A stretch of 64,000 nt of DNA from Acutalibacteraceae bacterium (GCA_045605025.1 JAZUPE010000017.1:1867-65866); one strand, 5' to 3'; shown: positions 1 through 64,000, counted from the stretch's first letter. Translations and numbers: made by a program. Notes: a model not told the origin generated them from the sequence alone.

Positions 1-2
1 TT

Positions 3-296
3 TTGGGCAACATCTGCAAGTATGCCCTCCCCGGCACCCGGGTATATCTGGGGCTGGAAAAGCGCGGCGGCGAAGCGCTTATCAGCTTCAAAAACACCTC
101 CAGAGACCAGCTGAACCTGAGCCCGGAGGAGCTTGTGGAGCGCTTTGTAAGAGGAGACAGCTCCCGCGGAGGCGAGGGCAGCGGACTTGGGCTGAGCATA
201 GCCCGCAGCCTTACCGAGCTTCAAGGCGGTAAAATGGAAATTATCTGTGACGGGGGCCTTTTTAAGGTGCAGCTTAAGTTTCCCTGCATTGAGTGA
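3..296 (+). CDS. sensor histidine kinase, C-terminal fragment (HATPase_c domain; 5' end outside window)
   Basis: Open from the window edge. 'GSGLGLSIARSLTELQGGKM' is typical of the HK ATP-binding G2 box. Stop at 294-296. Confidence 0.8.
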   Translation: MGNICKYALPGTRVYLGLEKRGGEALISFKNTSRDQLNLSPEELVERFVRGDSSRGGEGSGLGLSIARSLTELQGGKMEIICDGGLFKVQLKFPCIE

Positions 297-357
297 ACGA
301 TTAACCCCTCCCAGCATTTATGAACAGGTCCAGTAAAAACGGACAATAGACAAAACA

Positions 358-396
358 CCCCCTGATGTAGGAAAATGAAATTACTACATCAGGGGG
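358..396 (+). promoter_or_regulatory. perfect 13-bp hairpin inside IRL that sequesters the orfA Shine-Dalgarno
   Basis: CCCCCTGATGTAG (358-370) pairs with CTACATCAGGGGG (384-396), with a 13-nt loop. The 3' arm contains AGGGGG, 7 nt upstream of the orfA ATG (404). Confidence 0.6.
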
Positions 397-403
397 TATC
401 ATC

Positions 404-715
404 ATGTCAAAGGGAAATTATACGCATATTAAATTTTTGGAGCCAGAAATTTTGGCGTTGAAAGCGTCGGGAAAAAGCAAACGAGAGATCGCAGAACATT
501 ACGGACTAAAAACGGAGCAAGTCAAAGAACTTCTGAAACGCTATCGCCGCAGGGAACGCAAGGTTGCGGCAGGAATTGTGCCACGTCCCAAAGGTCGCCC
601 TCGCAAAGATGCCCTGCAAAGAGATGTAGTTGCAGAGCAAGCATATGAGATTAATCGTCTGAAGATGGAAAATAAGCTGTTGCGGGATTTTCTGCAATTG
701 ACAGGAAGGAAGTGA
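404..715 (+). CDS. IS3-family transposase OrfA (HTH DNA-binding, leucine-zipper-like C-terminus)
   Basis: 103 aa. 'SKREIAEHYGLKTEQVKELLKRYRR' looks like an HTH. The C-terminal 'INRLKMENKLLRDFL' is typical of IS3 OrfA. The SD lies 7 nt upstream. Confidence 0.85.
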   Translation: MSKGNYTHIKFLEPEILALKASGKSKREIAEHYGLKTEQVKELLKRYRRRERKVAAGIVPRPKGRPRKDALQRDVVAEQAYEINRLKMENKLLRDFLQLTGRK

Positions 716-1569
716 GGCCACGCGTAAAATACCAAGTCATTTATATGAATCGCAATCGTTATCCTGTGTCTGTTATGTGCCGTTTCTTTGGAGTATCGCG
801 CAGCGGCTACTACGGCTATGTCAAACGTATGAACCAACCGGCACATGATGCAGCCTTGGCGGACGCTATTCGTAAACAGCAGGAGAAATGTGACAAAACC
901 TATGGCTATCGTCGTATGTGGAAGTGGTTAAGGGAAGCCAAGAAAATATACCGAAATCCCAAAACAATTCTGCGTATTATGAAGAAATATGAACTTTTAT
1001 CTGAAATTAGACGCCGCAGGAAGTGGAGGCAGATGGGACAACAGCTTCACAAATACGAAAATTTACTGAACAGAGAATTTCAAGCTGACATACCAAACCA
1101 TAAATGGGTCACAGACATTTCCTACATACATACTGGTCAAGGTGTTCTTTATCTATCTGTAATTCGGGATCTGTTTGACAGCAGCATCGTTGCCTACAAA
1201 ACAGGAACAAACCAAAGTGTCAATCTCGTACTGGACACCATCCGTCTTGCCATGCAGAAGGAAAAGAAACTCGCTGCGGAGTTGCAGCCCCACAGCGACC
1301 AAGGGAGTCAGTACACATCGCAAGCATACTTTGACCTAACTAAAGAATATGGGATAACTCCGTCTATGTCAAGACGCGGAAATTGCTATGACAATGCAAT
1401 GGCTGAAAATTTTTTCTCCATTATTAAGACGGAATGTATCTACAGACATCATCCGGCCACCTTTAATGAAGCCAGAGTGCTCATCGACAATTACATTTAT
1501 TTCTACAATCACCAGCGCATCCAGTTAAAAACCGGAGTGGCGCCGATCACTCTGCGCCACTCCGCTTAA
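712..1569 (+). CDS. IS3-family transposase OrfB (DDE/rve integrase core); probably made as an OrfAB fusion by -1 frameshift
   Basis: DDE triad context 'WVTDISY', 'HSDQGSQYTS', 'CYDNAMAENFF'. The frame is -1 relative to orfA. The orfB frame is open from 676, giving an overlap window of 676-715. GTGA start/stop overlap at 712-715. Confidence 0.9.
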   Translation: MRPRVKYQVIYMNRNRYPVSVMCRFFGVSRSGYYGYVKRMNQPAHDAALADAIRKQQEKCDKTYGYRRMWKWLREAKKIYRNPKTILRIMKKYELLSEIRRRRKWRQMGQQLHKYENLLNREFQADIPNHKWVTDISYIHTGQGVLYLSVIRDLFDSSIVAYKTGTNQSVNLVLDTIRLAMQKEKKLAAELQPHSDQGSQYTSQAYFDLTKEYGITPSMSRRGNCYDNAMAENFFSIIKTECIYRHHPATFNEARVLIDNYIYFYNHQRIQLKTGVAPITLRHSA

Positions 1570-1667
1570 ACATCCTATATTTCCTTCATTAAGGGGCTTT
1601 TTTGTGCTGTCCGCACAATCTGGGGCAATCCAAAATAACGGAGGGGGCTGATGTATGTTGTGGAGGG

Positions 1668-2468
1668 TTAAGCCTCAATGGCAACAAGCGCATCGCTGTG
1701 AGAAGGATTGAGCAGCGATGCCGGATTGATGCTTTCTTCGCCGCTCTGAGCGTCAACCAGCATGAGGTGATTGATCCACTCGTCGATAAATATGTCGCTT
1801 TCTTCAAAAACAATGAGGGGCATCTCCACGATAAACAGATGGTCAAAACTGCTGTCGCTGACGCATACTGCCTGAATGACGCAGCCGGGTGCTTCCTGAC
1901 TGCTGAACTGAATGCGGTCGGCGCTGTAGCCGGAGATGTCATTGGCTTCTGAATACTGCTGTACGTCGGTAACGTCCGGATAGAACTGGAAAAGATGAGT
2001 ATTCATCCAGTTTTCTGAAGCAGGCAAACGGGCAAATCGCAGAACGGTCTGCTGACTTGCAGAACAATCCTTGCGCCATTTTCCGTCGGCGAGTGCGCTT
2101 TCTTCGGTAATGATCATGTCTGCGGGCGGAACGCTGCACTGAATTATGGTGCCGGTTACAGAGTCCAGTACTTCTTCTTCCTCATGTTCAGCACCGGGAT
2201 CGAAAACCTGCTCCGGTTCGGAAAAATCAATGCTGCCCAGCAGCGGCGGAACAAGATACAGACCGGCGACAAGTAACGAACAGACAACGACCAGCGAAAG
2301 CAGAAGCGACCATGTGCTGAAGACTTTTTCGCCGATGGCAACAGGCGCGGTCAGTGTTTCTTTAAGCGGCGCACGGCGCACTTTCTTAGGGCGGCGCAGC
2401 TGAGTGCCGCAGCCCTTACAGCAGGTGGATTTATCGGGCATCTCACGCCCGCAGCGGTAACATATCAT
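1668..2468 (-). CDS. zinc-ribbon domain membrane protein (hypothetical)
   Basis: Start moved to 'MICYRCGREMPDKSTCCKGCG' (CxxC...CxxC), with GGAGG 6 nt upstream. One TM helix ('LLLSLVVVCSLLVAGLYLV'). Confidence 0.6.
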   Translation of the reverse strand: MICYRCGREMPDKSTCCKGCGTQLRRPKKVRRAPLKETLTAPVAIGEKVFSTWSLLLSLVVVCSLLVAGLYLVPPLLGSIDFSEPEQVFDPGAEHEEEEVLDSVTGTIIQCSVPPADMIITEESALADGKWRKDCSASQQTVLRFARLPASENWMNTHLFQFYPDVTDVQQYSEANDISGYSADRIQFSSQEAPGCVIQAVCVSDSSFDHLFIVEMPLIVFEESDIFIDEWINHLMLVDAQSGEESINPASLLNPSHSDALVAIEA

Positions 2469-2516
2469 GGAAAACCTCCGTGTGACTGCAATGATAAACC
2501 ATTGGAAAACCACTAT

Positions 2517-2545
2517 ATTTTAGCATACAGCCGCCATATATGCAA
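2517..2545 (-). promoter_or_regulatory. sigma-A-type promoter for the zinc-ribbon gene
   Basis: Minus strand reads TTGCAT-17 nt-TAAAAT, with a TGc extended -10. Confidence 0.5.
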
Positions 2546-2578
2546 CCTTAATCAGACGGATATTTCCCTGCGGAGAGT

Positions 2579-5116
2579 TTAGCGGTCCGGGGTTTCAAGG
2601 GCATTCTTCACCGCAAACACAAGGAACATATAGTTTGAGGAACCGCCGCCCAGAACGTATTCGGCCTGCTGCCACAGGAACGGGAATTCCAGCAGTTCAG
2701 GGAAGTCCGGGCGTATGAGTGCTGTGCCGGAGACAACGCCGCCGGGAATGTAAGACCAGTCGGCGCGGTTGGCTCCGTATGCGGTGAGCATGGATTTTGT
2801 TCCTACGCCGGAGGCAAAGGAAGCGTTGTTGCTGCCGGGATGGGTTCCGAGGATAAAATCGAGAGAGCGGAAAAGCAGTTCGCTGTCGAATATTTCAGGA
2901 AAGTACCTGTGCAGATAATAGTATCTGACGGCCGAAGCCTGAACTCCCCAACCGGCGCCCCAGATATAGGGCCTGTATGGAATGCCGTAGGGGGTCTGGC
3001 TGCCCATGTCGGCGATTTGCCAGCGCAGTGCGGTCAGTGCTTCGTGGAAACCGGAACGGAACTCAGCGTCGTCGATAGCTTCCCAAACCTTCGCGACCAT
3101 GTGGGCGCAGGCGGTCATATCGGAAAGAATCAGTTCCTTTTCGCCGGTGATGTGAGCAAGATATGACCTGTCGGAGGTGGAGAGGTAAAGCTCTGCCGCT
3201 GCGTGCACACGCGCCTTTCGGATGTCGGTGCGTATGCGCTCAAGCACTTCAGGATTACGGCTGCGACAAAGAATATCAGCAAAGGCCGCAACGCTGCTAT
3301 CGTTTCCGTCTGCAGAGGCGAATAACTCCTTTGCCGCATCGACGGCTTCGCGGGCAAGGCTGTTGTTGTGTTCCGCAAGCACACGCCCGCAGCAGGCGAG
3401 ATGGGCTGCGGTATACAGCTCACGGACGGGGTTGCACTCGGTGAACACCCGGCGGTCATCGCCGTTGCCGGGGATACCGTCGGTCATCACGGACGCGTCG
3501 CCCATCAGTACATACTGACGCAGGTCACGGCAGATAATGCCGCGGTACAGCCGTCCCAGCGCCCTGTAACCGCCCAGCACCGACAGCAGTCCGTGTTCGA
3601 TCTGCTGCAGAAAATCGTTGACACCGTCAGGCTGATGGATCTCAACAAGATGATTGCGCTGGTCGATGGTTGTGGCGTCATAGTCGGCTCCAAATTCCTC
3701 ACAGATCTGGGCAAGAATGTACGCCTCGCCCGACTGTGATTCTATTCGCAGGTCAAAATCTCCTGCGTCGTGCCAGCCGCCCGCGTTCAGACCGGGGACG
3801 ACCTCGCCAGGTTGATATCCGGAGAGGGTGTCAGATCCTTGAATATATCCGTCAAAGTGATTGAGGGAGACGGGAGCCATGCAGGCATCGTCCATGTGAC
3901 ACAGACCGTGCCACACGCGGTATTTTTCGCTGACTCGCATGTGGCACATCTGCACCGGCAGGAAGTATTCCATGACCGGCTGCCAGACACCCCTCTCGTA
4001 GACATTTTCGTCAATACGGAAAACAGGGGAGAGGCTGTCGCCATATACTATTATATAGGAGCCGCTTTCGCGCACATCGCTGAAATCGGCTGTAAGGTAG
4101 TTGTAGCGCAGAAAGCCGCCCCATTCCTTGAAGGCAATGGTGCGCACGGGAGTTTTTCCCGCGGCGGTCAGGCGATAAAGCTCAACGTCGGAGCGGGAGC
4201 TGTCGTTCCGGTCCAGCTCGATGACCGCTGTCTTGGGCTGCGCGGGATGATATCCAACGTTGGAGACCTGAATCACGGGCTTGTAAACGTAATCAGCAAC
4301 CGCGTTGGGGGTAATCCTCCAGCAAAGGGCGTTGGCGGTTTTATTTCCGGGCAGCTCACTGCTCAGCACGAACCAGCCGTTGTTGTGGTTGAAGCGTCCG
4401 TCATACAGCTTCAGCAGGCAGTCCGATTCCACGGTAAAGCGCAGATAGTCATCCTCAGGACAGAGGGTGAAATAGTGTCCCTCGGCGTAAGGCGCAGCTA
4501 TAATATCATCTGCGACCATGGGATTGTATCCACCGCTGCCGCAGAGTGCATCAATATCAGCGCAAATGCCCTCGGGATGAGTGCTCAGAGTGTGAAGCCG
4601 GTTCGATTTACAGAAGATTGCAGGTCCGTTTGGCTGACGGGGAAACACTCCGGTGGCATCGTCCATGATATACGACCGGCCGAACAGCTCTCCGGGGAAC
4701 AGTTCAAGATTGAAGCACAGTTTGCCGATGAATTCTTCGGGAATCTCACGGTCGAGATGAACGGTTACAATAATACTGTCCCCGTCGCAGACAACATCGG
4801 TGGTGTAACTGAAACGGAAATCAGGGTAAACCCGCGGGTTGAAACCCTTGAGATGGGTGCTTTCGTCCGGATAATGAAGAACGGTGCTGATTCTGTTTTC
4901 CTCTGCAAACACCTCTCTGCTGCCGGATTTCGGTACAGGCTGCCACTGTCCCGGTGTGGGTTCAAAGCGAACGTCGCCGTTGGTGGCAATACGTTTTCCG
5001 TGCATGATGACGCACACGCCCGACTGATGTCCTTCGGGATAGGTGTCGCTGTAAGCCATCACATCCACACCGCGATTGATGAAATATTCTCTTTCCTTAT
5101 CAAGAGTGAATCCCAT
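2579..5116 (-). CDS. glycoside hydrolase family 9 protein (CelD_N Ig-like + GH9 catalytic domain) with a long N-terminal extension; no signal peptide
   Basis: 'GGWHDAGDFDLR' is a GH9 signature, and an Ig-like segment ('VIQVSNVGYHPAQPKTAVI') precedes it. Start moved to MGFTLDKE, with AGGAGG 6 nt upstream. Confidence 0.85.
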   Translation of the reverse strand: MGFTLDKEREYFINRGVDVMAYSDTYPEGHQSGVCVIMHGKRIATNGDVRFEPTPGQWQPVPKSGSREVFAEENRISTVLHYPDESTHLKGFNPRVYPDFRFSYTTDVVCDGDSIIVTVHLDREIPEEFIGKLCFNLELFPGELFGRSYIMDDATGVFPRQPNGPAIFCKSNRLHTLSTHPEGICADIDALCGSGGYNPMVADDIIAAPYAEGHYFTLCPEDDYLRFTVESDCLLKLYDGRFNHNNGWFVLSSELPGNKTANALCWRITPNAVADYVYKPVIQVSNVGYHPAQPKTAVIELDRNDSSRSDVELYRLTAAGKTPVRTIAFKEWGGFLRYNYLTADFSDVRESGSYIIVYGDSLSPVFRIDENVYERGVWQPVMEYFLPVQMCHMRVSEKYRVWHGLCHMDDACMAPVSLNHFDGYIQGSDTLSGYQPGEVVPGLNAGGWHDAGDFDLRIESQSGEAYILAQICEEFGADYDATTIDQRNHLVEIHQPDGVNDFLQQIEHGLLSVLGGYRALGRLYRGIICRDLRQYVLMGDASVMTDGIPGNGDDRRVFTECNPVRELYTAAHLACCGRVLAEHNNSLAREAVDAAKELFASADGNDSSVAAFADILCRSRNPEVLERIRTDIRKARVHAAAELYLSTSDRSYLAHITGEKELILSDMTACAHMVAKVWEAIDDAEFRSGFHEALTALRWQIADMGSQTPYGIPYRPYIWGAGWGVQASAVRYYYLHRYFPEIFDSELLFRSLDFILGTHPGSNNASFASGVGTKSMLTAYGANRADWSYIPGGVVSGTALIRPDFPELLEFPFLWQQAEYVLGGGSSNYMFLVFAVKNALETPDR

Positions 5117-5153
5117 GATGATCCTCCTGCAATATGCGCTTCGGTATGCTGAA

Positions 5154-5182
5154 ATTATATCCCGCGGGCGGAGTTTATTCAA
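5154..5182 (-). promoter_or_regulatory. sigma-A-type promoter for the GH9 gene
   Basis: Minus strand reads TTGAAT-17 nt-TATAAT, about 35 nt upstream of the SD. Confidence 0.5.
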
Positions 5183-5237
5183 TACGGACGGCTAATGATG
5201 TACGTTTTCAAGCACTAGAAAATGTTTTCTGGGCAAA

Positions 5238-5277
5238 CCAACGGGCCGGAGTTCCTGCTGAAACTCCGGCCCGTTGG
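5238..5277 (-). terminator. hairpin terminator after the GH16 gene
   Basis: Perfect 16-bp stem: CCAACGGGCCGGAGTT / AACTCCGGCCCGTTGG, 8-nt loop. Weak T-run (TTTG) on the minus strand. Confidence 0.55.
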
Positions 5278-5310
5278 TAAGAAAAGAATAATGAGGTGGA
5301 TTGCAGATTA

Positions 5311-6747
5311 TCAACCGACCTGCTCAACGCGGACGTTCCTGAGATAAACGTCTGCGGTGGAGCCGCTCAGACCCATGTTGAACTCAAGGCGGCCGGCGGG
5401 ATCATCGCGCTCGGTCATGGTGAATTCGTATGTGAAGGTCTGCCAGTCGGGGGTGATGGTGACCTTGGTGTCCTGAAGATAACGCGCGTAGCCGTTGTTG
5501 GGGGCGGAAACGCACACGATCAGGTCACGGGTGTAGTTGGAAGCGGCGTCAAAGGATACGCGGTAGGTTTTGCCGTTGAGCATGGGCAGTTCGGGATGCA
5601 CGAGCTGTACAGCGTAATCGACGGTGCCTTCGTTCTCGGTGGTGATGACCAGAGTGTTATCCTTGATTTCGGCAGCAGCCTTGCCGCCGTTGAAGAGCAT
5701 GAAGCTCCAGTCAGTGCTGTCGGAAAGATCTTCTGCCACGGAAAAGTCACCGTTGTTGATGTAATTTCCGTCTTCGTTAGGATCGCGGTATTCCTTTTCG
5801 GGTCTGGTCACGTCGGTGTCGTATTCGGGCTTCTGGTAAACGCGCACATAGTCTATGAGGAACCTGGCGTTTTCAAAGTCGGTGGTCTCGTCGGGATTGC
5901 CGGGCCATGTGCCGCCGACAGCCAGATTGAGCTGCAGGTAGAAGTCCTGATCGAAGGGGGCAGGGTATGGCTTTTCCTCGCCGCTGTCAATGGCGGTGAA
6001 CCAGTCGTTGCAGGTGATGGTGTGGTTGCCGTCGACGTAGAAACGGATCTCGCCGGGCTCCCACTCAAGGCAGTATTCATGGAATCCGTCGGCAAAAGAG
6101 CCTTCTTCCAGCTTGATGGTGCCCTGCTGCTGAGCGTGGGGCTCGCCGTAGTGAATGGTGGTGTGGGCGGTGTCGGTCTGATGACCGAGGATTTCCATGA
6201 TGTCGATCTCGCCGCACTTGGGCCATGTGCCGTAGAGGTTTTCCTTGGTGGGCATCATCCAGATGGCGGGCCACAGACCCTGTCCCTCGGGAACTTTGGC
6301 GCTCACGACAACTTTGCCGTAGGTAAAGTCGCAGCGGCCGCGGGTGTTGACCTTGCCGGAGGTGTAGTAATCCTTGCCGAAACGGTCGGTCTTGAGGGCG
6401 CGAAGAACAAGAACGCCGTCCTCAACGTATATGTTGTTGGGAGAATTGGTGTATTCCTGAAGCTCCTGATTGGTGTAGCCGGGATTGCGCTTCTCGGGAT
6501 TCCACTTGTCACGATCCAGTTCGGTGCCGGAGAATTCGTCGTTCCAGATGAGAGAATATCCCTCATACTCGGTGATGTTCTTCTCGGTTCCGGTGGGAAG
6601 TACAAGAGTATCCGCCGGTTCCTCAGCAACAGGAACGTCGGCGGGAGTAACAACTGGAGTTTCCACGGCGGGTTCACCGCAGCCGGCGACAGCGCCGAGG
6701 GAAAGAGCAAGTGCGCATCCAAGGGCAAGCATCCTGATCTTTTTCAT
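5311..6747 (-). CDS. GH16 endo-beta-1,3(4)-glucanase (laminarinase-type) lipoprotein with a C-terminal CBM4/9-like domain
   Basis: Lipobox 'LGAVAGC' in the signal peptide. Catalytic motif 'GEIDIMEILG' (ExDxxE). AGGAG SD upstream. Confidence 0.9.
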   Translation of the reverse strand: MKKIRMLALGCALALSLGAVAGCGEPAVETPVVTPADVPVAEEPADTLVLPTGTEKNITEYEGYSLIWNDEFSGTELDRDKWNPEKRNPGYTNQELQEYTNSPNNIYVEDGVLVLRALKTDRFGKDYYTSGKVNTRGRCDFTYGKVVVSAKVPEGQGLWPAIWMMPTKENLYGTWPKCGEIDIMEILGHQTDTAHTTIHYGEPHAQQQGTIKLEEGSFADGFHEYCLEWEPGEIRFYVDGNHTITCNDWFTAIDSGEEKPYPAPFDQDFYLQLNLAVGGTWPGNPDETTDFENARFLIDYVRVYQKPEYDTDVTRPEKEYRDPNEDGNYINNGDFSVAEDLSDSTDWSFMLFNGGKAAAEIKDNTLVITTENEGTVDYAVQLVHPELPMLNGKTYRVSFDAASNYTRDLIVCVSAPNNGYARYLQDTKVTITPDWQTFTYEFTMTERDDPAGRLEFNMGLSGSTADVYLRNVRVEQVG

Positions 6748-6869
6748 ACTGACTCTCCTTTGTGTTGTCTTATCATTTGCCGACAGTGCTCACACTGTCA
6801 GAAGTACGTAAAATAATGATATTTTATTGACCGGCAACATTATATCGTAATTTGGCAAAAAGTATAAAA

Positions 6870-6916
6870 ATACCGGACTGGATCCACCTCAAACGCGGGT
6901 AGAGTCAGTCCGGTAT
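6870..6916 (-). terminator. rho-independent terminator after the AraC-family gene
   Basis: 11-bp stem ATACCGGACTG / CAGTCCGGTAT, followed on the minus strand by TTTTTA. Confidence 0.55.
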
Positions 6917-6927
6917 ATTCTGTGAAA

Positions 6928-7701
6928 TCACGGAACCAGTTTGTCGCGGCTCCAGACAAGACTCTGCCCGCGCTGATAGAATCGTTCGCGGTACTTGCGC
7001 GGAGTCACGCCGATTCTCTTGTGAAATACGTGCACAAAGTAGCTCTGCGAAGCAAAGGCGAGATAATTGGCGATCTCGACTATGGGCATGTCTGAGTATT
7101 TCAGCAGCTTCTGTGCCTCGTCAAGTCTCAGTTCAATGATATATTCGCTGACGTTGATGCCCATCTCCTTCCTGAACAGCTTGGAGAGATAGCCCGCAGA
7201 GACGGCGGTATTAGCCGCAAGCTCATCGAGGGTAATCTTCTCATGCAGGTGCAGATAAATATAGTCGATGGCACTCTTGACCGGTTTGGATATTTCCGGC
7301 AGCTGACGAATGGCATTCATTCGCCCGGTGAAATCAAGAACCATCACGTGATGCAGCTGGACTATATCCTCGCTGGTCATCAGCTTGTCCATGCGGGTGA
7401 TGTAGAAATCGCTCAGCCCGTATGCCTGTTCCAGTACCATGCCACCCTCAACGCAGAACCGGCTGACCAGCGCGGCGGTGATAATGAAATGGTAGCGCAT
7501 ATTCTGCAGTGCGCTTTCGGAAAGAATACCCATGCCCGCCGCCTTGGCGAAGTCGTTGTTTTCGCAGTTCCGGCGGACAAAATCAAGGTCACCGTTGCGC
7601 ACAGCTTCATAAAAGGAGAATTCCGATTCCAGTGCCCGGTGGGAGCGGGTGATCTCACGCTGACGGAAGCTTTCCGCCAGCCATTCTTTTTCCATTGCCA
7701 T
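6928..7701 (-). CDS. AraC-family transcriptional regulator
   Basis: C-terminal double HTH: 'ITLDELAANTAVSAGYLSKLFRKEMG' and 'IVEIANYLAFASQSYFVHVFHKRIGVTPRKYR'. Confidence 0.9.
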   Translation of the reverse strand: MAMEKEWLAESFRQREITRSHRALESEFSFYEAVRNGDLDFVRRNCENNDFAKAAGMGILSESALQNMRYHFIITAALVSRFCVEGGMVLEQAYGLSDFYITRMDKLMTSEDIVQLHHVMVLDFTGRMNAIRQLPEISKPVKSAIDYIYLHLHEKITLDELAANTAVSAGYLSKLFRKEMGINVSEYIIELRLDEAQKLLKYSDMPIVEIANYLAFASQSYFVHVFHKRIGVTPRKYRERFYQRGQSLVWSRDKLVP

Positions 7702-7780
7702 CCGGTCAGCCCCTTTACGCAGGTTATATGTCGATTATAGCCCATGATTTGCAGGATATCAAGCGGAAAAAGCGCATAAT

Positions 7781-7812
7781 AATGCCGCAGCCCGGAGGTG
7801 GTCTGCGGCATT
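7781..7812 (-). terminator. rho-independent terminator after the GH5 gene
   Basis: 10-bp stem AATGCCGCAG / CTGCGGCATT. The minus-strand downstream sequence is T-rich (TATTATGCGCTTTTT). Confidence 0.55.
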
Positions 7813-7840
7813 GTACAGGTAGTCGGGTTTACAGCGAAAA

Positions 7841-8791
7841 TCAGAGGTAACGGACAAGTTCCTCGCGCACGCCGTCAAGACGGCTGTCGGAAATGCCGAA
7901 ATCCATCTCCTTGTAACTCCATGCGGCGCGGGCAATGCCGTGTCGTTCGAGAACCGCGTTGATGGCTTTGTACCATTTGACGGTATCCTCCGGAGTTGCG
8001 CGGTCAATGACTCCGTATTCACCGCAGTAGAGAACGGTGTTGTTTCTGCGGGCGGTCTCGATGGCCTCGGCAAACAGGTTTTCAAAATACTCCTCGGTGG
8101 TGGCGCTGTCCTCAAAAGCCATACGCTCCTCGGGGACGATCTTGTCGGTCCATGTGGCGCCCTGATGGGTGAACTTGAGGGGCTCGTAGCAGTGGAAGTT
8201 GTAGACAATTCTGTCGTCACAGGGAGGAGCCAGATCCTTGACCGCTTCGGCGCTGTTGTTATAGTAGCTGCCGATGAGAATGAGTGTCTCGGGAGCGCAC
8301 ACTCTGATTCGCCGTACGCAGGCGACGCTCAGGCGGTTCCATGTGTCAATGTATTCCTTTGCGGTGACCTCGTTGAGCAGCTCAAAGGCAACTTCGTTGG
8401 GAAGATTACCGAAGTGACGGGAAATCTCCTCCCACAGCAGACAGAAGCGTTCCTGCAGTGAATCGCTCTCAAAAAAGCCGCGCTCGCCATAATGAACGTC
8501 AAAGGAGAAGCCTGCGGTCTTGTGCAGGTCGAGAATGACCTTGAGACCGTTCTTTCTGCACCAGCCGATAGCCTTTTCGATGCGGGCAAAGCCTTCTGCC
8601 TTATAAGTGCCGTCATCGTTTTCCAGCACGTTGTAGTCGATGGGGATACGTACATGATCCAGCCCCCATGAAGCAATCCGGGCGATATCGCTCTCGGTGA
8701 TGAAGTTGTTGAGGCGGTCTTCGCTGTAGTCGCACTGGGAAAGCCAGCCGCCGAGATTTATTCCGCGATGAAATCCTTTGCTTCTGAGCAT
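7841..8791 (-). CDS. glycoside hydrolase family 5 protein (beta-glucanase/cellulase-type); no signal peptide
   Basis: 'GINLGGWL', 'VAFELLNEV' (acid/base Glu context), 'NFHCYEP'. Start moved to MLRSKGF, with AAAGGTGG 8 nt upstream. Confidence 0.85.
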   Translation of the reverse strand: MLRSKGFHRGINLGGWLSQCDYSEDRLNNFITESDIARIASWGLDHVRIPIDYNVLENDDGTYKAEGFARIEKAIGWCRKNGLKVILDLHKTAGFSFDVHYGERGFFESDSLQERFCLLWEEISRHFGNLPNEVAFELLNEVTAKEYIDTWNRLSVACVRRIRVCAPETLILIGSYYNNSAEAVKDLAPPCDDRIVYNFHCYEPLKFTHQGATWTDKIVPEERMAFEDSATTEEYFENLFAEAIETARRNNTVLYCGEYGVIDRATPEDTVKWYKAINAVLERHGIARAAWSYKEMDFGISDSRLDGVREELVRYL

Positions 8792-9061
8792 GATGTTATC
8801 CACCTTTCAGTACATTTTTACGATTAAGCCTAAACACAATATATCACAGGAGCGCCGGCGATAATATCAAAATTATGCTTATTTTGTAAGAAATTGGCTG
8901 CGCATGTTCAGTTCGGCAGTTTCTGGAAGAAATACAGGCAGAAATTGTCTGTGCCAGAGCATAAAGCAAGCATACTTGACAGCGAAAAAGACAGATCAGC
9001 ACAGCAAAAGCCCGCGGAAACCGCAAAGCGGAGTATCCATGGGTTTTGATGATATCTGCAA

Positions 9062-9757
9062 TCAGCAGCTTTCGTCGTTTTCCAGCAGACCGGGGAACAC
9101 GGCTTTGATGATCCGCTCACTGACCGGCAGGAAAAGCTGTACCATGGGACCGATAATGAACGCCGCGGCGATGGTGCCGATACCGAACACTCCGCCAAGC
9201 AGGATGCCGGTGACGGTGAAGATAACGTCGCAGGCGATGCGCACCCACTGGAACCGGATATTGAAGCGGGTGTTGAGTTTATCGGTGAGAATAACGGCGA
9301 TGAGGTCGTTGGGTCCGGTGCCGGAATTGCTGCGGATGACCATGGACATGCCCAGACTGAGGATAACGCAGCCTGCAAGCATAGACACAACGCGCAGGAT
9401 CATGTTGGCTTCGGCATTGATGAAGCCGCCGAGCAGCCAGGAGAACAGGTCGATAATCCATCCGCCGCAGAAAGCACATATAAAGGTTCCCGGCTTGACA
9501 TAGCCTTTTGTTGTGATGAGCATCACAACCATCAGCAGAATGAGCGCAATGACGTGGCAGGTGCCTACCGTCAGTCCGCATTTGTTGGAAATACCCTGAA
9601 TCAGCAGCGTGAAGGTGTCGGTTCCCAGACTGGAAACAAGGAACAAAGCCACACCGAGGTGAGCGATTGTCAGTCCGGCGAACAGCGCGATGAGTCCCTG
9701 AGTCCATTGTTTTATCGAGCGTTTTGAAGTGTCGGCGGCAAACTCTTTCTGAGCCAT
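9062..9757 (-). CDS. YczE/YitT-like integral membrane protein
   Basis: 231 aa with about 6 predicted TM helices. Resembles the YczE/YyaS/YitT membrane family. GAGGT SD upstream. Confidence 0.6.
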   Translation of the reverse strand: MAQKEFAADTSKRSIKQWTQGLIALFAGLTIAHLGVALFLVSSLGTDTFTLLIQGISNKCGLTVGTCHVIALILLMVVMLITTKGYVKPGTFICAFCGGWIIDLFSWLLGGFINAEANMILRVVSMLAGCVILSLGMSMVIRSNSGTGPNDLIAVILTDKLNTRFNIRFQWVRIACDVIFTVTGILLGGVFGIGTIAAAFIIGPMVQLFLPVSERIIKAVFPGLLENDESC

Positions 9758-10018
9758 ATCATTACCTCACATATACTAAAGTCTTAAAGGTACCGGAAAA
9801 TTCTGTCTGGCACATTATAGCACATATGAACCGATATGTCAGTATGTTTTGAGTAATTCGGTTTTTGCTGAGAAATGTAATAATATGAATACTTGAGAAC
9901 AAAAAACAGGTTTAATTAGGATTTTTAAATAATTGCTCAAAATTTTCACGAATTGTGTATTCTTCTACATTTCGCTAATCCTGCTTGAAAAAAATTGACC
10001 GATTGATGAAAATAGATA

Positions 10019-10047
10019 TTGACAAACTGTGAATGGGCAAATATAAT
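10019..10047 (+). promoter_or_regulatory. consensus sigma-A promoter of the sugar ABC operon
   Basis: TTGACA-17 nt-TATAAT, about 200 nt upstream of the SBP start codon. Confidence 0.6.
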
Positions 10048-10250
10048 AAACGCGAAAGGGGAGATGACCCCAAAACGATTGAATCTGACGAAAAGCGTGA
10101 TTCTGCTATATTACATATATATAAAAGTATATAAAAGCCGCTTTTTGCCACACGGATTTCTGTTGGATTCATCAGCGTTCGGGAATAGTTTCCGCCCTGT
10201 GTGGAAATGAAATATCCAAACATTCTCAAAAAAGGAAAGGAAGAAAAACA

Positions 10251-11312
10251 ATGAAGAAAATCCTCGCAATCGTACTCGCAATGCTCATGCTGTTCTCTTG
10301 CGTAGCATGTGCCGGCGCAAAGGTCGATCCCGACAAGCTGGTCGGCGTTTCCATGCCCACCAAGGATCTGCAGCGCTGGATCCAGGACGGCGCCAACATG
10401 AAGGATCAGCTCGAAAAAGCTGGTTATTCCGTTGACCTCCAGTATGCAGGCAACGACATCGCTACTCAGGTTTCTCAGCTCGAAAACATGATCGCCAACG
10501 GCTGTAAGGTTCTGGTTATCTCCGCTATCGACGGCGAATCTCTCGGCACCGTTCTGGCCAAGGCCAAGGAAGCCAAGATTCCCGTTATCGCTTATGACCG
10601 TCTGATCATGAACTCTGACGCTGTTTCCTACTATGCCACTTTCGACAACTGGCTGGTTGGCGTCAAGCAGGGCGAGTATCTCCGCGACAAGCTGGATCTC
10701 GACAATGCTGCCGGTCCCTTCAACATTGAGTTCATCACCGGTGACCCCGGCGACAACAACATCAACTTCTTCTTCGACGGTGCTATGAGCATCCTGCAGC
10801 CCTATCTGGATAGCGGCAAGCTGGTTTGCCCCTCCGGCCAGACTGAGAAGTCCGTCGTTGCTACTGCTAACTGGGCTTCCGATGCTGCTCAGGCTCGTTT
10901 CGAGAACATCCTCGGCACCTACTATGCTGATGGCACCAAGCTGGATGCTGTTATGGCTTCCAACGACTCCACCGCTCTGGGCGTTGCCAACGCTCTCGAG
11001 TCCTCCTACAGCGGCGGCAACACCGTCCTCCTCACCGGTCAGGACTGCGACATCGCTTCCGTTAAGAACATGATCGCCGGCAAGCAGAGCATGTCCATCT
11101 TCAAGGACACCCGTACTCTGGCTGCCAAGACCGTCGAGATGGTCGACGCTCTGATGAAGGGCACCGAGCCTCCCGTAAATGACACCGAGACTTACGACAA
11201 CGGCACTGGTATCATCCCCAGCTTCCTTTGCGAGCCGGTCTTCGCTGACATCAACAATTACGAAGAGCTCCTCATCAAGTCCGGTTACTACACTGCTGAT
11301 CAGCTCAAGTAA
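10251..11312 (+). CDS. sugar ABC transporter substrate-binding lipoprotein (CUT2, ChvE/multiple-sugar-binding type)
   Basis: Lipobox 'FSCVAC'. 'VGVSMPTKDLQRWIQDG...IPVIAYDRLI' is typical of ChvE/XylF-like periplasmic binding proteins. Confidence 0.9.
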   Translation: MKKILAIVLAMLMLFSCVACAGAKVDPDKLVGVSMPTKDLQRWIQDGANMKDQLEKAGYSVDLQYAGNDIATQVSQLENMIANGCKVLVISAIDGESLGTVLAKAKEAKIPVIAYDRLIMNSDAVSYYATFDNWLVGVKQGEYLRDKLDLDNAAGPFNIEFITGDPGDNNINFFFDGAMSILQPYLDSGKLVCPSGQTEKSVVATANWASDAAQARFENILGTYYADGTKLDAVMASNDSTALGVANALESSYSGGNTVLLTGQDCDIASVKNMIAGKQSMSIFKDTRTLAAKTVEMVDALMKGTEPPVNDTETYDNGTGIIPSFLCEPVFADINNYEELLIKSGYYTADQLK

Positions 11313-11365
11313 TCTTACCCAAGGCAACCTAACTATACAATTTCAGTATAGCTTAACTTAAAGGG

Positions 11366-11401
11366 GATGCAGGCGGTTCATCCGCCTGCATCTTTCTTCT
11401 T
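11366..11401 (+). terminator. intercistronic hairpin with T-run between the SBP and ATPase genes (partial terminator or mRNA stabiliser)
   Basis: Stem GATGCAGGCGG / CCGCCTGCATC, loop TTCAT, followed by TTTCTTCTT. Confidence 0.6.
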
Positions 11402-11424
11402 ATAACGACAACGGAGGAAGTAAC

Positions 11425-13002
11425 ATGGCAAAAGTACTTCTTGAAATGAGAAATATCGTCAAAGAATTCTCCGGCGTCAGAGCGCTGAATGACGTTAACT
11501 TCAAGGTAGAAGAGGGCGAGATTCACGCGCTGATCGGCGAAAACGGCGCGGGTAAATCCACGCTGATGAACGTCCTGTCCGGCGTTTTCCCCCATGGTAA
11601 CTACCAGGGCGAAATCATCTTTGACGGAAATGTATGCCGCTTCAACACCATTAAAGACAGTGAGAAAAAAGGCATCGTAATCATTCATCAGGAACTGGCA
11701 CTTATCCCTTACATGAGCATTGGTGAAAATATGTTCCTCGGCAACGAGCAGGGAGCAAGATTCGCCATTGACTGGAATAAAACACATACAGAAGCTGAAA
11801 AGCATCTGAGAACAGTTGGTCTTTCCGAATCTTCCCATACGCTGATCAAAGATATCGGCGTTGGTAAGCAGCAGCTGGTTGAAATCGCAAAGGCACTTGC
11901 GAAAAACGCCCGTCTGCTGATTCTGGATGAGCCTACATCCTCGCTCAACGAATCCGACTCCAAGGCGCTTCTCGATCTGCTGCTCAGACTCAAGCAGGAA
12001 GGCTTAACTTCGATTATTATCTCTCATAAACTAAATGAGGTATCATACGTAGCCGATTCCATTACTATTCTGCGCGACGGCGCGACCATTGAAACCCTTG
12101 ACAATCGCAACAGAGGAGATATTTCCGAGGCCCGCATCATTCAGGGCATGGTTGGTCGAGAGATTTCCGACCGATTCCCCAAGCGTCCCGATGTGCAGGT
12201 CGGCGATGTTCAGCTTGAAGTCAAGAACTGGAACGTATACCATCCCCTTTATACCGAGCGCAAAGTGGTTGACGATGTCAGCATCAATGTGCGCAAGGGC
12301 GAGGTTATCGGCATCTACGGTCTGATGGGCGCGGGACGTACCGAGCTGGCGATGAGTATCTTTGGCAGAAGTTACGGCACCGCCATTTCCGGCGATCTGC
12401 TGCTGGACGGCAAGCCTGTCCATCTCAGGAACGCACTGGACGCCATCAATCACAAGATCGCGTACGTTACCGAGGACAGAAAGGGCAACGGTCTGATCCT
12501 CAGCAACTCCATCAAGACAAACACTTCTCTGGCAAACCTTAAGGGCGTGTCAAAGCGCGGCGTCATTGACGGTGACCTCGAGCAGGCAGCTGCCATTGAG
12601 TACCGCGAAAAGCTCAAGACCAAGTGTACCTCGGTTGAACAGCTCGTCGGCAGCCTCTCCGGCGGTAACCAGCAGAAGGTTCTGCTGGCCAAATGGATGT
12701 TTGCCGGTCCCGATGTACTTATTCTCGATGAGCCGACCAGAGGTATCGACGTCGGCGCGAAGTACGAGATCTACTGCATCATCAACCAGCTTGCCGCCGA
12801 AGGCAAGTCGGTTATCATGATCTCTTCCGAGCTGCCCGAGGTTCTGGGCATGAGCGACCGCATCTACGTTATGAACGAAGGCCGCATGGTCGCAGAGCTG
12901 CCCGCGGAGGAAGCCACTCAGGAGATCATTATGGAGCACATCATGCGTTCCACCAGAGATGTCACCGCAAATGTTGCTAAAGATGAAGTCAAAGGAGCGT
13001 AA
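11425..13002 (+). CDS. sugar ABC transporter ATP-binding protein (two ABC domains, GguA/XylG type)
   Basis: Walker A 'GENGAGKST', a second Walker A 'GLMGAGRTE', signature 'LSGGNQQK'. GGAGGA SD upstream. Confidence 0.9.
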
Positions 13003-13008
13003 AATACT

Positions 13009-14184
13009 ATGACCAACAAGAAATCTGTTTCCGCATGGGTACAGAAATATACCATGCTTATCGTTCTGGCTCTGGTTACGCTGTTCTTTACACTCGGAAC
13101 CGGCGGAGCAATTCTCAGACCCATGAACATCACCAACCTCATCGCCCAGAACGCCTACGTTTTCGTTCTGGCAACCGGTATGCTTCTGTGCATACTCACC
13201 GGCGGGAACATTGACCTGTCCGTCGGTTCTGTAGTCTGCTTCGTCGGTGCCGTCGGCGCCGAAATGATGACCAAGGGCATCAATATGTGGATCTGCGTGG
13301 CTGCTATGCTGCTCATCGGTCTGCTCATCGGTGCATGGCAGGCATTCTGGATCGCCTATGTGCGTGTCCCGCCGTTTATCGTCACCCTCGCCGGCATGCT
13401 TATTTTCCGCGGTCTTTCCAACGTCGTTCTCGAAGGTATGACCGTTTCCGTTGAAGACGAGACCTTTGTCAAGATCTTCGGCGGCGGCGCAAACTGCTAT
13501 CTGCCCGATTTCCTGGGCGGCGGAAGCGTTAACCTGCTGACTATCGTTGTCGGTGTTGTTGTCTGCGCCATGTTTGTTTTCATGCAGATCAACAGCCGCA
13601 AGAACAGACTCAGCAAGGGCTTTGAGGTTGAAAGCCTCACTTCCATGATCACCAAGACTGTTCTGATCGTTGCTGTTATCGCTTTCTTTACCTTCCAGCT
13701 CAGCCAGTACAAGGGTATCCCCACCGCTCTGGTATGGGTCGTAGTAATCATTGCCATCTACGCCTACATCACCTCCAAGACCACCACCGGTCGTTATCTG
13801 TACGCTGTCGGCGGCAACGAAAAAGCCACCAAGCTGTCCGGTATCGACACCAACAAGGTCTACTTCTTCGCTTACACCAACATGGGTCTGCTGGCTGCCT
13901 TCGCAGGTATGCTCACCATTGCCCGTATGACTTCCGCTCAGCCCACCTACGGCCAGAACTATGAGATGGATGCCATCGGCTCCTGCTTCATCGGCGGCGC
14001 TTCCGCTTACGGCGGAATCGGTACCGTTCCCGGCGTTATCGTCGGTGCTATCCTGATGGGTGTTATCAACCTCGGCATGAGCATCATGGGCGTTGACGCC
14101 AACTGGCAGAAGGTCGTCAAGGGTCTGGTTCTGCTTGCGGCTGTCATCTTCGACATCGTTTCCAAGCGTTCCAAGAACAACTGA
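13009..14184 (+). CDS. sugar ABC transporter permease (GguB/XylH type)
   Basis: 391 aa, multi-TM. 'YLYAVGGNEKATKLSGI' is typical of CUT2 permeases. AAGGAG SD upstream. Confidence 0.9.
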   Translation: MTNKKSVSAWVQKYTMLIVLALVTLFFTLGTGGAILRPMNITNLIAQNAYVFVLATGMLLCILTGGNIDLSVGSVVCFVGAVGAEMMTKGINMWICVAAMLLIGLLIGAWQAFWIAYVRVPPFIVTLAGMLIFRGLSNVVLEGMTVSVEDETFVKIFGGGANCYLPDFLGGGSVNLLTIVVGVVVCAMFVFMQINSRKNRLSKGFEVESLTSMITKTVLIVAVIAFFTFQLSQYKGIPTALVWVVVIIAIYAYITSKTTTGRYLYAVGGNEKATKLSGIDTNKVYFFAYTNMGLLAAFAGMLTIARMTSAQPTYGQNYEMDAIGSCFIGGASAYGGIGTVPGVIVGAILMGVINLGMSIMGVDANWQKVVKGLVLLAAVIFDIVSKRSKNN

Positions 14185-14196
14185 TAACCTTTCAGC

Positions 14197-14655
14197 ATGA
14201 GCGAAAGAATCAATCAGTTGGAGAGGCTGTATTCGGAGTACCTGCGTGATATCGAGCGCATTACTCAGGAGCATTTCAATCTGCGCGGCGCGTTCAGCCG
14301 TCTGTTTGGCGGCTCTGCTGCCGGCCCCGGTTCGGACAGCTGCAACGACCGTTTTTCCGACGGCATCAGACAGTTTGTTGACCGGACAGTCGCGGAGTCT
14401 CCTTCTTCCGCAGAAGCCGCACAGATTATCGCGTACGTGACCGATGTCCGGCGTGAGAGTGACTGCTCACAGGGGGCACGGCTCATGATGCAGGCGGTGC
14501 ACGGATATCTTCTGCCGCTGGTGAAATTCCTTTCACCGGAGGACGCGAAGATCCTCTACGGGAAATACCGGGATTATCTTTCGGATAATCCTCCGCTTCC
14601 GGTTCAGAAACAGCTTGCCGATGCCATGAGCAGTCGTGCAGGAATTTCCGGCTGA
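14197..14655 (+). CDS. hypothetical protein (152 aa), apparently co-transcribed with the ABC operon
   Basis: Starts 12 nt after the permease stop, before the shared terminator. Host-like codon usage. No recognisable motif and a weak SD. Confidence 0.45.
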   Translation: MSERINQLERLYSEYLRDIERITQEHFNLRGAFSRLFGGSAAGPGSDSCNDRFSDGIRQFVDRTVAESPSSAEAAQIIAYVTDVRRESDCSQGARLMMQAVHGYLLPLVKFLSPEDAKILYGKYRDYLSDNPPLPVQKQLADAMSSRAGISG

Positions 14656-14673
14656 TTACAAAAACAAACAGAA

Positions 14674-14716
14674 ACCGCCCGGCGTGATCGTCCTGATCGC
14701 GTCGGGCGGCTTTTTA
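14674..14716. terminator. bidirectional rho-independent terminator (ABC operon / GH3 gene)
   Basis: GC-rich stem CCGCCCGGCG...CGCGTCGGGCGG (one bulge), followed by TTTTTAT. Lies between convergent genes. Confidence 0.65.
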
Positions 14717-14730
14717 TGTTTGGAGGGGAA

Positions 14731-17523
14731 TTATTCGATTGGTCTTCCGGTAAAAGGTGCTGCTGCCGAAATGCGGGTGATGCGGATTTCCTTGATATCC
14801 AGACCGCCGACAGCAAAGAAGAACTTGACATAGAAACTGCGCTGTATTCTGATCTCCAGTGTTTCGACGGAGAAGGTCTGCCATTCTTTTTCCGCGCCGG
14901 TGAACACATGAGAGCCCAGCAGGAAGGATTCGATAAACGTGGAGACGGGCAGCTGAGCGGTGTCGGGCATATCGGCGGAAGCTCTGCAGGTGATGGAAAT
15001 GCGGTACTTTCCGTACTGATCAAGATTCATACGGTATAGGAGCTTCTTGCCGCCGATGAGTTCGATGTCTTTTCCGTCCACCACGACTTCATCACCCACC
15101 TCCAGCTCGGGAACATGGAGGATAACGTCGCCCTCGTCGTCACGGAGCTGCTGGAGCTGCCGGTCGGTTTCGCTTATCTCGCCGATAAACCGGCGGAAGG
15201 CGGGAGTTTCTGCGACAAACCGGCAGATGTTCATGGCGCACCGCTGGTACTCTGCGCGGGTTACGGTTCCCATCGCGAGGCTCTCGGCCGAATCGTCGTT
15301 TCCGGTGTTTTCGGAGGGATTGCTGGTTACCATGAACAGATCGTTCTGGGCGCGGATCATGGAAGCTACGTTGGAGAAGGAAGGCTCTTTGCCCTCCTCG
15401 GACCCCATTGCCCACCAGTCGGTCATGACTATGCCGTCAAAGCCCCATTCCTTGCGCAGGATTGTGGTGACAAGATCGTAGTGGCTTGCGGTCCAGCATC
15501 CGTTCAGGGGATTGTATGTGGTCATTACCGAACGTGCGCCGCCCTCGCGGACAGCGATCTCAAAGCCTTTGAGATAAATCTCACGCAGGGCGCGCTCGGA
15601 AACAATGGCGTTCACCTGACGGCGGTAGTATTCCTGATTGTTGCTGGCGTAGTGCTTGATGGTGCCGGTGACACCGCTCTGACGCAGTCCCTTCAGCTGA
15701 GCGCATGCCAAGCGTCCGGTTACGAGGGGATCTTCGGAGAAATATTCAAAGTTTCTGCCGTTGAGCGGGTGGCGGTGGATGTTCATGCCCGGACCGAGCA
15801 GGTTGTCCACCTGATACTTGCGCATCTCAAGGCCTTCCATTATGTACAGCTCAGCCACAAGCTCCTCGTTCCACGAGCATGCCTGACAGGTGCCGTTGGG
15901 CATGGAGAATGCTGTGTTGCCGCAGTCCATGCGGATGCCGCTGGGGCCGTCAGCGCAGCAGGCGGTGGGAATACCGAACTGATCCTTAAGGCGGTCGGTA
16001 ACGCCTCCGAAGGCTCCGGCAGTGCCGGGGGTGACGCGGGGAGAACTCATGCCTTCGCCGCGCACAACGCAGCAGAGGTCATCGTCGGTGAACTGGGCAA
16101 TGAATTCCTCATAGGTACATTTCCCGGATACGGCATCAGCCAGCTTGAGTCCGTTGTATCCTGTTTGATCTATTCCGGAAGGCAGCCGTTCCGCACGCTT
16201 TGCGGTATGGGGAATCAGCTGCAGGGGAGTGGGCTCGTATTCCTCGCGTCCGTCCACCGGATGCAGACGACGGAACTGCTCTGTGGGAGCGCAAGCCTGC
16301 TCGTGCTGTGAAATTACCAGCGTGTTTTCAAGCTCGAAGGAACCCGCTTCGGTAAGTGAACGAACGCTGTGACCGGCGAGGATTGTGTATGTACCTTCCT
16401 CAAGCACAAAACAGCAGCGGCTGCCGGTGATGCCGCTATCGTCGTAGGAGGCCAGACGGTCAGACGGGATGGTGAGTTCCAGTTCGGTGGTCTGACCGGG
16501 CTGCAGGATTTCCGTCTTTGCAAATCCGCAGAGGGTGAGAGCGGGCTTTCCAAGCCTTCCCTGAGGCAGACGGGCATACACCTGAACGACTTCCTTGCCG
16601 GGAACCTCGCCGGTGTTTGTCACGGCATGGCGCAGCTTTGCGCAGGTTCCGTTCCAGGAGAAACCCACGGACGTATGGGAGAATTCCGTATAGGAAAGAC
16701 CATCACCGAAGTGGTAGAGAACCCTTTCGGGAGCCAGTGTCTCAAAGTATCTGTATCCGACGTAAATATCTTCGGCGTAGACGACCTTTTCCTTGTCGCC
16801 GAAATTGGCGGCAGATGGATAATCGGATACGCTGCGGGCGATGGTGTCGGTCAGGCGTCCGCTGGGATTGACTTTTCCGCACAGTACGTGGGCGACACCG
16901 GTGCCGCCCTCCTGACCGCCCTGCCAGACATACATGACCGCGGCGGGCTGATATTTTTCCACCCACGTCATATCGATGATATTGCCTGTGTTGAGCAGAA
17001 CAACGGTGCGGCTGAAGTGGCGGCAGACGACGTCAAGCATCTGTTCCTCGCCTTCGGTGAGCTTCCAGCTGCCGGGTTCGTCCATGTTGTCGCGATCTTC
17101 GCCGGCGGTGCGTCCGATGATGACAAAGGCGGCATCGTTGCAGAGCGCTGCGGCGCGTACAAGATCTTCTTCAAGGGGCATTTCCTGCTGGAACCAGGGA
17201 TGGCGCGCCCAGCCGTCACCTATCTCAAAGGGATGATCCTCGACCCACTGCTCATAAGCGGCGCGCACGCTGCTGTCGAGAGCGTAATCGCCGCTGTTGT
17301 TCAGCGCTTCATAGATTCCGGTGACATAGCGGGTGTTGACAAGGCCGCCGGAGCCAAGACCGCTCTTGAAATAGTTCATCTGAGTGCGTCCGAACAGAGC
17401 GACACGGCTTCCGGGAAGAACCGGCAGAGCGTGGTTTTCGTTGCGGAGAAGAACGCAGCCCTCGGCGATTACCTGCCTCGCGAGAGCAGCGAACCGGTCA
17501 TAAGAAAAAATATTTCGGCTCAT
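14731..17523 (-). CDS. GH3 beta-glucosidase with permuted domain order plus a C-terminal beta-sandwich-like extension
   Basis: The N-terminal half resembles the GH3 C-terminal and Fn3-like domains ('LLRNENHALPV', 'VNPSGRLTDT', 'FGDGLSYTEF'). The C-terminal half holds the GH3 catalytic domain ('KHYASNNQE', 'GIVMTDWWA'). Start moved to MSRNIF, with GGAGG upstream. Confidence 0.9.
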   Translation of the reverse strand: MSRNIFSYDRFAALARQVIAEGCVLLRNENHALPVLPGSRVALFGRTQMNYFKSGLGSGGLVNTRYVTGIYEALNNSGDYALDSSVRAAYEQWVEDHPFEIGDGWARHPWFQQEMPLEEDLVRAAALCNDAAFVIIGRTAGEDRDNMDEPGSWKLTEGEEQMLDVVCRHFSRTVVLLNTGNIIDMTWVEKYQPAAVMYVWQGGQEGGTGVAHVLCGKVNPSGRLTDTIARSVSDYPSAANFGDKEKVVYAEDIYVGYRYFETLAPERVLYHFGDGLSYTEFSHTSVGFSWNGTCAKLRHAVTNTGEVPGKEVVQVYARLPQGRLGKPALTLCGFAKTEILQPGQTTELELTIPSDRLASYDDSGITGSRCCFVLEEGTYTILAGHSVRSLTEAGSFELENTLVISQHEQACAPTEQFRRLHPVDGREEYEPTPLQLIPHTAKRAERLPSGIDQTGYNGLKLADAVSGKCTYEEFIAQFTDDDLCCVVRGEGMSSPRVTPGTAGAFGGVTDRLKDQFGIPTACCADGPSGIRMDCGNTAFSMPNGTCQACSWNEELVAELYIMEGLEMRKYQVDNLLGPGMNIHRHPLNGRNFEYFSEDPLVTGRLACAQLKGLRQSGVTGTIKHYASNNQEYYRRQVNAIVSERALREIYLKGFEIAVREGGARSVMTTYNPLNGCWTASHYDLVTTILRKEWGFDGIVMTDWWAMGSEEGKEPSFSNVASMIRAQNDLFMVTSNPSENTGNDDSAESLAMGTVTRAEYQRCAMNICRFVAETPAFRRFIGEISETDRQLQQLRDDEGDVILHVPELEVGDEVVVDGKDIELIGGKKLLYRMNLDQYGKYRISITCRASADMPDTAQLPVSTFIESFLLGSHVFTGAEKEWQTFSVETLEIRIQRSFYVKFFFAVGGLDIKEIRITRISAAAPFTGRPIE

Positions 17524-17581
17524 TTTCAGATACCTCCGAAAAGTATTGAGTCTGCATTTGTAAACGATTTCGCTGCTGAGT

Positions 17582-17610
17582 AATATAGCACATACCTGCA
17601 GCTTTCTCAA
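17582..17610 (-). promoter_or_regulatory. sigma-A-type promoter of the GH3 gene
   Basis: Minus strand reads TTGAGA-17 nt-TATATT. A C8 tract (17611-17618) lies immediately upstream of the -35. Confidence 0.5.
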
Positions 17611-17692
17611 GGGGGGGGAAGGTTTTTTGAAATTCCGTAAAAATGTGCGTTCCGGATGTGCATTAATTGCTCACGCGGCACGCTGACGGATT

Positions 17693-17735
17693 AAAAAATC
17701 CGCCCGATCCGGTCTGCGGAAACCGGTTCGGGCGG
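17693..17735 (-). terminator. rho-independent terminator after the HAD hydrolase gene
   Basis: 14-bp stem CCGCCCGATCCGGT / ACCGGTTCGGGCGG (1 mismatch), followed by T6 on the minus strand. Confidence 0.75.
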
Positions 17736-17743
17736 TGAAAGTG

Positions 17744-18394
17744 CTATAAAAGAATACCGCGAAGATCCGCTACGCTTCCGGCAATAACATCGGCACCCGC
17801 GTTTTCCAGTTCGGATCTGTCTCCGTATCCGTAAAGAACACCCAGAGAGGCAAGACCGGTTTTTGAGGCACCGATGACATCGTGCTCGCGGTCACCGATC
17901 ATAACACACTGAGAGCGATCGCTGATGCCGGCAAGCGTCAAGGCGTATTCAATGACCTCGTCCTTTTTTGAGCGGGTTCCGTCCAGCTCGCAGCCGGAAA
18001 GATAATCAAAATACTGGCTGAGCGAAAAATGCTCAAGTATTATCTCTGCGAAAACGGAAGGTTTGGAAGTGGCGAGAATGACCGTGCGTCCGGCAGCTTT
18101 CAGATCGCTCAACAGCTCCGGAATTCCCGGGTACACTTCGTTTTCAAAAATGCCTCTGTCGCGGTAGTACTCGCGATAAAACGCCACGGCACGCACAGCG
18201 TCCTTGCCGGAAAAACCGTACTGCTGCATAAAAGTATCGTGCAGGGGCGGCCCCACAAAAAAAGTGAGAGAAGCAGGGTCGTCGATATGAATGCCGAAGC
18301 GCTCAAGGGCATACGCGGCGGAACGGGTGATTCCCGGCTGTGAATCAGTCACCGTGCCGTCAAGATCAAAAAGCAGATATTGTTTATCGCGCAA
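17744..18394 (-). CDS. HAD-superfamily phosphatase (phosphoglycolate phosphatase/PpaX-like)
   Basis: 'LLFDLDGTVTDS' is HAD motif I; 'IGDREHDVIGA' is motif IV. TTG start with GAGGT 9 nt upstream. Confidence 0.85.
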   Translation of the reverse strand: MRDKQYLLFDLDGTVTDSQPGITRSAAYALERFGIHIDDPASLTFFVGPPLHDTFMQQYGFSGKDAVRAVAFYREYYRDRGIFENEVYPGIPELLSDLKAAGRTVILATSKPSVFAEIILEHFSLSQYFDYLSGCELDGTRSKKDEVIEYALTLAGISDRSQCVMIGDREHDVIGASKTGLASLGVLYGYGDRSELENAGADVIAGSVADLRGILL

Positions 18395-18399
18395 GATTA

Positions 18400-18912
18400 T
18401 CAGACCTCGCTGTCGGTGTCGTTGACATAGCTGCCGTTGCGGGGGAGTCCGAGCTTGACCATTACGGATTCCTCCTTTTCGCGCATATGTACCGACTCAA
18501 GACCGCCTGCCTCGTGGTCGTAACCCAGCAGATGCAGCATGGAATGAGCGGTCAGATAGGCGATTTCCCTGCGGAAGGAATGACCGAAACGCTCGGCCTG
18601 CTCCACTGCGCGTGAAACGCAGATGAGGATATCGCCCAGCATCTTGGCTCCGGTTTCGGGATTTGTATCGTACTGTCCGTTTTCACCGAGAGGGAAGGAG
18701 AGTACGTCGGTTACCGAATCGACATTGCGGTGTCTGTTGTTCTCCTCGCGGATTCTGTCGCTGTCAACAAAATAGATATTGACTTCAGCGCGGTCGGTAA
18801 AGTTTTCCATCTCCAGTACAGCGTTGCAGCAGCGGCGCATAAGCAGACGTGTGCCGGTGGGAATCTTGACTTCCTTCTGCTCGTCAGAGATGATTACCTT
18901 AGTTTTATCCAT
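18400..18912 (-). CDS. ybeY: rRNA maturation endoribonuclease YbeY
   Basis: Zinc motif 'HSMLHLLGYDH'. Start moved to the ATG 8 nt after GGAGGT. Confidence 0.9.
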   Translation of the reverse strand: MDKTKVIISDEQKEVKIPTGTRLLMRRCCNAVLEMENFTDRAEVNIYFVDSDRIREENNRHRNVDSVTDVLSFPLGENGQYDTNPETGAKMLGDILICVSRAVEQAERFGHSFRREIAYLTAHSMLHLLGYDHEAGGLESVHMREKEESVMVKLGLPRNGSYVNDTDSEV

Positions 18913-18981
18913 GAAATTCAACCTCCAAATTTTTCCGCGAAAAGCGGATAAAACTCATATCGTAAGCACCGGAACCAGACG

Positions 18982-19965
18982 TCAGTCGCGGCGGCTGTTC
19001 TGCGCAGCGGCACGCTGTTCCTCTGCTTTTGCGTAAGCACGAATAATATCCTGCACCAGTCTGTGACGGACAACGTCACGTTCATCAAATGTGACAATGG
19101 CGATGTCTTCGATATTGCGGAGCAGCTTTGTCAGTTCCATCAGACCGGAACGCCGTCCGTCTGGCAGGTCGATCTGCGTGGCGTCGCCGTTGACTACCAT
19201 CTTTGAGTTGAAGCCAAGGCGGGTAAGGAACATTTTCATCTGCTCGCGGGATGTGTTCTGCGCCTCGTCGAGAATGATGAAGCTGTCGTCGAGTGTACGT
19301 CCGCGCATATACGCCAGCGGCGCGACCTCGATGGCTCCCCGTTCCTGATACTTCTGAAAGGTTTCCGCGCCGAGCATATCAAACAGAGCGTCGTATAGAG
19401 GGCGCAGATAGGGGTCGACCTTTGACTGCAGGTCGCCGGGCAGGAAACCGAGCTTTTCTCCGGCTTCCACGGCAGGGCGGGTGAGAATAATACGGTTGAC
19501 CGTACCCGCGCGGAAAGCCGCGACGGCCATTGCCACGGCAAGGTAGGTCTTGCCGGTACCGGCAGGGCCTATGCCAACGGTTATGGTGTTTTTCTCGATG
19601 GCCTCACAGTAACGGCTCTGACCGAGAGTCTTGGGCTTAACCGGCTTGCCGCGGGAGGTGATGCACACGCATTCCCGCAGAAGGGTTTCCATTTTATCGG
19701 ATGTGCCGTCCCTGACCATCGACACGCAGTAGCGCACGTTCTGGTCGTTGAGCGGCTCTCCTTTGTTGAGCATTGTGAGCATGGTGTTCAGCGCACGGAC
19801 GGCGTTGGCAACATCTTCAGCGTTGCCGGTGACCTTGATGTCCGAGCCGCGACTGATTACATCCACGTTGAACTCCGACTGAATCAGTCTGATGTTTTCG
19901 TCGAAGTTTCCGAACAGGGCGACGGCATGCTCCATACGGTCGAACCTGACGGTTTGTTCATACAT
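18982..19965 (-). CDS. phoH: PhoH-family ATPase
   Basis: Walker A 'GPAGTGKTYLA'. 'FIILDEAQNT' and 'VVNGDATQIDLP' are typical of PhoH. Confidence 0.9.
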   Translation of the reverse strand: MYEQTVRFDRMEHAVALFGNFDENIRLIQSEFNVDVISRGSDIKVTGNAEDVANAVRALNTMLTMLNKGEPLNDQNVRYCVSMVRDGTSDKMETLLRECVCITSRGKPVKPKTLGQSRYCEAIEKNTITVGIGPAGTGKTYLAVAMAVAAFRAGTVNRIILTRPAVEAGEKLGFLPGDLQSKVDPYLRPLYDALFDMLGAETFQKYQERGAIEVAPLAYMRGRTLDDSFIILDEAQNTSREQMKMFLTRLGFNSKMVVNGDATQIDLPDGRRSGLMELTKLLRNIEDIAIVTFDERDVVRHRLVQDIIRAYAKAEEQRAAAQNSRRD

Positions 19966-20143
19966 TCCAGGACTTCCTTTTGTTCAGAATATGGCGGGCG
20001 AAAACGCGCCTCGCCGCTTTTATACAGATGGATTATAGCACATTCCAACTCAAATGTCACTACAAAATTATGATTTTTTTACATAAATTCTTTGTAAACA
20101 AACGAGAATTATATATATGAATTACTGAAATCGGACAGACCGG

Positions 20144-21316
20144 TCAGGAAATACCGATTTTTGCAGGCACGGCAATGTCCTCCCTGACGGTGAGCGTCAT
20201 GCTGACGGTAACGCCGTGTTCGCTTTCCGATACCTGATATTTCCGGTCGATTATTCCGGTGCAGTCAAGGGCGGCGACGCGCTGTTCCAGTTCTTTCAGC
20301 GCAAGTTCCTCTGCCTGTTCCGCGGTGTACACAACAGGAATTTCCTCCAGTTCATAGCATCGTTCGGTGCGCACCTCGAAGGGCAGATCCATCCTGCCTG
20401 CGGTGAGGCGTTTTTCGGAATATTCCCGTTCGTACAGCCCGTCGGTGTCGATGGCTGCAAGCAGCGGAAGCTCAAGTCCGAACAAGCGCACGCGATGACG
20501 GGTGATCGCTCTGCCGGTGCGACGGGTGACGGTCTGCCGGAATGGCATGGAGCAGCTCATTTCTCGCGTTGTGCGGGCCCACACCGCGCAGGAGGCTTCA
20601 GTGATCTGCAGACTGCCGTCCAGATGCTCCACCACTCCGCTGACCAGCAGATCACCTTTTACCACCGGCTGACCGGGCTGCACTTCAACTTCGCCCCGCA
20701 GATAATCGATGTCAAGAATGACACCGTCACGGGAGGCGACCAGATTGCAGGGTTCGCCTGCGACAGGCGCGGCGGCAACCGGTTCATATTCCTTTGCTTC
20801 GACGGTTACACTGCTGCCGTAGGTGCTGATGCCGGCCCATGTCAGTTCGGGTACACGCAGCTGCAGCTCAATGGACATACGGTTTCCGTCTACCTCCGAG
20901 CGCAGTGACCCCACGCTTACGCCCATGTCATCCAGAGCCGCCGCCACCTTTGCGCCGGTGTCATCAGAGAGCGCGGGCAGCTTTACAGACCAGATAAACA
21001 GCGAGAGAAAATACAGAGTACCGCAGAACATAAGAAAACCGAGGGGCATGCCCGGACGCTTCCGGTATGGTGTCAGCCGGAAGGGCAGACCGTATCGCCT
21101 CATAACCCGCAGCCGCACGCCGCACCGCCTCGCGCAGGGCAGCAGGCGGCGGTATCTGCCGGCGATTACCCGCGCAGTTATTCCGCCTTCGTCTCTCGTG
21201 ATATCCCACAGCCCCATATCCGAACGCGCGCACAGGTTGAGAAAACGCTCGGGAAAATCGCCTGTTGCGCGGAATCGGCAGCTGCCTCTGAGAAATACCG
21301 GTATATCTGAAAGCAT
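20144..21316 (-). CDS. yqfD: sporulation protein YqfD
   Basis: 390 aa with a central TM helix. Position (yqfC-yqfD-phoH) and N-terminal 'RFRATGDFPERFLNLC' are typical of YqfD. AGGAGG SD upstream. Confidence 0.85.
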   Translation of the reverse strand: MLSDIPVFLRGSCRFRATGDFPERFLNLCARSDMGLWDITRDEGGITARVIAGRYRRLLPCARRCGVRLRVMRRYGLPFRLTPYRKRPGMPLGFLMFCGTLYFLSLFIWSVKLPALSDDTGAKVAAALDDMGVSVGSLRSEVDGNRMSIELQLRVPELTWAGISTYGSSVTVEAKEYEPVAAAPVAGEPCNLVASRDGVILDIDYLRGEVEVQPGQPVVKGDLLVSGVVEHLDGSLQITEASCAVWARTTREMSCSMPFRQTVTRRTGRAITRHRVRLFGLELPLLAAIDTDGLYEREYSEKRLTAGRMDLPFEVRTERCYELEEIPVVYTAEQAEELALKELEQRVAALDCTGIIDRKYQVSESEHGVTVSMTLTVREDIAVPAKIGIS

Positions 21317-21328
21317 TCCCGTTCCTCC

Positions 21329-21598
21329 TTATACAAATTCAACCGATTTGATGAATCCGGCAATAGTGAGCGTGCCTCCGAACATGATTCGTATGCGCAG
21401 ATCACTGCCGACGAGAAGCAGGGTGCGGCTGCCCAGCCCGATGCGCATGGCAGTGTCGCTGTAGTATATTACACCGGTGGAGCCTTCGATCAGTATTTCG
21501 CGTGAACCCTTGAGCTCTATCCGTGGCTCGGTACCGGCGAATACAGACAATGCGGACGGCTGGTCCGGCACAGGTGTTTTTCTGTTGTCCTTTCGCAT
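21329..21598 (-). CDS. yqfC: YabP/YqfC-family sporulation protein
   Basis: 89 aa. 'IELKGSREILIEGSTGVIYYSD' is YabP-like. Lies immediately upstream of yqfD. Confidence 0.85.
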   Translation of the reverse strand: MRKDNRKTPVPDQPSALSVFAGTEPRIELKGSREILIEGSTGVIYYSDTAMRIGLGSRTLLLVGSDLRIRIMFGGTLTIAGFIKSVEFV

Positions 21599-21723
21599 AT
21601 ATCCCTCCGGAGCGACATAGTTTTTTGTGCGGCAGGGACAGGCGGACGCGTGGCGGACTGTCCCCTGCAGAACAGTTTTATGCCGCGCGGGCTGTCATGA
21701 TTACCGGACGGGAAGGGTTTGCG

Positions 21724-22875
21724 ATGAACAAGTGGAATAATTGCGTGAGAAAAGCCGGAAATATTGCTGCGGCGCTGTTTCTGGCGGGGATTGCGGCGGC
21801 GGTCATGCTTTTTCCGGCGGATACAGGGCGTGGGATAAGCAGCGGAATTACATTGTGTCTGGAAAAAATCGTACCGTCGGTCTTTCCGGCGATGGTCGTC
21901 TGCGTGATGACCGTGGAGTGCGGTTTTGCGGCAAAGGCTGGCAGGCTGCTTGCTCCCCTGTCCCGAAAACTGTTCGGTCTGCCGGGGGAGGCGGCTGCAG
22001 CAGTTATGCTTTCGCTGATAGGCGGATATCCCGCAGGCGCGAAAACTGTGGTGGAACTGCAAGACTGCGGGGCGATAACCACAGGACAGGCGGCGCGTAT
22101 GGCTCTGTTCTGCTTCTGTTCCGGACCTGCTTTCCTGACCGGCGTGGTGGGTGGGCTGACTGGTTCCGCTGCTGCGGGCTGGCTGCTTCTGGGGGTGCAG
22201 GCAGTGGTTGTAGTGGTTCTCGGGGTACTGTTCTGCAGAATACCCGCGTCGGATATGCCGGACTCCGGAAAGCAGGCTGCGGTCGCGCTGAATCCGGAAA
22301 AATCCAGACCGCTCAGTGAATCGATAGTGGTCTCTGTCAGCAAATCCGCATCGGCAGTGATGCAGGTGTGCGTGTATGTTGTTGTTTTTTCGGCGGTCAG
22401 CGCGATACTTGAAAGAACCGGAGCGAGTGCAGCGGTGGAGGAGATTCTTGTCCGGACAGGATTCAGCGAGAGGCTGGCAGGTTCCGTCGTGCCGTCACTT
22501 CTGGAGGTGACCGGAGGCTGCGTTCGCTCCGCGGAATCGGGATTGCCGATGATCGCCTTTGCGGTGGGCTTCGGGGGATTGTCGGTTCATCTGCAGGTGC
22601 TTGCAATAACGGAAAAACTGGGAGTGAACAAGCCGCTTTTTTTCGCCGCGAGAATGGCTCAGGGACTGTTGAGCGCCGCACTTACGGCTGCGGTGGTGGA
22701 AGTGCTGCCGCAGGGCGTGGCGGTGACCGCTTCCGCGGAACTGACCGGCAGCAGGCTCAGCGGCTCGACGCAGGGGGCGGTCATGCTGGTTGTCATGTGC
22801 GCGGTGTGTGTCGTGTGTCTGCCGCTTAACGTCAACAGGGACGGAATTGCAACTCCGGAAAGAAAGCTGCCGTAA
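21724..22875 (+). CDS. ylbJ: sporulation integral membrane protein YlbJ (nucleoside-recognition/Gate domain)
   Basis: 'LEKIVPSVFPAMV', 'LIGGYPAGAK'. Start set at the ATG after GGAAGGG to remove the overlap with yqfC; an alternative start is at 21697. Confidence 0.75.
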   Translation: MNKWNNCVRKAGNIAAALFLAGIAAAVMLFPADTGRGISSGITLCLEKIVPSVFPAMVVCVMTVECGFAAKAGRLLAPLSRKLFGLPGEAAAAVMLSLIGGYPAGAKTVVELQDCGAITTGQAARMALFCFCSGPAFLTGVVGGLTGSAAAGWLLLGVQAVVVVVLGVLFCRIPASDMPDSGKQAAVALNPEKSRPLSESIVVSVSKSASAVMQVCVYVVVFSAVSAILERTGASAAVEEILVRTGFSERLAGSVVPSLLEVTGGCVRSAESGLPMIAFAVGFGGLSVHLQVLAITEKLGVNKPLFFAARMAQGLLSAALTAAVVEVLPQGVAVTASAELTGSRLSGSTQGAVMLVVMCAVCVVCLPLNVNRDGIATPERKLP

Positions 22876-22951
22876 GTCCTGCTTCTTGACACTGTACGCA
22901 GCCGAAGATATAATTTTTGTCATAAGATCACAGAACAGGGAGAGGTCGATT

Positions 22952-23443
22952 ATGGCAGAGGTTTATCTTATCTGCGGCATGATTTGCAGCGGCAAAAGCC
23001 GGTACGCTCAGAAACTCCGGGCGGAGCGCGACGCTCTGATTCTTTCCACCGATGAGATAACCCTCTCGCTTCCGCAGGACGCCATACGGGATTGCTTTGA
23101 CCGGGTGTCTGACGGCGTCAACACGTATCTGATGAACAAATCGCTGGAAGTACTCGCGGCGGGCGTCGATGTGATACTGGACTGGGGGTTCTGGACGAAG
23201 GAAAAGCGCGATGAGATAAGAGAATTCTATCGTTCGCGCGGTGTGAAATTCCGGTTCTGCTATATTGATGTGAATAGCGAAACACTTGCGCTGAATGTCA
23301 GCGACCGCAACCGGAAGGTGGAGGCAGGGGAGACCGCGGCGTTTTATGTGGACGAGGGTCTTGCAAAGAAATGCAGTGACCTGTTCGAGGTGCCTTCGCC
23401 GGAGGAGATTGATGTCCGGATTGACAACCGGAGAGTCCGGTGA
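22952..23443 (+). CDS. P-loop kinase / AAA_33-family ATP-binding protein
   Basis: Walker A 'CGMICSGKS' near the N-terminus. 163 aa. GGGAGAGG SD upstream. Confidence 0.7.
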   Translation: MAEVYLICGMICSGKSRYAQKLRAERDALILSTDEITLSLPQDAIRDCFDRVSDGVNTYLMNKSLEVLAAGVDVILDWGFWTKEKRDEIREFYRSRGVKFRFCYIDVNSETLALNVSDRNRKVEAGETAAFYVDEGLAKKCSDLFEVPSPEEIDVRIDNRRVR

Positions 23444-23558
23444 AGTATCCGGTCAGGCATACAAAATCCGCTTTTCGTATATTGTTTTCCGTGCAGAATA
23501 TTCTATAATTACTATCGGCTGTTTGCATAACTAACAAACTATGACAGGAGAAAAGATT

Positions 23559-24419
23559 ATGAGCAAAAAGGTATTGATTGCCAGCGACAGCACCACCGAT
23601 CTCAGTCCTGAACTTATTGAAAAGTACCAGATCAAAATCCTTCCTCTGGGCGTAAATCTCGGCGGAAAGAGCTATATTGACGGTGTGGATATTGACCCTG
23701 ATTTCATCTACAAATATTATGAGGAACACGGAGAGTTGCCCAAGACTTCCGCGGCGAACGTTGCCGATTTCGACGAGTTCTTCAGAAAATATACCGACGA
23801 GGGCTATGCTGTGGTAATGTTTACCATCAGCCAGACCATGTCCTCCACCTATAACAACGGCCGCATTGCCGCCGAGGCTTATGAGGACGTCTACGTTGTG
23901 GACACAAAAAATCTCTCCACCGGCGGAGGTCTGGTGCTTCTTGCGGCTGCGGATATGGCTGCTCAGGGCGATTCTGCCGACGTTATCGCGGCAAAGTGCG
24001 CCGAGCTTGCCGATCGTGTTGACGCTTCCTTCGTGCTGGACGATCTTGAGTTTCTGCACAAGGGCGGACGTTGCTCCGCTCTGGCTGCCTTTGGCGCCAA
24101 TCTGCTTCAGCTCAAGCCCTGCATCATGGTGCGCAACGGATCTATGGGCGTTGGCAAGAAGTATCGCGGCAAGTTTGCTGCCACTCTTGAAAAGTACATC
24201 GCTGACCAGATCGGTGATGCTTCTGATATAGAGCTTGATCGCATTTTCGTGACCCACGCCGGCTGCGACAAGGCAGTGTATGAAGCCTGTGTCAGACAGG
24301 TCAAGACTCTGGCTCCCTTCAAGGAGGTTCTGCTCACCCGCGCCGGCTGCACCGTTTCCTCACACTGCGGACGCAATACTCTTGGCGTACTGTTTATCCG
24401 CAAGAACAAGCTGGTCTGA
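23559..24419 (+). CDS. DegV-family fatty-acid-binding protein
   Basis: 'VLIASDSTTDLSPEL', 'FTISQTMSSTYNN', 'LHKGGR' are typical of DegV. AGGAGA SD upstream. Confidence 0.9.
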   Translation: MSKKVLIASDSTTDLSPELIEKYQIKILPLGVNLGGKSYIDGVDIDPDFIYKYYEEHGELPKTSAANVADFDEFFRKYTDEGYAVVMFTISQTMSSTYNNGRIAAEAYEDVYVVDTKNLSTGGGLVLLAAADMAAQGDSADVIAAKCAELADRVDASFVLDDLEFLHKGGRCSALAAFGANLLQLKPCIMVRNGSMGVGKKYRGKFAATLEKYIADQIGDASDIELDRIFVTHAGCDKAVYEACVRQVKTLAPFKEVLLTRAGCTVSSHCGRNTLGVLFIRKNKLV

Positions 24420-24472
24420 TAACCGCTGACCGGTCTGCTTTTCATCTCGGCTGACAGCGGGTATTGAAATGC

Positions 24473-24514
24473 AAAAAAGCCTGATCGTTCCCGCTTGGGA
24501 TTCGATCAGGCTTT
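24473..24514. terminator. bidirectional terminator (DegV gene / esterase gene)
   Basis: Stem AGCCTGATCG / CGATCAGGCT, flanked by A6 upstream and TTT downstream. Lies between convergent genes. Confidence 0.65.
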
Positions 24515-24527
24515 ACTGCGGGATTAT

Positions 24528-25406
24528 TCAGCTGTCATTGCGCACGTACTTCATCATGAACGCAATCTGGTCGGAATTGGCTTCGCCTGCGAGGGCGCTG
24601 CGGACGTTGATGTGGAAAACGTGTCCGATTTCCTTTGTGCCGTACAGCTTGTATTCGCAGGGAACTCCTCGTGATGAGAGCAGTTCCGCCATGGGCCGGC
24701 ATTTGTCTGCGAGAAAGTCACCCGGAGCGCTGATGAGATACGCGGGCGGAAAACTTCCGGTGATATACTTGAGCACGTTCAGCTTTTCACCGAACTGAGC
24801 GGGGTTGTTTGTGAAATAATCGCGGACCATGGGCGGAAGGCGCCTGCCGGAGCCGGTGTGTGCCATGAGATCATACATACCGCAGTTGAGCCCCACCGCG
24901 GCAAGCCGGAAATCCGGAGGAGTTATGCCCATGATCGCGGAATATTTGGGGCTTGACCATATGGTTGCGTACTGGCTGACCAGCTGCGCGCCTGCGGAGT
25001 CGCCCACCATGAATACGTTTCCGGTGTCAATCGGATACTCTGCCGCATGGTCAACAGCCCACTGCATGACCATGTTGATATCCTCGAGCGGGGAAGGAAA
25101 TTTGTGCTTAGGAGCCAGACGGTAATTGAGGCTGATGACGGTGAAGCCGCGGGCGGCAAGGTCGCAGCAGTAGAATTTGTAGGGCTTTGTGCTGCCGTAT
25201 ACATAACCTCCGCCGTGGACGTTGATTACCGTTGCCGATGATGCTTTGCTGCGAGGATAGCAGATGTCCAGCGTGTGCCATTTGCTGTCGGGCCCGTAGG
25301 GGATGCGCTCAACCAGAGTAACTTCTTCCGGGACGGTGAGCCCTTCGTCGCGTCGGGCATCGCTTCTGGTGCACATTTTTCGGAACATATAGCTTGCAAT
25401 GGACAT
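24528..25406 (-). CDS. alpha/beta hydrolase (HSL-type esterase/lipase)
   Basis: Oxyanion 'HGGGY' and nucleophile elbow 'GDSAG'. AAGGAG SD upstream. Confidence 0.85.
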   Translation of the reverse strand: MSIASYMFRKMCTRSDARRDEGLTVPEEVTLVERIPYGPDSKWHTLDICYPRSKASSATVINVHGGGYVYGSTKPYKFYCCDLAARGFTVISLNYRLAPKHKFPSPLEDINMVMQWAVDHAAEYPIDTGNVFMVGDSAGAQLVSQYATIWSSPKYSAIMGITPPDFRLAAVGLNCGMYDLMAHTGSGRRLPPMVRDYFTNNPAQFGEKLNVLKYITGSFPPAYLISAPGDFLADKCRPMAELLSSRGVPCEYKLYGTKEIGHVFHINVRSALAGEANSDQIAFMMKYVRNDS

Positions 25407-25550
25407 AAATTATCTCCTTCCGGTTAAAATTTTCAAGACTGAAAATAATATATCAGTTACCTGAAATTCCGTCAAGAGCCGGAGAGGAGACGCAACGATT
25501 CCGCTTTTTATTTGCTGTGTGATTTTTGTGTTATTACGGCTGGAATAATG

Positions 25551-25578
25551 TTGACAACGGAAAATTAACTGCTATAAT
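25551..25578 (+). promoter_or_regulatory. sigma-A promoter of the CDP-alcohol phosphatidyltransferase gene
   Basis: TTGACA-16 nt-TATAAT. Confidence 0.55.
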
Positions 25579-25679
25579 TTTATCCAAACGGATTTTTTCT
25601 GACAGTATTCGCAGGTTGCCGATCGTTGATATTATGTCAACTGACAGTTTTGAGCTGGAATAGAGGTGAGCAATTGCCG

Positions 25680-26246
25680 ATGAGCAATAATCAAAAAACG
25701 CATATTTTTACCATACCTAACATTCTTACGGTATTCCGCATTGTCGGTTCATTGTGTCTTCTGTTCTTCAGACCTCCCGATATAGCTTTCTATGTTCTTT
25801 ACTCCCTTTGCGGATTCAGTGATGTGCTGGATGGATTCATCGCAAGGTCGACCGGAACGACCAGTGAGCTGGGAGCCAAGCTGGACAGCATAGCGGATCT
25901 GCTTTTCTATGCGGCAATGGTTATCTGCATCATGCCCAGACTGATTGAACTGCTGCCCATGTGGCTGTGGATAGCAACCGGTGTGGTGATCCTGCTCAGA
26001 CTGGGGTCTTACCTGACCGCGGCAATCAAATACGGCCGCTTCGCCTCCATGCACACCTATATGAATAAGTTCACCGGTGCCGCCATGTTTACCATGCCTT
26101 ACTGCCTGCTGGCTCCCTGCGCGGTGACACTGTGCGCGATCATCTGCGCCATAGCCGGTCTGTCCTCCATTGAGGAGCTGATTATTCATCTTGTCCGCAG
26201 GGAATACAATTCCAAAGTCAAAACGATATTTGATGTACGCAAATAG
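25680..26246 (+). CDS. CDP-alcohol phosphatidyltransferase family protein
   Basis: Signature 'DVLDGFIARSTGTTSELGAKLDSIADL' (DGxxAR...GxxxDxxxD). Start at MSNNQK after AGAGGTGAG. Confidence 0.85.
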   Translation: MSNNQKTHIFTIPNILTVFRIVGSLCLLFFRPPDIAFYVLYSLCGFSDVLDGFIARSTGTTSELGAKLDSIADLLFYAAMVICIMPRLIELLPMWLWIATGVVILLRLGSYLTAAIKYGRFASMHTYMNKFTGAAMFTMPYCLLAPCAVTLCAIICAIAGLSSIEELIIHLVRREYNSKVKTIFDVRK

Positions 26247-26257
26247 TTAGGTAACGC

Positions 26258-26289
26258 AAAACGGAACTCTCATCTGGGTTCCGTTTTTT
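26258..26289 (+). terminator. rho-independent terminator
   Basis: Stem AAACGGAAC / GTTCCGTTT, running into T6. Confidence 0.8.
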
Positions 26290-26357
26290 GTTTATGTTAG
26301 TTTCAATTTGCTTGCGATAACTTATTTTATGCAGATTCTTGATCTATCATGATAATA

Positions 26358-26385
26358 TTGACATCGTTGGTTGTTATGCTATAAT
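26358..26385 (+). promoter_or_regulatory. strong sigma-A promoter (extended -10) heading a leader of about 345 nt
   Basis: TTGACA-16 nt-(TGc)TATAAT. A 10-bp palindrome TATCATGATA (26345-26354) abuts the -35. Confidence 0.6.
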
Positions 26386-26391
26386 TTATTA

Positions 26392-26730
26392 TTATGCTTT
26401 TATTATGCAAAAATATTTGTATGTCTCAAATTAACTCATGATAGTATATCACATTATGTTAGTATTTGTGCTATTGCGGAAATATAATCTGCTCAGAACA
26501 GCAGAGGAACAGTTCTGTGTGCAAATTACTACTCATTGAGGCAAAAAGATATCGTTAGGCACATATATCATTTCGTCCGGTACAAGGCTGAGTCAGCTTA
26601 TATTCACGGACTATGTTGTGTGCCTGCTCCCGAAAACAGATCCTAACGATTATTAATTTGGATACATTCGGGACACTGTTGTCAAATTTTGGGATATATA
26701 GGAACTAAGTTGAAAGGGATGGGAATAATC
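26392..26730 (+). promoter_or_regulatory. long AT-rich 5' leader with candidate RNA structure (unclassified cis-regulator or sRNA)
   Basis: Contains no credible ORF. ATCGTTAGGCACA (26551-26563) is complementary to a split partner TGTGCCT (26619-25) / CTAACGAT (26643-50), and the pair encloses smaller hairpins. Overlapping alternative stems lie at 26489-26517. Confidence 0.35.
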
Positions 26731-27603
26731 ATGAAAAAAGCATTGTTGATACTTGCAGCAGGTCTGGGATCCAGATATGGCGGAGGCAAACAGACCGACG
26801 GCTTCGGAGCCAACAACGAGATGCTCATGGAGTACGCTATCCGCGATGCGAAACAGTTTGGTTTTACCAAGGTGGTAATCGTAATATCGGACAGCATGCA
26901 GGGGTGGTTTGCCGAGGAGATATGTTCAAGAGTCAGCGGTATTGAACTTGTATTTGCAGTCCAGAACTATTCATCACTTCCCGCTGAATTCACTCCGCCT
27001 GCCGACCGGGTAAAGCCCTATGGCACCATTCATGCTCTTGTATGCGCGCAGCCGTGGCTGGACACTCCCTTCGCGGTGATCAATGCTGACGATTACTATG
27101 GCACCACGGCGTACAGAGAGATGGCAGAGGAGCTGGAGAATGTCAGCGGCGAAGATCAGTGCATGGTTGCGTATCCCATCGGCAGCACCATGTCCGCGTT
27201 CGGTGAAGTTACCCGCGGTCTGTGCAGCGTCAGCAGGGAGGGATATCTTGAATCGGTCGCGGAAACATACCGCATCTGTAAGTGTGAGGACGGGATCATA
27301 CGCTCATTTACCGAAGAGGGAAGCAAAGAGATAGACCCCACAGCCATTGCTTCGATGAATCTGTTTGGTTTTTCTCCGGAGTTTGCCTCACGCTGCAGAG
27401 TGATATTAAAAGAATTCCTCGATTCGCTGGGCGCGAACGATCTGCGTGCGGAACTGCCGCTGTCCGTTGTGGTTGATAAGCTGGTCAGAGCGGGAGATAT
27501 TCGCATGAAAGTGCGCGTAACCGATTCCGAATGGATGGGCGTTACGTATAGAGAGGATAAAGAGCTGGTCAGACAGAAGCTTAGAATGATATACGGAGAA
27601 TAA
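26731..27603 (+). CDS. sugar-phosphate nucleotidyltransferase family protein
   Basis: N-terminal 'LILAAGLGSRYGGGKQ' (NTP-transferase G-rich loop); 'INADDYYG'. Confidence 0.75.
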   Translation: MKKALLILAAGLGSRYGGGKQTDGFGANNEMLMEYAIRDAKQFGFTKVVIVISDSMQGWFAEEICSRVSGIELVFAVQNYSSLPAEFTPPADRVKPYGTIHALVCAQPWLDTPFAVINADDYYGTTAYREMAEELENVSGEDQCMVAYPIGSTMSAFGEVTRGLCSVSREGYLESVAETYRICKCEDGIIRSFTEEGSKEIDPTAIASMNLFGFSPEFASRCRVILKEFLDSLGANDLRAELPLSVVVDKLVRAGDIRMKVRVTDSEWMGVTYREDKELVRQKLRMIYGE

Positions 27604-27668
27604 CGTACAGAAAAGTCCTCTGTGTGCTTTAATTCTGTCGGTGATAGTACACAGATGAGGTGATTGTA

Positions 27669-28742
27669 ATGAAAATGGTTTTCAGATGGTTTCCGGGCGG
27701 TGACGACAGCGTCACGCTGGAACAGATACGACAGATTCCCGGAGTATCCGGCGTGGCGGCGTGTATGCCGCAGGTGCCCGTGGGGGAAATCTGGCAGCCG
27801 GAGGATATCCGGTTCATGCGCCGCCAGATAAATGACCACGGACTTGAGATGGAAGTGATCGAGAGCGTTAATATCCACGAGGATATCAAGAAAGGTCTTC
27901 CCTCACGCAATCGGCTTATCGAAAACTACATAACCACAGTAAAGAATCTCCACGATGAGGGAGTAAAGTGCATCTGCTATAATTTCATGCCGGTCATGGA
28001 CTGGGCGCGCAGCGATCTGGCGCTTCCACTTGAGGACGGAAGCACGGTGATGGCTTATTGCCACGCAGAACTTACCGGCATGGATCCTGTATCCATCGGC
28101 AGCAGCATGCACGGTGAATCGGAAGGCTTTTCGCTGCCAGGCTGGGAGCCGGAGCGTATGCCGCTTATGACGGCTGATATTGGTTTCTACAGGCAGATGC
28201 CCGTTGATCAGTACTGGGAGAATATCAGGTATTTCCTTGACGCGCTTATGCCTTATGCGGAAATGTATGACATGAATTTTGCCATTCATCCCGATGATCC
28301 GCCATGGCAGCTTTTCGGACTGCCGAAGGTTATCACAGGTGCGGATACCATCAGGAAATTCCTCGCTCTGAATGACAGCAGACGTAACGGATTGACGCTG
28401 TGTACCGGCAGTCTGGGGGTGAATCCGGATAATGATATTCCCGCCATGCTGAGGGAGTTTACGTCACAGGGCAGAGTACACTTTGCCCATCTGCGCAACA
28501 TCAGAAGAACCTCTGGTCGTGATTTCCACGAAACCGCTCATCTGAGCGGCTGCGGCGATCTTGATATGTTTGAGATCGTGCGCGCGCTGCATGACAGCGG
28601 CTTTGACGGATACATCCGTCCGGACCACGGCAGAATGATATGGGGGGAGAGAGCACGTCCGGGATACGGCATTTACGACCGTGCGCTGGGTGTGCAGTAT
28701 CTCCTCGGTTTGTGGGAGGCCTGCGAAAAGCATTCCGGCTGA
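27669..28742 (+). CDS. uxuA: mannonate dehydratase
   Basis: 'FRWFPGGDDSVTLEQIRQIPG', 'ESVNIHEDIK', 'CYNFMPVMDWARSDL' closely match UxuA. AGGTGA SD upstream. Confidence 0.9.
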   Translation: MKMVFRWFPGGDDSVTLEQIRQIPGVSGVAACMPQVPVGEIWQPEDIRFMRRQINDHGLEMEVIESVNIHEDIKKGLPSRNRLIENYITTVKNLHDEGVKCICYNFMPVMDWARSDLALPLEDGSTVMAYCHAELTGMDPVSIGSSMHGESEGFSLPGWEPERMPLMTADIGFYRQMPVDQYWENIRYFLDALMPYAEMYDMNFAIHPDDPPWQLFGLPKVITGADTIRKFLALNDSRRNGLTLCTGSLGVNPDNDIPAMLREFTSQGRVHFAHLRNIRRTSGRDFHETAHLSGCGDLDMFEIVRALHDSGFDGYIRPDHGRMIWGERARPGYGIYDRALGVQYLLGLWEACEKHSG

Positions 28743-28805
28743 AGATGATTCGTTGTCAGCTTTGAAAATACGGGAGACTTTACGCTGCCGGTAAAGGAGG
28801 AAAAT

Positions 28806-30461
28806 ATGGAACGCAAACGCTGGTACAAGGACATGGTGTTCTACCAGATTTGGCCGCGCAGCTTCAAGGACGGCGACGGCGACGGTATGGGCGATCTGTG
28901 GGGCGTGCTGGAAAAGCTGGACTACATAAAATCGCTGGGCTGTGACGGTATCTGGTTTTCTCCGATATATCCCTCGCCCGGTGCCGACTGCGGCTACGAT
29001 ATCGCGGATTATATGGATATCGCACCGGAATTCGGCGGCATGGAGGCGTTCAGAAAGATTCTGGATGGCGTTCATGCACGGGGAATGAAGCTGCTGATGG
29101 ATCTTGTGGTCAACCACACAAGTGACGAGCATGAGTGGTTTCAGAAGAGCCGTCAGAGAATAGAACCGTATACGGACTATTATATCTGGCGTCCGGCAAA
29201 GCCTGACGGGAAGCTGCCCAATAACTGGGACAGCAACTTTGAGGGAAAGGCGTGGACGTGGGATGAGGTGCGCGGCGAGTATTATCTGCATCTCTTTGCC
29301 GTCAAGCAGCCTGATCTCAACATGGACAACCCCCTCGTACGTGAGGAGGTAAAAAAGATTCTCCGGTTCTGGCTGGATATGGGAGTGGACGGCTTTCGCG
29401 AGGATGTCATCACCTATATCTCCAAAGCCGAAGGGCTGCCGGATGATCACCTTTTTCCGATATACAAGGGAATGCCAAAATACAATCACGGACCGCACAT
29501 CCACGAATATCTGGCCGAGTTCAAGCGTGATGTGTTCGATCATTACGACTGCTTCACGCTGGCGGAAGCACCGCTGGTGTGGCCAAAGCGCGCGCTGAGG
29601 TATATCGATGAGCACAGTGGACAGATCGACATGATGATCCAGTTCCAGTGCCAGACTGCCGATTGCCTGTTCACCGATTATCTGCCCACAAAGTTCCATC
29701 TGCGCAAGATGAAGAAGGCATTTTCCGACTGGCAGTACCGGCTGGAGGGCAGGGCGTGGAATATGCTTTATCTTGAGAATCACGATCACCCGCGGATTAT
29801 TTCCCGCTACGGCAGCGAGGAATACAGGGAAGAAAGCGGCAAATCGCTGGCGGTCTCCTATCTTTTCCAGAAAGGCACACCCTTCCTCTATCAGGGGCAG
29901 GAGATCGGCATGATCAACTGGCGTCCGGAATCAGCGGATATGTACGAGGACGTGCAGACCAGGTATAACTACGAGCACAGCAATCTCAATAAACCGCCGG
30001 AGGTCAGGCTGAAGAAGATGTGGCGATCATCGCGCGACTCGGCGCGCACTCCGGTTCAGTGGGACAACAGCGAAAACGCCGGCTTCACAACCGGAACGCC
30101 CTGGTTCTATGTCAACGATAACTACAGGAAGATCAACGTCGCCGCTCAGGAGCGTGATCCCGATTCGCTGCTCAACTTCTACCGCAAGGCAATCGCGTTG
30201 AGAAAATCGCTTGACGTTGTGCGTCACGGAACCTATCGTGAGCATTTCCATTCAAGCTCGAAGCTGTATGTCTACAGCCGCAGAATGAAGGGGCAGAAGT
30301 TGCTGGTGATATGCTCTTTTGCTGGTCGCAATGTAAAAATGAAAGTGCCTGCGGGCTTTGATTTGAAGAAGGCGAAGCTGGTGCTGCAGAGCCGTAAAGA
30401 CGCTGATTCAGCGGTGCTTACACCCTATGAAACAAGGGTTTACCTCTGGGAGCAGCCCTGA
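28806..30461 (+). CDS. GH13 alpha-glucosidase / oligo-1,6-glucosidase
   Basis: 'WYKDMVFYQIWPRSFKDGDGDGMGDL', 'DLVVNHTSDEH', 'GFREDVI', 'ENHDHPR' are the GH13 conserved regions I-IV. Confidence 0.9.
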   Translation: MERKRWYKDMVFYQIWPRSFKDGDGDGMGDLWGVLEKLDYIKSLGCDGIWFSPIYPSPGADCGYDIADYMDIAPEFGGMEAFRKILDGVHARGMKLLMDLVVNHTSDEHEWFQKSRQRIEPYTDYYIWRPAKPDGKLPNNWDSNFEGKAWTWDEVRGEYYLHLFAVKQPDLNMDNPLVREEVKKILRFWLDMGVDGFREDVITYISKAEGLPDDHLFPIYKGMPKYNHGPHIHEYLAEFKRDVFDHYDCFTLAEAPLVWPKRALRYIDEHSGQIDMMIQFQCQTADCLFTDYLPTKFHLRKMKKAFSDWQYRLEGRAWNMLYLENHDHPRIISRYGSEEYREESGKSLAVSYLFQKGTPFLYQGQEIGMINWRPESADMYEDVQTRYNYEHSNLNKPPEVRLKKMWRSSRDSARTPVQWDNSENAGFTTGTPWFYVNDNYRKINVAAQERDPDSLLNFYRKAIALRKSLDVVRHGTYREHFHSSSKLYVYSRRMKGQKLLVICSFAGRNVKMKVPAGFDLKKAKLVLQSRKDADSAVLTPYETRVYLWEQP

Positions 30462-30609
30462 AAAATATGCAATATACCGAAAAAATCCGCAATTCAATGC
30501 TTTCAATGACTGAATTGGAGAAAATTAAAAAATCACTTGTAAATGCCCGCCCATTATAGTAAAATAAACGGGAATTTATTCTATTTTTTTCTTGAGGAGG
30601 AAAAATCAC

Positions 30610-31566
30610 ATGAAAAGACTTCTTGCTATCCTGCTTGCTCTGACCATGCTGGTCGGACTGTGCGCCTGTGCAGGTGCCGGCACCACTCTGACCATGGGCA
30701 CCGGCGGTACTTCCGGTACCTACTACGGTTACGGCGGAGTTCTCGGCCAGTACATCAAGAACAACGCAGGCATCAACGTAGTCGTCGTTTCCACCGACGG
30801 TTCCAAGGCAAACATCCAGGGTATCGCTGCCGGTAACTCCCAGCTCGGTACTGTTCAGTCCGACGTTATGTCCTACGCATGGGACGGCACCCGTTCCTTC
30901 GAAGCTGAGGGCAAGGTTGACTCTTTCCGCACCGTTGCCGGTCTCTATGCTGAGTCCGTACAGCTGGTCACCATGGATCCCGAAATCAAGTCTGTTGCCG
31001 ATCTGGCTGGCAAGACTGTTTCCATTGGTGCTCCCGGTTCCGGCGTTTACTTCAACGCTATCGATGTTCTGACCGCCGGTGGTCTGACCGAGAACGACAT
31101 CAACGCTCAGTATCAGTCCTTTGCTGACAGCGCTGACGCTCTGAAGGACGGCAAGATCGACGCTGCTTTCATCGTTGCCGGTGCTCCCACTCCCGCTATC
31201 ACTGAGCTGTGCACCACCAACAGCGCTTACCTCGTTCCCATCGACGGTGAGGTTGCAGACAAGCTGATGGCTGACTGCCCCTTCTACACTGTTTACACCG
31301 TTCCCGCCGGCACCTATCCCGGTCAGGAAGCTGATGTCAACACTGTTACCGTTAAGGCTACTCTGATCGTCAGCGCTTCCGCTTCCGAGGAAGATGTTTA
31401 CAAGCTGACTTCCGCTATCTTCGAGAACATCGACGCCATCACCAAGGAGAATGCCAAGGGCGCCGAGCTCAGCCTCGAGAATGCTACCGAGGGTCTGACT
31501 GTTCCTTTCCATGCAGGTGCTGCCAAGTACTTCAAGGAGAAGGGCATCGAGGTTGCGGTTGACTAA
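30610..31566 (+). CDS. TAXI-family TRAP transporter solute-binding lipoprotein
   Basis: Lipobox 'LVGLCAC'. 'TMGTGGTSGTYYGYGGVL' is the TAXI hallmark. GAGGAGGA SD upstream. Confidence 0.9.
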   Translation: MKRLLAILLALTMLVGLCACAGAGTTLTMGTGGTSGTYYGYGGVLGQYIKNNAGINVVVVSTDGSKANIQGIAAGNSQLGTVQSDVMSYAWDGTRSFEAEGKVDSFRTVAGLYAESVQLVTMDPEIKSVADLAGKTVSIGAPGSGVYFNAIDVLTAGGLTENDINAQYQSFADSADALKDGKIDAAFIVAGAPTPAITELCTTNSAYLVPIDGEVADKLMADCPFYTVYTVPAGTYPGQEADVNTVTVKATLIVSASASEEDVYKLTSAIFENIDAITKENAKGAELSLENATEGLTVPFHAGAAKYFKEKGIEVAVD

Positions 31567-31642
31567 GCTGCATCAGTCATAACTACAATGGCTGCGGCGT
31601 TCTCCGTCGCAGCCATTCAAATTATTCGGAGGAGGAATTACA

Positions 31643-33613
31643 TTGTTGTTTTTCAAGAAAAAACCTGCAGAGCCTCAGGCTCCAATGGATCTTGATGCAG
31701 TAATGAAGAAATTCGACAGAGAATCCAACACCCGTATATGGGAAGGCAAGGCCAGGATTGTTGTCTCTGCTATTCTGGCTGTCTTTTCTCTGTTCTGTCT
31801 GTATGTTACCCTCTTTGCCACATGGCTTGAGGAGTATCGTCTGACTTCGTTCGTCGCCTTTATCATTCTGCTGGGATACCTTGTTTTCCCCGTAAAAAAA
31901 GGTGTTCAGAGGGTCAATCACATTCCCTGGTATGACATCGTCGCTATGGTCGGCGGTGTTGGCGCTTTCCTTTATTACACCATCAACGCCAAGTCCATCA
32001 TCCAGCAGGGTGCTGTTTTTGAATGGTACCAGATCGTCATCGGCATCATTGGTATTCTCTCTATCGTTGAGGTTTGCCGCCGCAGCGTCGGTCTGCCCAT
32101 CATCATTGTTGCCGGCTGCTTTGTTGCATACGCTCTGATCTGGGGTCTGTCCAATCCCAGTCTGTGGGGCAGAACCAACTACGTTGTCCAGTATCTGTTC
32201 TACAGCAAGGAAGGCATCATGTCCACTCCCATCAACGTGTGCTCCAAGTTTATCGTAGTGTTCATCATCTTCGGCGCGTTCCTTGAGCGTTCCGGTATCG
32301 GTGATTTCTTCATCAATATTTCCAATTCCATTGTCGGCGGCTTCTCCGGCGGTCCTGCAAAGGTTGCCGTTATCGCCAGCGCCCTCGAGGGCATGGCTTC
32401 CGGCTCCTCCGTTGCCAACACTGTCGGCTCCGGTTCGGTTACCATTCCTCTGATGAAGAAGACCGGCTACAAGCCCGAGTTTGCCGCTGCCGCTGAGGCC
32501 TCCGCCTCCACCGGCGGACAGATCATGCCCCCGATCATGGGTGCTGCCGCGTTCCTTATGGCAGACTTTGTCGGCGTTCCCTACAGCAATATCGTTGTGC
32601 GCGCCATTCTGCCCGCAGTGCTCTACTTCCTGGGCATCTTCATCACCGTTCACCTCGAGGCCAAAAAGGAAGGTCTGCGCGGTCTGACCAGAGAAGAGCT
32701 TCCCCGTGTGATTCCTCTGCTGAAGAAGACCTATCTGCTTCTGCCTCTGTTCATTCTCATCTATCTGGTCGCTACAAGCACCCGTTCCATCGCTTATGCT
32801 GCGGCTATCGCCATCGTAGCGGTTATCGTTGTCAGCATGCTCAGCAAAGAACACCGCATGACTCCCAAGCGCATCTTTGAGGCTCTTGCTTCCGGCGCTC
32901 AGGGCATGATTTCCGTTGCTGCCGCCTGCGGCGTCGCCGGTATCATCGCCGGTACCATCACCATGACCGGCCTTGCCAACCTGCTCTTCAACGGCATCGT
33001 TGCTCTGGCTGGCGATCAGGTTATCATCGCTCTGTTCCTGACCATGCTGTGCTGCATTGTTCTGGGCATGGGCGTTCCCACCACCGCAAACTACTGCATC
33101 ATGGCAGCGACCTGCGCACCCATTCTTGTGCGTATGGGTGTTCCTGACATCGCCGCCCACTTCTTCGTATTCTACTTCGGCATCGTTGCCGACCTGACTC
33201 CTCCTGTTGCTCTGGCTGCCTATGCCGGCGCGGCAATTGCTCAGGCGAATCCGATGAAGACGGCGCTTACGTCTACCAAGCTTGCCATCGGCGCGTTCAT
33301 CGTTCCTTACATCTTTGCGCTTAATCCCGCAATGCTGTTTGTCGACACTACTGTTCCCGAGGTTATCCTCATCGTTATTACTTCCGTCGTAGGTATGTTC
33401 GCGATTTCCGCTGCTCTCGAGGGATACATATTCGGTCACATGAAGTGGTTTGAGCGCATCCTGAGCATCATCGGCGGTCTGCTGCTTATCTACCCCGGTA
33501 TCGTTACCGATCTGATTGGCGTGGCTCTGGTCGGCGTAGTGCTCACTTACCACTGGATCACCAACAGAAAGAACAAGAATTTCCCCGAGTCCAAGCTTCC
33601 TGTAACTGAATAA
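31643..33613 (+). CDS. TRAP transporter fused permease (TAXI-associated, DctQ/DctM-like)
   Basis: 656 aa, polytopic. TTG start 6 nt after GGAGGAGG. Immediately follows the TAXI receptor gene. Confidence 0.9.
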   Translation: MLFFKKKPAEPQAPMDLDAVMKKFDRESNTRIWEGKARIVVSAILAVFSLFCLYVTLFATWLEEYRLTSFVAFIILLGYLVFPVKKGVQRVNHIPWYDIVAMVGGVGAFLYYTINAKSIIQQGAVFEWYQIVIGIIGILSIVEVCRRSVGLPIIIVAGCFVAYALIWGLSNPSLWGRTNYVVQYLFYSKEGIMSTPINVCSKFIVVFIIFGAFLERSGIGDFFINISNSIVGGFSGGPAKVAVIASALEGMASGSSVANTVGSGSVTIPLMKKTGYKPEFAAAAEASASTGGQIMPPIMGAAAFLMADFVGVPYSNIVVRAILPAVLYFLGIFITVHLEAKKEGLRGLTREELPRVIPLLKKTYLLLPLFILIYLVATSTRSIAYAAAIAIVAVIVVSMLSKEHRMTPKRIFEALASGAQGMISVAAACGVAGIIAGTITMTGLANLLFNGIVALAGDQVIIALFLTMLCCIVLGMGVPTTANYCIMAATCAPILVRMGVPDIAAHFFVFYFGIVADLTPPVALAAYAGAAIAQANPMKTALTSTKLAIGAFIVPYIFALNPAMLFVDTTVPEVILIVITSVVGMFAISAALEGYIFGHMKWFERILSIIGGLLLIYPGIVTDLIGVALVGVVLTYHWITNRKNKNFPESKLPVTE

Positions 33614-33640
33614 CAGCGAAGTTAATTGAAAGTCCCGTCG

Positions 33641-33686
33641 CATCCCGAAGAGGCGTGAAAAATTCGCCTTTTCGGGATGTTTTTTA
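33641..33686 (+). terminator. rho-independent terminator of the TRAP operon
   Basis: 15-bp stem CATCCCGAAGAGGCG / CGCCTTTTCGGGATG (1 mismatch), followed by TTTTTTATTTT. Confidence 0.8.
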
Positions 33687-33716
33687 TTTTCTCAATAAAA
33701 GATAGCCGCAATTCCG

Positions 33717-33745
33717 TTGACAAAGCAACAGCAGGATTCTTATAA
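33717..33745 (+). promoter_or_regulatory. consensus sigma-A promoter of the diguanylate cyclase gene
   Basis: TTGACA-17 nt-TATAAT. Confidence 0.6.
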
Positions 33746-33807
33746 TATATAGACAGGCTGATTACAGCGTGTGAATCATTTTCTGAATAAGCAAGGGATA
33801 TTGTTCT

Positions 33808-35754
33808 ATGAAGTTCTCTGAAAAGGCTGCAGGAGACCGTTCTGTTTTGCGGATTCTGGCGACGATATTCATACTTGTTGTGACCATTGCGCTTTCGGTT
33901 GCTGCATATGTTTCCATCTGGGAAAGCGAGAAGGAGCACTGCGGGCATACGCTCGCGTCATCATCACAGAGCATAAGCAAGGAGATTGTAACCCGGCTGA
34001 AGGATAACGGGAACATTCTTCAGCTGGCGGCCGGCGCACTGCTGGAAGGTGACAGCTACAGTTCTCCGGAAGATATCATCAATCACGTCAACAAGTATCT
34101 CGATCTGACAATCTTCAGCAGGATTGACATTCTGTTCCCGGATAATATGATTCTGCTGCACGACGGAAGAACAATCGACGGCAGCGGACTGGTGTCGTCT
34201 TTTGATGATATTTTCAATCAGGGATATCATATTTCCGCAAGGTCTGAGGATTTCATCACCGGCAGACCGGTTGTTTATTGCGACGTGCCTGTTGAGAATA
34301 AAGGCGTGCCTGTGGCGGTTATGGTAGGCGTAATTGACTGCGGAAAGCTTCCTGAATATTTCAGCACCACCGTTTATGGCGGAGAGGCAGACTGCATGCT
34401 GGTGGACAGACGCGACGGCTGCATTATCATGGACACCATGCAGCAGGAGTTAAGCAACTTCTATGATTACACGGAAATCGAAACTCAGGCAGGCTATCAG
34501 AACGTGGATCTTATTGAGAGCGTCCGTGAAGCCGAAACCGGATTCTTTGCCTACAAATCTCCAAGAAACGGGAATAATTCCTTTATGTTCTATGCGCCGG
34601 TGGAGGGCTACAACTGGCAGATTCTGGTGCTGGTCAGCGAAGAACTTGCTTTTGCCGGTCTGGGCCTGCTGCGCAATTCGCTTTCATGGGTCGCGGTGAT
34701 TGAGTGCGTGCTCATCCTTCTCTTCGTTCTGCTTAATTTCCATTCCAACAGTCAGGCGTACAAAAACAAGGCCGAAGCAGAGTATCAGCTGCATAAGTCA
34801 AACGTGCTTATTGAATGCGTCACCGAACTGTCGTCCAACGACAATATCGACAGCGCCATAAACAATCTGCTGGCAACGGTTAACCGCTATTTCGATGGTG
34901 ACAGAACCTATCTTTTTGACATCAATTATGAGGAGCAGACAACCAACAATCTCTATGAATTTGCGGCTGAGGGAGTTACAGCGGAGATAGATAATCTGCA
35001 GAATGTTCCCATCAGCTCGATTGAGAACTGGATTGAGGAATTCAAACATTCAGGCATATTCTACATATCCGACATCGACCGTGATGTCGTACGCAATACC
35101 AACACCTACGAGATTCTCGCGGCGCAGAACATCAGCAGCCTGATAGCGGTTCCCCTCAAGCGAAGCGATCTGATTATCGGATTCATGGGTGTGGATAACC
35201 CTAAAGCCAATTACGGCGATCTTACTCTTCTGTCGTCGGTGCAGTTCTTCATTACCGAGGCCATGGAGCGCAAAAACGCAAGAGAAGCTCTTACTCACAT
35301 GAGCTATACTGACACCCTCACACGGCTGCACAACCGCAACAAATTCAATCATGTCTGCGATGAGTACTACAGATATCCACCGTACAGAGTTGGAGTGGCC
35401 TTCTTTGATCTTGACGGGCTCAAACATGTCAACGACACTCAGGGACACGATGCGGGCGACGTGCTGATAACCAGCACAGCGGACAATATCCGCAGCGTGT
35501 TCAGCGGCAATTCCTACCGCATCGGCGGCGACGAGTTCGCGGTCATTCTGCCAGAGGTGGATAAGGGCGAGTTCGAGCGGCAGGTCAGCGAAGTGCGCGC
35601 GCTTATGGAAAAGAACGGCATAAGCGTGGCTATCGGTACTTCGTGGAGAGAGGTCGGAATCAATCTCAAGGTTCAGCTCAAGGAGGCTGACCAGATGATG
35701 TATGTGGAAAAGGCCGAGCACCGCCGCATTCTTGCTGAGAAAAACAAGAAATAA
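33808..35754 (+). CDS. membrane sensor diguanylate cyclase (TM - Cache-like - TM - GAF-like - GGDEF)
   Basis: Active site 'YRIGGDEF'. 'LTRLHNRNKF', 'FFDLDGLKHVNDTQGHDAGD'. Two TM helices flank a domain of about 260 aa. Confidence 0.9.
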   Translation: MKFSEKAAGDRSVLRILATIFILVVTIALSVAAYVSIWESEKEHCGHTLASSSQSISKEIVTRLKDNGNILQLAAGALLEGDSYSSPEDIINHVNKYLDLTIFSRIDILFPDNMILLHDGRTIDGSGLVSSFDDIFNQGYHISARSEDFITGRPVVYCDVPVENKGVPVAVMVGVIDCGKLPEYFSTTVYGGEADCMLVDRRDGCIIMDTMQQELSNFYDYTEIETQAGYQNVDLIESVREAETGFFAYKSPRNGNNSFMFYAPVEGYNWQILVLVSEELAFAGLGLLRNSLSWVAVIECVLILLFVLLNFHSNSQAYKNKAEAEYQLHKSNVLIECVTELSSNDNIDSAINNLLATVNRYFDGDRTYLFDINYEEQTTNNLYEFAAEGVTAEIDNLQNVPISSIENWIEEFKHSGIFYISDIDRDVVRNTNTYEILAAQNISSLIAVPLKRSDLIIGFMGVDNPKANYGDLTLLSSVQFFITEAMERKNAREALTHMSYTDTLTRLHNRNKFNHVCDEYYRYPPYRVGVAFFDLDGLKHVNDTQGHDAGDVLITSTADNIRSVFSGNSYRIGGDEFAVILPEVDKGEFERQVSEVRALMEKNGISVAIGTSWREVGINLKVQLKEADQMMYVEKAEHRRILAEKNKK

Positions 35755-35761
35755 CGCACCA

Positions 35762-35798
35762 TGGACTGCCGCGGTTTTCGTCTGCGGCAGTCCGTTTT
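35762..35798 (+). terminator. rho-independent terminator
   Basis: Stem GGACTGCCGC / GCGGCAGTCC, followed by GTTTTA. Confidence 0.75.
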
Positions 35799-35885
35799 AC
35801 ATTGCGTTGATTGCCGGACGGTATAGACCGTTTGCCCTGTGACAGCGCGGTTTTTGTGGTATGATATTCAGTTTTTGCGGTATGG

Positions 35886-35914
35886 TTGACAAGGTTTTAT
35901 GCCGGTGATATGAT
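35886..35914 (+). promoter_or_regulatory. sigma-A promoter of the AKR gene
   Basis: TTGACA-17 nt-TATGAT. Confidence 0.6.
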
Positions 35915-35948
35915 GGTCGCAGAGCATAATTGAAAGGACGAAGATATA

Positions 35949-37067
35949 ATGAGCAACAAAACTCCTCAGCTGGGATTCGGACTCATGCGTCTGCCTGAGA
36001 TTGACGGCGTTATTGACATCGAAACCGTTCGTTCCATGGTGGACAGCTTCATGTCCAGCGGATTTACATATTTTGACACCGCCTACGTCTATCACGGCGG
36101 CAGATCGGAATCGGTTGTGAAGGACGCTCTTGTGGGCAGATATCCCCGTGAGGCTTACACCGTCGCCACCAAGCTGCCAGCGTGGGCAATCAAGTGCGAG
36201 GAGGACCGCGACCGTATCCTCAACGAGCAGCTGGAACGCGCCGGAGTGGAATACTTCGATTATTATCTGCTGCACAGCCTAGAGGACGGCGGCAACTACA
36301 ACGCCTATGAGCAGTACGACTGCTTCAACTGGGGGCTTGCAAAAAAAGCGGAGGGAAAGATCAGACGATTTGGCTTTTCATACCACGGAACTCCCGAATT
36401 GCTTGTAAAGGTGCTCGACTTGCATCCCGAAATTGAGTTTGTTCAGATTCAGCTCAACTATGCCGACTGGGACAACGCCATCGTACATTCCGGCAAACTT
36501 TATGAGATTCTGCGCGAGCGCAATATTCCAATCATCGTCATGGAGCCGGTCAAGGGCGGTACTCTTGCCAATGTGGACGATGACGTAATGGAGCTGTTCA
36601 ATCAGGCACGCCCGGGAAAATCCGCCGCGTCATGGGCGATGCGCTATGTGGCAAGCCTTGAGGGAATTGATGTGATCCTCAGCGGCATGTCAAATCCGAA
36701 ACAGATGACTGACAACCTCGATACCTTTACAAACTTTGAGCCGCTGACCGACGGCGACCGTGCCGTTCTGGAGCAGGTCAAGCAGAAGATGCTGGCTGTG
36801 CCTCTGATTCAGTGCACCTCCTGCCGCTACTGCACCGACGGATGCCCTGCCGGAATCAGAATTCCCGATGTGTTCAGCGCGGTCAATACCCTGCGCAAAT
36901 TTCCCACTGATAACCGTCCCCACTTCTTCTACGGCGGACTTACCGCGGAGAGCGGAAAGGCTTCCGATTGCGTGGGCTGCGGACAGTGCGAGTCGGTGTG
37001 CCCCCAGCATCTGCCCATCGTTGAACTGCTGAAGGAAGCCGCCGAAAAGCTGGACAACCGCGACTGA
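35949..37067 (+). CDS. aldo/keto reductase with a C-terminal 2x[4Fe-4S] ferredoxin-like domain
   Basis: 'GFGLMRLP', 'FDTAYVYHGGRSE' (AKR). Cys clusters 'CTSCRYCTDGCP' and 'CVGCGQCESVCP'. Confidence 0.85.
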   Translation: MSNKTPQLGFGLMRLPEIDGVIDIETVRSMVDSFMSSGFTYFDTAYVYHGGRSESVVKDALVGRYPREAYTVATKLPAWAIKCEEDRDRILNEQLERAGVEYFDYYLLHSLEDGGNYNAYEQYDCFNWGLAKKAEGKIRRFGFSYHGTPELLVKVLDLHPEIEFVQIQLNYADWDNAIVHSGKLYEILRERNIPIIVMEPVKGGTLANVDDDVMELFNQARPGKSAASWAMRYVASLEGIDVILSGMSNPKQMTDNLDTFTNFEPLTDGDRAVLEQVKQKMLAVPLIQCTSCRYCTDGCPAGIRIPDVFSAVNTLRKFPTDNRPHFFYGGLTAESGKASDCVGCGQCESVCPQHLPIVELLKEAAEKLDNRD

Positions 37068-37105
37068 GCCGGCTGAAGTTCCTCAATGAGAAAAAATGAT
37101 TCCGG

Positions 37106-37138
37106 AGCCTCTCCTGTGTATCGGGGGAGGCTTTTTTC
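37106..37138 (+). terminator. rho-independent terminator
   Basis: 9-bp stem AGCCTCTCC / GGGGAGGCT (one G-U pair), followed by T6. Confidence 0.8.
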
Positions 37139-37220
37139 TGTCACCTGTTCGTAGTCTGTGCGTAAAATGATAGCAAGGCGCTCCTGTGTTAAAGGGCGTC
37201 AGACAGACGACGGAGGTGCA

Positions 37221-37256
37221 ATGCCGGTGATGCGGACCGGTATAGACATATTATGA
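37221..37256 (+). other. 11-codon upstream mini-ORF (MPVMRTGIDIL) translationally coupled to feoA
   Basis: GGAGGTG SD 4 nt upstream of ATG 37221. Its TGA (37254-56) overlaps the feoA ATG (37253-55) as ATGA. feoA has no SD of its own. Confidence 0.35.
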
Positions 37257-37531
37257 ATAATCAACTTACACTCTGCGAGCTTGTTCCGGGGCAGCGGGCG
37301 GTTATTTCCGGCATCGTGTCAGAAAACGAGGGCAGACGCAGGCTTCGTGAACTGGGAATGACCGATGGTGAGACTGTGGAATGCGTGCTTTTTCGCGGCG
37401 GTATCAGCGCCTATCTCGTCAAGGGATCGCTGATTGCCCTGAGAAGGGAAGACGCGGAGGCGGTACGTACCGGCGTTCCGGTCAACGTGGAAACTGCCAT
37501 GAGCAAAGGAGGGAGAAAGGTATGGCTATGA
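37253..37531 (+). CDS. feoA: ferrous iron transport protein A (FeoA)
   Basis: 'LCELVPGQRAVISGI...RRRLRELGMTDGETVECV' is a FeoA SH3-like domain. Overlaps the feoB start by 10 nt. Confidence 0.85.
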   Translation: MNNQLTLCELVPGQRAVISGIVSENEGRRRLRELGMTDGETVECVLFRGGISAYLVKGSLIALRREDAEAVRTGVPVNVETAMSKGGRKVWL

Positions 37532-39621
37532 CTACTCATGGCGCTCCGGAGAACAGGAGCGGAGAGCTGCTGGTTGCTCTTGCAGGGCACCCGAATGTGG
37601 GCAAAAGCACGGTGTTCAACGCGCTGACCGGCATGCGTCAGCACACCGGCAACTGGGCGGGCAAAACAGTGGTGAACGCCTTTGGCAGATATGAGAAGAA
37701 CGGTCACCGGTGGCTGGTTGCTGATCTGCCCGGCTGCTGTTCCTTTGCCGCAAGCACTGCGGAAGAACGCGCCGCGCGGGATTTTGTCTGCCTTGAGCAT
37801 CCGGACGTGATTGTTGTTGTGTGTTCGGCGGTAAATCTCGAGCGCGGCATGGCTCTTGTGCTGCAGACCCTTGAACTGTGCGGACGGGTTGTGGTGTGCG
37901 TAAATCTGCTGGATGAGGCGGCAAAAAAAGAAATCAGACCGGATTTATCGCTGCTGGAGGAACGCCTTGGAGTTCCCGTTGTGGGAACAAGCGCCCGGTC
38001 GGGCAGAGGGCTTGATGAACTGGTGCGAAAGATCGCTGGAATTGCCGCAAAGCAGGACCTGCCCCCGCGGCATCTGGTTGCCTATCCTCCTGCGGTTGAG
38101 TCTGCTGTGGCGCGGCTTATGCCCGACGCCGTGCGGGTGTGTGACGATGAAAGCCGTGCCCGCTGGTTTTCACTCAGAACACTTGACGGCGACGGTGACG
38201 TCGATTCGTCCGGTCAGCTTCTCCGTGGCAGTACCATCGAAAAAGAAACCTTTCGCAGGCGGGCAGACGAGTGCCTGCAGACCCTTGAACTGCAGGGCAT
38301 CGACAGTCAGCAGCTTGGAGATATCGTCTCACGGTCGGTGGGAGAGGCGGCGAGAATGGTGTGCCTTGGCGTAGTGCCGCCGGCTGAAGCAGGGTACAGC
38401 GCTGGTGATCGCCGCTGGGACCGCCTTCTGACCGGACGTTTCACAGGCTGGCTGGTGATGCTGGCGCTGCTTGCGGCGGTGCTGTGGATAACCCTTGAGG
38501 GAGCCAACTGCCTGTCGGCGGTATTCTCCACCGGCTTTAACAAGATTGAATACTGGCTGCACAGCGCGGCGATATGGGCAGGATTGCCGGAATTCTGGCG
38601 CGGACTGCTGATATCAGGCGCGTTCAGGGTAACGGGCTGGGTGGTGGCGGTGATGCTTCCGCCCATGGCGATATTCTTTCCGATGTTCACGCTTCTGGAG
38701 GACGCGGGATATCTCCCTCGTGTGGCGTTCAATCTAGACGGAGGGCTGAGAAGATGCGGCGCCTGCGGAAAACAGGCACTGACCATGTGCATGGGGCTTG
38801 GCTGCAACGCCGCCGGAGTGGTGGGGTGCAGGATAATCGCTTCTCCCCGTGAGCGCCTGATTGCGATACTTACGAACAGTTTTATGCCCTGCAACGGGCG
38901 CTTTCCCACGCTGTTGGCGGTCATTGCGCTGTTCCTGACCGGAACGCACGGTGCGTTTGGTTCGGCGGTGGTTCTGACGGCGTGCGTCGCGCTGGGCGTG
39001 GTGATGACCATGCTGGTGTCGCGGCTGCTGACGGTGACGGTTCTGCGCGGTCAGCGTTCATCGTTTGTGCTGGAACTGCCGCCCTTCCGCAGACCGCAGA
39101 TTGCCAAAACGCTTGCCCGTTCTCTTGCCGACCGCACGATGAGAGTGCTGGGACGGGCGGTGGTTGTGGCGCTGCCTGCCGGCGCGGTGATATGGCTGCT
39201 TGCCAATATGGAAGCGGGAGAAAACACTCTGCTGGAACACGTTACCGGCTTTCTTGAACCCGTCGGGCGGCTGATGGGGCTGGACGGCGTGACGCTGACG
39301 GCTTTTGTGCTGGGGTTTCCGGCAAACGAACTGGTGCTTCCCGTGGCGATGATGGCTTATTCAGCGCAGGGTGAGCTGCTGGAAATCGGCAGCACGCAAT
39401 CATTCGGAGCGATACTGACAGCCAACGGCTGGGACTGGACTACGGCTGTGAGCATGCTTCTGTTCACGCTTATGCACTGGCCCTGCTCCACCACCTGCAT
39501 AACCATCTACAGGGAAACCCGCAGCGCGAAGTGGACGCTGCTCGGTTTCCTGCTGCCGGCGGTGTGCGGGTTCGTGTGCTGCGCGGGGTTTACTCTGGTG
39601 GTCAGGCTGTTTGGCTGTTGA
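37522..39621 (+). CDS. feoB: ferrous iron transporter FeoB
   Basis: G-domain 'ALAGHPNVGKSTVFNALTG', 'DLPG', followed by a polytopic Gate-domain membrane region. AAGGAGGGAG SD upstream. Confidence 0.9.
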   Translation: MAMTTHGAPENRSGELLVALAGHPNVGKSTVFNALTGMRQHTGNWAGKTVVNAFGRYEKNGHRWLVADLPGCCSFAASTAEERAARDFVCLEHPDVIVVVCSAVNLERGMALVLQTLELCGRVVVCVNLLDEAAKKEIRPDLSLLEERLGVPVVGTSARSGRGLDELVRKIAGIAAKQDLPPRHLVAYPPAVESAVARLMPDAVRVCDDESRARWFSLRTLDGDGDVDSSGQLLRGSTIEKETFRRRADECLQTLELQGIDSQQLGDIVSRSVGEAARMVCLGVVPPAEAGYSAGDRRWDRLLTGRFTGWLVMLALLAAVLWITLEGANCLSAVFSTGFNKIEYWLHSAAIWAGLPEFWRGLLISGAFRVTGWVVAVMLPPMAIFFPMFTLLEDAGYLPRVAFNLDGGLRRCGACGKQALTMCMGLGCNAAGVVGCRIIASPRERLIAILTNSFMPCNGRFPTLLAVIALFLTGTHGAFGSAVVLTACVALGVVMTMLVSRLLTVTVLRGQRSSFVLELPPFRRPQIAKTLARSLADRTMRVLGRAVVVALPAGAVIWLLANMEAGENTLLEHVTGFLEPVGRLMGLDGVTLTAFVLGFPANELVLPVAMMAYSAQGELLEIGSTQSFGAILTANGWDWTTAVSMLLFTLMHWPCSTTCITIYRETRSAKWTLLGFLLPAVCGFVCCAGFTLVVRLFGC

Positions 39622-39807
39622 CGGCAGCCGCCCGGTGTGGTATAAAATACTCAACCGGCAGTTCTGCCGGAAAAATAAGTTCAAGGAGAGCGCTTTTTGA
39701 AGAAGAACCGTACACTGGAGACCGTGCGCTGACCGGGAGGTTTGCGTAAATACGATCTTCGCAAAATCTCCCGCGTTGGATGTCAACAGCTTTCAGGAGG
39801 AAAAATA

Positions 39808-40461
39808 ATGAATAAAATTGACTGTGTTATCCGCAGGGAAACCGAAAACGATTACCGCGCTGTGGAAAATATCATCCGTGAAGCATTCTGGAATTTTCAT
39901 GCACCCGGCTGCAGCGAGCATTATTTCGCGCACATGATGCGTGACCATCGTGATTTTGTGCCGGAGCTTGATTTTGTCGCGGAGGTGGACGGCAGAGTTG
40001 CCGGCAGTATTCTTTACACGACCAGCCGGCTGGTTGACGATGAGGGAGAGGAGAAAACCATTCTCACCTTCGGTCCCATCGCCGTCGCGAAAGAATATCA
40101 GCGCATGGGCATAGGTAAAAGACTCATGGATCATTCCTTTGCCGAAGCGGTTAAGCTGGGGTTCGATACCATAGTCATCTTCGGGAACATCGGTAATTAC
40201 GCTTCCAGCGGATTTGTCAGCTGCAAAAAGCACAATGTGTGTCTGGGAGACTGTTATCCCGCCGCGCTGCTGGTAAGGGAACTGGTATCAGGTGCCCTTG
40301 ACGGCAGAAGATGGCGTTACGTCGAAAGTGACGCGGCACAGTGCTGCGAGGATTCCGAAGCGGTGGAGGCTTTCGATGCCCTTTTTCCACCCATGGAGAA
40401 AAAGTGGCAGCCCAGTCAGGAGGAGTTCTATGTCAGCAGTCGTTCGGTAATCGTGCGCTGA
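39808..40461 (+). CDS. GNAT-family N-acetyltransferase
   Basis: 'IAVAKEYQRMGIGKRLMDHS' is acetyl-CoA-binding motif A. AGGAGG SD upstream. Confidence 0.85.
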   Translation: MNKIDCVIRRETENDYRAVENIIREAFWNFHAPGCSEHYFAHMMRDHRDFVPELDFVAEVDGRVAGSILYTTSRLVDDEGEEKTILTFGPIAVAKEYQRMGIGKRLMDHSFAEAVKLGFDTIVIFGNIGNYASSGFVSCKKHNVCLGDCYPAALLVRELVSGALDGRRWRYVESDAAQCCEDSEAVEAFDALFPPMEKKWQPSQEEFYVSSRSVIVR

Positions 40462-40480
40462 CCTGAAAAAACACATAAAG

Positions 40481-40512
40481 AAGCCGGTGAGCGTTGTGCC
40501 CACCGGCTTTTT
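40481..40512. terminator. bidirectional terminator (GNAT gene / DUF3021 gene)
   Basis: Stem AAGCCGGTG / CACCGGCTT, followed by TTTTT, with A6 upstream for the opposite strand. Confidence 0.7.
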
Positions 40513-40515
40513 GTA

Positions 40516-40935
40516 TCAGTCTGACTGTATTTGCCGTGTTATCGCTTCGGCATCACGACGGTTGCGCATTATCAGCAGGAAAACCACCACGGCGTATATC
40601 GCCAGCACGATGAGGACGTATACGACGATACCGGAGAGGGTTAAGTCGATCCAGCCGCGCCACAGTGCAGCTGCTGTGCATACCAGCGTGATGAGGATAC
40701 ATTCCGTGATAATGGCGGCAGGCCAGCTGCGGACAAAACGGAACACAAGCCAGTCAATCATCTCGCAAAGAATAACCAGCACCAGCATCTCGACGAAGAA
40801 GGAGCAGTAGATGGCAGCGCCGCTGCCGCGGTCGATCATATTGCGCGCGCACACGCTCAGCACGGAGAGCATATATACCAGCGCGGTGCTGCACACGCGC
40901 TCATAGCCCGGGAGAATTTCTCTGAGTTTTTTCAT
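40516..40935 (-). CDS. DUF3021-like 4-TM membrane protein (putative membrane partner/inhibitor of the LytTR regulator)
   Basis: 139 aa with four hydrophobic helices. Its start overlaps the LytTR gene stop (ATGA). Confidence 0.7.
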   Translation of the reverse strand: MKKLREILPGYERVCSTALVYMLSVLSVCARNMIDRGSGAAIYCSFFVEMLVLVILCEMIDWLVFRFVRSWPAAIITECILITLVCTAAALWRGWIDLTLSGIVVYVLIVLAIYAVVVFLLIMRNRRDAEAITRQIQSD

Positions 40936-41387
40936 AATCCGAACGCCTCCTTGAAGGATCTGAGATAATGACGGCTGACGATGAGCTGTTCGCCGTTGCG
41001 GAGGGTGAGCCGCATTCGGGAAAAGTCAATGCCCTTTACGCTTTTCAGCGCCCGCAGGCAGACGATGGTGTTCTTGCTTATGCGCACAAAGGAGAGGTTC
41101 CGCAGCCGTGATTCCAGTTCGTTCAGGCTTTCATCCACCTCGTAGCAGCTGTCGTCGCAGTAGGCAAAGCTCCGGCTGTCCACCGAATCAAAATAGCAGA
41201 TGCGGTCCGCGGGTATGACGTGTATTTCGCCGTCCAGCCGTCCTTTGACCGAGCAGTCCATCAGCCGCAGGCGGTCGATGATTGTCTGCAGTTCCGCGGT
41301 GACCTGACGGCAGTTGATGGTTATCTCAGTGTCGGTAAAATCCGGAGATTGATTTACTGTGAGTTTCAATCGGCTCACTCCTCTCAT
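40932..41387 (-). CDS. stand-alone LytTR-domain DNA-binding protein (no receiver domain)
   Basis: 'ICYFDSVDSRSFAYCDDSCYEV..SLNELESRL..FVRISKNTIV' is a LytTR fold pattern. The ATG at 41387 lies 6 nt after a TATAAT, so it may be leaderless. An alternative TTG at 41369 follows GAGGAG. Confidence 0.7.
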   Translation of the reverse strand: MRGVSRLKLTVNQSPDFTDTEITINCRQVTAELQTIIDRLRLMDCSVKGRLDGEIHVIPADRICYFDSVDSRSFAYCDDSCYEVDESLNELESRLRNLSFVRISKNTIVCLRALKSVKGIDFSRMRLTLRNGEQLIVSRHYLRSFKEAFGL

Positions 41388-41393
41388 GCCGTG

Positions 41394-41422
41394 ATTATAA
41401 CAGACGGCAGAAGACGGGGCAA
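41394..41422 (-). promoter_or_regulatory. promoter of the LytTR/DUF3021 pair
   Basis: Minus strand reads TTGCCC-17 nt-TATAAT. A 7-bp inverted repeat CGGCAGA/TCTGCCG spans the -35 and spacer region. Confidence 0.45.
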
Positions 41423-41557
41423 GTATCTGCCGGCAAGATGCAAACCTGAGCGCTGAGCTGCAGTTTATCGCCTGCGCGGATTGCATGCGTGCAGAAAATA
41501 TGTTAGTATATTGACTATAAGAAGCGCATCGATACTCCGCTTCAACAGGAGGTCAAT

Positions 41558-42109
41558 ATGACAGAAATGGAAAAAATGCTTGCCGGAGAGCTTTATCGTC
41601 CGGCGGATCCGGAGATTGCCGCTCTGCATATGTGGGCAGTGGGGCTGCTCTACGATTACAATCACACCCGCCCGGAGGATCTTGCCGGGCGCGACCGTAT
41701 TCTGCGGGAGCTGTTCGGTACGGTAGAGGGGAAAATTCATGTTGAGCAGGATTTTCATTGCGATTACGGCAAGAACATCCATGTTGGCGACAATTTCTAT
41801 GCCAACTTCGGCTGCGTGATTCTGGATGTGTGTCCGGTGCGCATCGGCAAAAACTGCTTTCTGGCACCTCATGTGGGCATCTACACCGCAACCCATCCGA
41901 TCCGCGCCGAGGAACGCTATCTGGGACTTGAGTACGGCAGTCCCGTCACCATCGGCGACAATTGCTGGATAGGCGGCAATTCGGTCATAAACCCCGGCGT
42001 GACGCTGGGCAGCAACGTGGTGGTTGGTTCCGGTTCGGTGGTTACGAAATCCTTCGGGGATAACGTGGTCATCGCCGGCAATCCGGCTCGTGTCATCAGA
42101 GAACTCTGA
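41558..42109 (+). CDS. maa: maltose/galactoside O-acetyltransferase (hexapeptide-repeat)
   Basis: N-terminal 'MLAGELYRPADPEI' (Mac domain). Left-handed beta-helix repeats 'IGDNCWIGGNSVINPGVTLGSNVVVGSGSVV'. Confidence 0.85.
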   Translation: MTEMEKMLAGELYRPADPEIAALHMWAVGLLYDYNHTRPEDLAGRDRILRELFGTVEGKIHVEQDFHCDYGKNIHVGDNFYANFGCVILDVCPVRIGKNCFLAPHVGIYTATHPIRAEERYLGLEYGSPVTIGDNCWIGGNSVINPGVTLGSNVVVGSGSVVTKSFGDNVVIAGNPARVIREL

Positions 42110-42123
42110 CGCAAAGCGCAAAA

Positions 42124-42172
42124 AAGACAGGTCATTTCCTGCCGGCTCAACGGAGGGAACGACCTGTCTTTT
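42124..42172. terminator. bidirectional terminator (maa / serine hydrolase gene)
   Basis: 10-bp stem AAGACAGGTC / GACCTGTCTT with a long loop, A-run before and T-run after. Confidence 0.55.
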
Positions 42173-42190
42173 GTATTCTTGGAATAGAAT

Positions 42191-43522
42191 TCAGTTTGCG
42201 TAGGGTTCGGGGATCATCTGGTCTCCGCCCTCGATGACGTTGCTGTAGACCACCTCGGCGGTTTCAAGGCAGCTGTTGCGGATGCCCATGGAATTGCTTT
42301 TGGCGTATGAACCGGTGGTGAAAACAACAACACCGGATTTGTCAGTAACATCGTAAATCGCGAGGGAGAAGATACCGTATGCCGCGCCGGTGTGGTAATA
42401 AACGGTGCGGTCGCTGAGAACTTTGTCGGATTTGCGTATGCCGATGCACTGAAGGAAATCTTCGCATTCAAACTGGGGCTCATGCATGGCTGCAATAGTT
42501 TCAGGAGAAAGATAGCTGACACCTTTATAGGTACCGTCATTAGTGAAAAGAGTAATCACTTTTGCGTAATCGACGGCACTGATGATTAGACCGCCAGCTG
42601 CCACAGTGTGGTTCTTCCCCGGCTCTTTGTCTGCATGAGGCTGAGCAAGCCGCTCGGCACTTCTTTCGACCTCTGTGCCGTAAATGCAGTCGGCAATATT
42701 ATCTTTATCTTTAAGCATAGCGCCGTTGTAAGCGGCGTCTATTTCCATTCCATTGAAAAATGCCTGATTGGAGTATTCAGTAAGCTGGAGACCGGAAGCG
42801 GCTTCGATCAGCGCGCCGGCGATACCCATGGCGAGATTGGAGTAGAGAAAACCGGTGCCGGGAGCGAGATAAGAATAGGAATCTCTGTCCTGAATATCAT
42901 ACCGAATATCTCCGGAGAATGTGTACTTGGTACGGTCACGAATAGAGGATGTGTGAGTAAAAAGCATGCGCGGCGTAATTGGAGTATCCTTGTGATAGGG
43001 ATTACGCACACGATATCCGAAAACATCTCCTATATCACCGTCAAGTTCAAGCTTGCCGTCTTCAACCAGCTTCATTCCCAGTGTGCTGGTGTATACTTTG
43101 CTGAGGGAAGCGATGCGGAACTTGGTATCCCGGTTGAGTTCGCGTTTCTTTTTCTTGTCGGCAAAACCGGTTTCGTAATGGTAGGCAACTTCTCCGTCCT
43201 TGATAACTGCCACAGTCAGGCCGGTGCAGTGGTAGTTCGATGCGATGTCGTCAATACAGGCGGATGTATTTGTTCCGGCAAGAGATGTAAGTACAATCTC
43301 CGGTTTTTCGGGGACTTCAGCGATGGACACAACCGGAAGATCAGAACCGGAGGAAACATCAGTGTCGGATACTTCTGCCTGTGCGGGAGGTTCCGAGGGT
43401 GAACCTGTATCATGCTGAACAGAAAAACGCGCGGGGAGATACATATAAGCCAGAGCCGCAAGGTTTATCACGAACAGGACAGAGGTCAGAATAATCAGTT
43501 TTCTGACTGACATTTTTTTCAT
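42191..43522 (-). CDS. membrane-anchored serine hydrolase (beta-lactamase/PBP4*-like family)
   Basis: N-terminal TM anchor. 'IASLSKVYT' is an SxxK active-site motif. Confidence 0.8.
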   Translation of the reverse strand: MKKMSVRKLIILTSVLFVINLAALAYMYLPARFSVQHDTGSPSEPPAQAEVSDTDVSSGSDLPVVSIAEVPEKPEIVLTSLAGTNTSACIDDIASNYHCTGLTVAVIKDGEVAYHYETGFADKKKKRELNRDTKFRIASLSKVYTSTLGMKLVEDGKLELDGDIGDVFGYRVRNPYHKDTPITPRMLFTHTSSIRDRTKYTFSGDIRYDIQDRDSYSYLAPGTGFLYSNLAMGIAGALIEAASGLQLTEYSNQAFFNGMEIDAAYNGAMLKDKDNIADCIYGTEVERSAERLAQPHADKEPGKNHTVAAGGLIISAVDYAKVITLFTNDGTYKGVSYLSPETIAAMHEPQFECEDFLQCIGIRKSDKVLSDRTVYYHTGAAYGIFSLAIYDVTDKSGVVVFTTGSYAKSNSMGIRNSCLETAEVVYSNVIEGGDQMIPEPYAN

Positions 43523-43555
43523 AGATACTCGTCTCTCAATCGTTTTCTATAATGA

Positions 43556-44908
43556 TTATTCTTCAGAAAAGAAACCCTGAGGGTAATCGGCGGGAGTTGT
43601 AACCGCGGGAAGATCATTGCCAACAACGGAGGTGATATGATCCCATGCGGACTTACAGGACTTCATGCCTTTTTCACTCTTGAAAACTTCAGAGTAATCT
43701 TCGAATTTGATATCATCGGAGAGTGCAAACTGTCCGGGGTAGCAGATGCGCATGAAGTTGTCGCCCTTGTCTCCGCGAACATAGCAGTAGGTTGGCAGAT
43801 AAAACGCATCGGTGACACGAACCGTTCCGTCTTCTCCGCGCTCAGCCTTGACTGAGACGATCATACCGTACTGGGTTTTGGGCTTATCCAACGCGGTCTG
43901 ATTGCAGAAGAAGTTTCCCAGAGAGTAGACTACAAGAGATTTTGATTCCACACCGTTGCGATCAACGGTCATCCATTCCGCCGGCTGAACACAGTGGGAG
44001 TGGCCGCCAAGGAGAACGTCGACTCCTGCTTCGCAAAGGCCTTCAGCAGCCTTGCGGAGATCATTGGAGGGAGTGTCTGTGTATTCCGTGCCCCAGTGGA
44101 TAATCATTACGATCAGCTCTGCGCCGTTTTCCTTGAGCGCGTTGATCTGGGGAATGGCGTGCTCAATGATAGATTTACTCTTGTTTTCGCAGTGGTTGAC
44201 AGCAAATGCGTTTTCTCCGCGATAGGGAATGTTGGCGACCGATGTGGTGCAGATTATGCCGACCTTTATGTTATTTATCTCCATGATAAACGGAACTTCA
44301 GATTCTTCTTTGGTAGAATATGTTCCGACGTTGATAAGGCCTGCGGCTTTAACGTTTTCAATGGTGCGGAAAAGACCACTGTATCCCTGATCGATACTGT
44401 GGTTGGTGGCCGTGGAGACCATGTTGACGTTGATACTCTTGAGAGCGTCAAGTGTCTCGATCGGCACGTTGAAGCAGGGATAGTTTTCGATTTTTTTGTT
44501 TCCGCCGTGAACATCGACAGGTGTTTCCAGATTGGCGATGCGCAGATCTGCCACAAACGCGTCCTTAATCATGGAGACGTAAGGCAGCAGGCTGTAAGTG
44601 TCATCTCCGTTGGAGGAGGCTCTTGTTACAGTGCCATGCAGGAGGACGTCTCCTGCCATCTGGATAGTGACCGAATCGGGAACCGTATTTTCTTCGATAT
44701 CGGTGACACTTACCGAACCGGAGGAAACTACAATGTCAGTATGGCTGAGGGTATTGAAAGAGGGAGGAAAATAGCTGCCCGGATCGTCGGCAGGTGTGTT
44801 TCCGGGTATTAGGGAATTAGCGTTCAGGACAAAAAAGATATTGATAGCGACAAGCACGAAAGATGCGATCCATAAAGATAGTCTGGATCCTGAAGATTTA
44901 TTATTCAA
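43556..44908 (-). CDS. membrane-anchored CapA-family metallophosphatase-like protein
   Basis: N-terminal TM anchor. 'MAGDVLLH', 'ANLETP', 'ATNHSIDQG', 'GGHSHCVQP' are typical of CapA/PgsA-like proteins. TTG start after GGAGAG. Confidence 0.8.
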   Translation of the reverse strand: MNNKSSGSRLSLWIASFVLVAINIFFVLNANSLIPGNTPADDPGSYFPPSFNTLSHTDIVVSSGSVSVTDIEENTVPDSVTIQMAGDVLLHGTVTRASSNGDDTYSLLPYVSMIKDAFVADLRIANLETPVDVHGGNKKIENYPCFNVPIETLDALKSINVNMVSTATNHSIDQGYSGLFRTIENVKAAGLINVGTYSTKEESEVPFIMEINNIKVGIICTTSVANIPYRGENAFAVNHCENKSKSIIEHAIPQINALKENGAELIVMIIHWGTEYTDTPSNDLRKAAEGLCEAGVDVLLGGHSHCVQPAEWMTVDRNGVESKSLVVYSLGNFFCNQTALDKPKTQYGMIVSVKAERGEDGTVRVTDAFYLPTYCYVRGDKGDNFMRICYPGQFALSDDIKFEDYSEVFKSEKGMKSCKSAWDHITSVVGNDLPAVTTPADYPQGFFSEE

Positions 44909-45050
44909 GGCAAACTCTCCATCTGTGTGAAATGATGATAGACAATCAGACTACAAAACGCCCATCATACATATTTTAGCCGCAAACAGGGTGCTTGTCA
45001 ATATCACAGGCGTTGTGTGAACAATTGTCGGAACGTGGGAGAGATCACGG

Positions 45051-45887
45051 TCAGCTCAGAATTATGACTCTGCCGGCAGCGTCCGGATCGTCCATAATGA
45101 TCTCGACCGAGGAGGGAAGCGTGATGGTTCCGGAACGGGGATTTTTGATGCTGATTACCGGCGTGGTGACGGTCGCCTCCACATCGGATTTTTCAAAGCA
45201 CAGGTCGGCGTTCTCCATCCGGCAGTCAATCAGCTTCAGACCTTCGCAGTAACACAGCGGCTGTGTGCCAATTATATCACAGTTGATCAGGGTGAGATTT
45301 TTCGAATACCAGGCAAGATATTCGCCTGAGACGACGCTGTCCCTGACCGTGACGTTCTCCGCGTGCCAGAATGCGTCCTTGGTGGAAAGACGGCAGTTTT
45401 CAAACACCGCGTTTCTGACGTACTGGAAGGAATACTTGCCGGTGAACTCAACATTGCGGAAGGTGATGTTTTCCGCGCGCAGCATAAAGTATTCGCTTTG
45501 AGCAGTGGTGTTCTCCACAACCACGTCCTTTGCCGACCAGCCGAATTCCGGCGAGATGATATCACAGCCGGAAATGGTTATACCGGTGCATTCGCGCAGT
45601 GCCTTTATACCGTGGAGCCGGCTGCCGGAGATGGTTATGCCGGTGCTGTACCACAGCGCGGCGCGGCACAGTTCGGTCAGCTCACAGTTCTGGACGGCAA
45701 GACCGTCCACGTGCCAGAAAGGGTAACGCAGGTTGAAAAAGCAGTTTTCTGCTTCGATTGAGGCGCATTCCTTGAATGCGCTCTCACCGTCGGCAGGACC
45801 GTCAAAGCGGCAGTTTATCACACGGGTATCGCTTATGCCGTACAGTGCCCGTTCCTCGTCAAAGGTCTTGTTTTCGATAATGTTCAT
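45051..45887 (-). CDS. DUF3737-family right-handed beta-helix protein
   Basis: 'IENKTFDEERALYGISDTRVINCRFDGPADGES' and repeated 'NC.F/I..' rungs. Confidence 0.7.
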   Translation of the reverse strand: MNIIENKTFDEERALYGISDTRVINCRFDGPADGESAFKECASIEAENCFFNLRYPFWHVDGLAVQNCELTELCRAALWYSTGITISGSRLHGIKALRECTGITISGCDIISPEFGWSAKDVVVENTTAQSEYFMLRAENITFRNVEFTGKYSFQYVRNAVFENCRLSTKDAFWHAENVTVRDSVVSGEYLAWYSKNLTLINCDIIGTQPLCYCEGLKLIDCRMENADLCFEKSDVEATVTTPVISIKNPRSGTITLPSSVEIIMDDPDAAGRVIILS

Positions 45888-46028
45888 GGTTGTTCTCCAG
45901 ATTTCAGTTGTTGCTGATAATTATAGCACAGACAAACAAAGCCGTCCATACCACGGCGCGGTGCGGACGGCTTGCTTTTTGCTGTGTTACGGTCATATTA
46001 TGCTCTGCGTGGACGGAATGCTCCGCGG

Positions 46029-46841
46029 TTACAGAACGAACACATCGCTCCGTTCAGCGTGATGACCGGCGGCGAGCAGGCGGGCGGTGGATACTGTGTT
46101 GTCCGCGAGACGATCCGGATTGGGCGCGACGCAGATGGCGCTGGCTCCGGAGGCGGCGCACAGCCGGTAGGCGGTGGTGGAAACCACAGCAAGAGGGCGG
46201 CTGCCGTTTTTCTTCAGAAAATCCGAAAGATCATCCCAGCCGCGGCAGAAGAAAACATCGCTGCCGCATTCGGAGGAGATATATTCCCGCAGTGATTCGC
46301 ACTGCGGATCGCAGGTCACCACGCAGAAATCAAAGCCAAATTCACTTTGCGCGCGGCGCATAACCTGAGAGTAGTCGATGTTTACGCGGCAGGTAAGCGG
46401 GTGGAGGGAATATCCGTTCAGTTCGACGACCGGAACGGAGTTGTGCTGAACCGTCTTGCGGAGCGGCTCGCCGGCAGCGTCAATATAAATGATCGCGTCG
46501 GCTTTACAGGATTTTTCACATTGTCCGGCAGATAGCACAAGGGAGGAAAAACCGTTGCGTTCAATGTGGCGCACGAGAAAAGGAAGCAGCAGTCCGTGGT
46601 CGGCCTGCAGCAGAGTACCGTTTTCCGCTCCGGAGCAGATGGCGATGAGCCCGGTTCGCTGCGCGGTGTGCTTTGGTACGCGTGGACCGGTGTAGCCCAT
46701 GTCGCTGACGATCTGCAGGACGCGGGCTTTGGTGGCGTTGCTTATCTTCTGGTCCTGACGGTTGTTGAGGACGTAGGATACGGTAGCCACCGACACACCT
46801 GCAGCTCTGGCGATGTCTTTGATCGTTACCCGTTTTTCCAT
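46029..46841 (-). CDS. LacI-family transcriptional regulator (short, 270 aa)
   Basis: N-terminal HTH 'VTIKDIARAAGVSVATVSYVLNN'. Confidence 0.8.
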   Translation of the reverse strand: MEKRVTIKDIARAAGVSVATVSYVLNNRQDQKISNATKARVLQIVSDMGYTGPRVPKHTAQRTGLIAICSGAENGTLLQADHGLLLPFLVRHIERNGFSSLVLSAGQCEKSCKADAIIYIDAAGEPLRKTVQHNSVPVVELNGYSLHPLTCRVNIDYSQVMRRAQSEFGFDFCVVTCDPQCESLREYISSECGSDVFFCRGWDDLSDFLKKNGSRPLAVVSTTAYRLCAASGASAICVAPNPDRLADNTVSTARLLAAGHHAERSDVFVL

Positions 46842-46858
46842 AATGAAGAGCCGTCCTT

Positions 46859-47554
46859 TTACTTGGTAGTGACGTCGCGGACGGTCAGTCTCTTTTCGCT
46901 GACCGAAAAGCGTACATCAAAGCCGGCGTAATCAAAGCCGTAAACACGCTCCGGGTCGCGCTGATAAGCAGGACGCGGGTCGTGGGCAAGAGCGCCGGTG
47001 AGACCGTCGCGTTTATCGGCAGGAATCCGTTCCAGCAGCTCCCCGGGGAAATCTACTTCAAGCAGATAGTCCTGATTCTGCTGAGTGAAGCCCTCGGATG
47101 CGTCGGGGTGACAGTCGGCGTAGGGGATATAGGGTTTGATGTCGTAGATTGGTGTGCCGTCCATCATATCCACTCCCGCCACACGCAGTACGGTGCCGTT
47201 GACGCCGTCCTGCTCAACGCCTGTGAGACGGACGCAGGACAGCCCCAGCGGATTGGGGCGGAAAGGGGAGCGGGTGGCAAAAACGCCCATGCGGGTGTTG
47301 CCGCCCAGCCGCGGCGGACGGACTGTAGGTGACCAGTCGTTGTGGCGGTTGCCGGAAAAGCCCCACACAAGCCAGAGGTGGGTGAAATCCTCAATGCCGC
47401 GCAGAGCTTCAGGAAAGCGGTAATCCGGCTCGAAAACGATGGTCGCCTCGATGCCTTCCACCAGTCCGCTCTGGCGGGGCAGACCGAATTTGGTAGGGAA
47501 GGCGCTGTGCAGCCGGGCGATTACTTTCAGTTCAAGGTTGTCAGAGTGTTCCAT
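46859..47554 (-). CDS. trmO: tRNA (t6A37) methyltransferase TrmO/TsaA
   Basis: 'GLPRQSG', 'FATRSPFRPNPLGLS', 'GTPIYDIKPYIPY' are typical of the TsaA/YaeB family. Confidence 0.85.
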   Translation of the reverse strand: MEHSDNLELKVIARLHSAFPTKFGLPRQSGLVEGIEATIVFEPDYRFPEALRGIEDFTHLWLVWGFSGNRHNDWSPTVRPPRLGGNTRMGVFATRSPFRPNPLGLSCVRLTGVEQDGVNGTVLRVAGVDMMDGTPIYDIKPYIPYADCHPDASEGFTQQNQDYLLEVDFPGELLERIPADKRDGLTGALAHDPRPAYQRDPERVYGFDYAGFDVRFSVSEKRLTVRDVTTK

Positions 47555-47580
47555 AGTGTCTCCTTTGGAAGATGCTGCCT

Positions 47581-47976
47581 TCAGCCGCGCTCAAAGCGCA
47601 CCTGCCGGAAAGCTCGCAGGTCATTGACCTCGCCTGTGTCGTAAAAGTGCAGGAAGATATCCGAGCACTCCTGAGCGGAGCACAGCTTTTCCACCAGCCG
47701 GACGTACTTCTTTTTTTCGATGGCGAGCTGAACGTCTACGATGCCGTGACATTCACACGCCTGCACATATCGGATACCATGGGTGGCGACCGGCAGTGTC
47801 AGTATCACATAAAAGTCGGGATCCTCTGTTATCCTGCGGATACAGTCGAGGATATCCTCCTGACCGAAGCTGTCGGACACGCCCACCGGTGTCTCAAGGG
47901 TGATCCATTGCCCCGGCGGGTCTTTTTCGAATTTTACGGTTCCGGTTTTTCTGAATAATCCGTCAAAAATGCCCAT
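47581..47976 (-). CDS. hypothetical protein (131 aa)
   Basis: Start trimmed to MGIFDGLF (GGGGGAA upstream) to remove the overlap with ylmH. No recognisable motif. Confidence 0.45.
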   Translation of the reverse strand: MGIFDGLFRKTGTVKFEKDPPGQWITLETPVGVSDSFGQEDILDCIRRITEDPDFYVILTLPVATHGIRYVQACECHGIVDVQLAIEKKKYVRLVEKLCSAQECSDIFLHFYDTGEVNDLRAFRQVRFERG

Positions 47977-48034
47977 TGTACGTTCCCCCGTTAAAATATT
48001 ACACCCGCATAATGAGTACGGAATGGCTGACTGT

Positions 48035-48787
48035 CTATTTCGGGATCTCCACGGCAACATAAAGCCGTCCCTTTTTTGTTTCCCTGCGTGCGCCGAGATA
48101 GGTGAAGCGTCCGCACCGGCGCACCGAGACCACGTCTCCCTCGCTGAGCGGGCGGGAGGAATGTTCGGTTATGCGGGAGTTGACATACACCCGCTGGGCA
48201 TCAAAGAGCTGCTGACACTGGGTGCGGGACAGTTTGTATACCGCGCATATCACCGCGTCGATGCGCTCTGAGGGCACGTTGAACTCGTGCTGTTCGGTCT
48301 CGACGGTCAGTGTCTGCGGCGCGTCTTCCGCCATACGGCACACCACAGTGGTGTGCTTTACCCTCTCAAGCGAATCAATGATATACTGAGCGATGGAATC
48401 AAGGCAGAAGAGATACGCGCCCTCCTCGCGCACGAAGATATCGCCCAGCACCTCTCGGCGTATGCCGAGATTGAGCAGCGCGCCGAGAAAATCACGGTGT
48501 TCCAGCTTGTCGGCGAATTTCGCGTTTTTGGGGGAGATACATACGCAGCAGACAGGCGGTTGAGCCTGATAGCCGCAGAAGTCTTCCGAACCGAACATGG
48601 CTATTCTGCGCTCGCAGGAAGGATGTCCGCCCTCAAGAGAGAAAGGAGAGGGGATATCGTGGGCACAGGCCATCAGAACGCTCTGCTCCGCCATGGAAAG
48701 AAACTCGGTGCTGCTCCATATGCCGTTGTACGCCCGCTGACCCAGTTCGGAAAAACGTCTGCGCAACAGTTCGTCTGAACCGTTCAC
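48035..48787 (-). CDS. ylmH: YlmH-family S4-domain RNA-binding protein
   Basis: 'LLRRRFSELGQRAYNG...TEFLSMAEQ' and the C-terminal S4 segment 'RIDAVICAVYKLSRTQCQQLFDAQRVYVN'. GTG start 7 nt after AAGGAGG. Confidence 0.75.
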   Translation of the reverse strand: MNGSDELLRRRFSELGQRAYNGIWSSTEFLSMAEQSVLMACAHDIPSPFSLEGGHPSCERRIAMFGSEDFCGYQAQPPVCCVCISPKNAKFADKLEHRDFLGALLNLGIRREVLGDIFVREEGAYLFCLDSIAQYIIDSLERVKHTTVVCRMAEDAPQTLTVETEQHEFNVPSERIDAVICAVYKLSRTQCQQLFDAQRVYVNSRITEHSSRPLSEGDVVSVRRCGRFTYLGARRETKKGRLYVAVEIPK

Positions 48788-48900
48788 TTTGCTGCCTCCT
48801 TTCCCGAAATAATCCACTTTGCTTAAATACTGTTTTCGTTAAGTATATCATCCCGTGGTGTTTTTTTCAACCTTGCCGGAGGATTTATTGGGATTTTATG

Positions 48901-48929
48901 TTGACTATAATGGACGATTGTGGTATGAT
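48901..48929 (+). promoter_or_regulatory. promoter of the RyR-domain gene pair
   Basis: TTGACT-17 nt-(TGg)TATGAT, 36 nt upstream of the GTG start. Confidence 0.5.
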
Positions 48930-48964
48930 ATGTCCACAAATTCAGTGATTTGTGAGGTGAGCTT

Positions 48965-51151
48965 GTGAATAATGATATGAAGCGAAGCGGCGAACCGAAG
49001 ATCAGACCCAACAGCAACGGGTATGTTCCGGCTCCGCTGGATACCTCTGAGATTATACTTGGTGACAAGATAATGCTGCTTGGCGAGCGGCTTGCAGCCA
49101 ATTTCCATGATGTCTGGGGAAAGAAACGTGTTGAGGAGGGCTGGGCGTACGGTCCGGTTCGTGACGACGAAAAAAAGACCAACCCCTGCATGGTGTATTA
49201 TGACGAGCTGACAGAGGAAGAAAAGCAGGACGACCGGTCTTCTGCTTTCGAAGCGCTCAAGTTCATCAAAGCTCAGGGTTACAGAATTGAAGAACGAAAA
49301 AAGCCGAGCATGAAGGAGATTTTACGCACAGCGTGGATCGATCGTGGCCGCAGTATGGATGAAATCTGCTTTGACGCTCCGGTGTTTGTAGGTGTTTTCG
49401 GCACGGTAGATCTGCCGGATAAATCCACTCTGACCAAGGCGCTGCATTCTTTCTGCAAGTCGCTGTATGAGCTTTTTGAACAGAAGAAGGCCCTTGGCAG
49501 AGAGAACGGCAGCGCTCTTCTCAACAGCAGCCGCTACAAAAAGCACGCGCACACACGCTTTGCGTTCCTGTCCGCGCTTGAAACGGAAACCGAATGCCTT
49601 GCGGCCCGTGTGGCAGCCGGTTACGGTATAGAGACCTACCGCGTGACGGGCGATTCCGCTCTGGCGGAAAAGGGTGATCTTGTTGCGCCGGACGGAGACG
49701 TTACAGGCTTTATCTGTGATTACAGCCTGATGGCTCTCGCGATGTGGAACGGCGTTGACGCTGTCTCTTCCGGATATGACGAGCGTATGGCTCTCGCCGT
49801 AAAGCGCGCTCTCAGAGGCAGCACCGAGCGGCTCATGGAGCTGGATATGCCGGACAATATCACTGTATATCACATGCTCATGCCGCTGGACAACAGAGAC
49901 AAGGGTGTGGAAGGACACGCAGCATATGGTATCCGCACGCTGCATCCCTATCCACTGGAAACCGGTAAATCCTGGTATTTCCGTGGTGGAAAGAGTAAGG
50001 TAGGCGTGACCGATAAATATAATCAGAACCGATTTGAGCGCAATGTGGGCAAGATCGCCCACTTCAATTACAAGGTGAAGATTCGCCATGATGAAGTGAT
50101 GGCGAGCGAGAAGGTTTATGACCTGATGCCAGGTCTGCATGGTCACGCGGATGCTGATCGCGATCTGCTGCGTTATCTGTATACAGACAACATATCTTTC
50201 GCGGCGCAGAAAAGGCGTGACATACAGACACGCAGAATGATCACTGCGGCGGCAATCGGTCTGATTACCTACAGCTTTGTTTCTGACGCTCCGGAGAAGT
50301 TGTTCGGCATAGACATGGGCGCACTTGCACCTTTCCTGAGCATATTTACTCTTGTTTTCCTGACTGCGGCGATGGTTATTTTTCTGCTTCAGCGCAGGGC
50401 GGGAAGTCACGATGAGTATGTCGGTTTCCGTCTGATCGCGGAGTGCCTGCGCGTGCAGACCTACTGGAGGGCTGCCGGTGTTGAAGGCAGTGTGGAAGAT
50501 GAATTCGGCGCAAAGTCCAAGCTTGACTTTGAATGGGCCCGTTACATTCTCCGTTCATGGGAACTGCAGAACAGAATATACAACACTGAAAATACGAAAT
50601 TTCCTTCCGGAGTTATCAATGAAGTCGGCAGAATCTGGCACGGAACCGAGGAGATCTGGCAGGAAAACACTGAAAACGCTGAGCAGAGCGGATATAACTA
50701 CATCAACAGTGACGGTGTCGACCAGTACGGCTACACCCGCCAGAAGGCAGAGAGCTGCTCGAGAGATGCCCGCCGCGAAGGTCTTGTCAACGTGATATCC
50801 ATCGCTGCGGCATACGGTCTGACCATCGTTGTGGCAGTGCTGATTATCATCAACGCCTTTGGCAACGGCAAACTGGAAATCACAGATCACCTGATGTTGC
50901 TGGCAAGTCTTGTACAGATCGGTGTTGCTGGCTACAGTCTCTTTGCGGCAAGCAAGGATTACGAGCGTGTGGCGAATAATAATACCTGGTTGTGCATAGA
51001 GTATCAGAAGGCTATCATTGCCTGCAAATACACAGCGAATGAGAAGAAGAAACGCGAGCTGTTCAGACGCACCGGCTGTGAAGCAATCAGAGAGGTTTGC
51101 GGCTGGGCGCTGGAATTCAGCCGTAACGAGCCGGGATCACCCATAAGTTAA
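48965..51151 (+). CDS. RyR-repeat / Rossmann-like (SLOG-like?) / double 2-TM membrane protein (728 aa), function unknown
   Basis: aa 17-108 form a RyR repeat ('NGYVPAPLDTS', 'FHDVWGKKRVEEGWAYGPVRDDEKKTNPCMV', 'GYRIE'). aa ~136-300 show an alternating beta/alpha pattern. TM pairs at aa 425-476 and 606-662. GAGGTGA SD before the GTG start. Confidence 0.85.
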   Translation: MNNDMKRSGEPKIRPNSNGYVPAPLDTSEIILGDKIMLLGERLAANFHDVWGKKRVEEGWAYGPVRDDEKKTNPCMVYYDELTEEEKQDDRSSAFEALKFIKAQGYRIEERKKPSMKEILRTAWIDRGRSMDEICFDAPVFVGVFGTVDLPDKSTLTKALHSFCKSLYELFEQKKALGRENGSALLNSSRYKKHAHTRFAFLSALETETECLAARVAAGYGIETYRVTGDSALAEKGDLVAPDGDVTGFICDYSLMALAMWNGVDAVSSGYDERMALAVKRALRGSTERLMELDMPDNITVYHMLMPLDNRDKGVEGHAAYGIRTLHPYPLETGKSWYFRGGKSKVGVTDKYNQNRFERNVGKIAHFNYKVKIRHDEVMASEKVYDLMPGLHGHADADRDLLRYLYTDNISFAAQKRRDIQTRRMITAAAIGLITYSFVSDAPEKLFGIDMGALAPFLSIFTLVFLTAAMVIFLLQRRAGSHDEYVGFRLIAECLRVQTYWRAAGVEGSVEDEFGAKSKLDFEWARYILRSWELQNRIYNTENTKFPSGVINEVGRIWHGTEEIWQENTENAEQSGYNYINSDGVDQYGYTRQKAESCSRDARREGLVNVISIAAAYGLTIVVAVLIIINAFGNGKLEITDHLMLLASLVQIGVAGYSLFAASKDYERVANNNTWLCIEYQKAIIACKYTANEKKKRELFRRTGCEAIREVCGWALEFSRNEPGSPIS

Positions 51152-51185
51152 AAAAGTATAGATAGTTAATTGAGGAGGAACTGAA

Positions 51186-51479
51186 ATGAGCGAGTTTGTC
51201 ATCTATAATCCTGCTCCGGAAGATACCAGCAGGATCGAGCTGTCTCCGGAGATTCTCGCACTGTGCGAGGAAATGGCGAAGAACACCCATGAGGTCTGGG
51301 CAAAGAACCGCATGGATCAGGGATGGACTTACGGCCCTACCCGCAACGACGAAAAGAAGGAGCATCCATGTCTGGTGCCCTATGAGGCGCTTCCCGAGAA
51401 GGAGAAGCAGTATGACCGAGATACTGCAATGGAAACCCTTAGACTTATCATTAAGCTTGGGTACGAAATCAAAAAGTAA
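51186..51479 (+). CDS. stand-alone RyR-repeat protein (97 aa)
   Basis: 'YNPAPEDTS...THEVWAKNRMDQGWTYGPTRNDEKKEHPCLVPYEALPEKEKQYDR...GYEIKK'. GAGGAGG SD. Starts 34 nt after the upstream stop. Confidence 0.85.
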   Translation: MSEFVIYNPAPEDTSRIELSPEILALCEEMAKNTHEVWAKNRMDQGWTYGPTRNDEKKEHPCLVPYEALPEKEKQYDRDTAMETLRLIIKLGYEIKK

Positions 51480-51500
51480 CAAACATTACGCATCATCACA

Positions 51501-51535
51501 ACGCCGCCCCGACCGTTTTTCGGTCGGGGCGGCGT
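51501..51535 (+). terminator. perfect 15-bp GC-rich hairpin closing the RyR pair (no U-tract)
   Basis: ACGCCGCCCCGACCG-TTTTT-CGGTCGGGGCGGCGT. Not followed by a T-run on either strand. Confidence 0.5.
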
Positions 51536-51589
51536 ACTAAGCGAAATGATTACGTGGATGCAGCTCTTGTGCAGGCAAGGAGAAAGAAA

Positions 51590-52297
51590 ATGGGAGATTT
51601 CTTTATCGAAGCGTACGGTATTAAGGTTCGCGTGGAACGCAGAAAAGTAAAGTGCATCCGACTGTACATAAAGCCGCCCGACGGCAGTGCGTTTATAAGC
51701 ATGCCGCAGCGGTGCAGTATTGATTCGGTACGGAAATTTATTGAAAGCAAGCGCGGATGGATCGAAGAAAAACAGGCACAGTGCCGTGCAAGAAGCGCAC
51801 AGACCCTGTCGACGCAGCAGGCGTGCAGTACTGTTTTGTTGTGGGGAAATCAGATGACGCTTGAAGTGGATGAAACTGCGGGCAAAGATTTAGCCGAACC
51901 GGCGGGGGAAAGAATTGTCATACGGACAAAGAACTCGGCAGATGAGCATACCAGAATGGCTCTGCTGGATGAAATGTATCGACGGCTGTTGTGCGCTGAG
52001 CTTCCATCTGTCACTGAAAAATGGCAGAGCCGTATGGGTGTGAAGGCTTTGGAGTGGCGCATAAAAAAGATGAAAACCAGATGGGGGACCTGCAATGTTG
52101 AAAAGAAACGCATCTGGATCAATCTGCGGCTTGCCATGCTTCCGCCGGAGTGTCTTGAGTATGTGGTGGTACACGAACTGTGCCATTTGTATGAACCTGG
52201 TCACAATCAGCAGTTTTGGGCACTGATGAGCATGTATATGCCGGAGTGGAAGGAGATCCGCGTAAGAATGAAAGACTTCTGCGGTGTGCTATATTGA
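51590..52297 (+). CDS. DUF45/YgjP-like (M48/WLM-type) zinc metallopeptidase
   Basis: 'VVVHELCHLYEPGHNQQFWALM' carries an HExxH motif. N-terminal 'RRKVKCIRLYIKPPDGS' is typical of DUF45. AAGGAG SD upstream. Confidence 0.8.
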   Translation: MGDFFIEAYGIKVRVERRKVKCIRLYIKPPDGSAFISMPQRCSIDSVRKFIESKRGWIEEKQAQCRARSAQTLSTQQACSTVLLWGNQMTLEVDETAGKDLAEPAGERIVIRTKNSADEHTRMALLDEMYRRLLCAELPSVTEKWQSRMGVKALEWRIKKMKTRWGTCNVEKKRIWINLRLAMLPPECLEYVVVHELCHLYEPGHNQQFWALMSMYMPEWKEIRVRMKDFCGVLY

Positions 52298-52299
52298 TG

Positions 52300-52506
52300 T
52301 CAGTTCAGTGCTGTCGCATCAATGTATATTGCTCCTTTGGGCAATCGTATCGTCATAAGCAGCAGCAAAACCGCAAAGCAGTACAGAACTGCAAAAATCT
52401 TGAAACATGGGCGGATGTGATCTGCGGTGCAGATCAGAAATGCGCCAATAGGAGGAAGAAGAAGGAGCAGCAGAAGATACTGCGGTAAAGTCAGCTTACG
52501 GTTCAA
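52300..52506 (-). CDS. small hydrophobic protein (68 aa, 2 predicted TM), hypothetical
   Basis: TTG start 9 nt after AGGAGG. Two hydrophobic stretches. Convergent with the DUF45 gene. Confidence 0.4.
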   Translation of the reverse strand: MNRKLTLPQYLLLLLLLPPIGAFLICTADHIRPCFKIFAVLYCFAVLLLLMTIRLPKGAIYIDATALN

Positions 52507-52599
52507 TCGTAATAACCTCCTGTTTGTGCTTTTGATAGTAAATGTATCTTATCACATGAATGGTGCAATTTCAGAAATCGTGAAAGATTATCACTTGAA

Positions 52600-52642
52600 C
52601 AGAAAATGCCCCGGGTAACTCGGAGTGAGCTGCCCGGGGCAT
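52600..52642 (-). terminator. rho-independent terminator after the aminopeptidase gene
   Basis: 10-bp stem ATGCCCCGGG / CCCGGGGCAT, then TTTTCTGTT on the minus strand. Confidence 0.7.
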
Positions 52643-52659
52643 AATCTATCAGAATATTA

Positions 52660-54066
52660 TCAACCTTTTGCGAAGAAGGCGGCAATGGCCTTCTTGGTCA
52701 TGAATACGTCCAGCTTGGACACGACCTCGAGAGGTGCGTGCATGGACAGAACGGGAACGCCGATATCCACAACGTCTACGTCATAGTGGGCGATGTACAG
52801 GGCAACGGTTCCGCCGCCGCCGGCATCGACACGACCCAGCTCGCCGGTCTGCCACAGAACGTCTTCGCTGTCGAGAATGCCGCGAACGTGAGCCATGAAC
52901 TCGGCGGAAGCATCGGAGGAACCGCTCTTGCCGCGGGAACCAGTGTACTTGGTGACAACCACGCCGCCGTTGATGACGGAGGAATTGCGCTTTTCGTAAA
53001 CATCGGCAAAGTTGGGATCATATGCCGCGTTGACATCAGCAGAAAGACAACGGGAGGCGGAGAGAGCCGCGCGGCCGCTGACACCCTGAGATTCTGCGAT
53101 GTCGGTGATGAAGTTGGTCAGATATACGGAATTGAGACCGGTGTTGCCCTCGCTGCCGATTTCTTCCTTGTCGGCGAGGCAGACCACGCAGGTCTTTTCC
53201 GGTGTGCCGGCTTCAAACAGCGCGATGAGGGAAGGATAGGCGCACACGCGGTCGTCGTGACCGTAGGCGCCGATCATGGAGCGGTCAAGACCGATGTCTC
53301 TTGCCTTGAAGGCGGGAACGGCCTCCAGCTCGGCGGAAAGGAAGTCGGCTTCCACAATGCCGTACTTCTCGTTGAGCAGTTTGAGAACGTTGAGTTTGAC
53401 ACTGTCTGAACCGTCGTCACCGGCGAGGGGACGGCTGCCGATGAGCAGGTTGAGGTTTTCACCCTTGATGACTTCCATGGCCTTGCGCTGGAGCTGCTCG
53501 GCGGAAAGGTGAATGAGCAGGTCGGTCACGCAGATCTGGGGATCGTTTTCGTCCTCACCGATGTTGATTTCCACCTTGCTGCCGTCGGCAAGGCACACAA
53601 CGCCGTGGAGAGCCATGGGAATTGTGGTCCACTGATACTTCTTGACGCCGCCGTAGTAGTGGGTCTTGAAGTAGGCAAGGTCATCGCTCTCGTACATGGG
53701 GTTGGGCTTGAGGTCGAGGCGGGGAGAGTCAATGTGTGCGGCGGAGATGAGCATACCCTCGGCAGCGGACTGTCTGCCGATGACCGCCAGCACGATGGCT
53801 TTTTCGCGATTGACCTTGTAGACACGGTCGCCGGCATTATATTTTTTGCCGCTCTCAAAGGGGACAAAACCGTTCTTTTCTGCCATGGCGAGAGTGCATG
53901 CCACTGCCTCGCGCTCGGTCTTGCTGCTGTCAAGGAATACCTTGTAGCCGTCGCAGAAAGCATCGGCTTGCGCAAGCACTTCGGCGCTTACCTTACCGGC
54001 ACCGTTCTTTTTTGTGTAGAATAATCTTTCGCGCAGCTCCTTGGCTGCATCTTTCTTTTCGGACAT
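52660..54066 (-). CDS. M18-family aminopeptidase
   Basis: 468 aa. 'AAHIDSPRLDLKP', 'GAYGHDDRVC', 'LADKEEIGSEG', 'GVPVLSMHAP' are typical of M18 aspartyl/aminopeptidase 1. Confidence 0.85.
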   Translation of the reverse strand: MSEKKDAAKELRERLFYTKKNGAGKVSAEVLAQADAFCDGYKVFLDSSKTEREAVACTLAMAEKNGFVPFESGKKYNAGDRVYKVNREKAIVLAVIGRQSAAEGMLISAAHIDSPRLDLKPNPMYESDDLAYFKTHYYGGVKKYQWTTIPMALHGVVCLADGSKVEINIGEDENDPQICVTDLLIHLSAEQLQRKAMEVIKGENLNLLIGSRPLAGDDGSDSVKLNVLKLLNEKYGIVEADFLSAELEAVPAFKARDIGLDRSMIGAYGHDDRVCAYPSLIALFEAGTPEKTCVVCLADKEEIGSEGNTGLNSVYLTNFITDIAESQGVSGRAALSASRCLSADVNAAYDPNFADVYEKRNSSVINGGVVVTKYTGSRGKSGSSDASAEFMAHVRGILDSEDVLWQTGELGRVDAGGGGTVALYIAHYDVDVVDIGVPVLSMHAPLEVVSKLDVFMTKKAIAAFFAKG

Positions 54067-54127
54067 TTTGGTTTCCTCCGTTCTTTTGCCCTAAGGGCAG
54101 GTGATTTTTGGATTATCCTGTGTTTAT

Positions 54128-54694
54128 TCAGTTGTACAGTTTTTCATAAATCGCGCGGGCGTTCTGCACTTTGCGCACGTAGTGACCTGTTGCCGAGGAC
54201 GGGATATCGTCCGCGGTGCAGTTTTCCAGCGGAATCCGGCTGTCAGCCAGCCACTGGGTCACACGGTTCTGTCCCGCGTGATACGCGGCGACCGCCAGCA
54301 CGTCGCTGCCGAATTTCTCCCTGAGCATGGAAAGATAAAAGACACCGTAGCGGATATTGGTATCGGGGTCGTTCAGTTCCCCGGTGGCAAGTCCGGCATC
54401 GGGCTCAAGCTTTCCCTGCAGCCAGTGGAAGGTGTCGGGCATGATCTGCATCAGACCGAGGGCGCCGACCTCCGATTCGGCGTTGGGGTCAAAGCCGCTT
54501 TCGGTGCGAATCACGGCATAGACAAGATCACTGTCGACGCCGAATCTTTCGCTGTACCGCTCGACTGCAGAGGAGTATTCAAGAGGGTAGAGGAAATGTG
54601 TGAGCGCCCGGGCGGATACTATTCCGGCAGCAAGCAGCAGGGAACAGGCTATCAGCACAGATATCAGTTTTCCTCTGCGGGGGGTGTGGTTCAA
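54128..54694 (-). CDS. membrane-anchored lytic transglycosylase (SLT domain)
   Basis: 'IRTESGFDPNAESEVGALGLMQIMP' and 'AAYHAGQNRV'. TTG start 7 nt after AAGGAG. Confidence 0.85.
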   Translation of the reverse strand: MNHTPRRGKLISVLIACSLLLAAGIVSARALTHFLYPLEYSSAVERYSERFGVDSDLVYAVIRTESGFDPNAESEVGALGLMQIMPDTFHWLQGKLEPDAGLATGELNDPDTNIRYGVFYLSMLREKFGSDVLAVAAYHAGQNRVTQWLADSRIPLENCTADDIPSSATGHYVRKVQNARAIYEKLYN

Positions 54695-55308
54695 AGCAGT
54701 TCTCCTTTGCGGATGATTTGGTCGAGGAGACAGCGGGCACTGCTGAGCAGCGCGTCAACCGTACTGTCGTTGACCAGAGTATGTCCGGCGCGTCCGGAAT
54801 AGAATGAGCAGTCGTGCTGGGCGGACATACGCAGCCTTGCGGCTTCTTCGCTCAGTCCGTCCCGCGCCATGATGCGTCTGAGACGGTCGTCATCGGGAGC
54901 CACAACGGCGATGACCGTGTCGCAGCGCCGGTCCAGCTCCGATTCAAACAGCAGCGGCGCGTCGATAACCACACCCGCGGCGTTTTCGCTCTCTGCTTCG
55001 CTGATGATATTCTCAAGCAGACCGATTACAGCAGGGTGCACAATGCCGTTGAGTGTATCCCTGCCCTCCGGAGTGGGGAAGGCGCGCTGTGCCAGCAGTG
55101 CACGGTCAAGGAAACCGTCGGTGCGGAGAATATCTTTGCCGAAGGCGTCTGCAAGCTTTTCCAGAGCCGGAGCCCCCGGCTCCACCGCCACACGGGCAAG
55201 ATGGTCGCAGTCGGCAAACCGGCAGCCGTATTCTTCAAACACAGGGCGCAGGACGGATTTGCCCGCGCCGGTGGGACCGGTCAGTCCGATGACAACCGTT
55301 TTGCTCAT
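54691..55308 (-). CDS. coaE: dephospho-CoA kinase
   Basis: 'VIGLTGPTGAGKS' P-loop at the N-terminus. 205 aa after trimming the spurious upstream extension. Confidence 0.85.
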   Translation of the reverse strand: MSKTVVIGLTGPTGAGKSVLRPVFEEYGCRFADCDHLARVAVEPGAPALEKLADAFGKDILRTDGFLDRALLAQRAFPTPEGRDTLNGIVHPAVIGLLENIISEAESENAAGVVIDAPLLFESELDRRCDTVIAVVAPDDDRLRRIMARDGLSEEAARLRMSAQHDCSFYSGRAGHTLVNDSTVDALLSSARCLLDQIIRKGELL

Positions 55309-55522
55309 TACACACATCGCTCCTTTGCGTCGGGCATCAATTATACCACACATTGTACACAAATGCCACACTTTTTTGGCGTGACGGCTGTCAGGCGTTG
55401 GAAAGAATAACGTACCTGCAATATTGCGCCTGCGCATATTGCCAATTGCGCGGGAGAATGATATAATATTAACGAATATAGTTAATGTATTCATATGCCA
55501 CTACATTCAGAAAGGTAATAAT

Positions 55523-56251
55523 ATGCTGGAGCTTAAAAACTGCTCCTTCCGCGTGGACAACGCCGAAGGACGCGCAGATATTATCAAAGATGTCAGCCTT
55601 ACAATTGACGAAGGCAAGTTCATAGTCATCACCGGTCAGAACGGCGGCGGCAAATCCACCATCGCCCGTCTGATCATGGGTATAGAAAAGCCCACCTCGG
55701 GCAGCATTATCTTTGACGGACAGGACATCACCGACCTGTCCATCACCGAGCGTGCCCGTCTGGGTATAGGCTACGCTTTCCAGCAGCCTCCCAGATTCAA
55801 GGGACTGACCGTACGCAGACTTCTCAGTCTTGCCCACGGCAGCGATCTTCCCGAGGACGAATGCTGTTCTTATCTTACGTCCGTGGGACTTTGCTCCAAG
55901 GACTATCTCAACCGCGAGGTGGATTCCTCTCTTTCCGGTGGCGAGCTCAAGCGAATTGAGATCGCCACGCTGATGGCGCGCCAGCTGCGCCTTGCCATCT
56001 ACGACGAGCCGGAGGCGGGCATTGACCTGTGGAGCTTTGCCATGCTGGTCAACAGCTTCAAAGCAATGAGCAAAAACCGACACAACAGTGTCATTATAAT
56101 TTCCCATCAGGAGCGTATTATGTCGCTGGCGGACGAGATCATCGTCCTCAACGGCGGCGAGGTTGCCCGCAGAGGTCCCCGTGACGAAGTGTTCGGCGAA
56201 ATCATCGGTCAGCTCAACGACGGCTGCGAGTTTGGAGGTGCAAAGGCATGA
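55523..56251 (+). CDS. sufC: SufC-like Fe-S assembly ABC ATPase
   Basis: Walker A 'GQNGGGKST', signature 'LSGGELKR', 'IYDEPEAGID'. Followed by a SufB/D-like gene. Confidence 0.8.
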   Translation: MLELKNCSFRVDNAEGRADIIKDVSLTIDEGKFIVITGQNGGGKSTIARLIMGIEKPTSGSIIFDGQDITDLSITERARLGIGYAFQQPPRFKGLTVRRLLSLAHGSDLPEDECCSYLTSVGLCSKDYLNREVDSSLSGGELKRIEIATLMARQLRLAIYDEPEAGIDLWSFAMLVNSFKAMSKNRHNSVIIISHQERIMSLADEIIVLNGGEVARRGPRDEVFGEIIGQLNDGCEFGGAKA

Positions 56252-57174
56252 GTGATCTCAATTCCATAGAACGTACCATGCTGGAGGCGGTTGCCGACCT
56301 GCACGAAATCCCCGAAGGAGCGTACAATATCCGCAAGAACGGTGAGGGCTTCTCTCGCCGTTCTACTGAGGACATCGAGATTATCCCCAAGACCGACAAG
56401 CCGGGAATTGACATCATCATCAAGCCGGGCGTAAAGAACAAGAGCGTCCATATTCCCGTCATCATCACCGAGGCGGGCATAGACGACTGCGTGTACAATG
56501 ACTTCCATATCGGCGAGGACGCTGACGTACTCATCGTCGCCGGCTGCGGCATTCACAACTGCGGCGATCAGGACAGCACCCACAACGGTATCCATACCTT
56601 CCACATCGGCAAGGGCGCACGTATCCGCTATGTCGAGAAGCACTACGGCGAGGGCGACGGCGCCGGTGCCCGTATCCTCAATCCCGTCACCGAGATCTAT
56701 CAGGACGAGAATTCCGTCTGCGAGATGGAAATGGTGCAGATCAAGGGCGTTGATTCCACCGTCCGCACAACCACCGCCCATCTTGCCGCCAACGCTAAGA
56801 TGCAGATCATCGAGCGGCTTATGACCCACGGTCAGCAGCTTGCCAAATCCGATATGCGCGCCGAACTGGACGGCGAGGGCGCTTCCATGCAGATTATCTC
56901 CCGTTCGGTCGCCCGTGACGATTCGGTGCAGGTGTTCCATCCCATCGCTGTGGGCAACGCCGCCTGCCACGCGCATATCCAGTGCGATTCCATCATCATG
57001 GACAAGGCGAAGATCAGCTCCATACCCGAGATCGTGGCCACCCATGCCGATGCCGAGATAATCCATGAGGCTGCCATCGGACGCATCAACAACGACCAGC
57101 TCATCAAGCTGCAGACCTTCGGCATGACCGAGCTGGAAGCCGAGTCGGTCATCATCGAGGGCTTCCTCAAGTAA
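56248..57174 (+). CDS. SufB/SufD-family Fe-S assembly protein
   Basis: 308 aa. C-terminal 'HEAAIGRINNDQLIKLQTFGMTELEAESVII.GFL' is typical of SufB/D. ATGA overlap with sufC. Confidence 0.8.
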   Translation: MSDLNSIERTMLEAVADLHEIPEGAYNIRKNGEGFSRRSTEDIEIIPKTDKPGIDIIIKPGVKNKSVHIPVIITEAGIDDCVYNDFHIGEDADVLIVAGCGIHNCGDQDSTHNGIHTFHIGKGARIRYVEKHYGEGDGAGARILNPVTEIYQDENSVCEMEMVQIKGVDSTVRTTTAHLAANAKMQIIERLMTHGQQLAKSDMRAELDGEGASMQIISRSVARDDSVQVFHPIAVGNAACHAHIQCDSIIMDKAKISSIPEIVATHADAEIIHEAAIGRINNDQLIKLQTFGMTELEAESVIIEGFLK

Positions 57175-57222
57175 ATTCCGTCAGATTCCGTGCCATCCGA
57201 AACACAACGGAGGAATGATTCA

Positions 57223-58818
57223 ATGAAACGTGTTTTTCTTATCGTTCTTGACAGCCTTGGAGCCGGTGCGCTTCCCGATGCCGCCGAATACGGCGACGAA
57301 GGCTGCGGCACCATCAGAACCATCTCAAAATCATATAAATTCAATATCCCGAATCTGCTCCGGCTGGGACTGGGCAACGTGGAGGGGCTGGACTTCCTTG
57401 GGAAGAATATACGCCCCGCCGCGGCTTGCGCCCGTCTTGCCGAGCTGTCCAAGGGCAAGGATACCACCATCGGCCACTGGGAGATTTCCGGTGTGGTTTC
57501 CGGCCATCCGCTGCCCACCTATCCCGAGGGCTTCCCTCAGGAGATTCTTGACGAGCTGGTCAGACAGACCGGCCGCGGCTGGCTGTGCAACAAGCCCTAT
57601 TCCGGCACCGAGGTCATCAAAGACTACGGCGAAGAGCATATAAAGACCGGCAAGCTTATCGTCTACACATCTGCCGACAGCGTGCTTCAGATCGCCGCGC
57701 ACAACGACGTTGTGCCGCTGGAGGAGCTGTACGACATCTGCGCAAAGGCGCGCGCCATAATGCAGGGCGTACACGGTGTGGGCAGAATTATCGCCCGTCC
57801 GTTTGTTGGCAGGTATCCTGAATTTACACGCACCGGTGACCGCCGCGACTATTCCATCGAGGCTCCGGACCGTACAGTGCTTGACGTACTGAGCGAATCC
57901 GGACTTGATGTTATCTCCGTGGGCAAGATCAAGGACGTTTTTGTCGGCAGGGGAATAACCGAAGCTGTTGAAGCCCACAACAACAACGAGAGCATGGCGG
58001 CTGTCGACGCTCTTGTGGAAAAGGATTTCCACGGTCTGTGCTTCATTAATCTTGTGGACTTCGATATGCTGTACGGTCACCGAAATGATATCCACGGCTA
58101 TGCGAACGCCCTGACCGAGTTTGACCACTGGCTGGGAGGATTCCTTCCGAAGCTGCGTGATGACGACGTGCTGATGATCACCGCCGACCACGGCTGCGAC
58201 CCCGGCGATGTCAGCACCGATCACACCCGTGAGTATGTGCCGCTTTTGGTGTACGGAAAGGAGATCGCTCCTGTACGGCTGTCCACCCGCGGCAGCTTTG
58301 CCGACATCGCGGCAACCATCGCGGAGTGGTTTGACGTTCCGAAGGAAACAGAGGGCAGGAGTTTTGCACGGCTGCTGAAGCGTGGACGCAGGTCGGGCGG
58401 ACTGAAAAAAGATGAGCGTCAGCAGCTGGTGGAAAAAGCCAGGGAGGCAATGGAGTATTCTTATTCTCCTTACTCCGGCTGTACTGTTGGCGCGGCTCTG
58501 CTTGCGGCAAACGGTGAGATCTACACCGGCTGCAACATCGAAAACGCCGCCTTTTCGCCCACCAACTGCGCCGAGCGCACCGCAGTGTTCAAAGCGGTCA
58601 GCGAGGGTGTGACCGAATTCCGCGCCATCGCCGTCGCGGGCGGAAAAAACGGCGTGGTTGAGGGAGAGTTCCCTCCCTGCGGCGTGTGCCGTCAGGTGCT
58701 CATGGAATTCTGCGAGCCGAAGAAGTTCAAAGTCCTGCTGGTCAGCAGGGACGGATATCGCGAGGTTACGCTTGCCGATCTGCTGCCCATGGGCTTCGGC
58801 AGGAGCGACGTTAACTGA
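57223..58818 (+). CDS. deoB: phosphopentomutase (DeoB) fused in-frame to cytidine deaminase (Cdd)
   Basis: N-terminal 'VFLIVLDSLGAGALPDA', 'TADHGCDP' (DeoB, about 385 aa). Basic linker. C-terminal 'YSPYSGCTVGAAL...CNIENAAFSPTNCAERTA...PCGVCRQVL' (Cdd zinc motifs). Confidence 0.85.
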   Translation: MKRVFLIVLDSLGAGALPDAAEYGDEGCGTIRTISKSYKFNIPNLLRLGLGNVEGLDFLGKNIRPAAACARLAELSKGKDTTIGHWEISGVVSGHPLPTYPEGFPQEILDELVRQTGRGWLCNKPYSGTEVIKDYGEEHIKTGKLIVYTSADSVLQIAAHNDVVPLEELYDICAKARAIMQGVHGVGRIIARPFVGRYPEFTRTGDRRDYSIEAPDRTVLDVLSESGLDVISVGKIKDVFVGRGITEAVEAHNNNESMAAVDALVEKDFHGLCFINLVDFDMLYGHRNDIHGYANALTEFDHWLGGFLPKLRDDDVLMITADHGCDPGDVSTDHTREYVPLLVYGKEIAPVRLSTRGSFADIAATIAEWFDVPKETEGRSFARLLKRGRRSGGLKKDERQQLVEKAREAMEYSYSPYSGCTVGAALLAANGEIYTGCNIENAAFSPTNCAERTAVFKAVSEGVTEFRAIAVAGGKNGVVEGEFPPCGVCRQVLMEFCEPKKFKVLLVSRDGYREVTLADLLPMGFGRSDVN

Positions 58819-58831
58819 GAAAAATAATACC

Positions 58832-58868
58832 GGAGCGGCTGTCTCAGCGGGACGGCCGCTTCTTTTTT
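58832..58868 (+). terminator. rho-independent terminator
   Basis: 8-bp stem GGAGCGGC / GCCGCTTC (one G-U pair), followed by T6. Confidence 0.6.
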
Positions 58869-58929
58869 ACTGCCGCTAAATAAATGGCATGGGAATTGCC
58901 TGATTCCGGCGATAAATCCACACAATTAA

Positions 58930-58958
58930 TTGACTTTCCTGCATGTATATGGTAAAGT
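58930..58958 (+). promoter_or_regulatory. candidate promoter of the giant surface-protein gene
   Basis: TTGACT-17 nt-(TGg)TAAAGT, about 100 nt upstream of the GTG start. Confidence 0.45.
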
Positions 58959-59057
58959 TACTGTATGCTACTATAGGTATATTATGTGTAGCTGTACCCG
59001 TTTTTCTATACTAAATTTATATACACATCAGTCAATTACAGTCAGGAGGAATGACTT

Positions 59058-62000
59058 GTGAAGATCAGAAGTGAACTGAAAAGGATCAGGGAATGGATAA
59101 CAAAAGAGGGCAGAGGAAGAAAAGCGCTGCTTGTGGCGCTGTCTGTACTGCTGTCGCTCAATGTCATGCTGTCTGCCATGCCGCGTTCCGCGCTCGCATT
59201 TGACGGCGCGGTAAGTAATATGAACGAACTGCTTGACGCGGCTATGTATGGCTACGACGAGATAATCATCGATTCCAGTTTTGAAATAAACGAGACAGTC
59301 AGGATTAATAACAGTGCTATTCTTCGTCCTGCTTTTGAGGATGTGACTCTCACGCGTGCTGCAGGCTTCAAGGGCGCGCTTTTTGAGGTTTACGGCAGAA
59401 TTCTTTCGGACGACGAATTTGCACCTTATGTTTCGCTCTCTATCGGTGATGGAATAACCATTGACGGCAACAGCACTGCTGTTACAGCCGAAGCTCCGCT
59501 GGTGGAACTCAGCGGCGGTGAGCTTATTGTCTGCGGCGAACTTGTCAACAACAAAAACGGCGCGGCGGGTTCCGAGGGCGGCGCGGTAAAGGTTTGGCGC
59601 GGAAGACTCATCGTTGACGGCGGTCGCATTGCCGGAAACAGCGCGTATATCGGCGGTGGTATCTATGTCGAGGCTGGCGCTGTGCGGATTACCGACGGTG
59701 TTATTGAGAAAAACACCGCTTCCTACACCGGCGGCGGTGCCTGTATCAAAGATTGCGTCTCAGTGGCGATTTCCGGTGTGAACGCAAATAATGCATATCA
59801 GAACTCCACGGTAATTACCGGCAACAAGGCTCCCATAGGTGCCGGTGTCTATCTGAGCAATGTCCGTACCGACGGCGTAACCTATACCGTAAAGGGCGGC
59901 GTATATATCGACGACAATTTCATCGACAGTTCTTCCGCTGCTGCCATGCCCGGTACCGAGTGTAATCTCCTTGTTGAGAGCAGGTATGCGGTTCCTTCCT
60001 TCTCCGGACTTACCGGAAAGGCTGCCGTCGGATTCTATCCTATGCAAAACATGCAGATTCCCTGCGAGCTGGACTACTTCAAGCAGGGAAGACTGTTCTA
60101 TGATAATGATGTTCTGGACATCAACGGCAAGGAAATCCTTATCAACAATACCACCTACGCTTCCGGTATTGCCAATCTGAACGTAACCTCCACGAAGAAT
60201 GCTCTGGGAGAATATGACGGCGGTACTGTTCTTTCCGACATGGGTCAGGAGGTTAACTCGGTAAATAATCCGTCCGTTACGCTGGGATTCCCCGTGCATC
60301 TGATTGTGAACACCGAAGATAAATACACTCTTAAAGAGGGTTCCTTCAAAGTTACTACCGGAAGCGGAGATCTGCTGGCTCAGGGTTCTCCGAGCAACGG
60401 CGTATGGTACACATTTAACGGCGGTTCGGAGACCGTCAAGGCTGAGTTTGTAAAGGATGCCGTTCCGGTCGCTAAGGTCAACGGGGTCAATTACGCTACT
60501 CTTGCCGAAGCCTTTAAGGCATGTGAAGGAAAGCCGCAGGCACAGGTCGACCTGATAAAGGATCTGAAGATTGATTCCACCAGCAATCTGAATTACTGCC
60601 TGAGAGAATGTGTCGCGGTTCCGGAGGGCACAGTGATAACCCTCAGCGCGAAGGGCGACGGCAATGAGATCAGACGCGACAACAACTGGACTGGTTCACT
60701 CTTTGAAGTTCCGGCTCGCGCCAAACTCATTCTCGAGAATATTATTGTCGACGGAAACAAGAACGTAACGGGTGCGGAACCAGTTGCCGATGTATCCGGC
60801 GAACTGGTGCTGAATAATTCGAGCATCAAAGATGCGAACGGTATTGACGGCGGCGCGGTATACCTTGATAACGGCGCGCTTACCTTCAAAAACAAAGGCG
60901 TTATCGAATACAACACCGCAGTCAACGGTGCCGGCGTTTATATGACCGGTAGTGAAGCTGTGATTACCGGAAATATTTGCGAGGACTACAGTTCCGCCAA
61001 CTATGGAAATCCCGATCGCACCAACTGGGAGTTCAGATACAACACTTTCTCCGGCTGCGGCGGTGCTGTTTATATGGAGAACGGTACCGTAAAGGATTGT
61101 GAGATCGTAGCCAACAGCCCTGCTGCCGGCGCTGCCGACACTATGGGCGGCGGCATTTATGTCGAAAGCGGCAAGGTTATCAATACCGTTGTCGGTGCCG
61201 TTGAGGGTGAAGGTACCAGCTTCAGCAACAGCGCCCACACCGGCGGCGGTATCTACGCCGAAAGGCTGGCGATGAAGAACGTTTCCGTCACCAACAACTC
61301 TGCGACGGATATGGCGGGCGGCGTTTTCTGCGAGGACGAGCTGGTTGTTGCCGGCAGAATTGTTGTCGACAAGAACCAGGTTTCGAGTGCAGCCAGCAAC
61401 CTCTATCTGGATGTTGAACAGCTCACTCCGATCCGCGTAAACGGACAGCTTGACAGCAGTTCCGTGATCAAGCTCAATCTTTCCGAGACAGGCAACTCCG
61501 TTAACGGAACGGTTGTTGCCCACAGCGATTCTGTGCCGTTAAACGCTTCCAACGCGCAGAAGTTTGTGATCGAGAACGCTCCCCAGAGAGTGATCCGCGC
61601 CAACGACCGAAACGTGATTATCGATTCTGCCGCTGATTGCGTCAGTGTAACCATCAAAGCAAAGGATAATTCCGGTACGGTTACCGCTTCTCCGGAATTT
61701 GACAGCGTCGTCAGCATTCCGCTGGATGGCGGAAGGGCGCTGCTGGAGATCAGTAATCCTGATAGACTTGATGTGAAGGTTTCTCCTTCGGACGCAAACG
61801 CGATTTCTGTTCAGGAGACCTCTGATTATAATGGCGGATACGGTGTAAGCTATTACTATATTGATGTTCTGAAAGGCGCGTCCTCTGGCGGAAAGTATAC
61901 CGTGGAGGTCAGCGCGAGCTATGATTATCTGCGGCGTTCGCTCATGGAGTATGTCAATATTGACGAAGCCGGTAAGTTGATGATGGCTACAAATGAATAC

Positions 62001-64000
62001 GCCGGAAGTAATTATCCTTCTGCCGAAATTATTTATTCCACTGAAAAAGTAAACCCCTACGCGTCTCTCAATGCAAAGTATTATGTATGGGGTTCCGCGG
62101 AAAGTGATGATTCGGTAAAGAATCAGCTTAACAGCGTGAAGGAAGACCGAGTGAATGATTCTTACGCAGGTTATTTCCGCGCTGAACCTGTAATTACAAT
62201 ACCTTCCGTGGACAATGCTCCCGCGCTCGGTCCGATCGATGAGTCTCCGATTGTCACTATTACTCTGGATGTTACCGACTTCGCCGAAAACGGAGATTAC
62301 ATTGATGTAGCGTCCTACAACGCCATGATGAACGGAAACACTCCTGCGGGTGCCAGACTTCACAAGGATCTGCTTGTCAGAAACGGCTACGTGAGCTTTG
62401 ATGTTGCCAGAGGCACCGGAGCCAATCCGGACGTGGTCTACGCTGCCGTCGTGCGGCACAATGATTACGCCGCGTCCATCGGAACCGACAAGTATCATAC
62501 CCTCGCCGACGCGTTCGCCGCCGCGACTACCGGTGCAGAGATCAAGGTGCTCAGAGATGTAATCACCCGCTCCGCGCTTGTGGTTCCCTCCGGCAAGGCG
62601 ATCACCGTCAGCGCTGAAAACGGCGCACGTATTACCCGTTCGGAATTCTACAATGGCGCGATCTTCTTTGTCAGCTCCGGCGGTGAGCTTACGCTCAAGA
62701 ATATCGTGGTCGATGGCGGAGCGGAGATCGGTTCCGGCTCCTCGCTGACCAATACAGGCAATGATGCTTATGCGGCTATTGTCGCAAATCACGGCAAACT
62801 TTCCGTCAGCGGCAGTAGCGGATTTGAAAACGGCTTTATCGCTGACGATTACGGAAACAGCAGCGCGGACCGCAGCGGCGGTGCGCTGTATAACGGAGTG
62901 TCCGGTAACGCCACAATCAAAGACGCGTACTTTGACGGTAACTATGCCTATTTCGGCGGCGCGATCAACAACTCAGGCGATCTCAAGCTGGAAGGCTGCG
63001 AGATCACCGGCAATTACGCCGGTTCCGAGGGCGGCGCGATTTATTCCACCGGTAATCTCGGTCTTACCAATACCTCGGTCGCGTATAACAAATGCTCCTC
63101 CAAGGAAGCGGGCGGTATCTACAGCGCCGGCAAGCTGCTTATTGCGGGAGATGTGAACGCGGCATCCAACACCAACGGTCTGGGCGCTCTGAGCAATGTC
63201 CATAATTACAGCGATTCCCCGATCATTATCGCTGACGCGCTGTCCGACAGCTCCCGCATCGGTATCAGCAAGCCGGACAAGAGCGGCGATGTCATCGCCA
63301 AGGGTGACGGCACCAAGATCACCGATGCTACGACCTATAAGAACAGATTCTTCCCTGATGCCGGTTCGCTGGCGGTTACCGCTGACACCACCAACAAGAC
63401 TGTTGTGTTCGGTAGCACCAATGCCACCTACGTGACCGTGTCGCTCTCTTCGGGAAGCAACGGCACCATTTCTCCCGTGGGTGACGTAAAGGTCGCTTCG
63501 GGCGAGAGCCTCAAGATCACCGTTACTCCCACCGGGTCCTACGCGGTTGCGGATATCACCGTGGACGGCACAAGCGTTCTGTCGAGCGCGACGGTTGACG
63601 CAACATCCGGTGTTGCTACCTACACGCTGAGCAACATCACCGCCAACAAGAAGGTTGACGCTTCCTTCAAACGCACTCCCGGATCTGTCCTCACTTCCAC
63701 CGCATCTGCCAACGGTACCATCAGTCCTTCCGGAAAGGTCAACGTCAACAGCGAGGATACGGTCAAGTACACCATCACTCCCAGCGAGGGATACTATCTT
63801 GACTCTCTCAAGCTGACCGGCAAGGATGTGCTTGACGACGCTGTTCGCAACAAGGACGGTTCCTACACCTACGTTGCTTCCGGAATTACCGATGCCGACG
63901 CTACTCTCAACGCGGATTTCAAACCTATCTATGCGCCGAGAACACTCGTTGACACCGCTTCCGGCGTCGAGGTCACCGGCTCCCTGCACTACAAGGCAAA
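59058..64000 (+). CDS. very large secreted beta-helix (Pmp-repeat-like) surface protein, 3' end outside window (more than 1647 codons)
   Basis: My manual translation from GTG 59058 (AGGAGG 8 nt upstream) stays open to the window edge. Signal peptide 'ALLVALSVLLSLNVMLSAMPRSALA/FDG'. Repeated 'GGAIY/GGGIY/GGAVY' beta-helix rungs in three modules. C-terminal InlB-B-like repeats. Absent from the supplied ORF track. Confidence 0.85.
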   Translation, partial: MKIRSELKRIREWITKEGRGRKALLVALSVLLSLNVMLSAMPRSALAFDGAVSNMNELLDAAMYGYDEIIIDSSFEINETVRINNSAILRPAFEDVTLTRAAGFKGALFEVYGRILSDDEFAPYVSLSIGDGITIDGNSTAVTAEAPLVELSGGELIVCGELVNNKNGAAGSEGGAVKVWRGRLIVDGGRIAGNSAYIGGGIYVEAGAVRITDGVIEKNTASYTGGGACIKDCVSVAISGVNANNAYQNSTVITGNKAPIGAGVYLSNVRTDGVTYTVKGGVYIDDNFIDSSSAAAMPGTECNLLVESRYAVPSFSGLTGKAAVGFYPMQNMQIPCELDYFKQGRLFYDNDVLDINGKEILINNTTYASGIANLNVTSTKNALGEYDGGTVLSDMGQEVNSVNNPSVTLGFPVHLIVNTEDKYTLKEGSFKVTTGSGDLLAQGSPSNGVWYTFNGGSETVKAEFVKDAVPVAKVNGVNYATLAEAFKACEGKPQAQVDLIKDLKIDSTSNLNYCLRECVAVPEGTVITLSAKGDGNEIRRDNNWTGSLFEVPARAKLILENIIVDGNKNVTGAEPVADVSGELVLNNSSIKDANGIDGGAVYLDNGALTFKNKGVIEYNTAVNGAGVYMTGSEAVITGNICEDYSSANYGNPDRTNWEFRYNTFSGCGGAVYMENGTVKDCEIVANSPAAGAADTMGGGIYVESGKVINTVVGAVEGEGTSFSNSAHTGGGIYAERLAMKNVSVTNNSATDMAGGVFCEDELVVAGRIVVDKNQVSSAASNLYLDVEQLTPIRVNGQLDSSSVIKLNLSETGNSVNGTVVAHSDSVPLNASNAQKFVIENAPQRVIRANDRNVIIDSAADCVSVTIKAKDNSGTVTASPEFDSVVSIPLDGGRALLEISNPDRLDVKVSPSDANAISVQETSDYNGGYGVSYYYIDVLKGASSGGKYTVEVSASYDYLRRSLMEYVNIDEAGKLMMATNEYAGSNYPSAEIIYSTEKVNPYASLNAKYYVWGSAESDDSVKNQLNSVKEDRVNDSYAGYFRAEPVITIPSVDNAPALGPIDESPIVTITLDVTDFAENGDYIDVASYNAMMNGNTPAGARLHKDLLVRNGYVSFDVARGTGANPDVVYAAVVRHNDYAASIGTDKYHTLADAFAAATTGAEIKVLRDVITRSALVVPSGKAITVSAENGARITRSEFYNGAIFFVSSGGELTLKNIVVDGGAEIGSGSSLTNTGNDAYAAIVANHGKLSVSGSSGFENGFIADDYGNSSADRSGGALYNGVSGNATIKDAYFDGNYAYFGGAINNSGDLKLEGCEITGNYAGSEGGAIYSTGNLGLTNTSVAYNKCSSKEAGGIYSAGKLLIAGDVNAASNTNGLGALSNVHNYSDSPIIIADALSDSSRIGISKPDKSGDVIAKGDGTKITDATTYKNRFFPDAGSLAVTADTTNKTVVFGSTNATYVTVSLSSGSNGTISPVGDVKVASGESLKITVTPTGSYAVADITVDGTSVLSSATVDATSGVATYTLSNITANKKVDASFKRTPGSVLTSTASANGTISPSGKVNVNSEDTVKYTITPSEGYYLDSLKLTGKDVLDDAVRNKDGSYTYVASGITDADATLNADFKPIYAPRTLVDTASGVEVTGSLHYKA
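63427..63927 (+). repeat. two tandem repeats of about 83 aa (InlB B-repeat-like Ig/beta domains) within the giant ORF
   Basis: 'SNGTISPVGDVKVASGESLKITVTPTGSYAVADITVDG' vs 'ANGTISPSGKVNVNSEDTVKYTITPSEGYYLDSLKLTG'. Both end in '..A(S/D)FK'. Confidence 0.5.

Follow-up and report, generated by a model that had tools for sequence, protein, structure and literature searches.

What does a gut bacterium of the Acutalibacteraceae (Clostridia) do with a ryanodine receptor (RyR)-type repeat joined to a membrane protein, and with a second, free copy encoded directly behind it? We addressed this question in a 64,000-nucleotide stretch of DNA (GCA_045605025.1 JAZUPE010000017.1:1867-65866; hereafter, the window), for which the original prediction had proposed a conflict or defence module. 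Our answer, which we hold tentatively, is that the pair would be a nucleotide-gated membrane effector derived from a Thoeris effector, with the fused and free RyR/R12 domains together as its sensor.

The two-gene unit was present as first described (Table 1). Both ORFs have their starts and Shine-Dalgarno sequences: the 728-aa ORF opens with GTG, and the 97-aa ORF begins 34 nt past its end, behind GAGGAGG. The promoter-like element matches 10/12 consensus positions and sits in a divergent intergenic region common to the large gene and ylmH. The 15-bp hairpin has a folding energy of -36.1 kcal/mol (z = -7.15 relative to shuffled sequences). A strong equivalent lies 3' of the free RyR gene in 10/10 related loci.

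Table 1. Features of the two-gene unit, with positions counted from the first letter of the window
Feature	Position	Strand	Basis
Candidate sigma-70-like promoter, TTGACT-17-TATGAT, extended -10 TG	48901..48929	+	Consensus match alone
Large gene, 728 aa (GTG start to stop): RyR/R12, degenerate SLOG, linker, two SLATT-like 2-TM modules	48965..51151	+	ORF call, Pfam, AlphaFold2
Fused RyR/R12 domain, aa ~17-110; H48, W51, N73 at +25, D90 at +42	49013..49294	+	Pfam PF02026; residue table; phage gp68 alignment
SLOG-fold Rossmannoid domain, aa ~135-310; VFGTVD, LETETE, MWNG..SGYDE replace GHR, GAD, GGT	49367..49894	+	Foldseek; motif table
Conserved linker, aa ~311-394; family-wide motifs HPYPLE.G.SW and HFN, long helix	49895..50146	+	Alignment columns; AlphaFold2 secondary structure
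2-TM module 1, aa ~395-540: long helix, TM1 ~425-445, TM2 ~453-476, amphipathic helix with R489/E493/R496 (FRLIAECLRVQTYW)	50147..50584	+	DUF4231 in relatives; hydropathy
Variable cytoplasmic insert between TM modules, aa ~541-586	50585..50722	+	Length varies in alignments
2-TM module 2, aa ~587-728: long helix, TM3 ~606-630, TM4 ~642-662, C-terminal helices with E710/W714, terminal EP..P	50723..51148	+	RTasSLATT; relatives; hydropathy
Free RyR/R12 protein, 97 aa; H35/W38/R53/H60/D77	51186..51479	+	Pfam 4.6e-37; alignment to gp68
Terminator-like hairpin at the end of the unit, perfect 15-bp stem, TTTTT loop, no U-tail	51501..51535	+	Folding energy

The RyR repeat predicted in both proteins was confirmed with Pfam PF02026 (gathering score 27.4 bits), which matched aa 20-109 of the large protein (100.7 bits, 5.4e-29) and aa 7-97 of the small one (126.6 bits, 4.6e-37). 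Phmmer comparison to the PDB RyR1-3 repeats and a Bacteroides protein (3NRT) gave E-values down to 1e-70. The free domain is ~50% identical to Repeat1 of RyR2 and, over the ligand core, ~46% identical to gp68 of Pectobacterium phage CB1, the anti-Thoeris protein RyR-Tad. We scored the ligand pocket at the four positions that define it in RyDEP and RyR-Tad: H, W (+3), H (+25) and D (+42). The free protein keeps this complete set in 10/11 loci, and its H35/W38/R53/H60/D77 align with H129/W132/K147/H154/D171 of gp68, a protein whose gcADPR-binding residues are experimentally validated. The fused domain keeps H and W in 11/11 loci, carries Asn at +25 in 10/11 and His in none, and shows D, N or A at +42, with Asp often missing. 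This H-versus-N difference between free and fused copies mirrors that between Repeat1 and Repeat2 of animal ryanodine receptors.

R12 proteins form dimers through alpha1/alpha4, and either bind 3'cADPR, 2'cADPR and cADPR, with affinities between nanomolar and sub-micromolar, or cleave them (PMC13232231; 10.64898/2026.06.04.730250). This 2026 work on phage R12 proteins makes the R12 domains a better candidate sensor than the SLOG domain discussed below. The free RyR gene lies downstream of the large gene in 11/11 RyR-fused loci, with a gap of 11-36 nt in the other RyR-fused loci where it could be read, whereas 19/19 RyR-less loci have no such gene within +/-10 kb, so the proposed functional link between the two genes held. 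Such strict coupling and close spacing suggest a stoichiometric partnership. From this co-occurrence and by analogy with the published dimers, we infer that the fused and free domains would form one two-repeat R12 unit through alpha1/alpha4; the fused RyR could homodimerise instead.

The same pocket residues fit another, rather unlikely, reading: the free RyR protein could be a soluble negative regulator –a host sponge or a RyDEP-like glycosidase– and not a structural partner, with the fused RyR as the sensor. It would remove a basal cADPR-type signal and so provide an activation threshold and a reset, like ring nucleases in type III CRISPR. In RyDEP, H75 and D117 are the inverting-glycosidase dyad, and most phage homologues that share these residues act as sponges, with nanomolar affinity (PMC13232231). 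The free protein has the full RyDEP set, and its conservation would look alike under binding and under catalysis. Moreover, the altered fused pocket fits a sensor that spares its ligand. However, the RyR-less, TIR-linked relatives would profit just as much from a diffusible eraser, and none of the 19 RyR-less loci has one within +/-10 kb; the strict coupling favours stoichiometric partners; and the characterised R12 units all act as two-repeat dimers.

The central domain had been predicted to be a SLOG-type nucleotide sensor. We modelled the core (aa 112-728, 617 aa) with AlphaFold2 on a 91-sequence alignment (pLDDT 93.6, pTM 0.92), and the model displayed an alternating strand/helix domain at the expected place. 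Foldseek matched it to LOG (5zbl_A, probability 0.99, 132 columns) and, in BFVD, to YAcAr/DUF2493 SLOG, D29 gp61 and DprA-like proteins (probability 1.0); the E-values of 0.03-0.2 for the SLOG matches are due to the query being the whole 617-aa core. Profile searches retrieved no SLOG match above threshold in the 728-aa protein itself. Among 74 relatives, SLOG models matched in a few (YAcAr in 7, best 1.9e-4; DprA in 1, 5e-5; YpsA in 1), and PADLOC ShosA matched one relative.

The fold stood, and the conserved motifs did not. The GHR, GAD and GGT motifs, which we take to line the ligand pocket by analogy with DprA and LOG, are kept in ~57/91 relatives, and the triad is missing in all RyR-fused members. 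In the 728-aa protein 3/3 are lost, so canonical nucleotide sensing by its SLOG domain is unlikely. In the linker that follows, P217 is nearly invariant and N257 invariant across the 91 sequences (core numbering).

The two predicted pairs of TM helices (aa ~425-476 and ~606-662) were seen in the high-confidence model and in the hydropathy profile, TM1 being the least hydrophobic of the four helices. Each hairpin turns in a loop of 8-10 residues and is flanked on the cytoplasmic side by K/R-rich segments, and the K/R distribution is compatible with an N-in/C-in topology with very short external loops. R489, E493, R496, E710 and W714 are invariant across the family alignment.

These pairs had been read as two tandem SLATT/DUF4231-like modules. 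Against SLATT models, the 728-aa protein itself matched PADLOC RTasSLATT alone (E = 0.065, aa 593-670), and close homologues reached at most 20.7 bits with DUF4231 on either module, below its gathering score of 24.7. Relatives carried the assignment further: sub-threshold DUF4231 on module 1 (P0005, P0007, P0012, P0025, P0033), and DUF4231, SLATT_1 and SLATT_5 on module 2. Among the 74 relatives, Pfam matched DUF4231 in 26 (2.3e-7), SLATT_1 in 13 (7e-7), SLATT_3 in 7 and SLATT_5 in 2; among the wider family, NCBIfam matched SLATT_3 in 20 and SLATT_1 in 14 (6.4e-9); and one relative is named a SLATT protein in UniRef. Through these relatives the SLATT type is supported, and the view of the modules as repeats of each other is not, their mutual homology being undetectable (hhalign probability 15%). 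Membership of the 728-aa protein in both SLOG and SLATT is transitive, through relatives and predicted fold, and is probable at the superfamily level. SLOG-SLATT fusions were reportedly predicted by Burroughs et al. in 2015.

The core family comprises 1,103 representatives, and ~100 of the best 150 are colinear with the whole core. A TIR_2/ThsB_TIR gene adjoins the core gene in L006, L016, L017, L018, L024, L026, L030 and L032. Adjacent TIR genes occur at ~8/19 RyR-less loci, plus a DUF4062 and STAND NTPase at a ninth (L029), and at 1/11 RyR-fused loci (L006, directly upstream). SLATT-type modules are fused to a SLOG-fold domain in a family whose relatives adjoin TIR genes. Since TIR genes flank the RyR-less relatives, the suggested conflict-system ancestry is plausible. 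In the 64-kb window no TIR was found (jackhmmer with four TIR seeds; PADLOC on the 51 window proteins), nor any CD-NTase or other signal synthase, in agreement with the original prediction, and PADLOC, run as proposed there, did not recognise the family.

This core corresponds to the 'SLOG and 4TM' architecture, an untyped Thoeris candidate configuration of which two candidates tested in E. coli gave no defence (Table S2, bioRxiv 10.64898/2025.12.03.692087). Both have a cytoplasmic SLOG fold followed by four TM helices in two SLATT-like hairpins; the Streptomyces and Nitrospira proteins of that table are equated with our family by the architecture label alone. The present branch differs by its N-terminal R12 and obligatory free R12 partner, by the lack of the GHR/GAD/GGT motifs, and by the lack of an adjacent TIR in 10/11 loci.

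The locus had also been described as an acquired islet of lower GC, and this did not hold. The pair (GC 0.515) is lower than its immediate flanks (0.57-0.60), as had been noted, and is unremarkable window-wide (mean 0.533 +/- 0.027; 24th percentile). It occupies the same syntenic site beside YlmH-TrmO in 6/6 other close-clade loci (L001-L005, L012), a synteny that spans Oscillospiraceae/Acutalibacteraceae MAGs. Both genes show dN/dS of 0.10-0.17, close to that of the housekeeping neighbours and indicating purifying selection. No integrase, transposase, mobile-element or defence gene was found near the pair. A phage-encoded anti-defence locus of the RyDEP/RyR-Tad kind was considered and rejected: the pair is chromosomal, syntenic and vertically inherited, with housekeeping neighbours. 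A conserved core locus with a housekeeping phenotype had been named as the outcome that would speak against a defence module; the same site and the low dN/dS bear out the first half of that outcome, the conserved location. Vertical inheritance amid housekeeping genes, outside defence islands, counts against our preferred explanation, as do the absence of a signal synthase from the window, the single RyR-fused locus with an adjacent TIR, the lack of recognition by PADLOC and the negative E. coli result for the 'SLOG and 4TM' candidates.

A non-immune role draws on these data. The pair could be a lineage-specific physiological channel or regulator in the membrane, whose gating would follow adenine-nucleotide or NAD-metabolite levels sensed by the R12 pair. 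It would have been recruited from a defence effector and become fixed within a clade of Oscillospiraceae/Acutalibacteraceae. The shared site beside ylmH-trmO, the housekeeping-like dN/dS and ordinary GC, a window with no TIR, defence or mobile genes, and the lost SLOG signal-binding motifs would all suit it; besides, PMC12627627 reports that animal R12 binds adenine nucleotides (ATP/ADP). We nevertheless consider it unlikely. The only role known or predicted for SLATT modules is that of a toxic membrane effector in a conflict system, and the RyR-type locus L006 retains its TIR gene. Unlike a housekeeping gene, the family is patchy, with three close loci found among 185,579 species representatives, and the large protein diverges more quickly than the neighbouring proteins do (50-72% vs. 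76-91% identity among syntenic relatives).

It is hardly credible that the pair is a decaying, non-functional defence remnant kept by chance. Degenerate SLOG motifs and the large gene of L003, split into 511 + 193 aa, could be read as decay. However, the large-gene ORF is intact in 10/11 loci, down to ~22% identity, under the purifying selection described above, and the five invariant residues, the operon layout and the terminator are all conserved.

It is very doubtful that the module guards against, or acts as a decoy for, the anti-Thoeris R12 proteins of phages (RyDEP, RyR-Tad). On infection, a phage R12, dimerising through the same alpha1/alpha4 surface, would displace the free RyR, an antitoxin-like cap, from the fused RyR and so release the SLATT effector, a scheme compatible with the conserved R12 dimer interface, the wide occurrence of phage R12 (274 phage records), the likeness of the free RyR to gp68 and the lack of an own TIR in 10/11 loci. 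However, cross-dimerisation is purely conjectural, and a mere cap would not require conserved ligand-binding residues. Moreover, an IMG/VR search found neither a phage RyR from this host clade nor any relative of the pair.

Returning to a Thoeris-derived effector, several known systems share parts of this architecture. ThsH of type VII Thoeris is likewise a SLATT-type membrane effector, tied to a TIR-made ADPR-derived signal (canonical cADPR); its oligomers are predicted to span the membrane, as those of the present SLATT protein may. ThsH, however, is annotated as SLATT alone, its ligand pockets are predicted to lie where SLATT protomers meet, and by description it is set apart from the 728-aa protein by having no SLOG, R12 or free R12 partner. 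Thoeris type I ThsA (SIR2-SLOG) and the type III or IX SLOG effectors likewise join a SLOG fold to an effector in TIR signalling, whereas here the effector is the SLATT hairpins instead of SIR2, and the SLOG domain lacks the family pocket motifs.

The R12 side has its own parallels. RyDEP (DyoEdafos) and RyR-Tad share with the free 97-aa protein the PF02026 fold family and the H/W/(K/R)/H/D residues at identical spacing, but they are phage counter-defence proteins, whereas here both R12 proteins are encoded on the chromosome and inherited vertically, and one is joined to a membrane effector. In animal ryanodine receptors, Repeat12 likewise places an R12 unit on a membrane permeability device –conceptually as MHR1/2 does in TRPM2–. 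The animal protein is a six-TM cation channel unrelated to the SLATT hairpins, and its repeat is a tandem one, whereas the bacterial R12 unit would need two polypeptides.

Put together, our preferred explanation would be a two-gene, cytoplasm-facing membrane effector derived from the widespread family of SLOG proteins with four TM helices (two SLATT-like hairpins), a family that at other loci has the gene of a TIR-domain signal synthase as its neighbour, as Thoeris effectors do. This branch would have kept the SLOG fold, lost its pocket motifs and gained an N-terminal R12, with a free R12 always co-transcribed. The two R12 domains would heterodimerise like every characterised R12 unit, the free subunit offering a complete pocket (H/W/H/D) for an ADP-ribose-derived nucleotide and the fused subunit a modified one (H/W/N). 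Binding of an ADPR-derived signal, perhaps one of the cADPR isomers or another adenine nucleotide akin to them, would change the dimer, and the SLOG scaffold would relay this change to both SLATT hairpins. By oligomerising or opening, the hairpins would make the membrane permeable, leading to growth arrest or death of the abortive-infection type.

RyDEP and RyR-Tad use R12 in phage counter-defence. Since the free RyR protein carries all the residues that phage proteins use on cADPR signals, the domain may, judging by its sequence, sense the signal on the host side too. If true, this would place R12 on the defence or sensing side as well.

The large and the small gene each carry a RyR domain (R12, PF02026), well over the Pfam threshold in both proteins. 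The ORFs, the RyR domains, the promoter-like element, and the closing hairpin of the original prediction were all present as described (see table). Beyond RyR, neither NCBIfam nor PADLOC recognised anything in the two proteins, except for a faint PADLOC match to RTasSLATT (E = 0.065) at aa 593-670 of the large one.

Positions in the window of the RyR gene pair, its signals, and neighbouring ORFs
Feature	Position	Strand	Evidence or remark
159-aa ORF, between trmO and ylmH	47581-48060	-	no Pfam match
Promoter-like TTGACT-17-TATGAT	48901-48929		sequence match
Large ORF, 728 aa	48965 (GTG) to stop 51151	+	
Fused RyR of the large ORF	49013-49294		
Small ORF (free RyR), 97 aa	51186-51479	+	GAGGAGG ahead of start
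Hairpin, perfect 15-bp stem, no U-tail	51501-51535		-36.1 kcal/mol, z = -7.15
YgjP-like/SprT-like zincin gene (PF01863)	51554-52297	+	
68-aa ORF, convergent	52300-52506	-	
ORF of >1,647 aa, running off the window end	59058-63998	+	no Pfam match at E <= 1e-5

The pair is a vertically inherited and selectively maintained locus of a narrow clade, not a recent islet, given its conserved synteny, dN/dS, ordinary GC, and housekeeping surroundings. A search of 5.8 billion proteins found only ten full-length relatives (50-72% identity, RyR in all), which came from Oscillospiraceae/Acutalibacteraceae MAGs; a locus search with a 13-sequence alignment found just three close loci among 185,579 species representatives. 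MAGs with the pair include GCA_015065795.1, GCA_045604745.1, and GCA_045537955.1. All five retrieved contexts (5/5) presented the same layout: ylmH, with trmO and DUF3737 behind it, divergent from the large gene, followed by a RyR gene of 94-102 aa. Across these contexts, the flanking housekeeping proteins were 76-96% identical to those of the window, the large protein 50-72%, and the small one 65-82%. The dN/dS values, rough because dS is saturated, were 0.12-0.17 for the large gene, 0.10-0.18 for the small gene, and 0.06-0.12 for ylmH and trmO. The pair had been described as lower in GC than its flanks; this holds for the immediate flanks (pair GC 0.515), but the value is not unusual within the 64-kb window (mean 0.533, sd 0.027), where it falls at the 24th percentile of 2.6-kb windows. 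Thus, synteny, GC, and dN/dS all speak against the acquired islet first proposed. A metagenome scan with YlmH for the syntenic site of the pair returned only relatives of 32-41% identity. At one close-clade locus from a JGI metagenome (L003, 7731-9847), the large gene is split into 511 and 193 aa and the downstream free RyR gene is intact; a frameshift, pseudogene formation, or misassembly might explain the split.

Elsewhere, the window encodes usual gut-anaerobe functions (GH3, GH9, FeoB, GGDEF, Suf, M18 aminopeptidase, and CoaE). A defence context did not emerge, since PADLOC detected no defence system, TIR, ThsB, or CD-NTase among the 51 window proteins. It did give isolated single-protein matches to models of mad1, mad3, mad8, AbiLi, AriA, ATPase-Toprim, and GlgB-like proteins, which probably reflect common ATPase or enzyme domains rather than a system.

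The YgjP-like gene and the 68-aa ORF lie beside the RyR pair in five of the seven close-clade loci (window counted) and have the locally lowest GC (0.496 and 0.464, respectively). We rejected them as parts of the module: no distant RyR-type locus has them, nor does the close-clade locus L002, and everywhere a hairpin stands between them and the pair. The 159-aa ORF is conserved, at 54-75% identity, in two close-clade loci, L001 and L004. L002 and L003 instead have a DUF7021/DUF2262 gene inserted across ylmH from the position of the 159-aa ORF, between ylmH and the RyR gene, which indicates local gene turnover beside the pair. In the syntenic L001, the gene called at the place of the >1,647-aa ORF (matched by position only) encodes 1,842 aa and has no Pfam match on record.

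At the structural level, the by-eye assignment of a SLOG-like domain and two SLATT-like modules was correct at the level of fold and superfamily, as supported by the AF2 model, the Foldseek matches, the topology, and the Pfam and NCBIfam matches of relatives. For the core of the large protein (aa 112-728, without RyR), AF2 with a 91-sequence alignment reached a pLDDT of 93.6 and a pTM of 0.92; a full-length model from a 10-sequence alignment (pLDDT 53) was not used. The core model begins with an alpha/beta domain of five strands, followed by a small beta/helical linker, two hairpin modules, and C-terminal helices. In hairpin module 1, a very long helix continues as TM1, after which come TM2 and an amphipathic helix, and module 2 has the same layout. 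Hydropathy and K/R distribution were consistent with an N-in/C-in topology and external loops of 8-10 residues. The sole credible Foldseek match in the PDB was the type-I LOG 5zbl_A (probability 0.99, 132 columns). The matches among predicted viral structures were headed, at probability 1.0, by YAcAr/DUF2493 'cpYpsA-related SLOG' proteins, mycobacteriophage D29 gp61, and a DprA-like protein, with SLATT proteins lower down the same list. Foldseek with the TM region gave just ABC-transporter and GPCR helix noise. A TrkA_N identity for the central domain was rejected, as there were no TrkA_N matches and those obtained for the fold are of SLOG type.

We searched the core profile, with RyR removed, against 1.84 billion representatives and retrieved 1,103 proteins at E <= 1e-3 and 164 at E <= 1e-10. 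Of the best 150, some 100 align colinearly over nearly the whole core; they are typically 550-680 aa long, lack RyR, and share the consensus motifs 'IGVTGHRD', 'LLSxLAEGADRL', and 'LIALWDGxxxxxxGGTxxxV'. When 74 relatives were scanned singly, Pfam matched DUF4231 in 26 (best 2.3e-7), SLATT_1 in 13 (7e-7), SLATT_3 in seven, and SLATT_5 in two, besides SLOG-type families (YAcAr in seven, DprA in one, YpsA in one); NCBIfam matched SLATT_3 in 20 and SLATT_1 in 14. Depending on the member, the DUF4231/SLATT matches land on the first or the second TM hairpin. The two TM modules had no detectable similarity to each other (hhalign probability 15%), so we do not claim an internal duplication. Public databases annotate these relatives as 'hypothetical', with one UniRef entry named 'SMODS and SLOG-associating 2TM effector domain-containing protein'. 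The family profile retrieved nothing meaningful among PDB sequences, and scans of viral contigs turned up no relatives of either the core family or the free RyR.

The gene neighbourhoods of relatives linked the family to TIR signalling. Among RyR-less loci, TIR_2/ThsB_TIR proteins of 740-840 aa are encoded adjacent upstream on the same strand in L016, L017, L018, L024, and L026, a 342-aa TIR_2 protein is encoded downstream of the core gene in L030 and L032, and a DUF4062-STAND protein gene adjoins it in L029. These partners are diverse (in L029, 3122-4750, DUF4062 with an AAA_16/NACHT STAND module; in L016, 6346-8862, a TIR and TPR protein of ~840 aa), which suggests that one and the same SLOG-4TM effector takes its input from several different sensor modules. 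A systematic Thoeris survey listed an untyped candidate configuration, 'SLOG and 4TM', in Streptomyces and Nitrospira (IMG 2862473379 and 2691454910), which gave no detectable defence in E. coli; the same survey validated SLATT effectors (ThsH, type VII; IMG 2745918372 and 2850952262), predicted to assemble into a pore or filament, as cADPR-activated (10.64898/2025.12.03.692087). Judging from the architecture label, not from sequences, that configuration would correspond to our canonical branch, i.e., the RyR-less relatives that keep the SLOG motifs. Among RyR-fused loci, L006 has a TIR_2-DUF6273 gene directly upstream. The conserved housekeeping surroundings of the window pair and its absence of TIR fit one of the main rival explanations, that the module was exapted to a non-immune, metabolite-gated role. 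The best-supported reading is that TIR-linked SLOG-4TM effectors gave rise to the large protein, which would be a SLATT membrane effector gated by a nucleotide.

The RyR branch departs from this family at the SLOG domain. The GHR/GAD/GGT triad, which ~57 of 91 aligned relatives keep intact, is absent from every RyR-fused member, and a group of the RyR-less relatives nearest to them lacks it too. At these positions, the window protein reads VFGTVD, LETETE, and SGYDE. While the architecture and the partner link of the original prediction were upheld, its SLOG domain as nucleotide sensor was not, nor was its acquired islet. Degenerate SLOG motifs also occur at two RyR-less loci from Clostridia MAGs (L014 and L015), neither of which had a detected TIR neighbour.

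The branch is further set apart by its partner. A free RyR gene lies directly downstream of the fused gene in the window and in six close-clade loci (L001, L002, L003, L004, L005, and L012), and likewise in the distant L006, L007, L008, and L010, where the core is only 22-25% identical. This makes 11/11 distinct RyR-fused loci, with a gap of 11-36 nt where readable (34 nt in the window) and a strong hairpin closing each unit, against 0/19 RyR-less loci with a RyR ORF within +/-10 kb. The free RyR has H-W-R-H-Y-D at 0, +3, +18, +25, +41, and +42 (counted from the conserved His) in 9/11 loci, and H/W/H/D in 10/11. The fused RyR keeps H and W in all; its +25 residue is Asn in 10/11 loci and never His, and +42 is D, N, or A. 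We found neither this R12-fused, R12-partnered, SLOG-degenerate branch in the searched literature nor any paper mentioning SLATT together with RyR. In outline, the canonical family has already been predicted, if not described. A further cellular R12 architecture, likewise uncharacterised, is that of P0011 (776 aa, on a 27-kb NCBI contig), which carries two C-terminal RyR repeats (aa ~486-772) after an N-terminal ~480 aa without any Pfam match.

Two mid-2026 preprints reported that phage R12 anti-Thoeris proteins either bind Thoeris cyclic ADP-ribose signals or cleave them, and both remarked on their puzzling resemblance to animal ryanodine receptors (PMC13232231; 10.64898/2026.06.04.730250). 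RyDEP relies on the dyad H75/D117 for catalysis, on W78 for stacking against the adenine, and on H100 for contacts to the phosphates. Of eight homologues tested, six bind signals, and the two studied in detail are nanomolar sponges (PMC13232231). Gp68 of Pectobacterium phage CB1 ('RyR Tad') dimerises via helices alpha1 and alpha4 and binds 3'cADPR (Kd 43 nM), 2'cADPR, and cADPR through H129/W132, K147/H154, and K170/D171 (10.64898/2026.06.04.730250). Adenine nucleotides are ligands of animal R12 as well (PMC12627627). By alignment, gp68 H129, W132, K147, H154, and D171 correspond to H35, W38, R53, H60, and D77 of the free RyR, and the in-between 'EKKEHPC..PY..LP' stretch is nearly identical. 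With such residues in the free RyR, a further main rival is that it would act as a soluble sponge or eraser that fixes a threshold.

The comparison with animals separates the two copies. The free RyR resembles Repeat1 of RyR1/RyR2 (His at +25; 83 bits to Repeat1 vs. 65 to Repeat2). The fused RyR scores equally against the two; its Asn at +25 and its 'SNGY-PAPLD' lead-in are shared with Repeat2. This hints that the animal tandem R12 may mirror the two-polypeptide bacterial unit. We favour a heterodimer of fused and free R12, since every characterised R12 is a two-repeat unit, the free gene was not found without a fused RyR (0/19 RyR-less loci), and the copies are complementary at +25 (His vs. 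Asn), like Repeat1 and Repeat2. Sensing would then have moved from the decayed SLOG pocket to this R12 unit. Ligand binding would free or rearrange the SLATT hairpins, with two invariant sets, R489/E493/R496 behind TM2 and E710/W714 close to the C-terminus, as candidate latch residues, and the end result would be membrane permeabilisation.

A 12-kb putative phage contig from human faeces (L035; MT837259.1, 'UNVERIFIED Bacteriophage sp.'), without a core-family gene, carries at 11052-11351 a solo RyR gene of 100 aa with 61% identity to the free RyR of the window. Its product may be a gut-phage R12 sponge that is close kin of the host partner protein. Phage R12 sponges also enter the third main rival, in which the module would be a decoy sensing them. 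Returning to the heterodimer, we propose only tentatively that R12 is a host-side sensor of ADP-ribose-derived immune signals, in which a fused (Repeat2-like, Asn +25) and a free (Repeat1-like, His +25) copy would together gate the SLATT effector, the ancestral SLOG sensor having been retired.

The RyR branch is of interest because it places R12 on the host effector side of ADPR signalling. The phage R12 work left the function of cellular bacterial R12 open, and this locus offers a concrete, testable host-side context: R12 fused to a SLATT effector of a TIR-linked family, always paired with a free R12 that retains the validated ligand residues, and accompanied by a decayed ancestral SLOG sensor. 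If R12 is the sensor, it would be a new signal-receptor domain for bacterial immune signalling, would suggest an origin of phage R12 sponges, marking the pool from which phages took RyDEP and RyR-Tad, and would provide a small tractable model for the old question of direct cADPR-type action on R12 controlling membrane permeability. A catalytic free subunit would mean that hosts, too, encode an eraser of Thoeris-type signals, the first of its kind. Should the module instead serve physiology as a channel that does not depend on TIR, it would clearly exemplify the exaptation of a defence effector into core physiology. If the R12-sensor reading is true, the unit would be the first permeability device of a non-animal cell to be gated by R12, and RyR channels could plausibly trace their R12 module to a prokaryotic forerunner of this kind.
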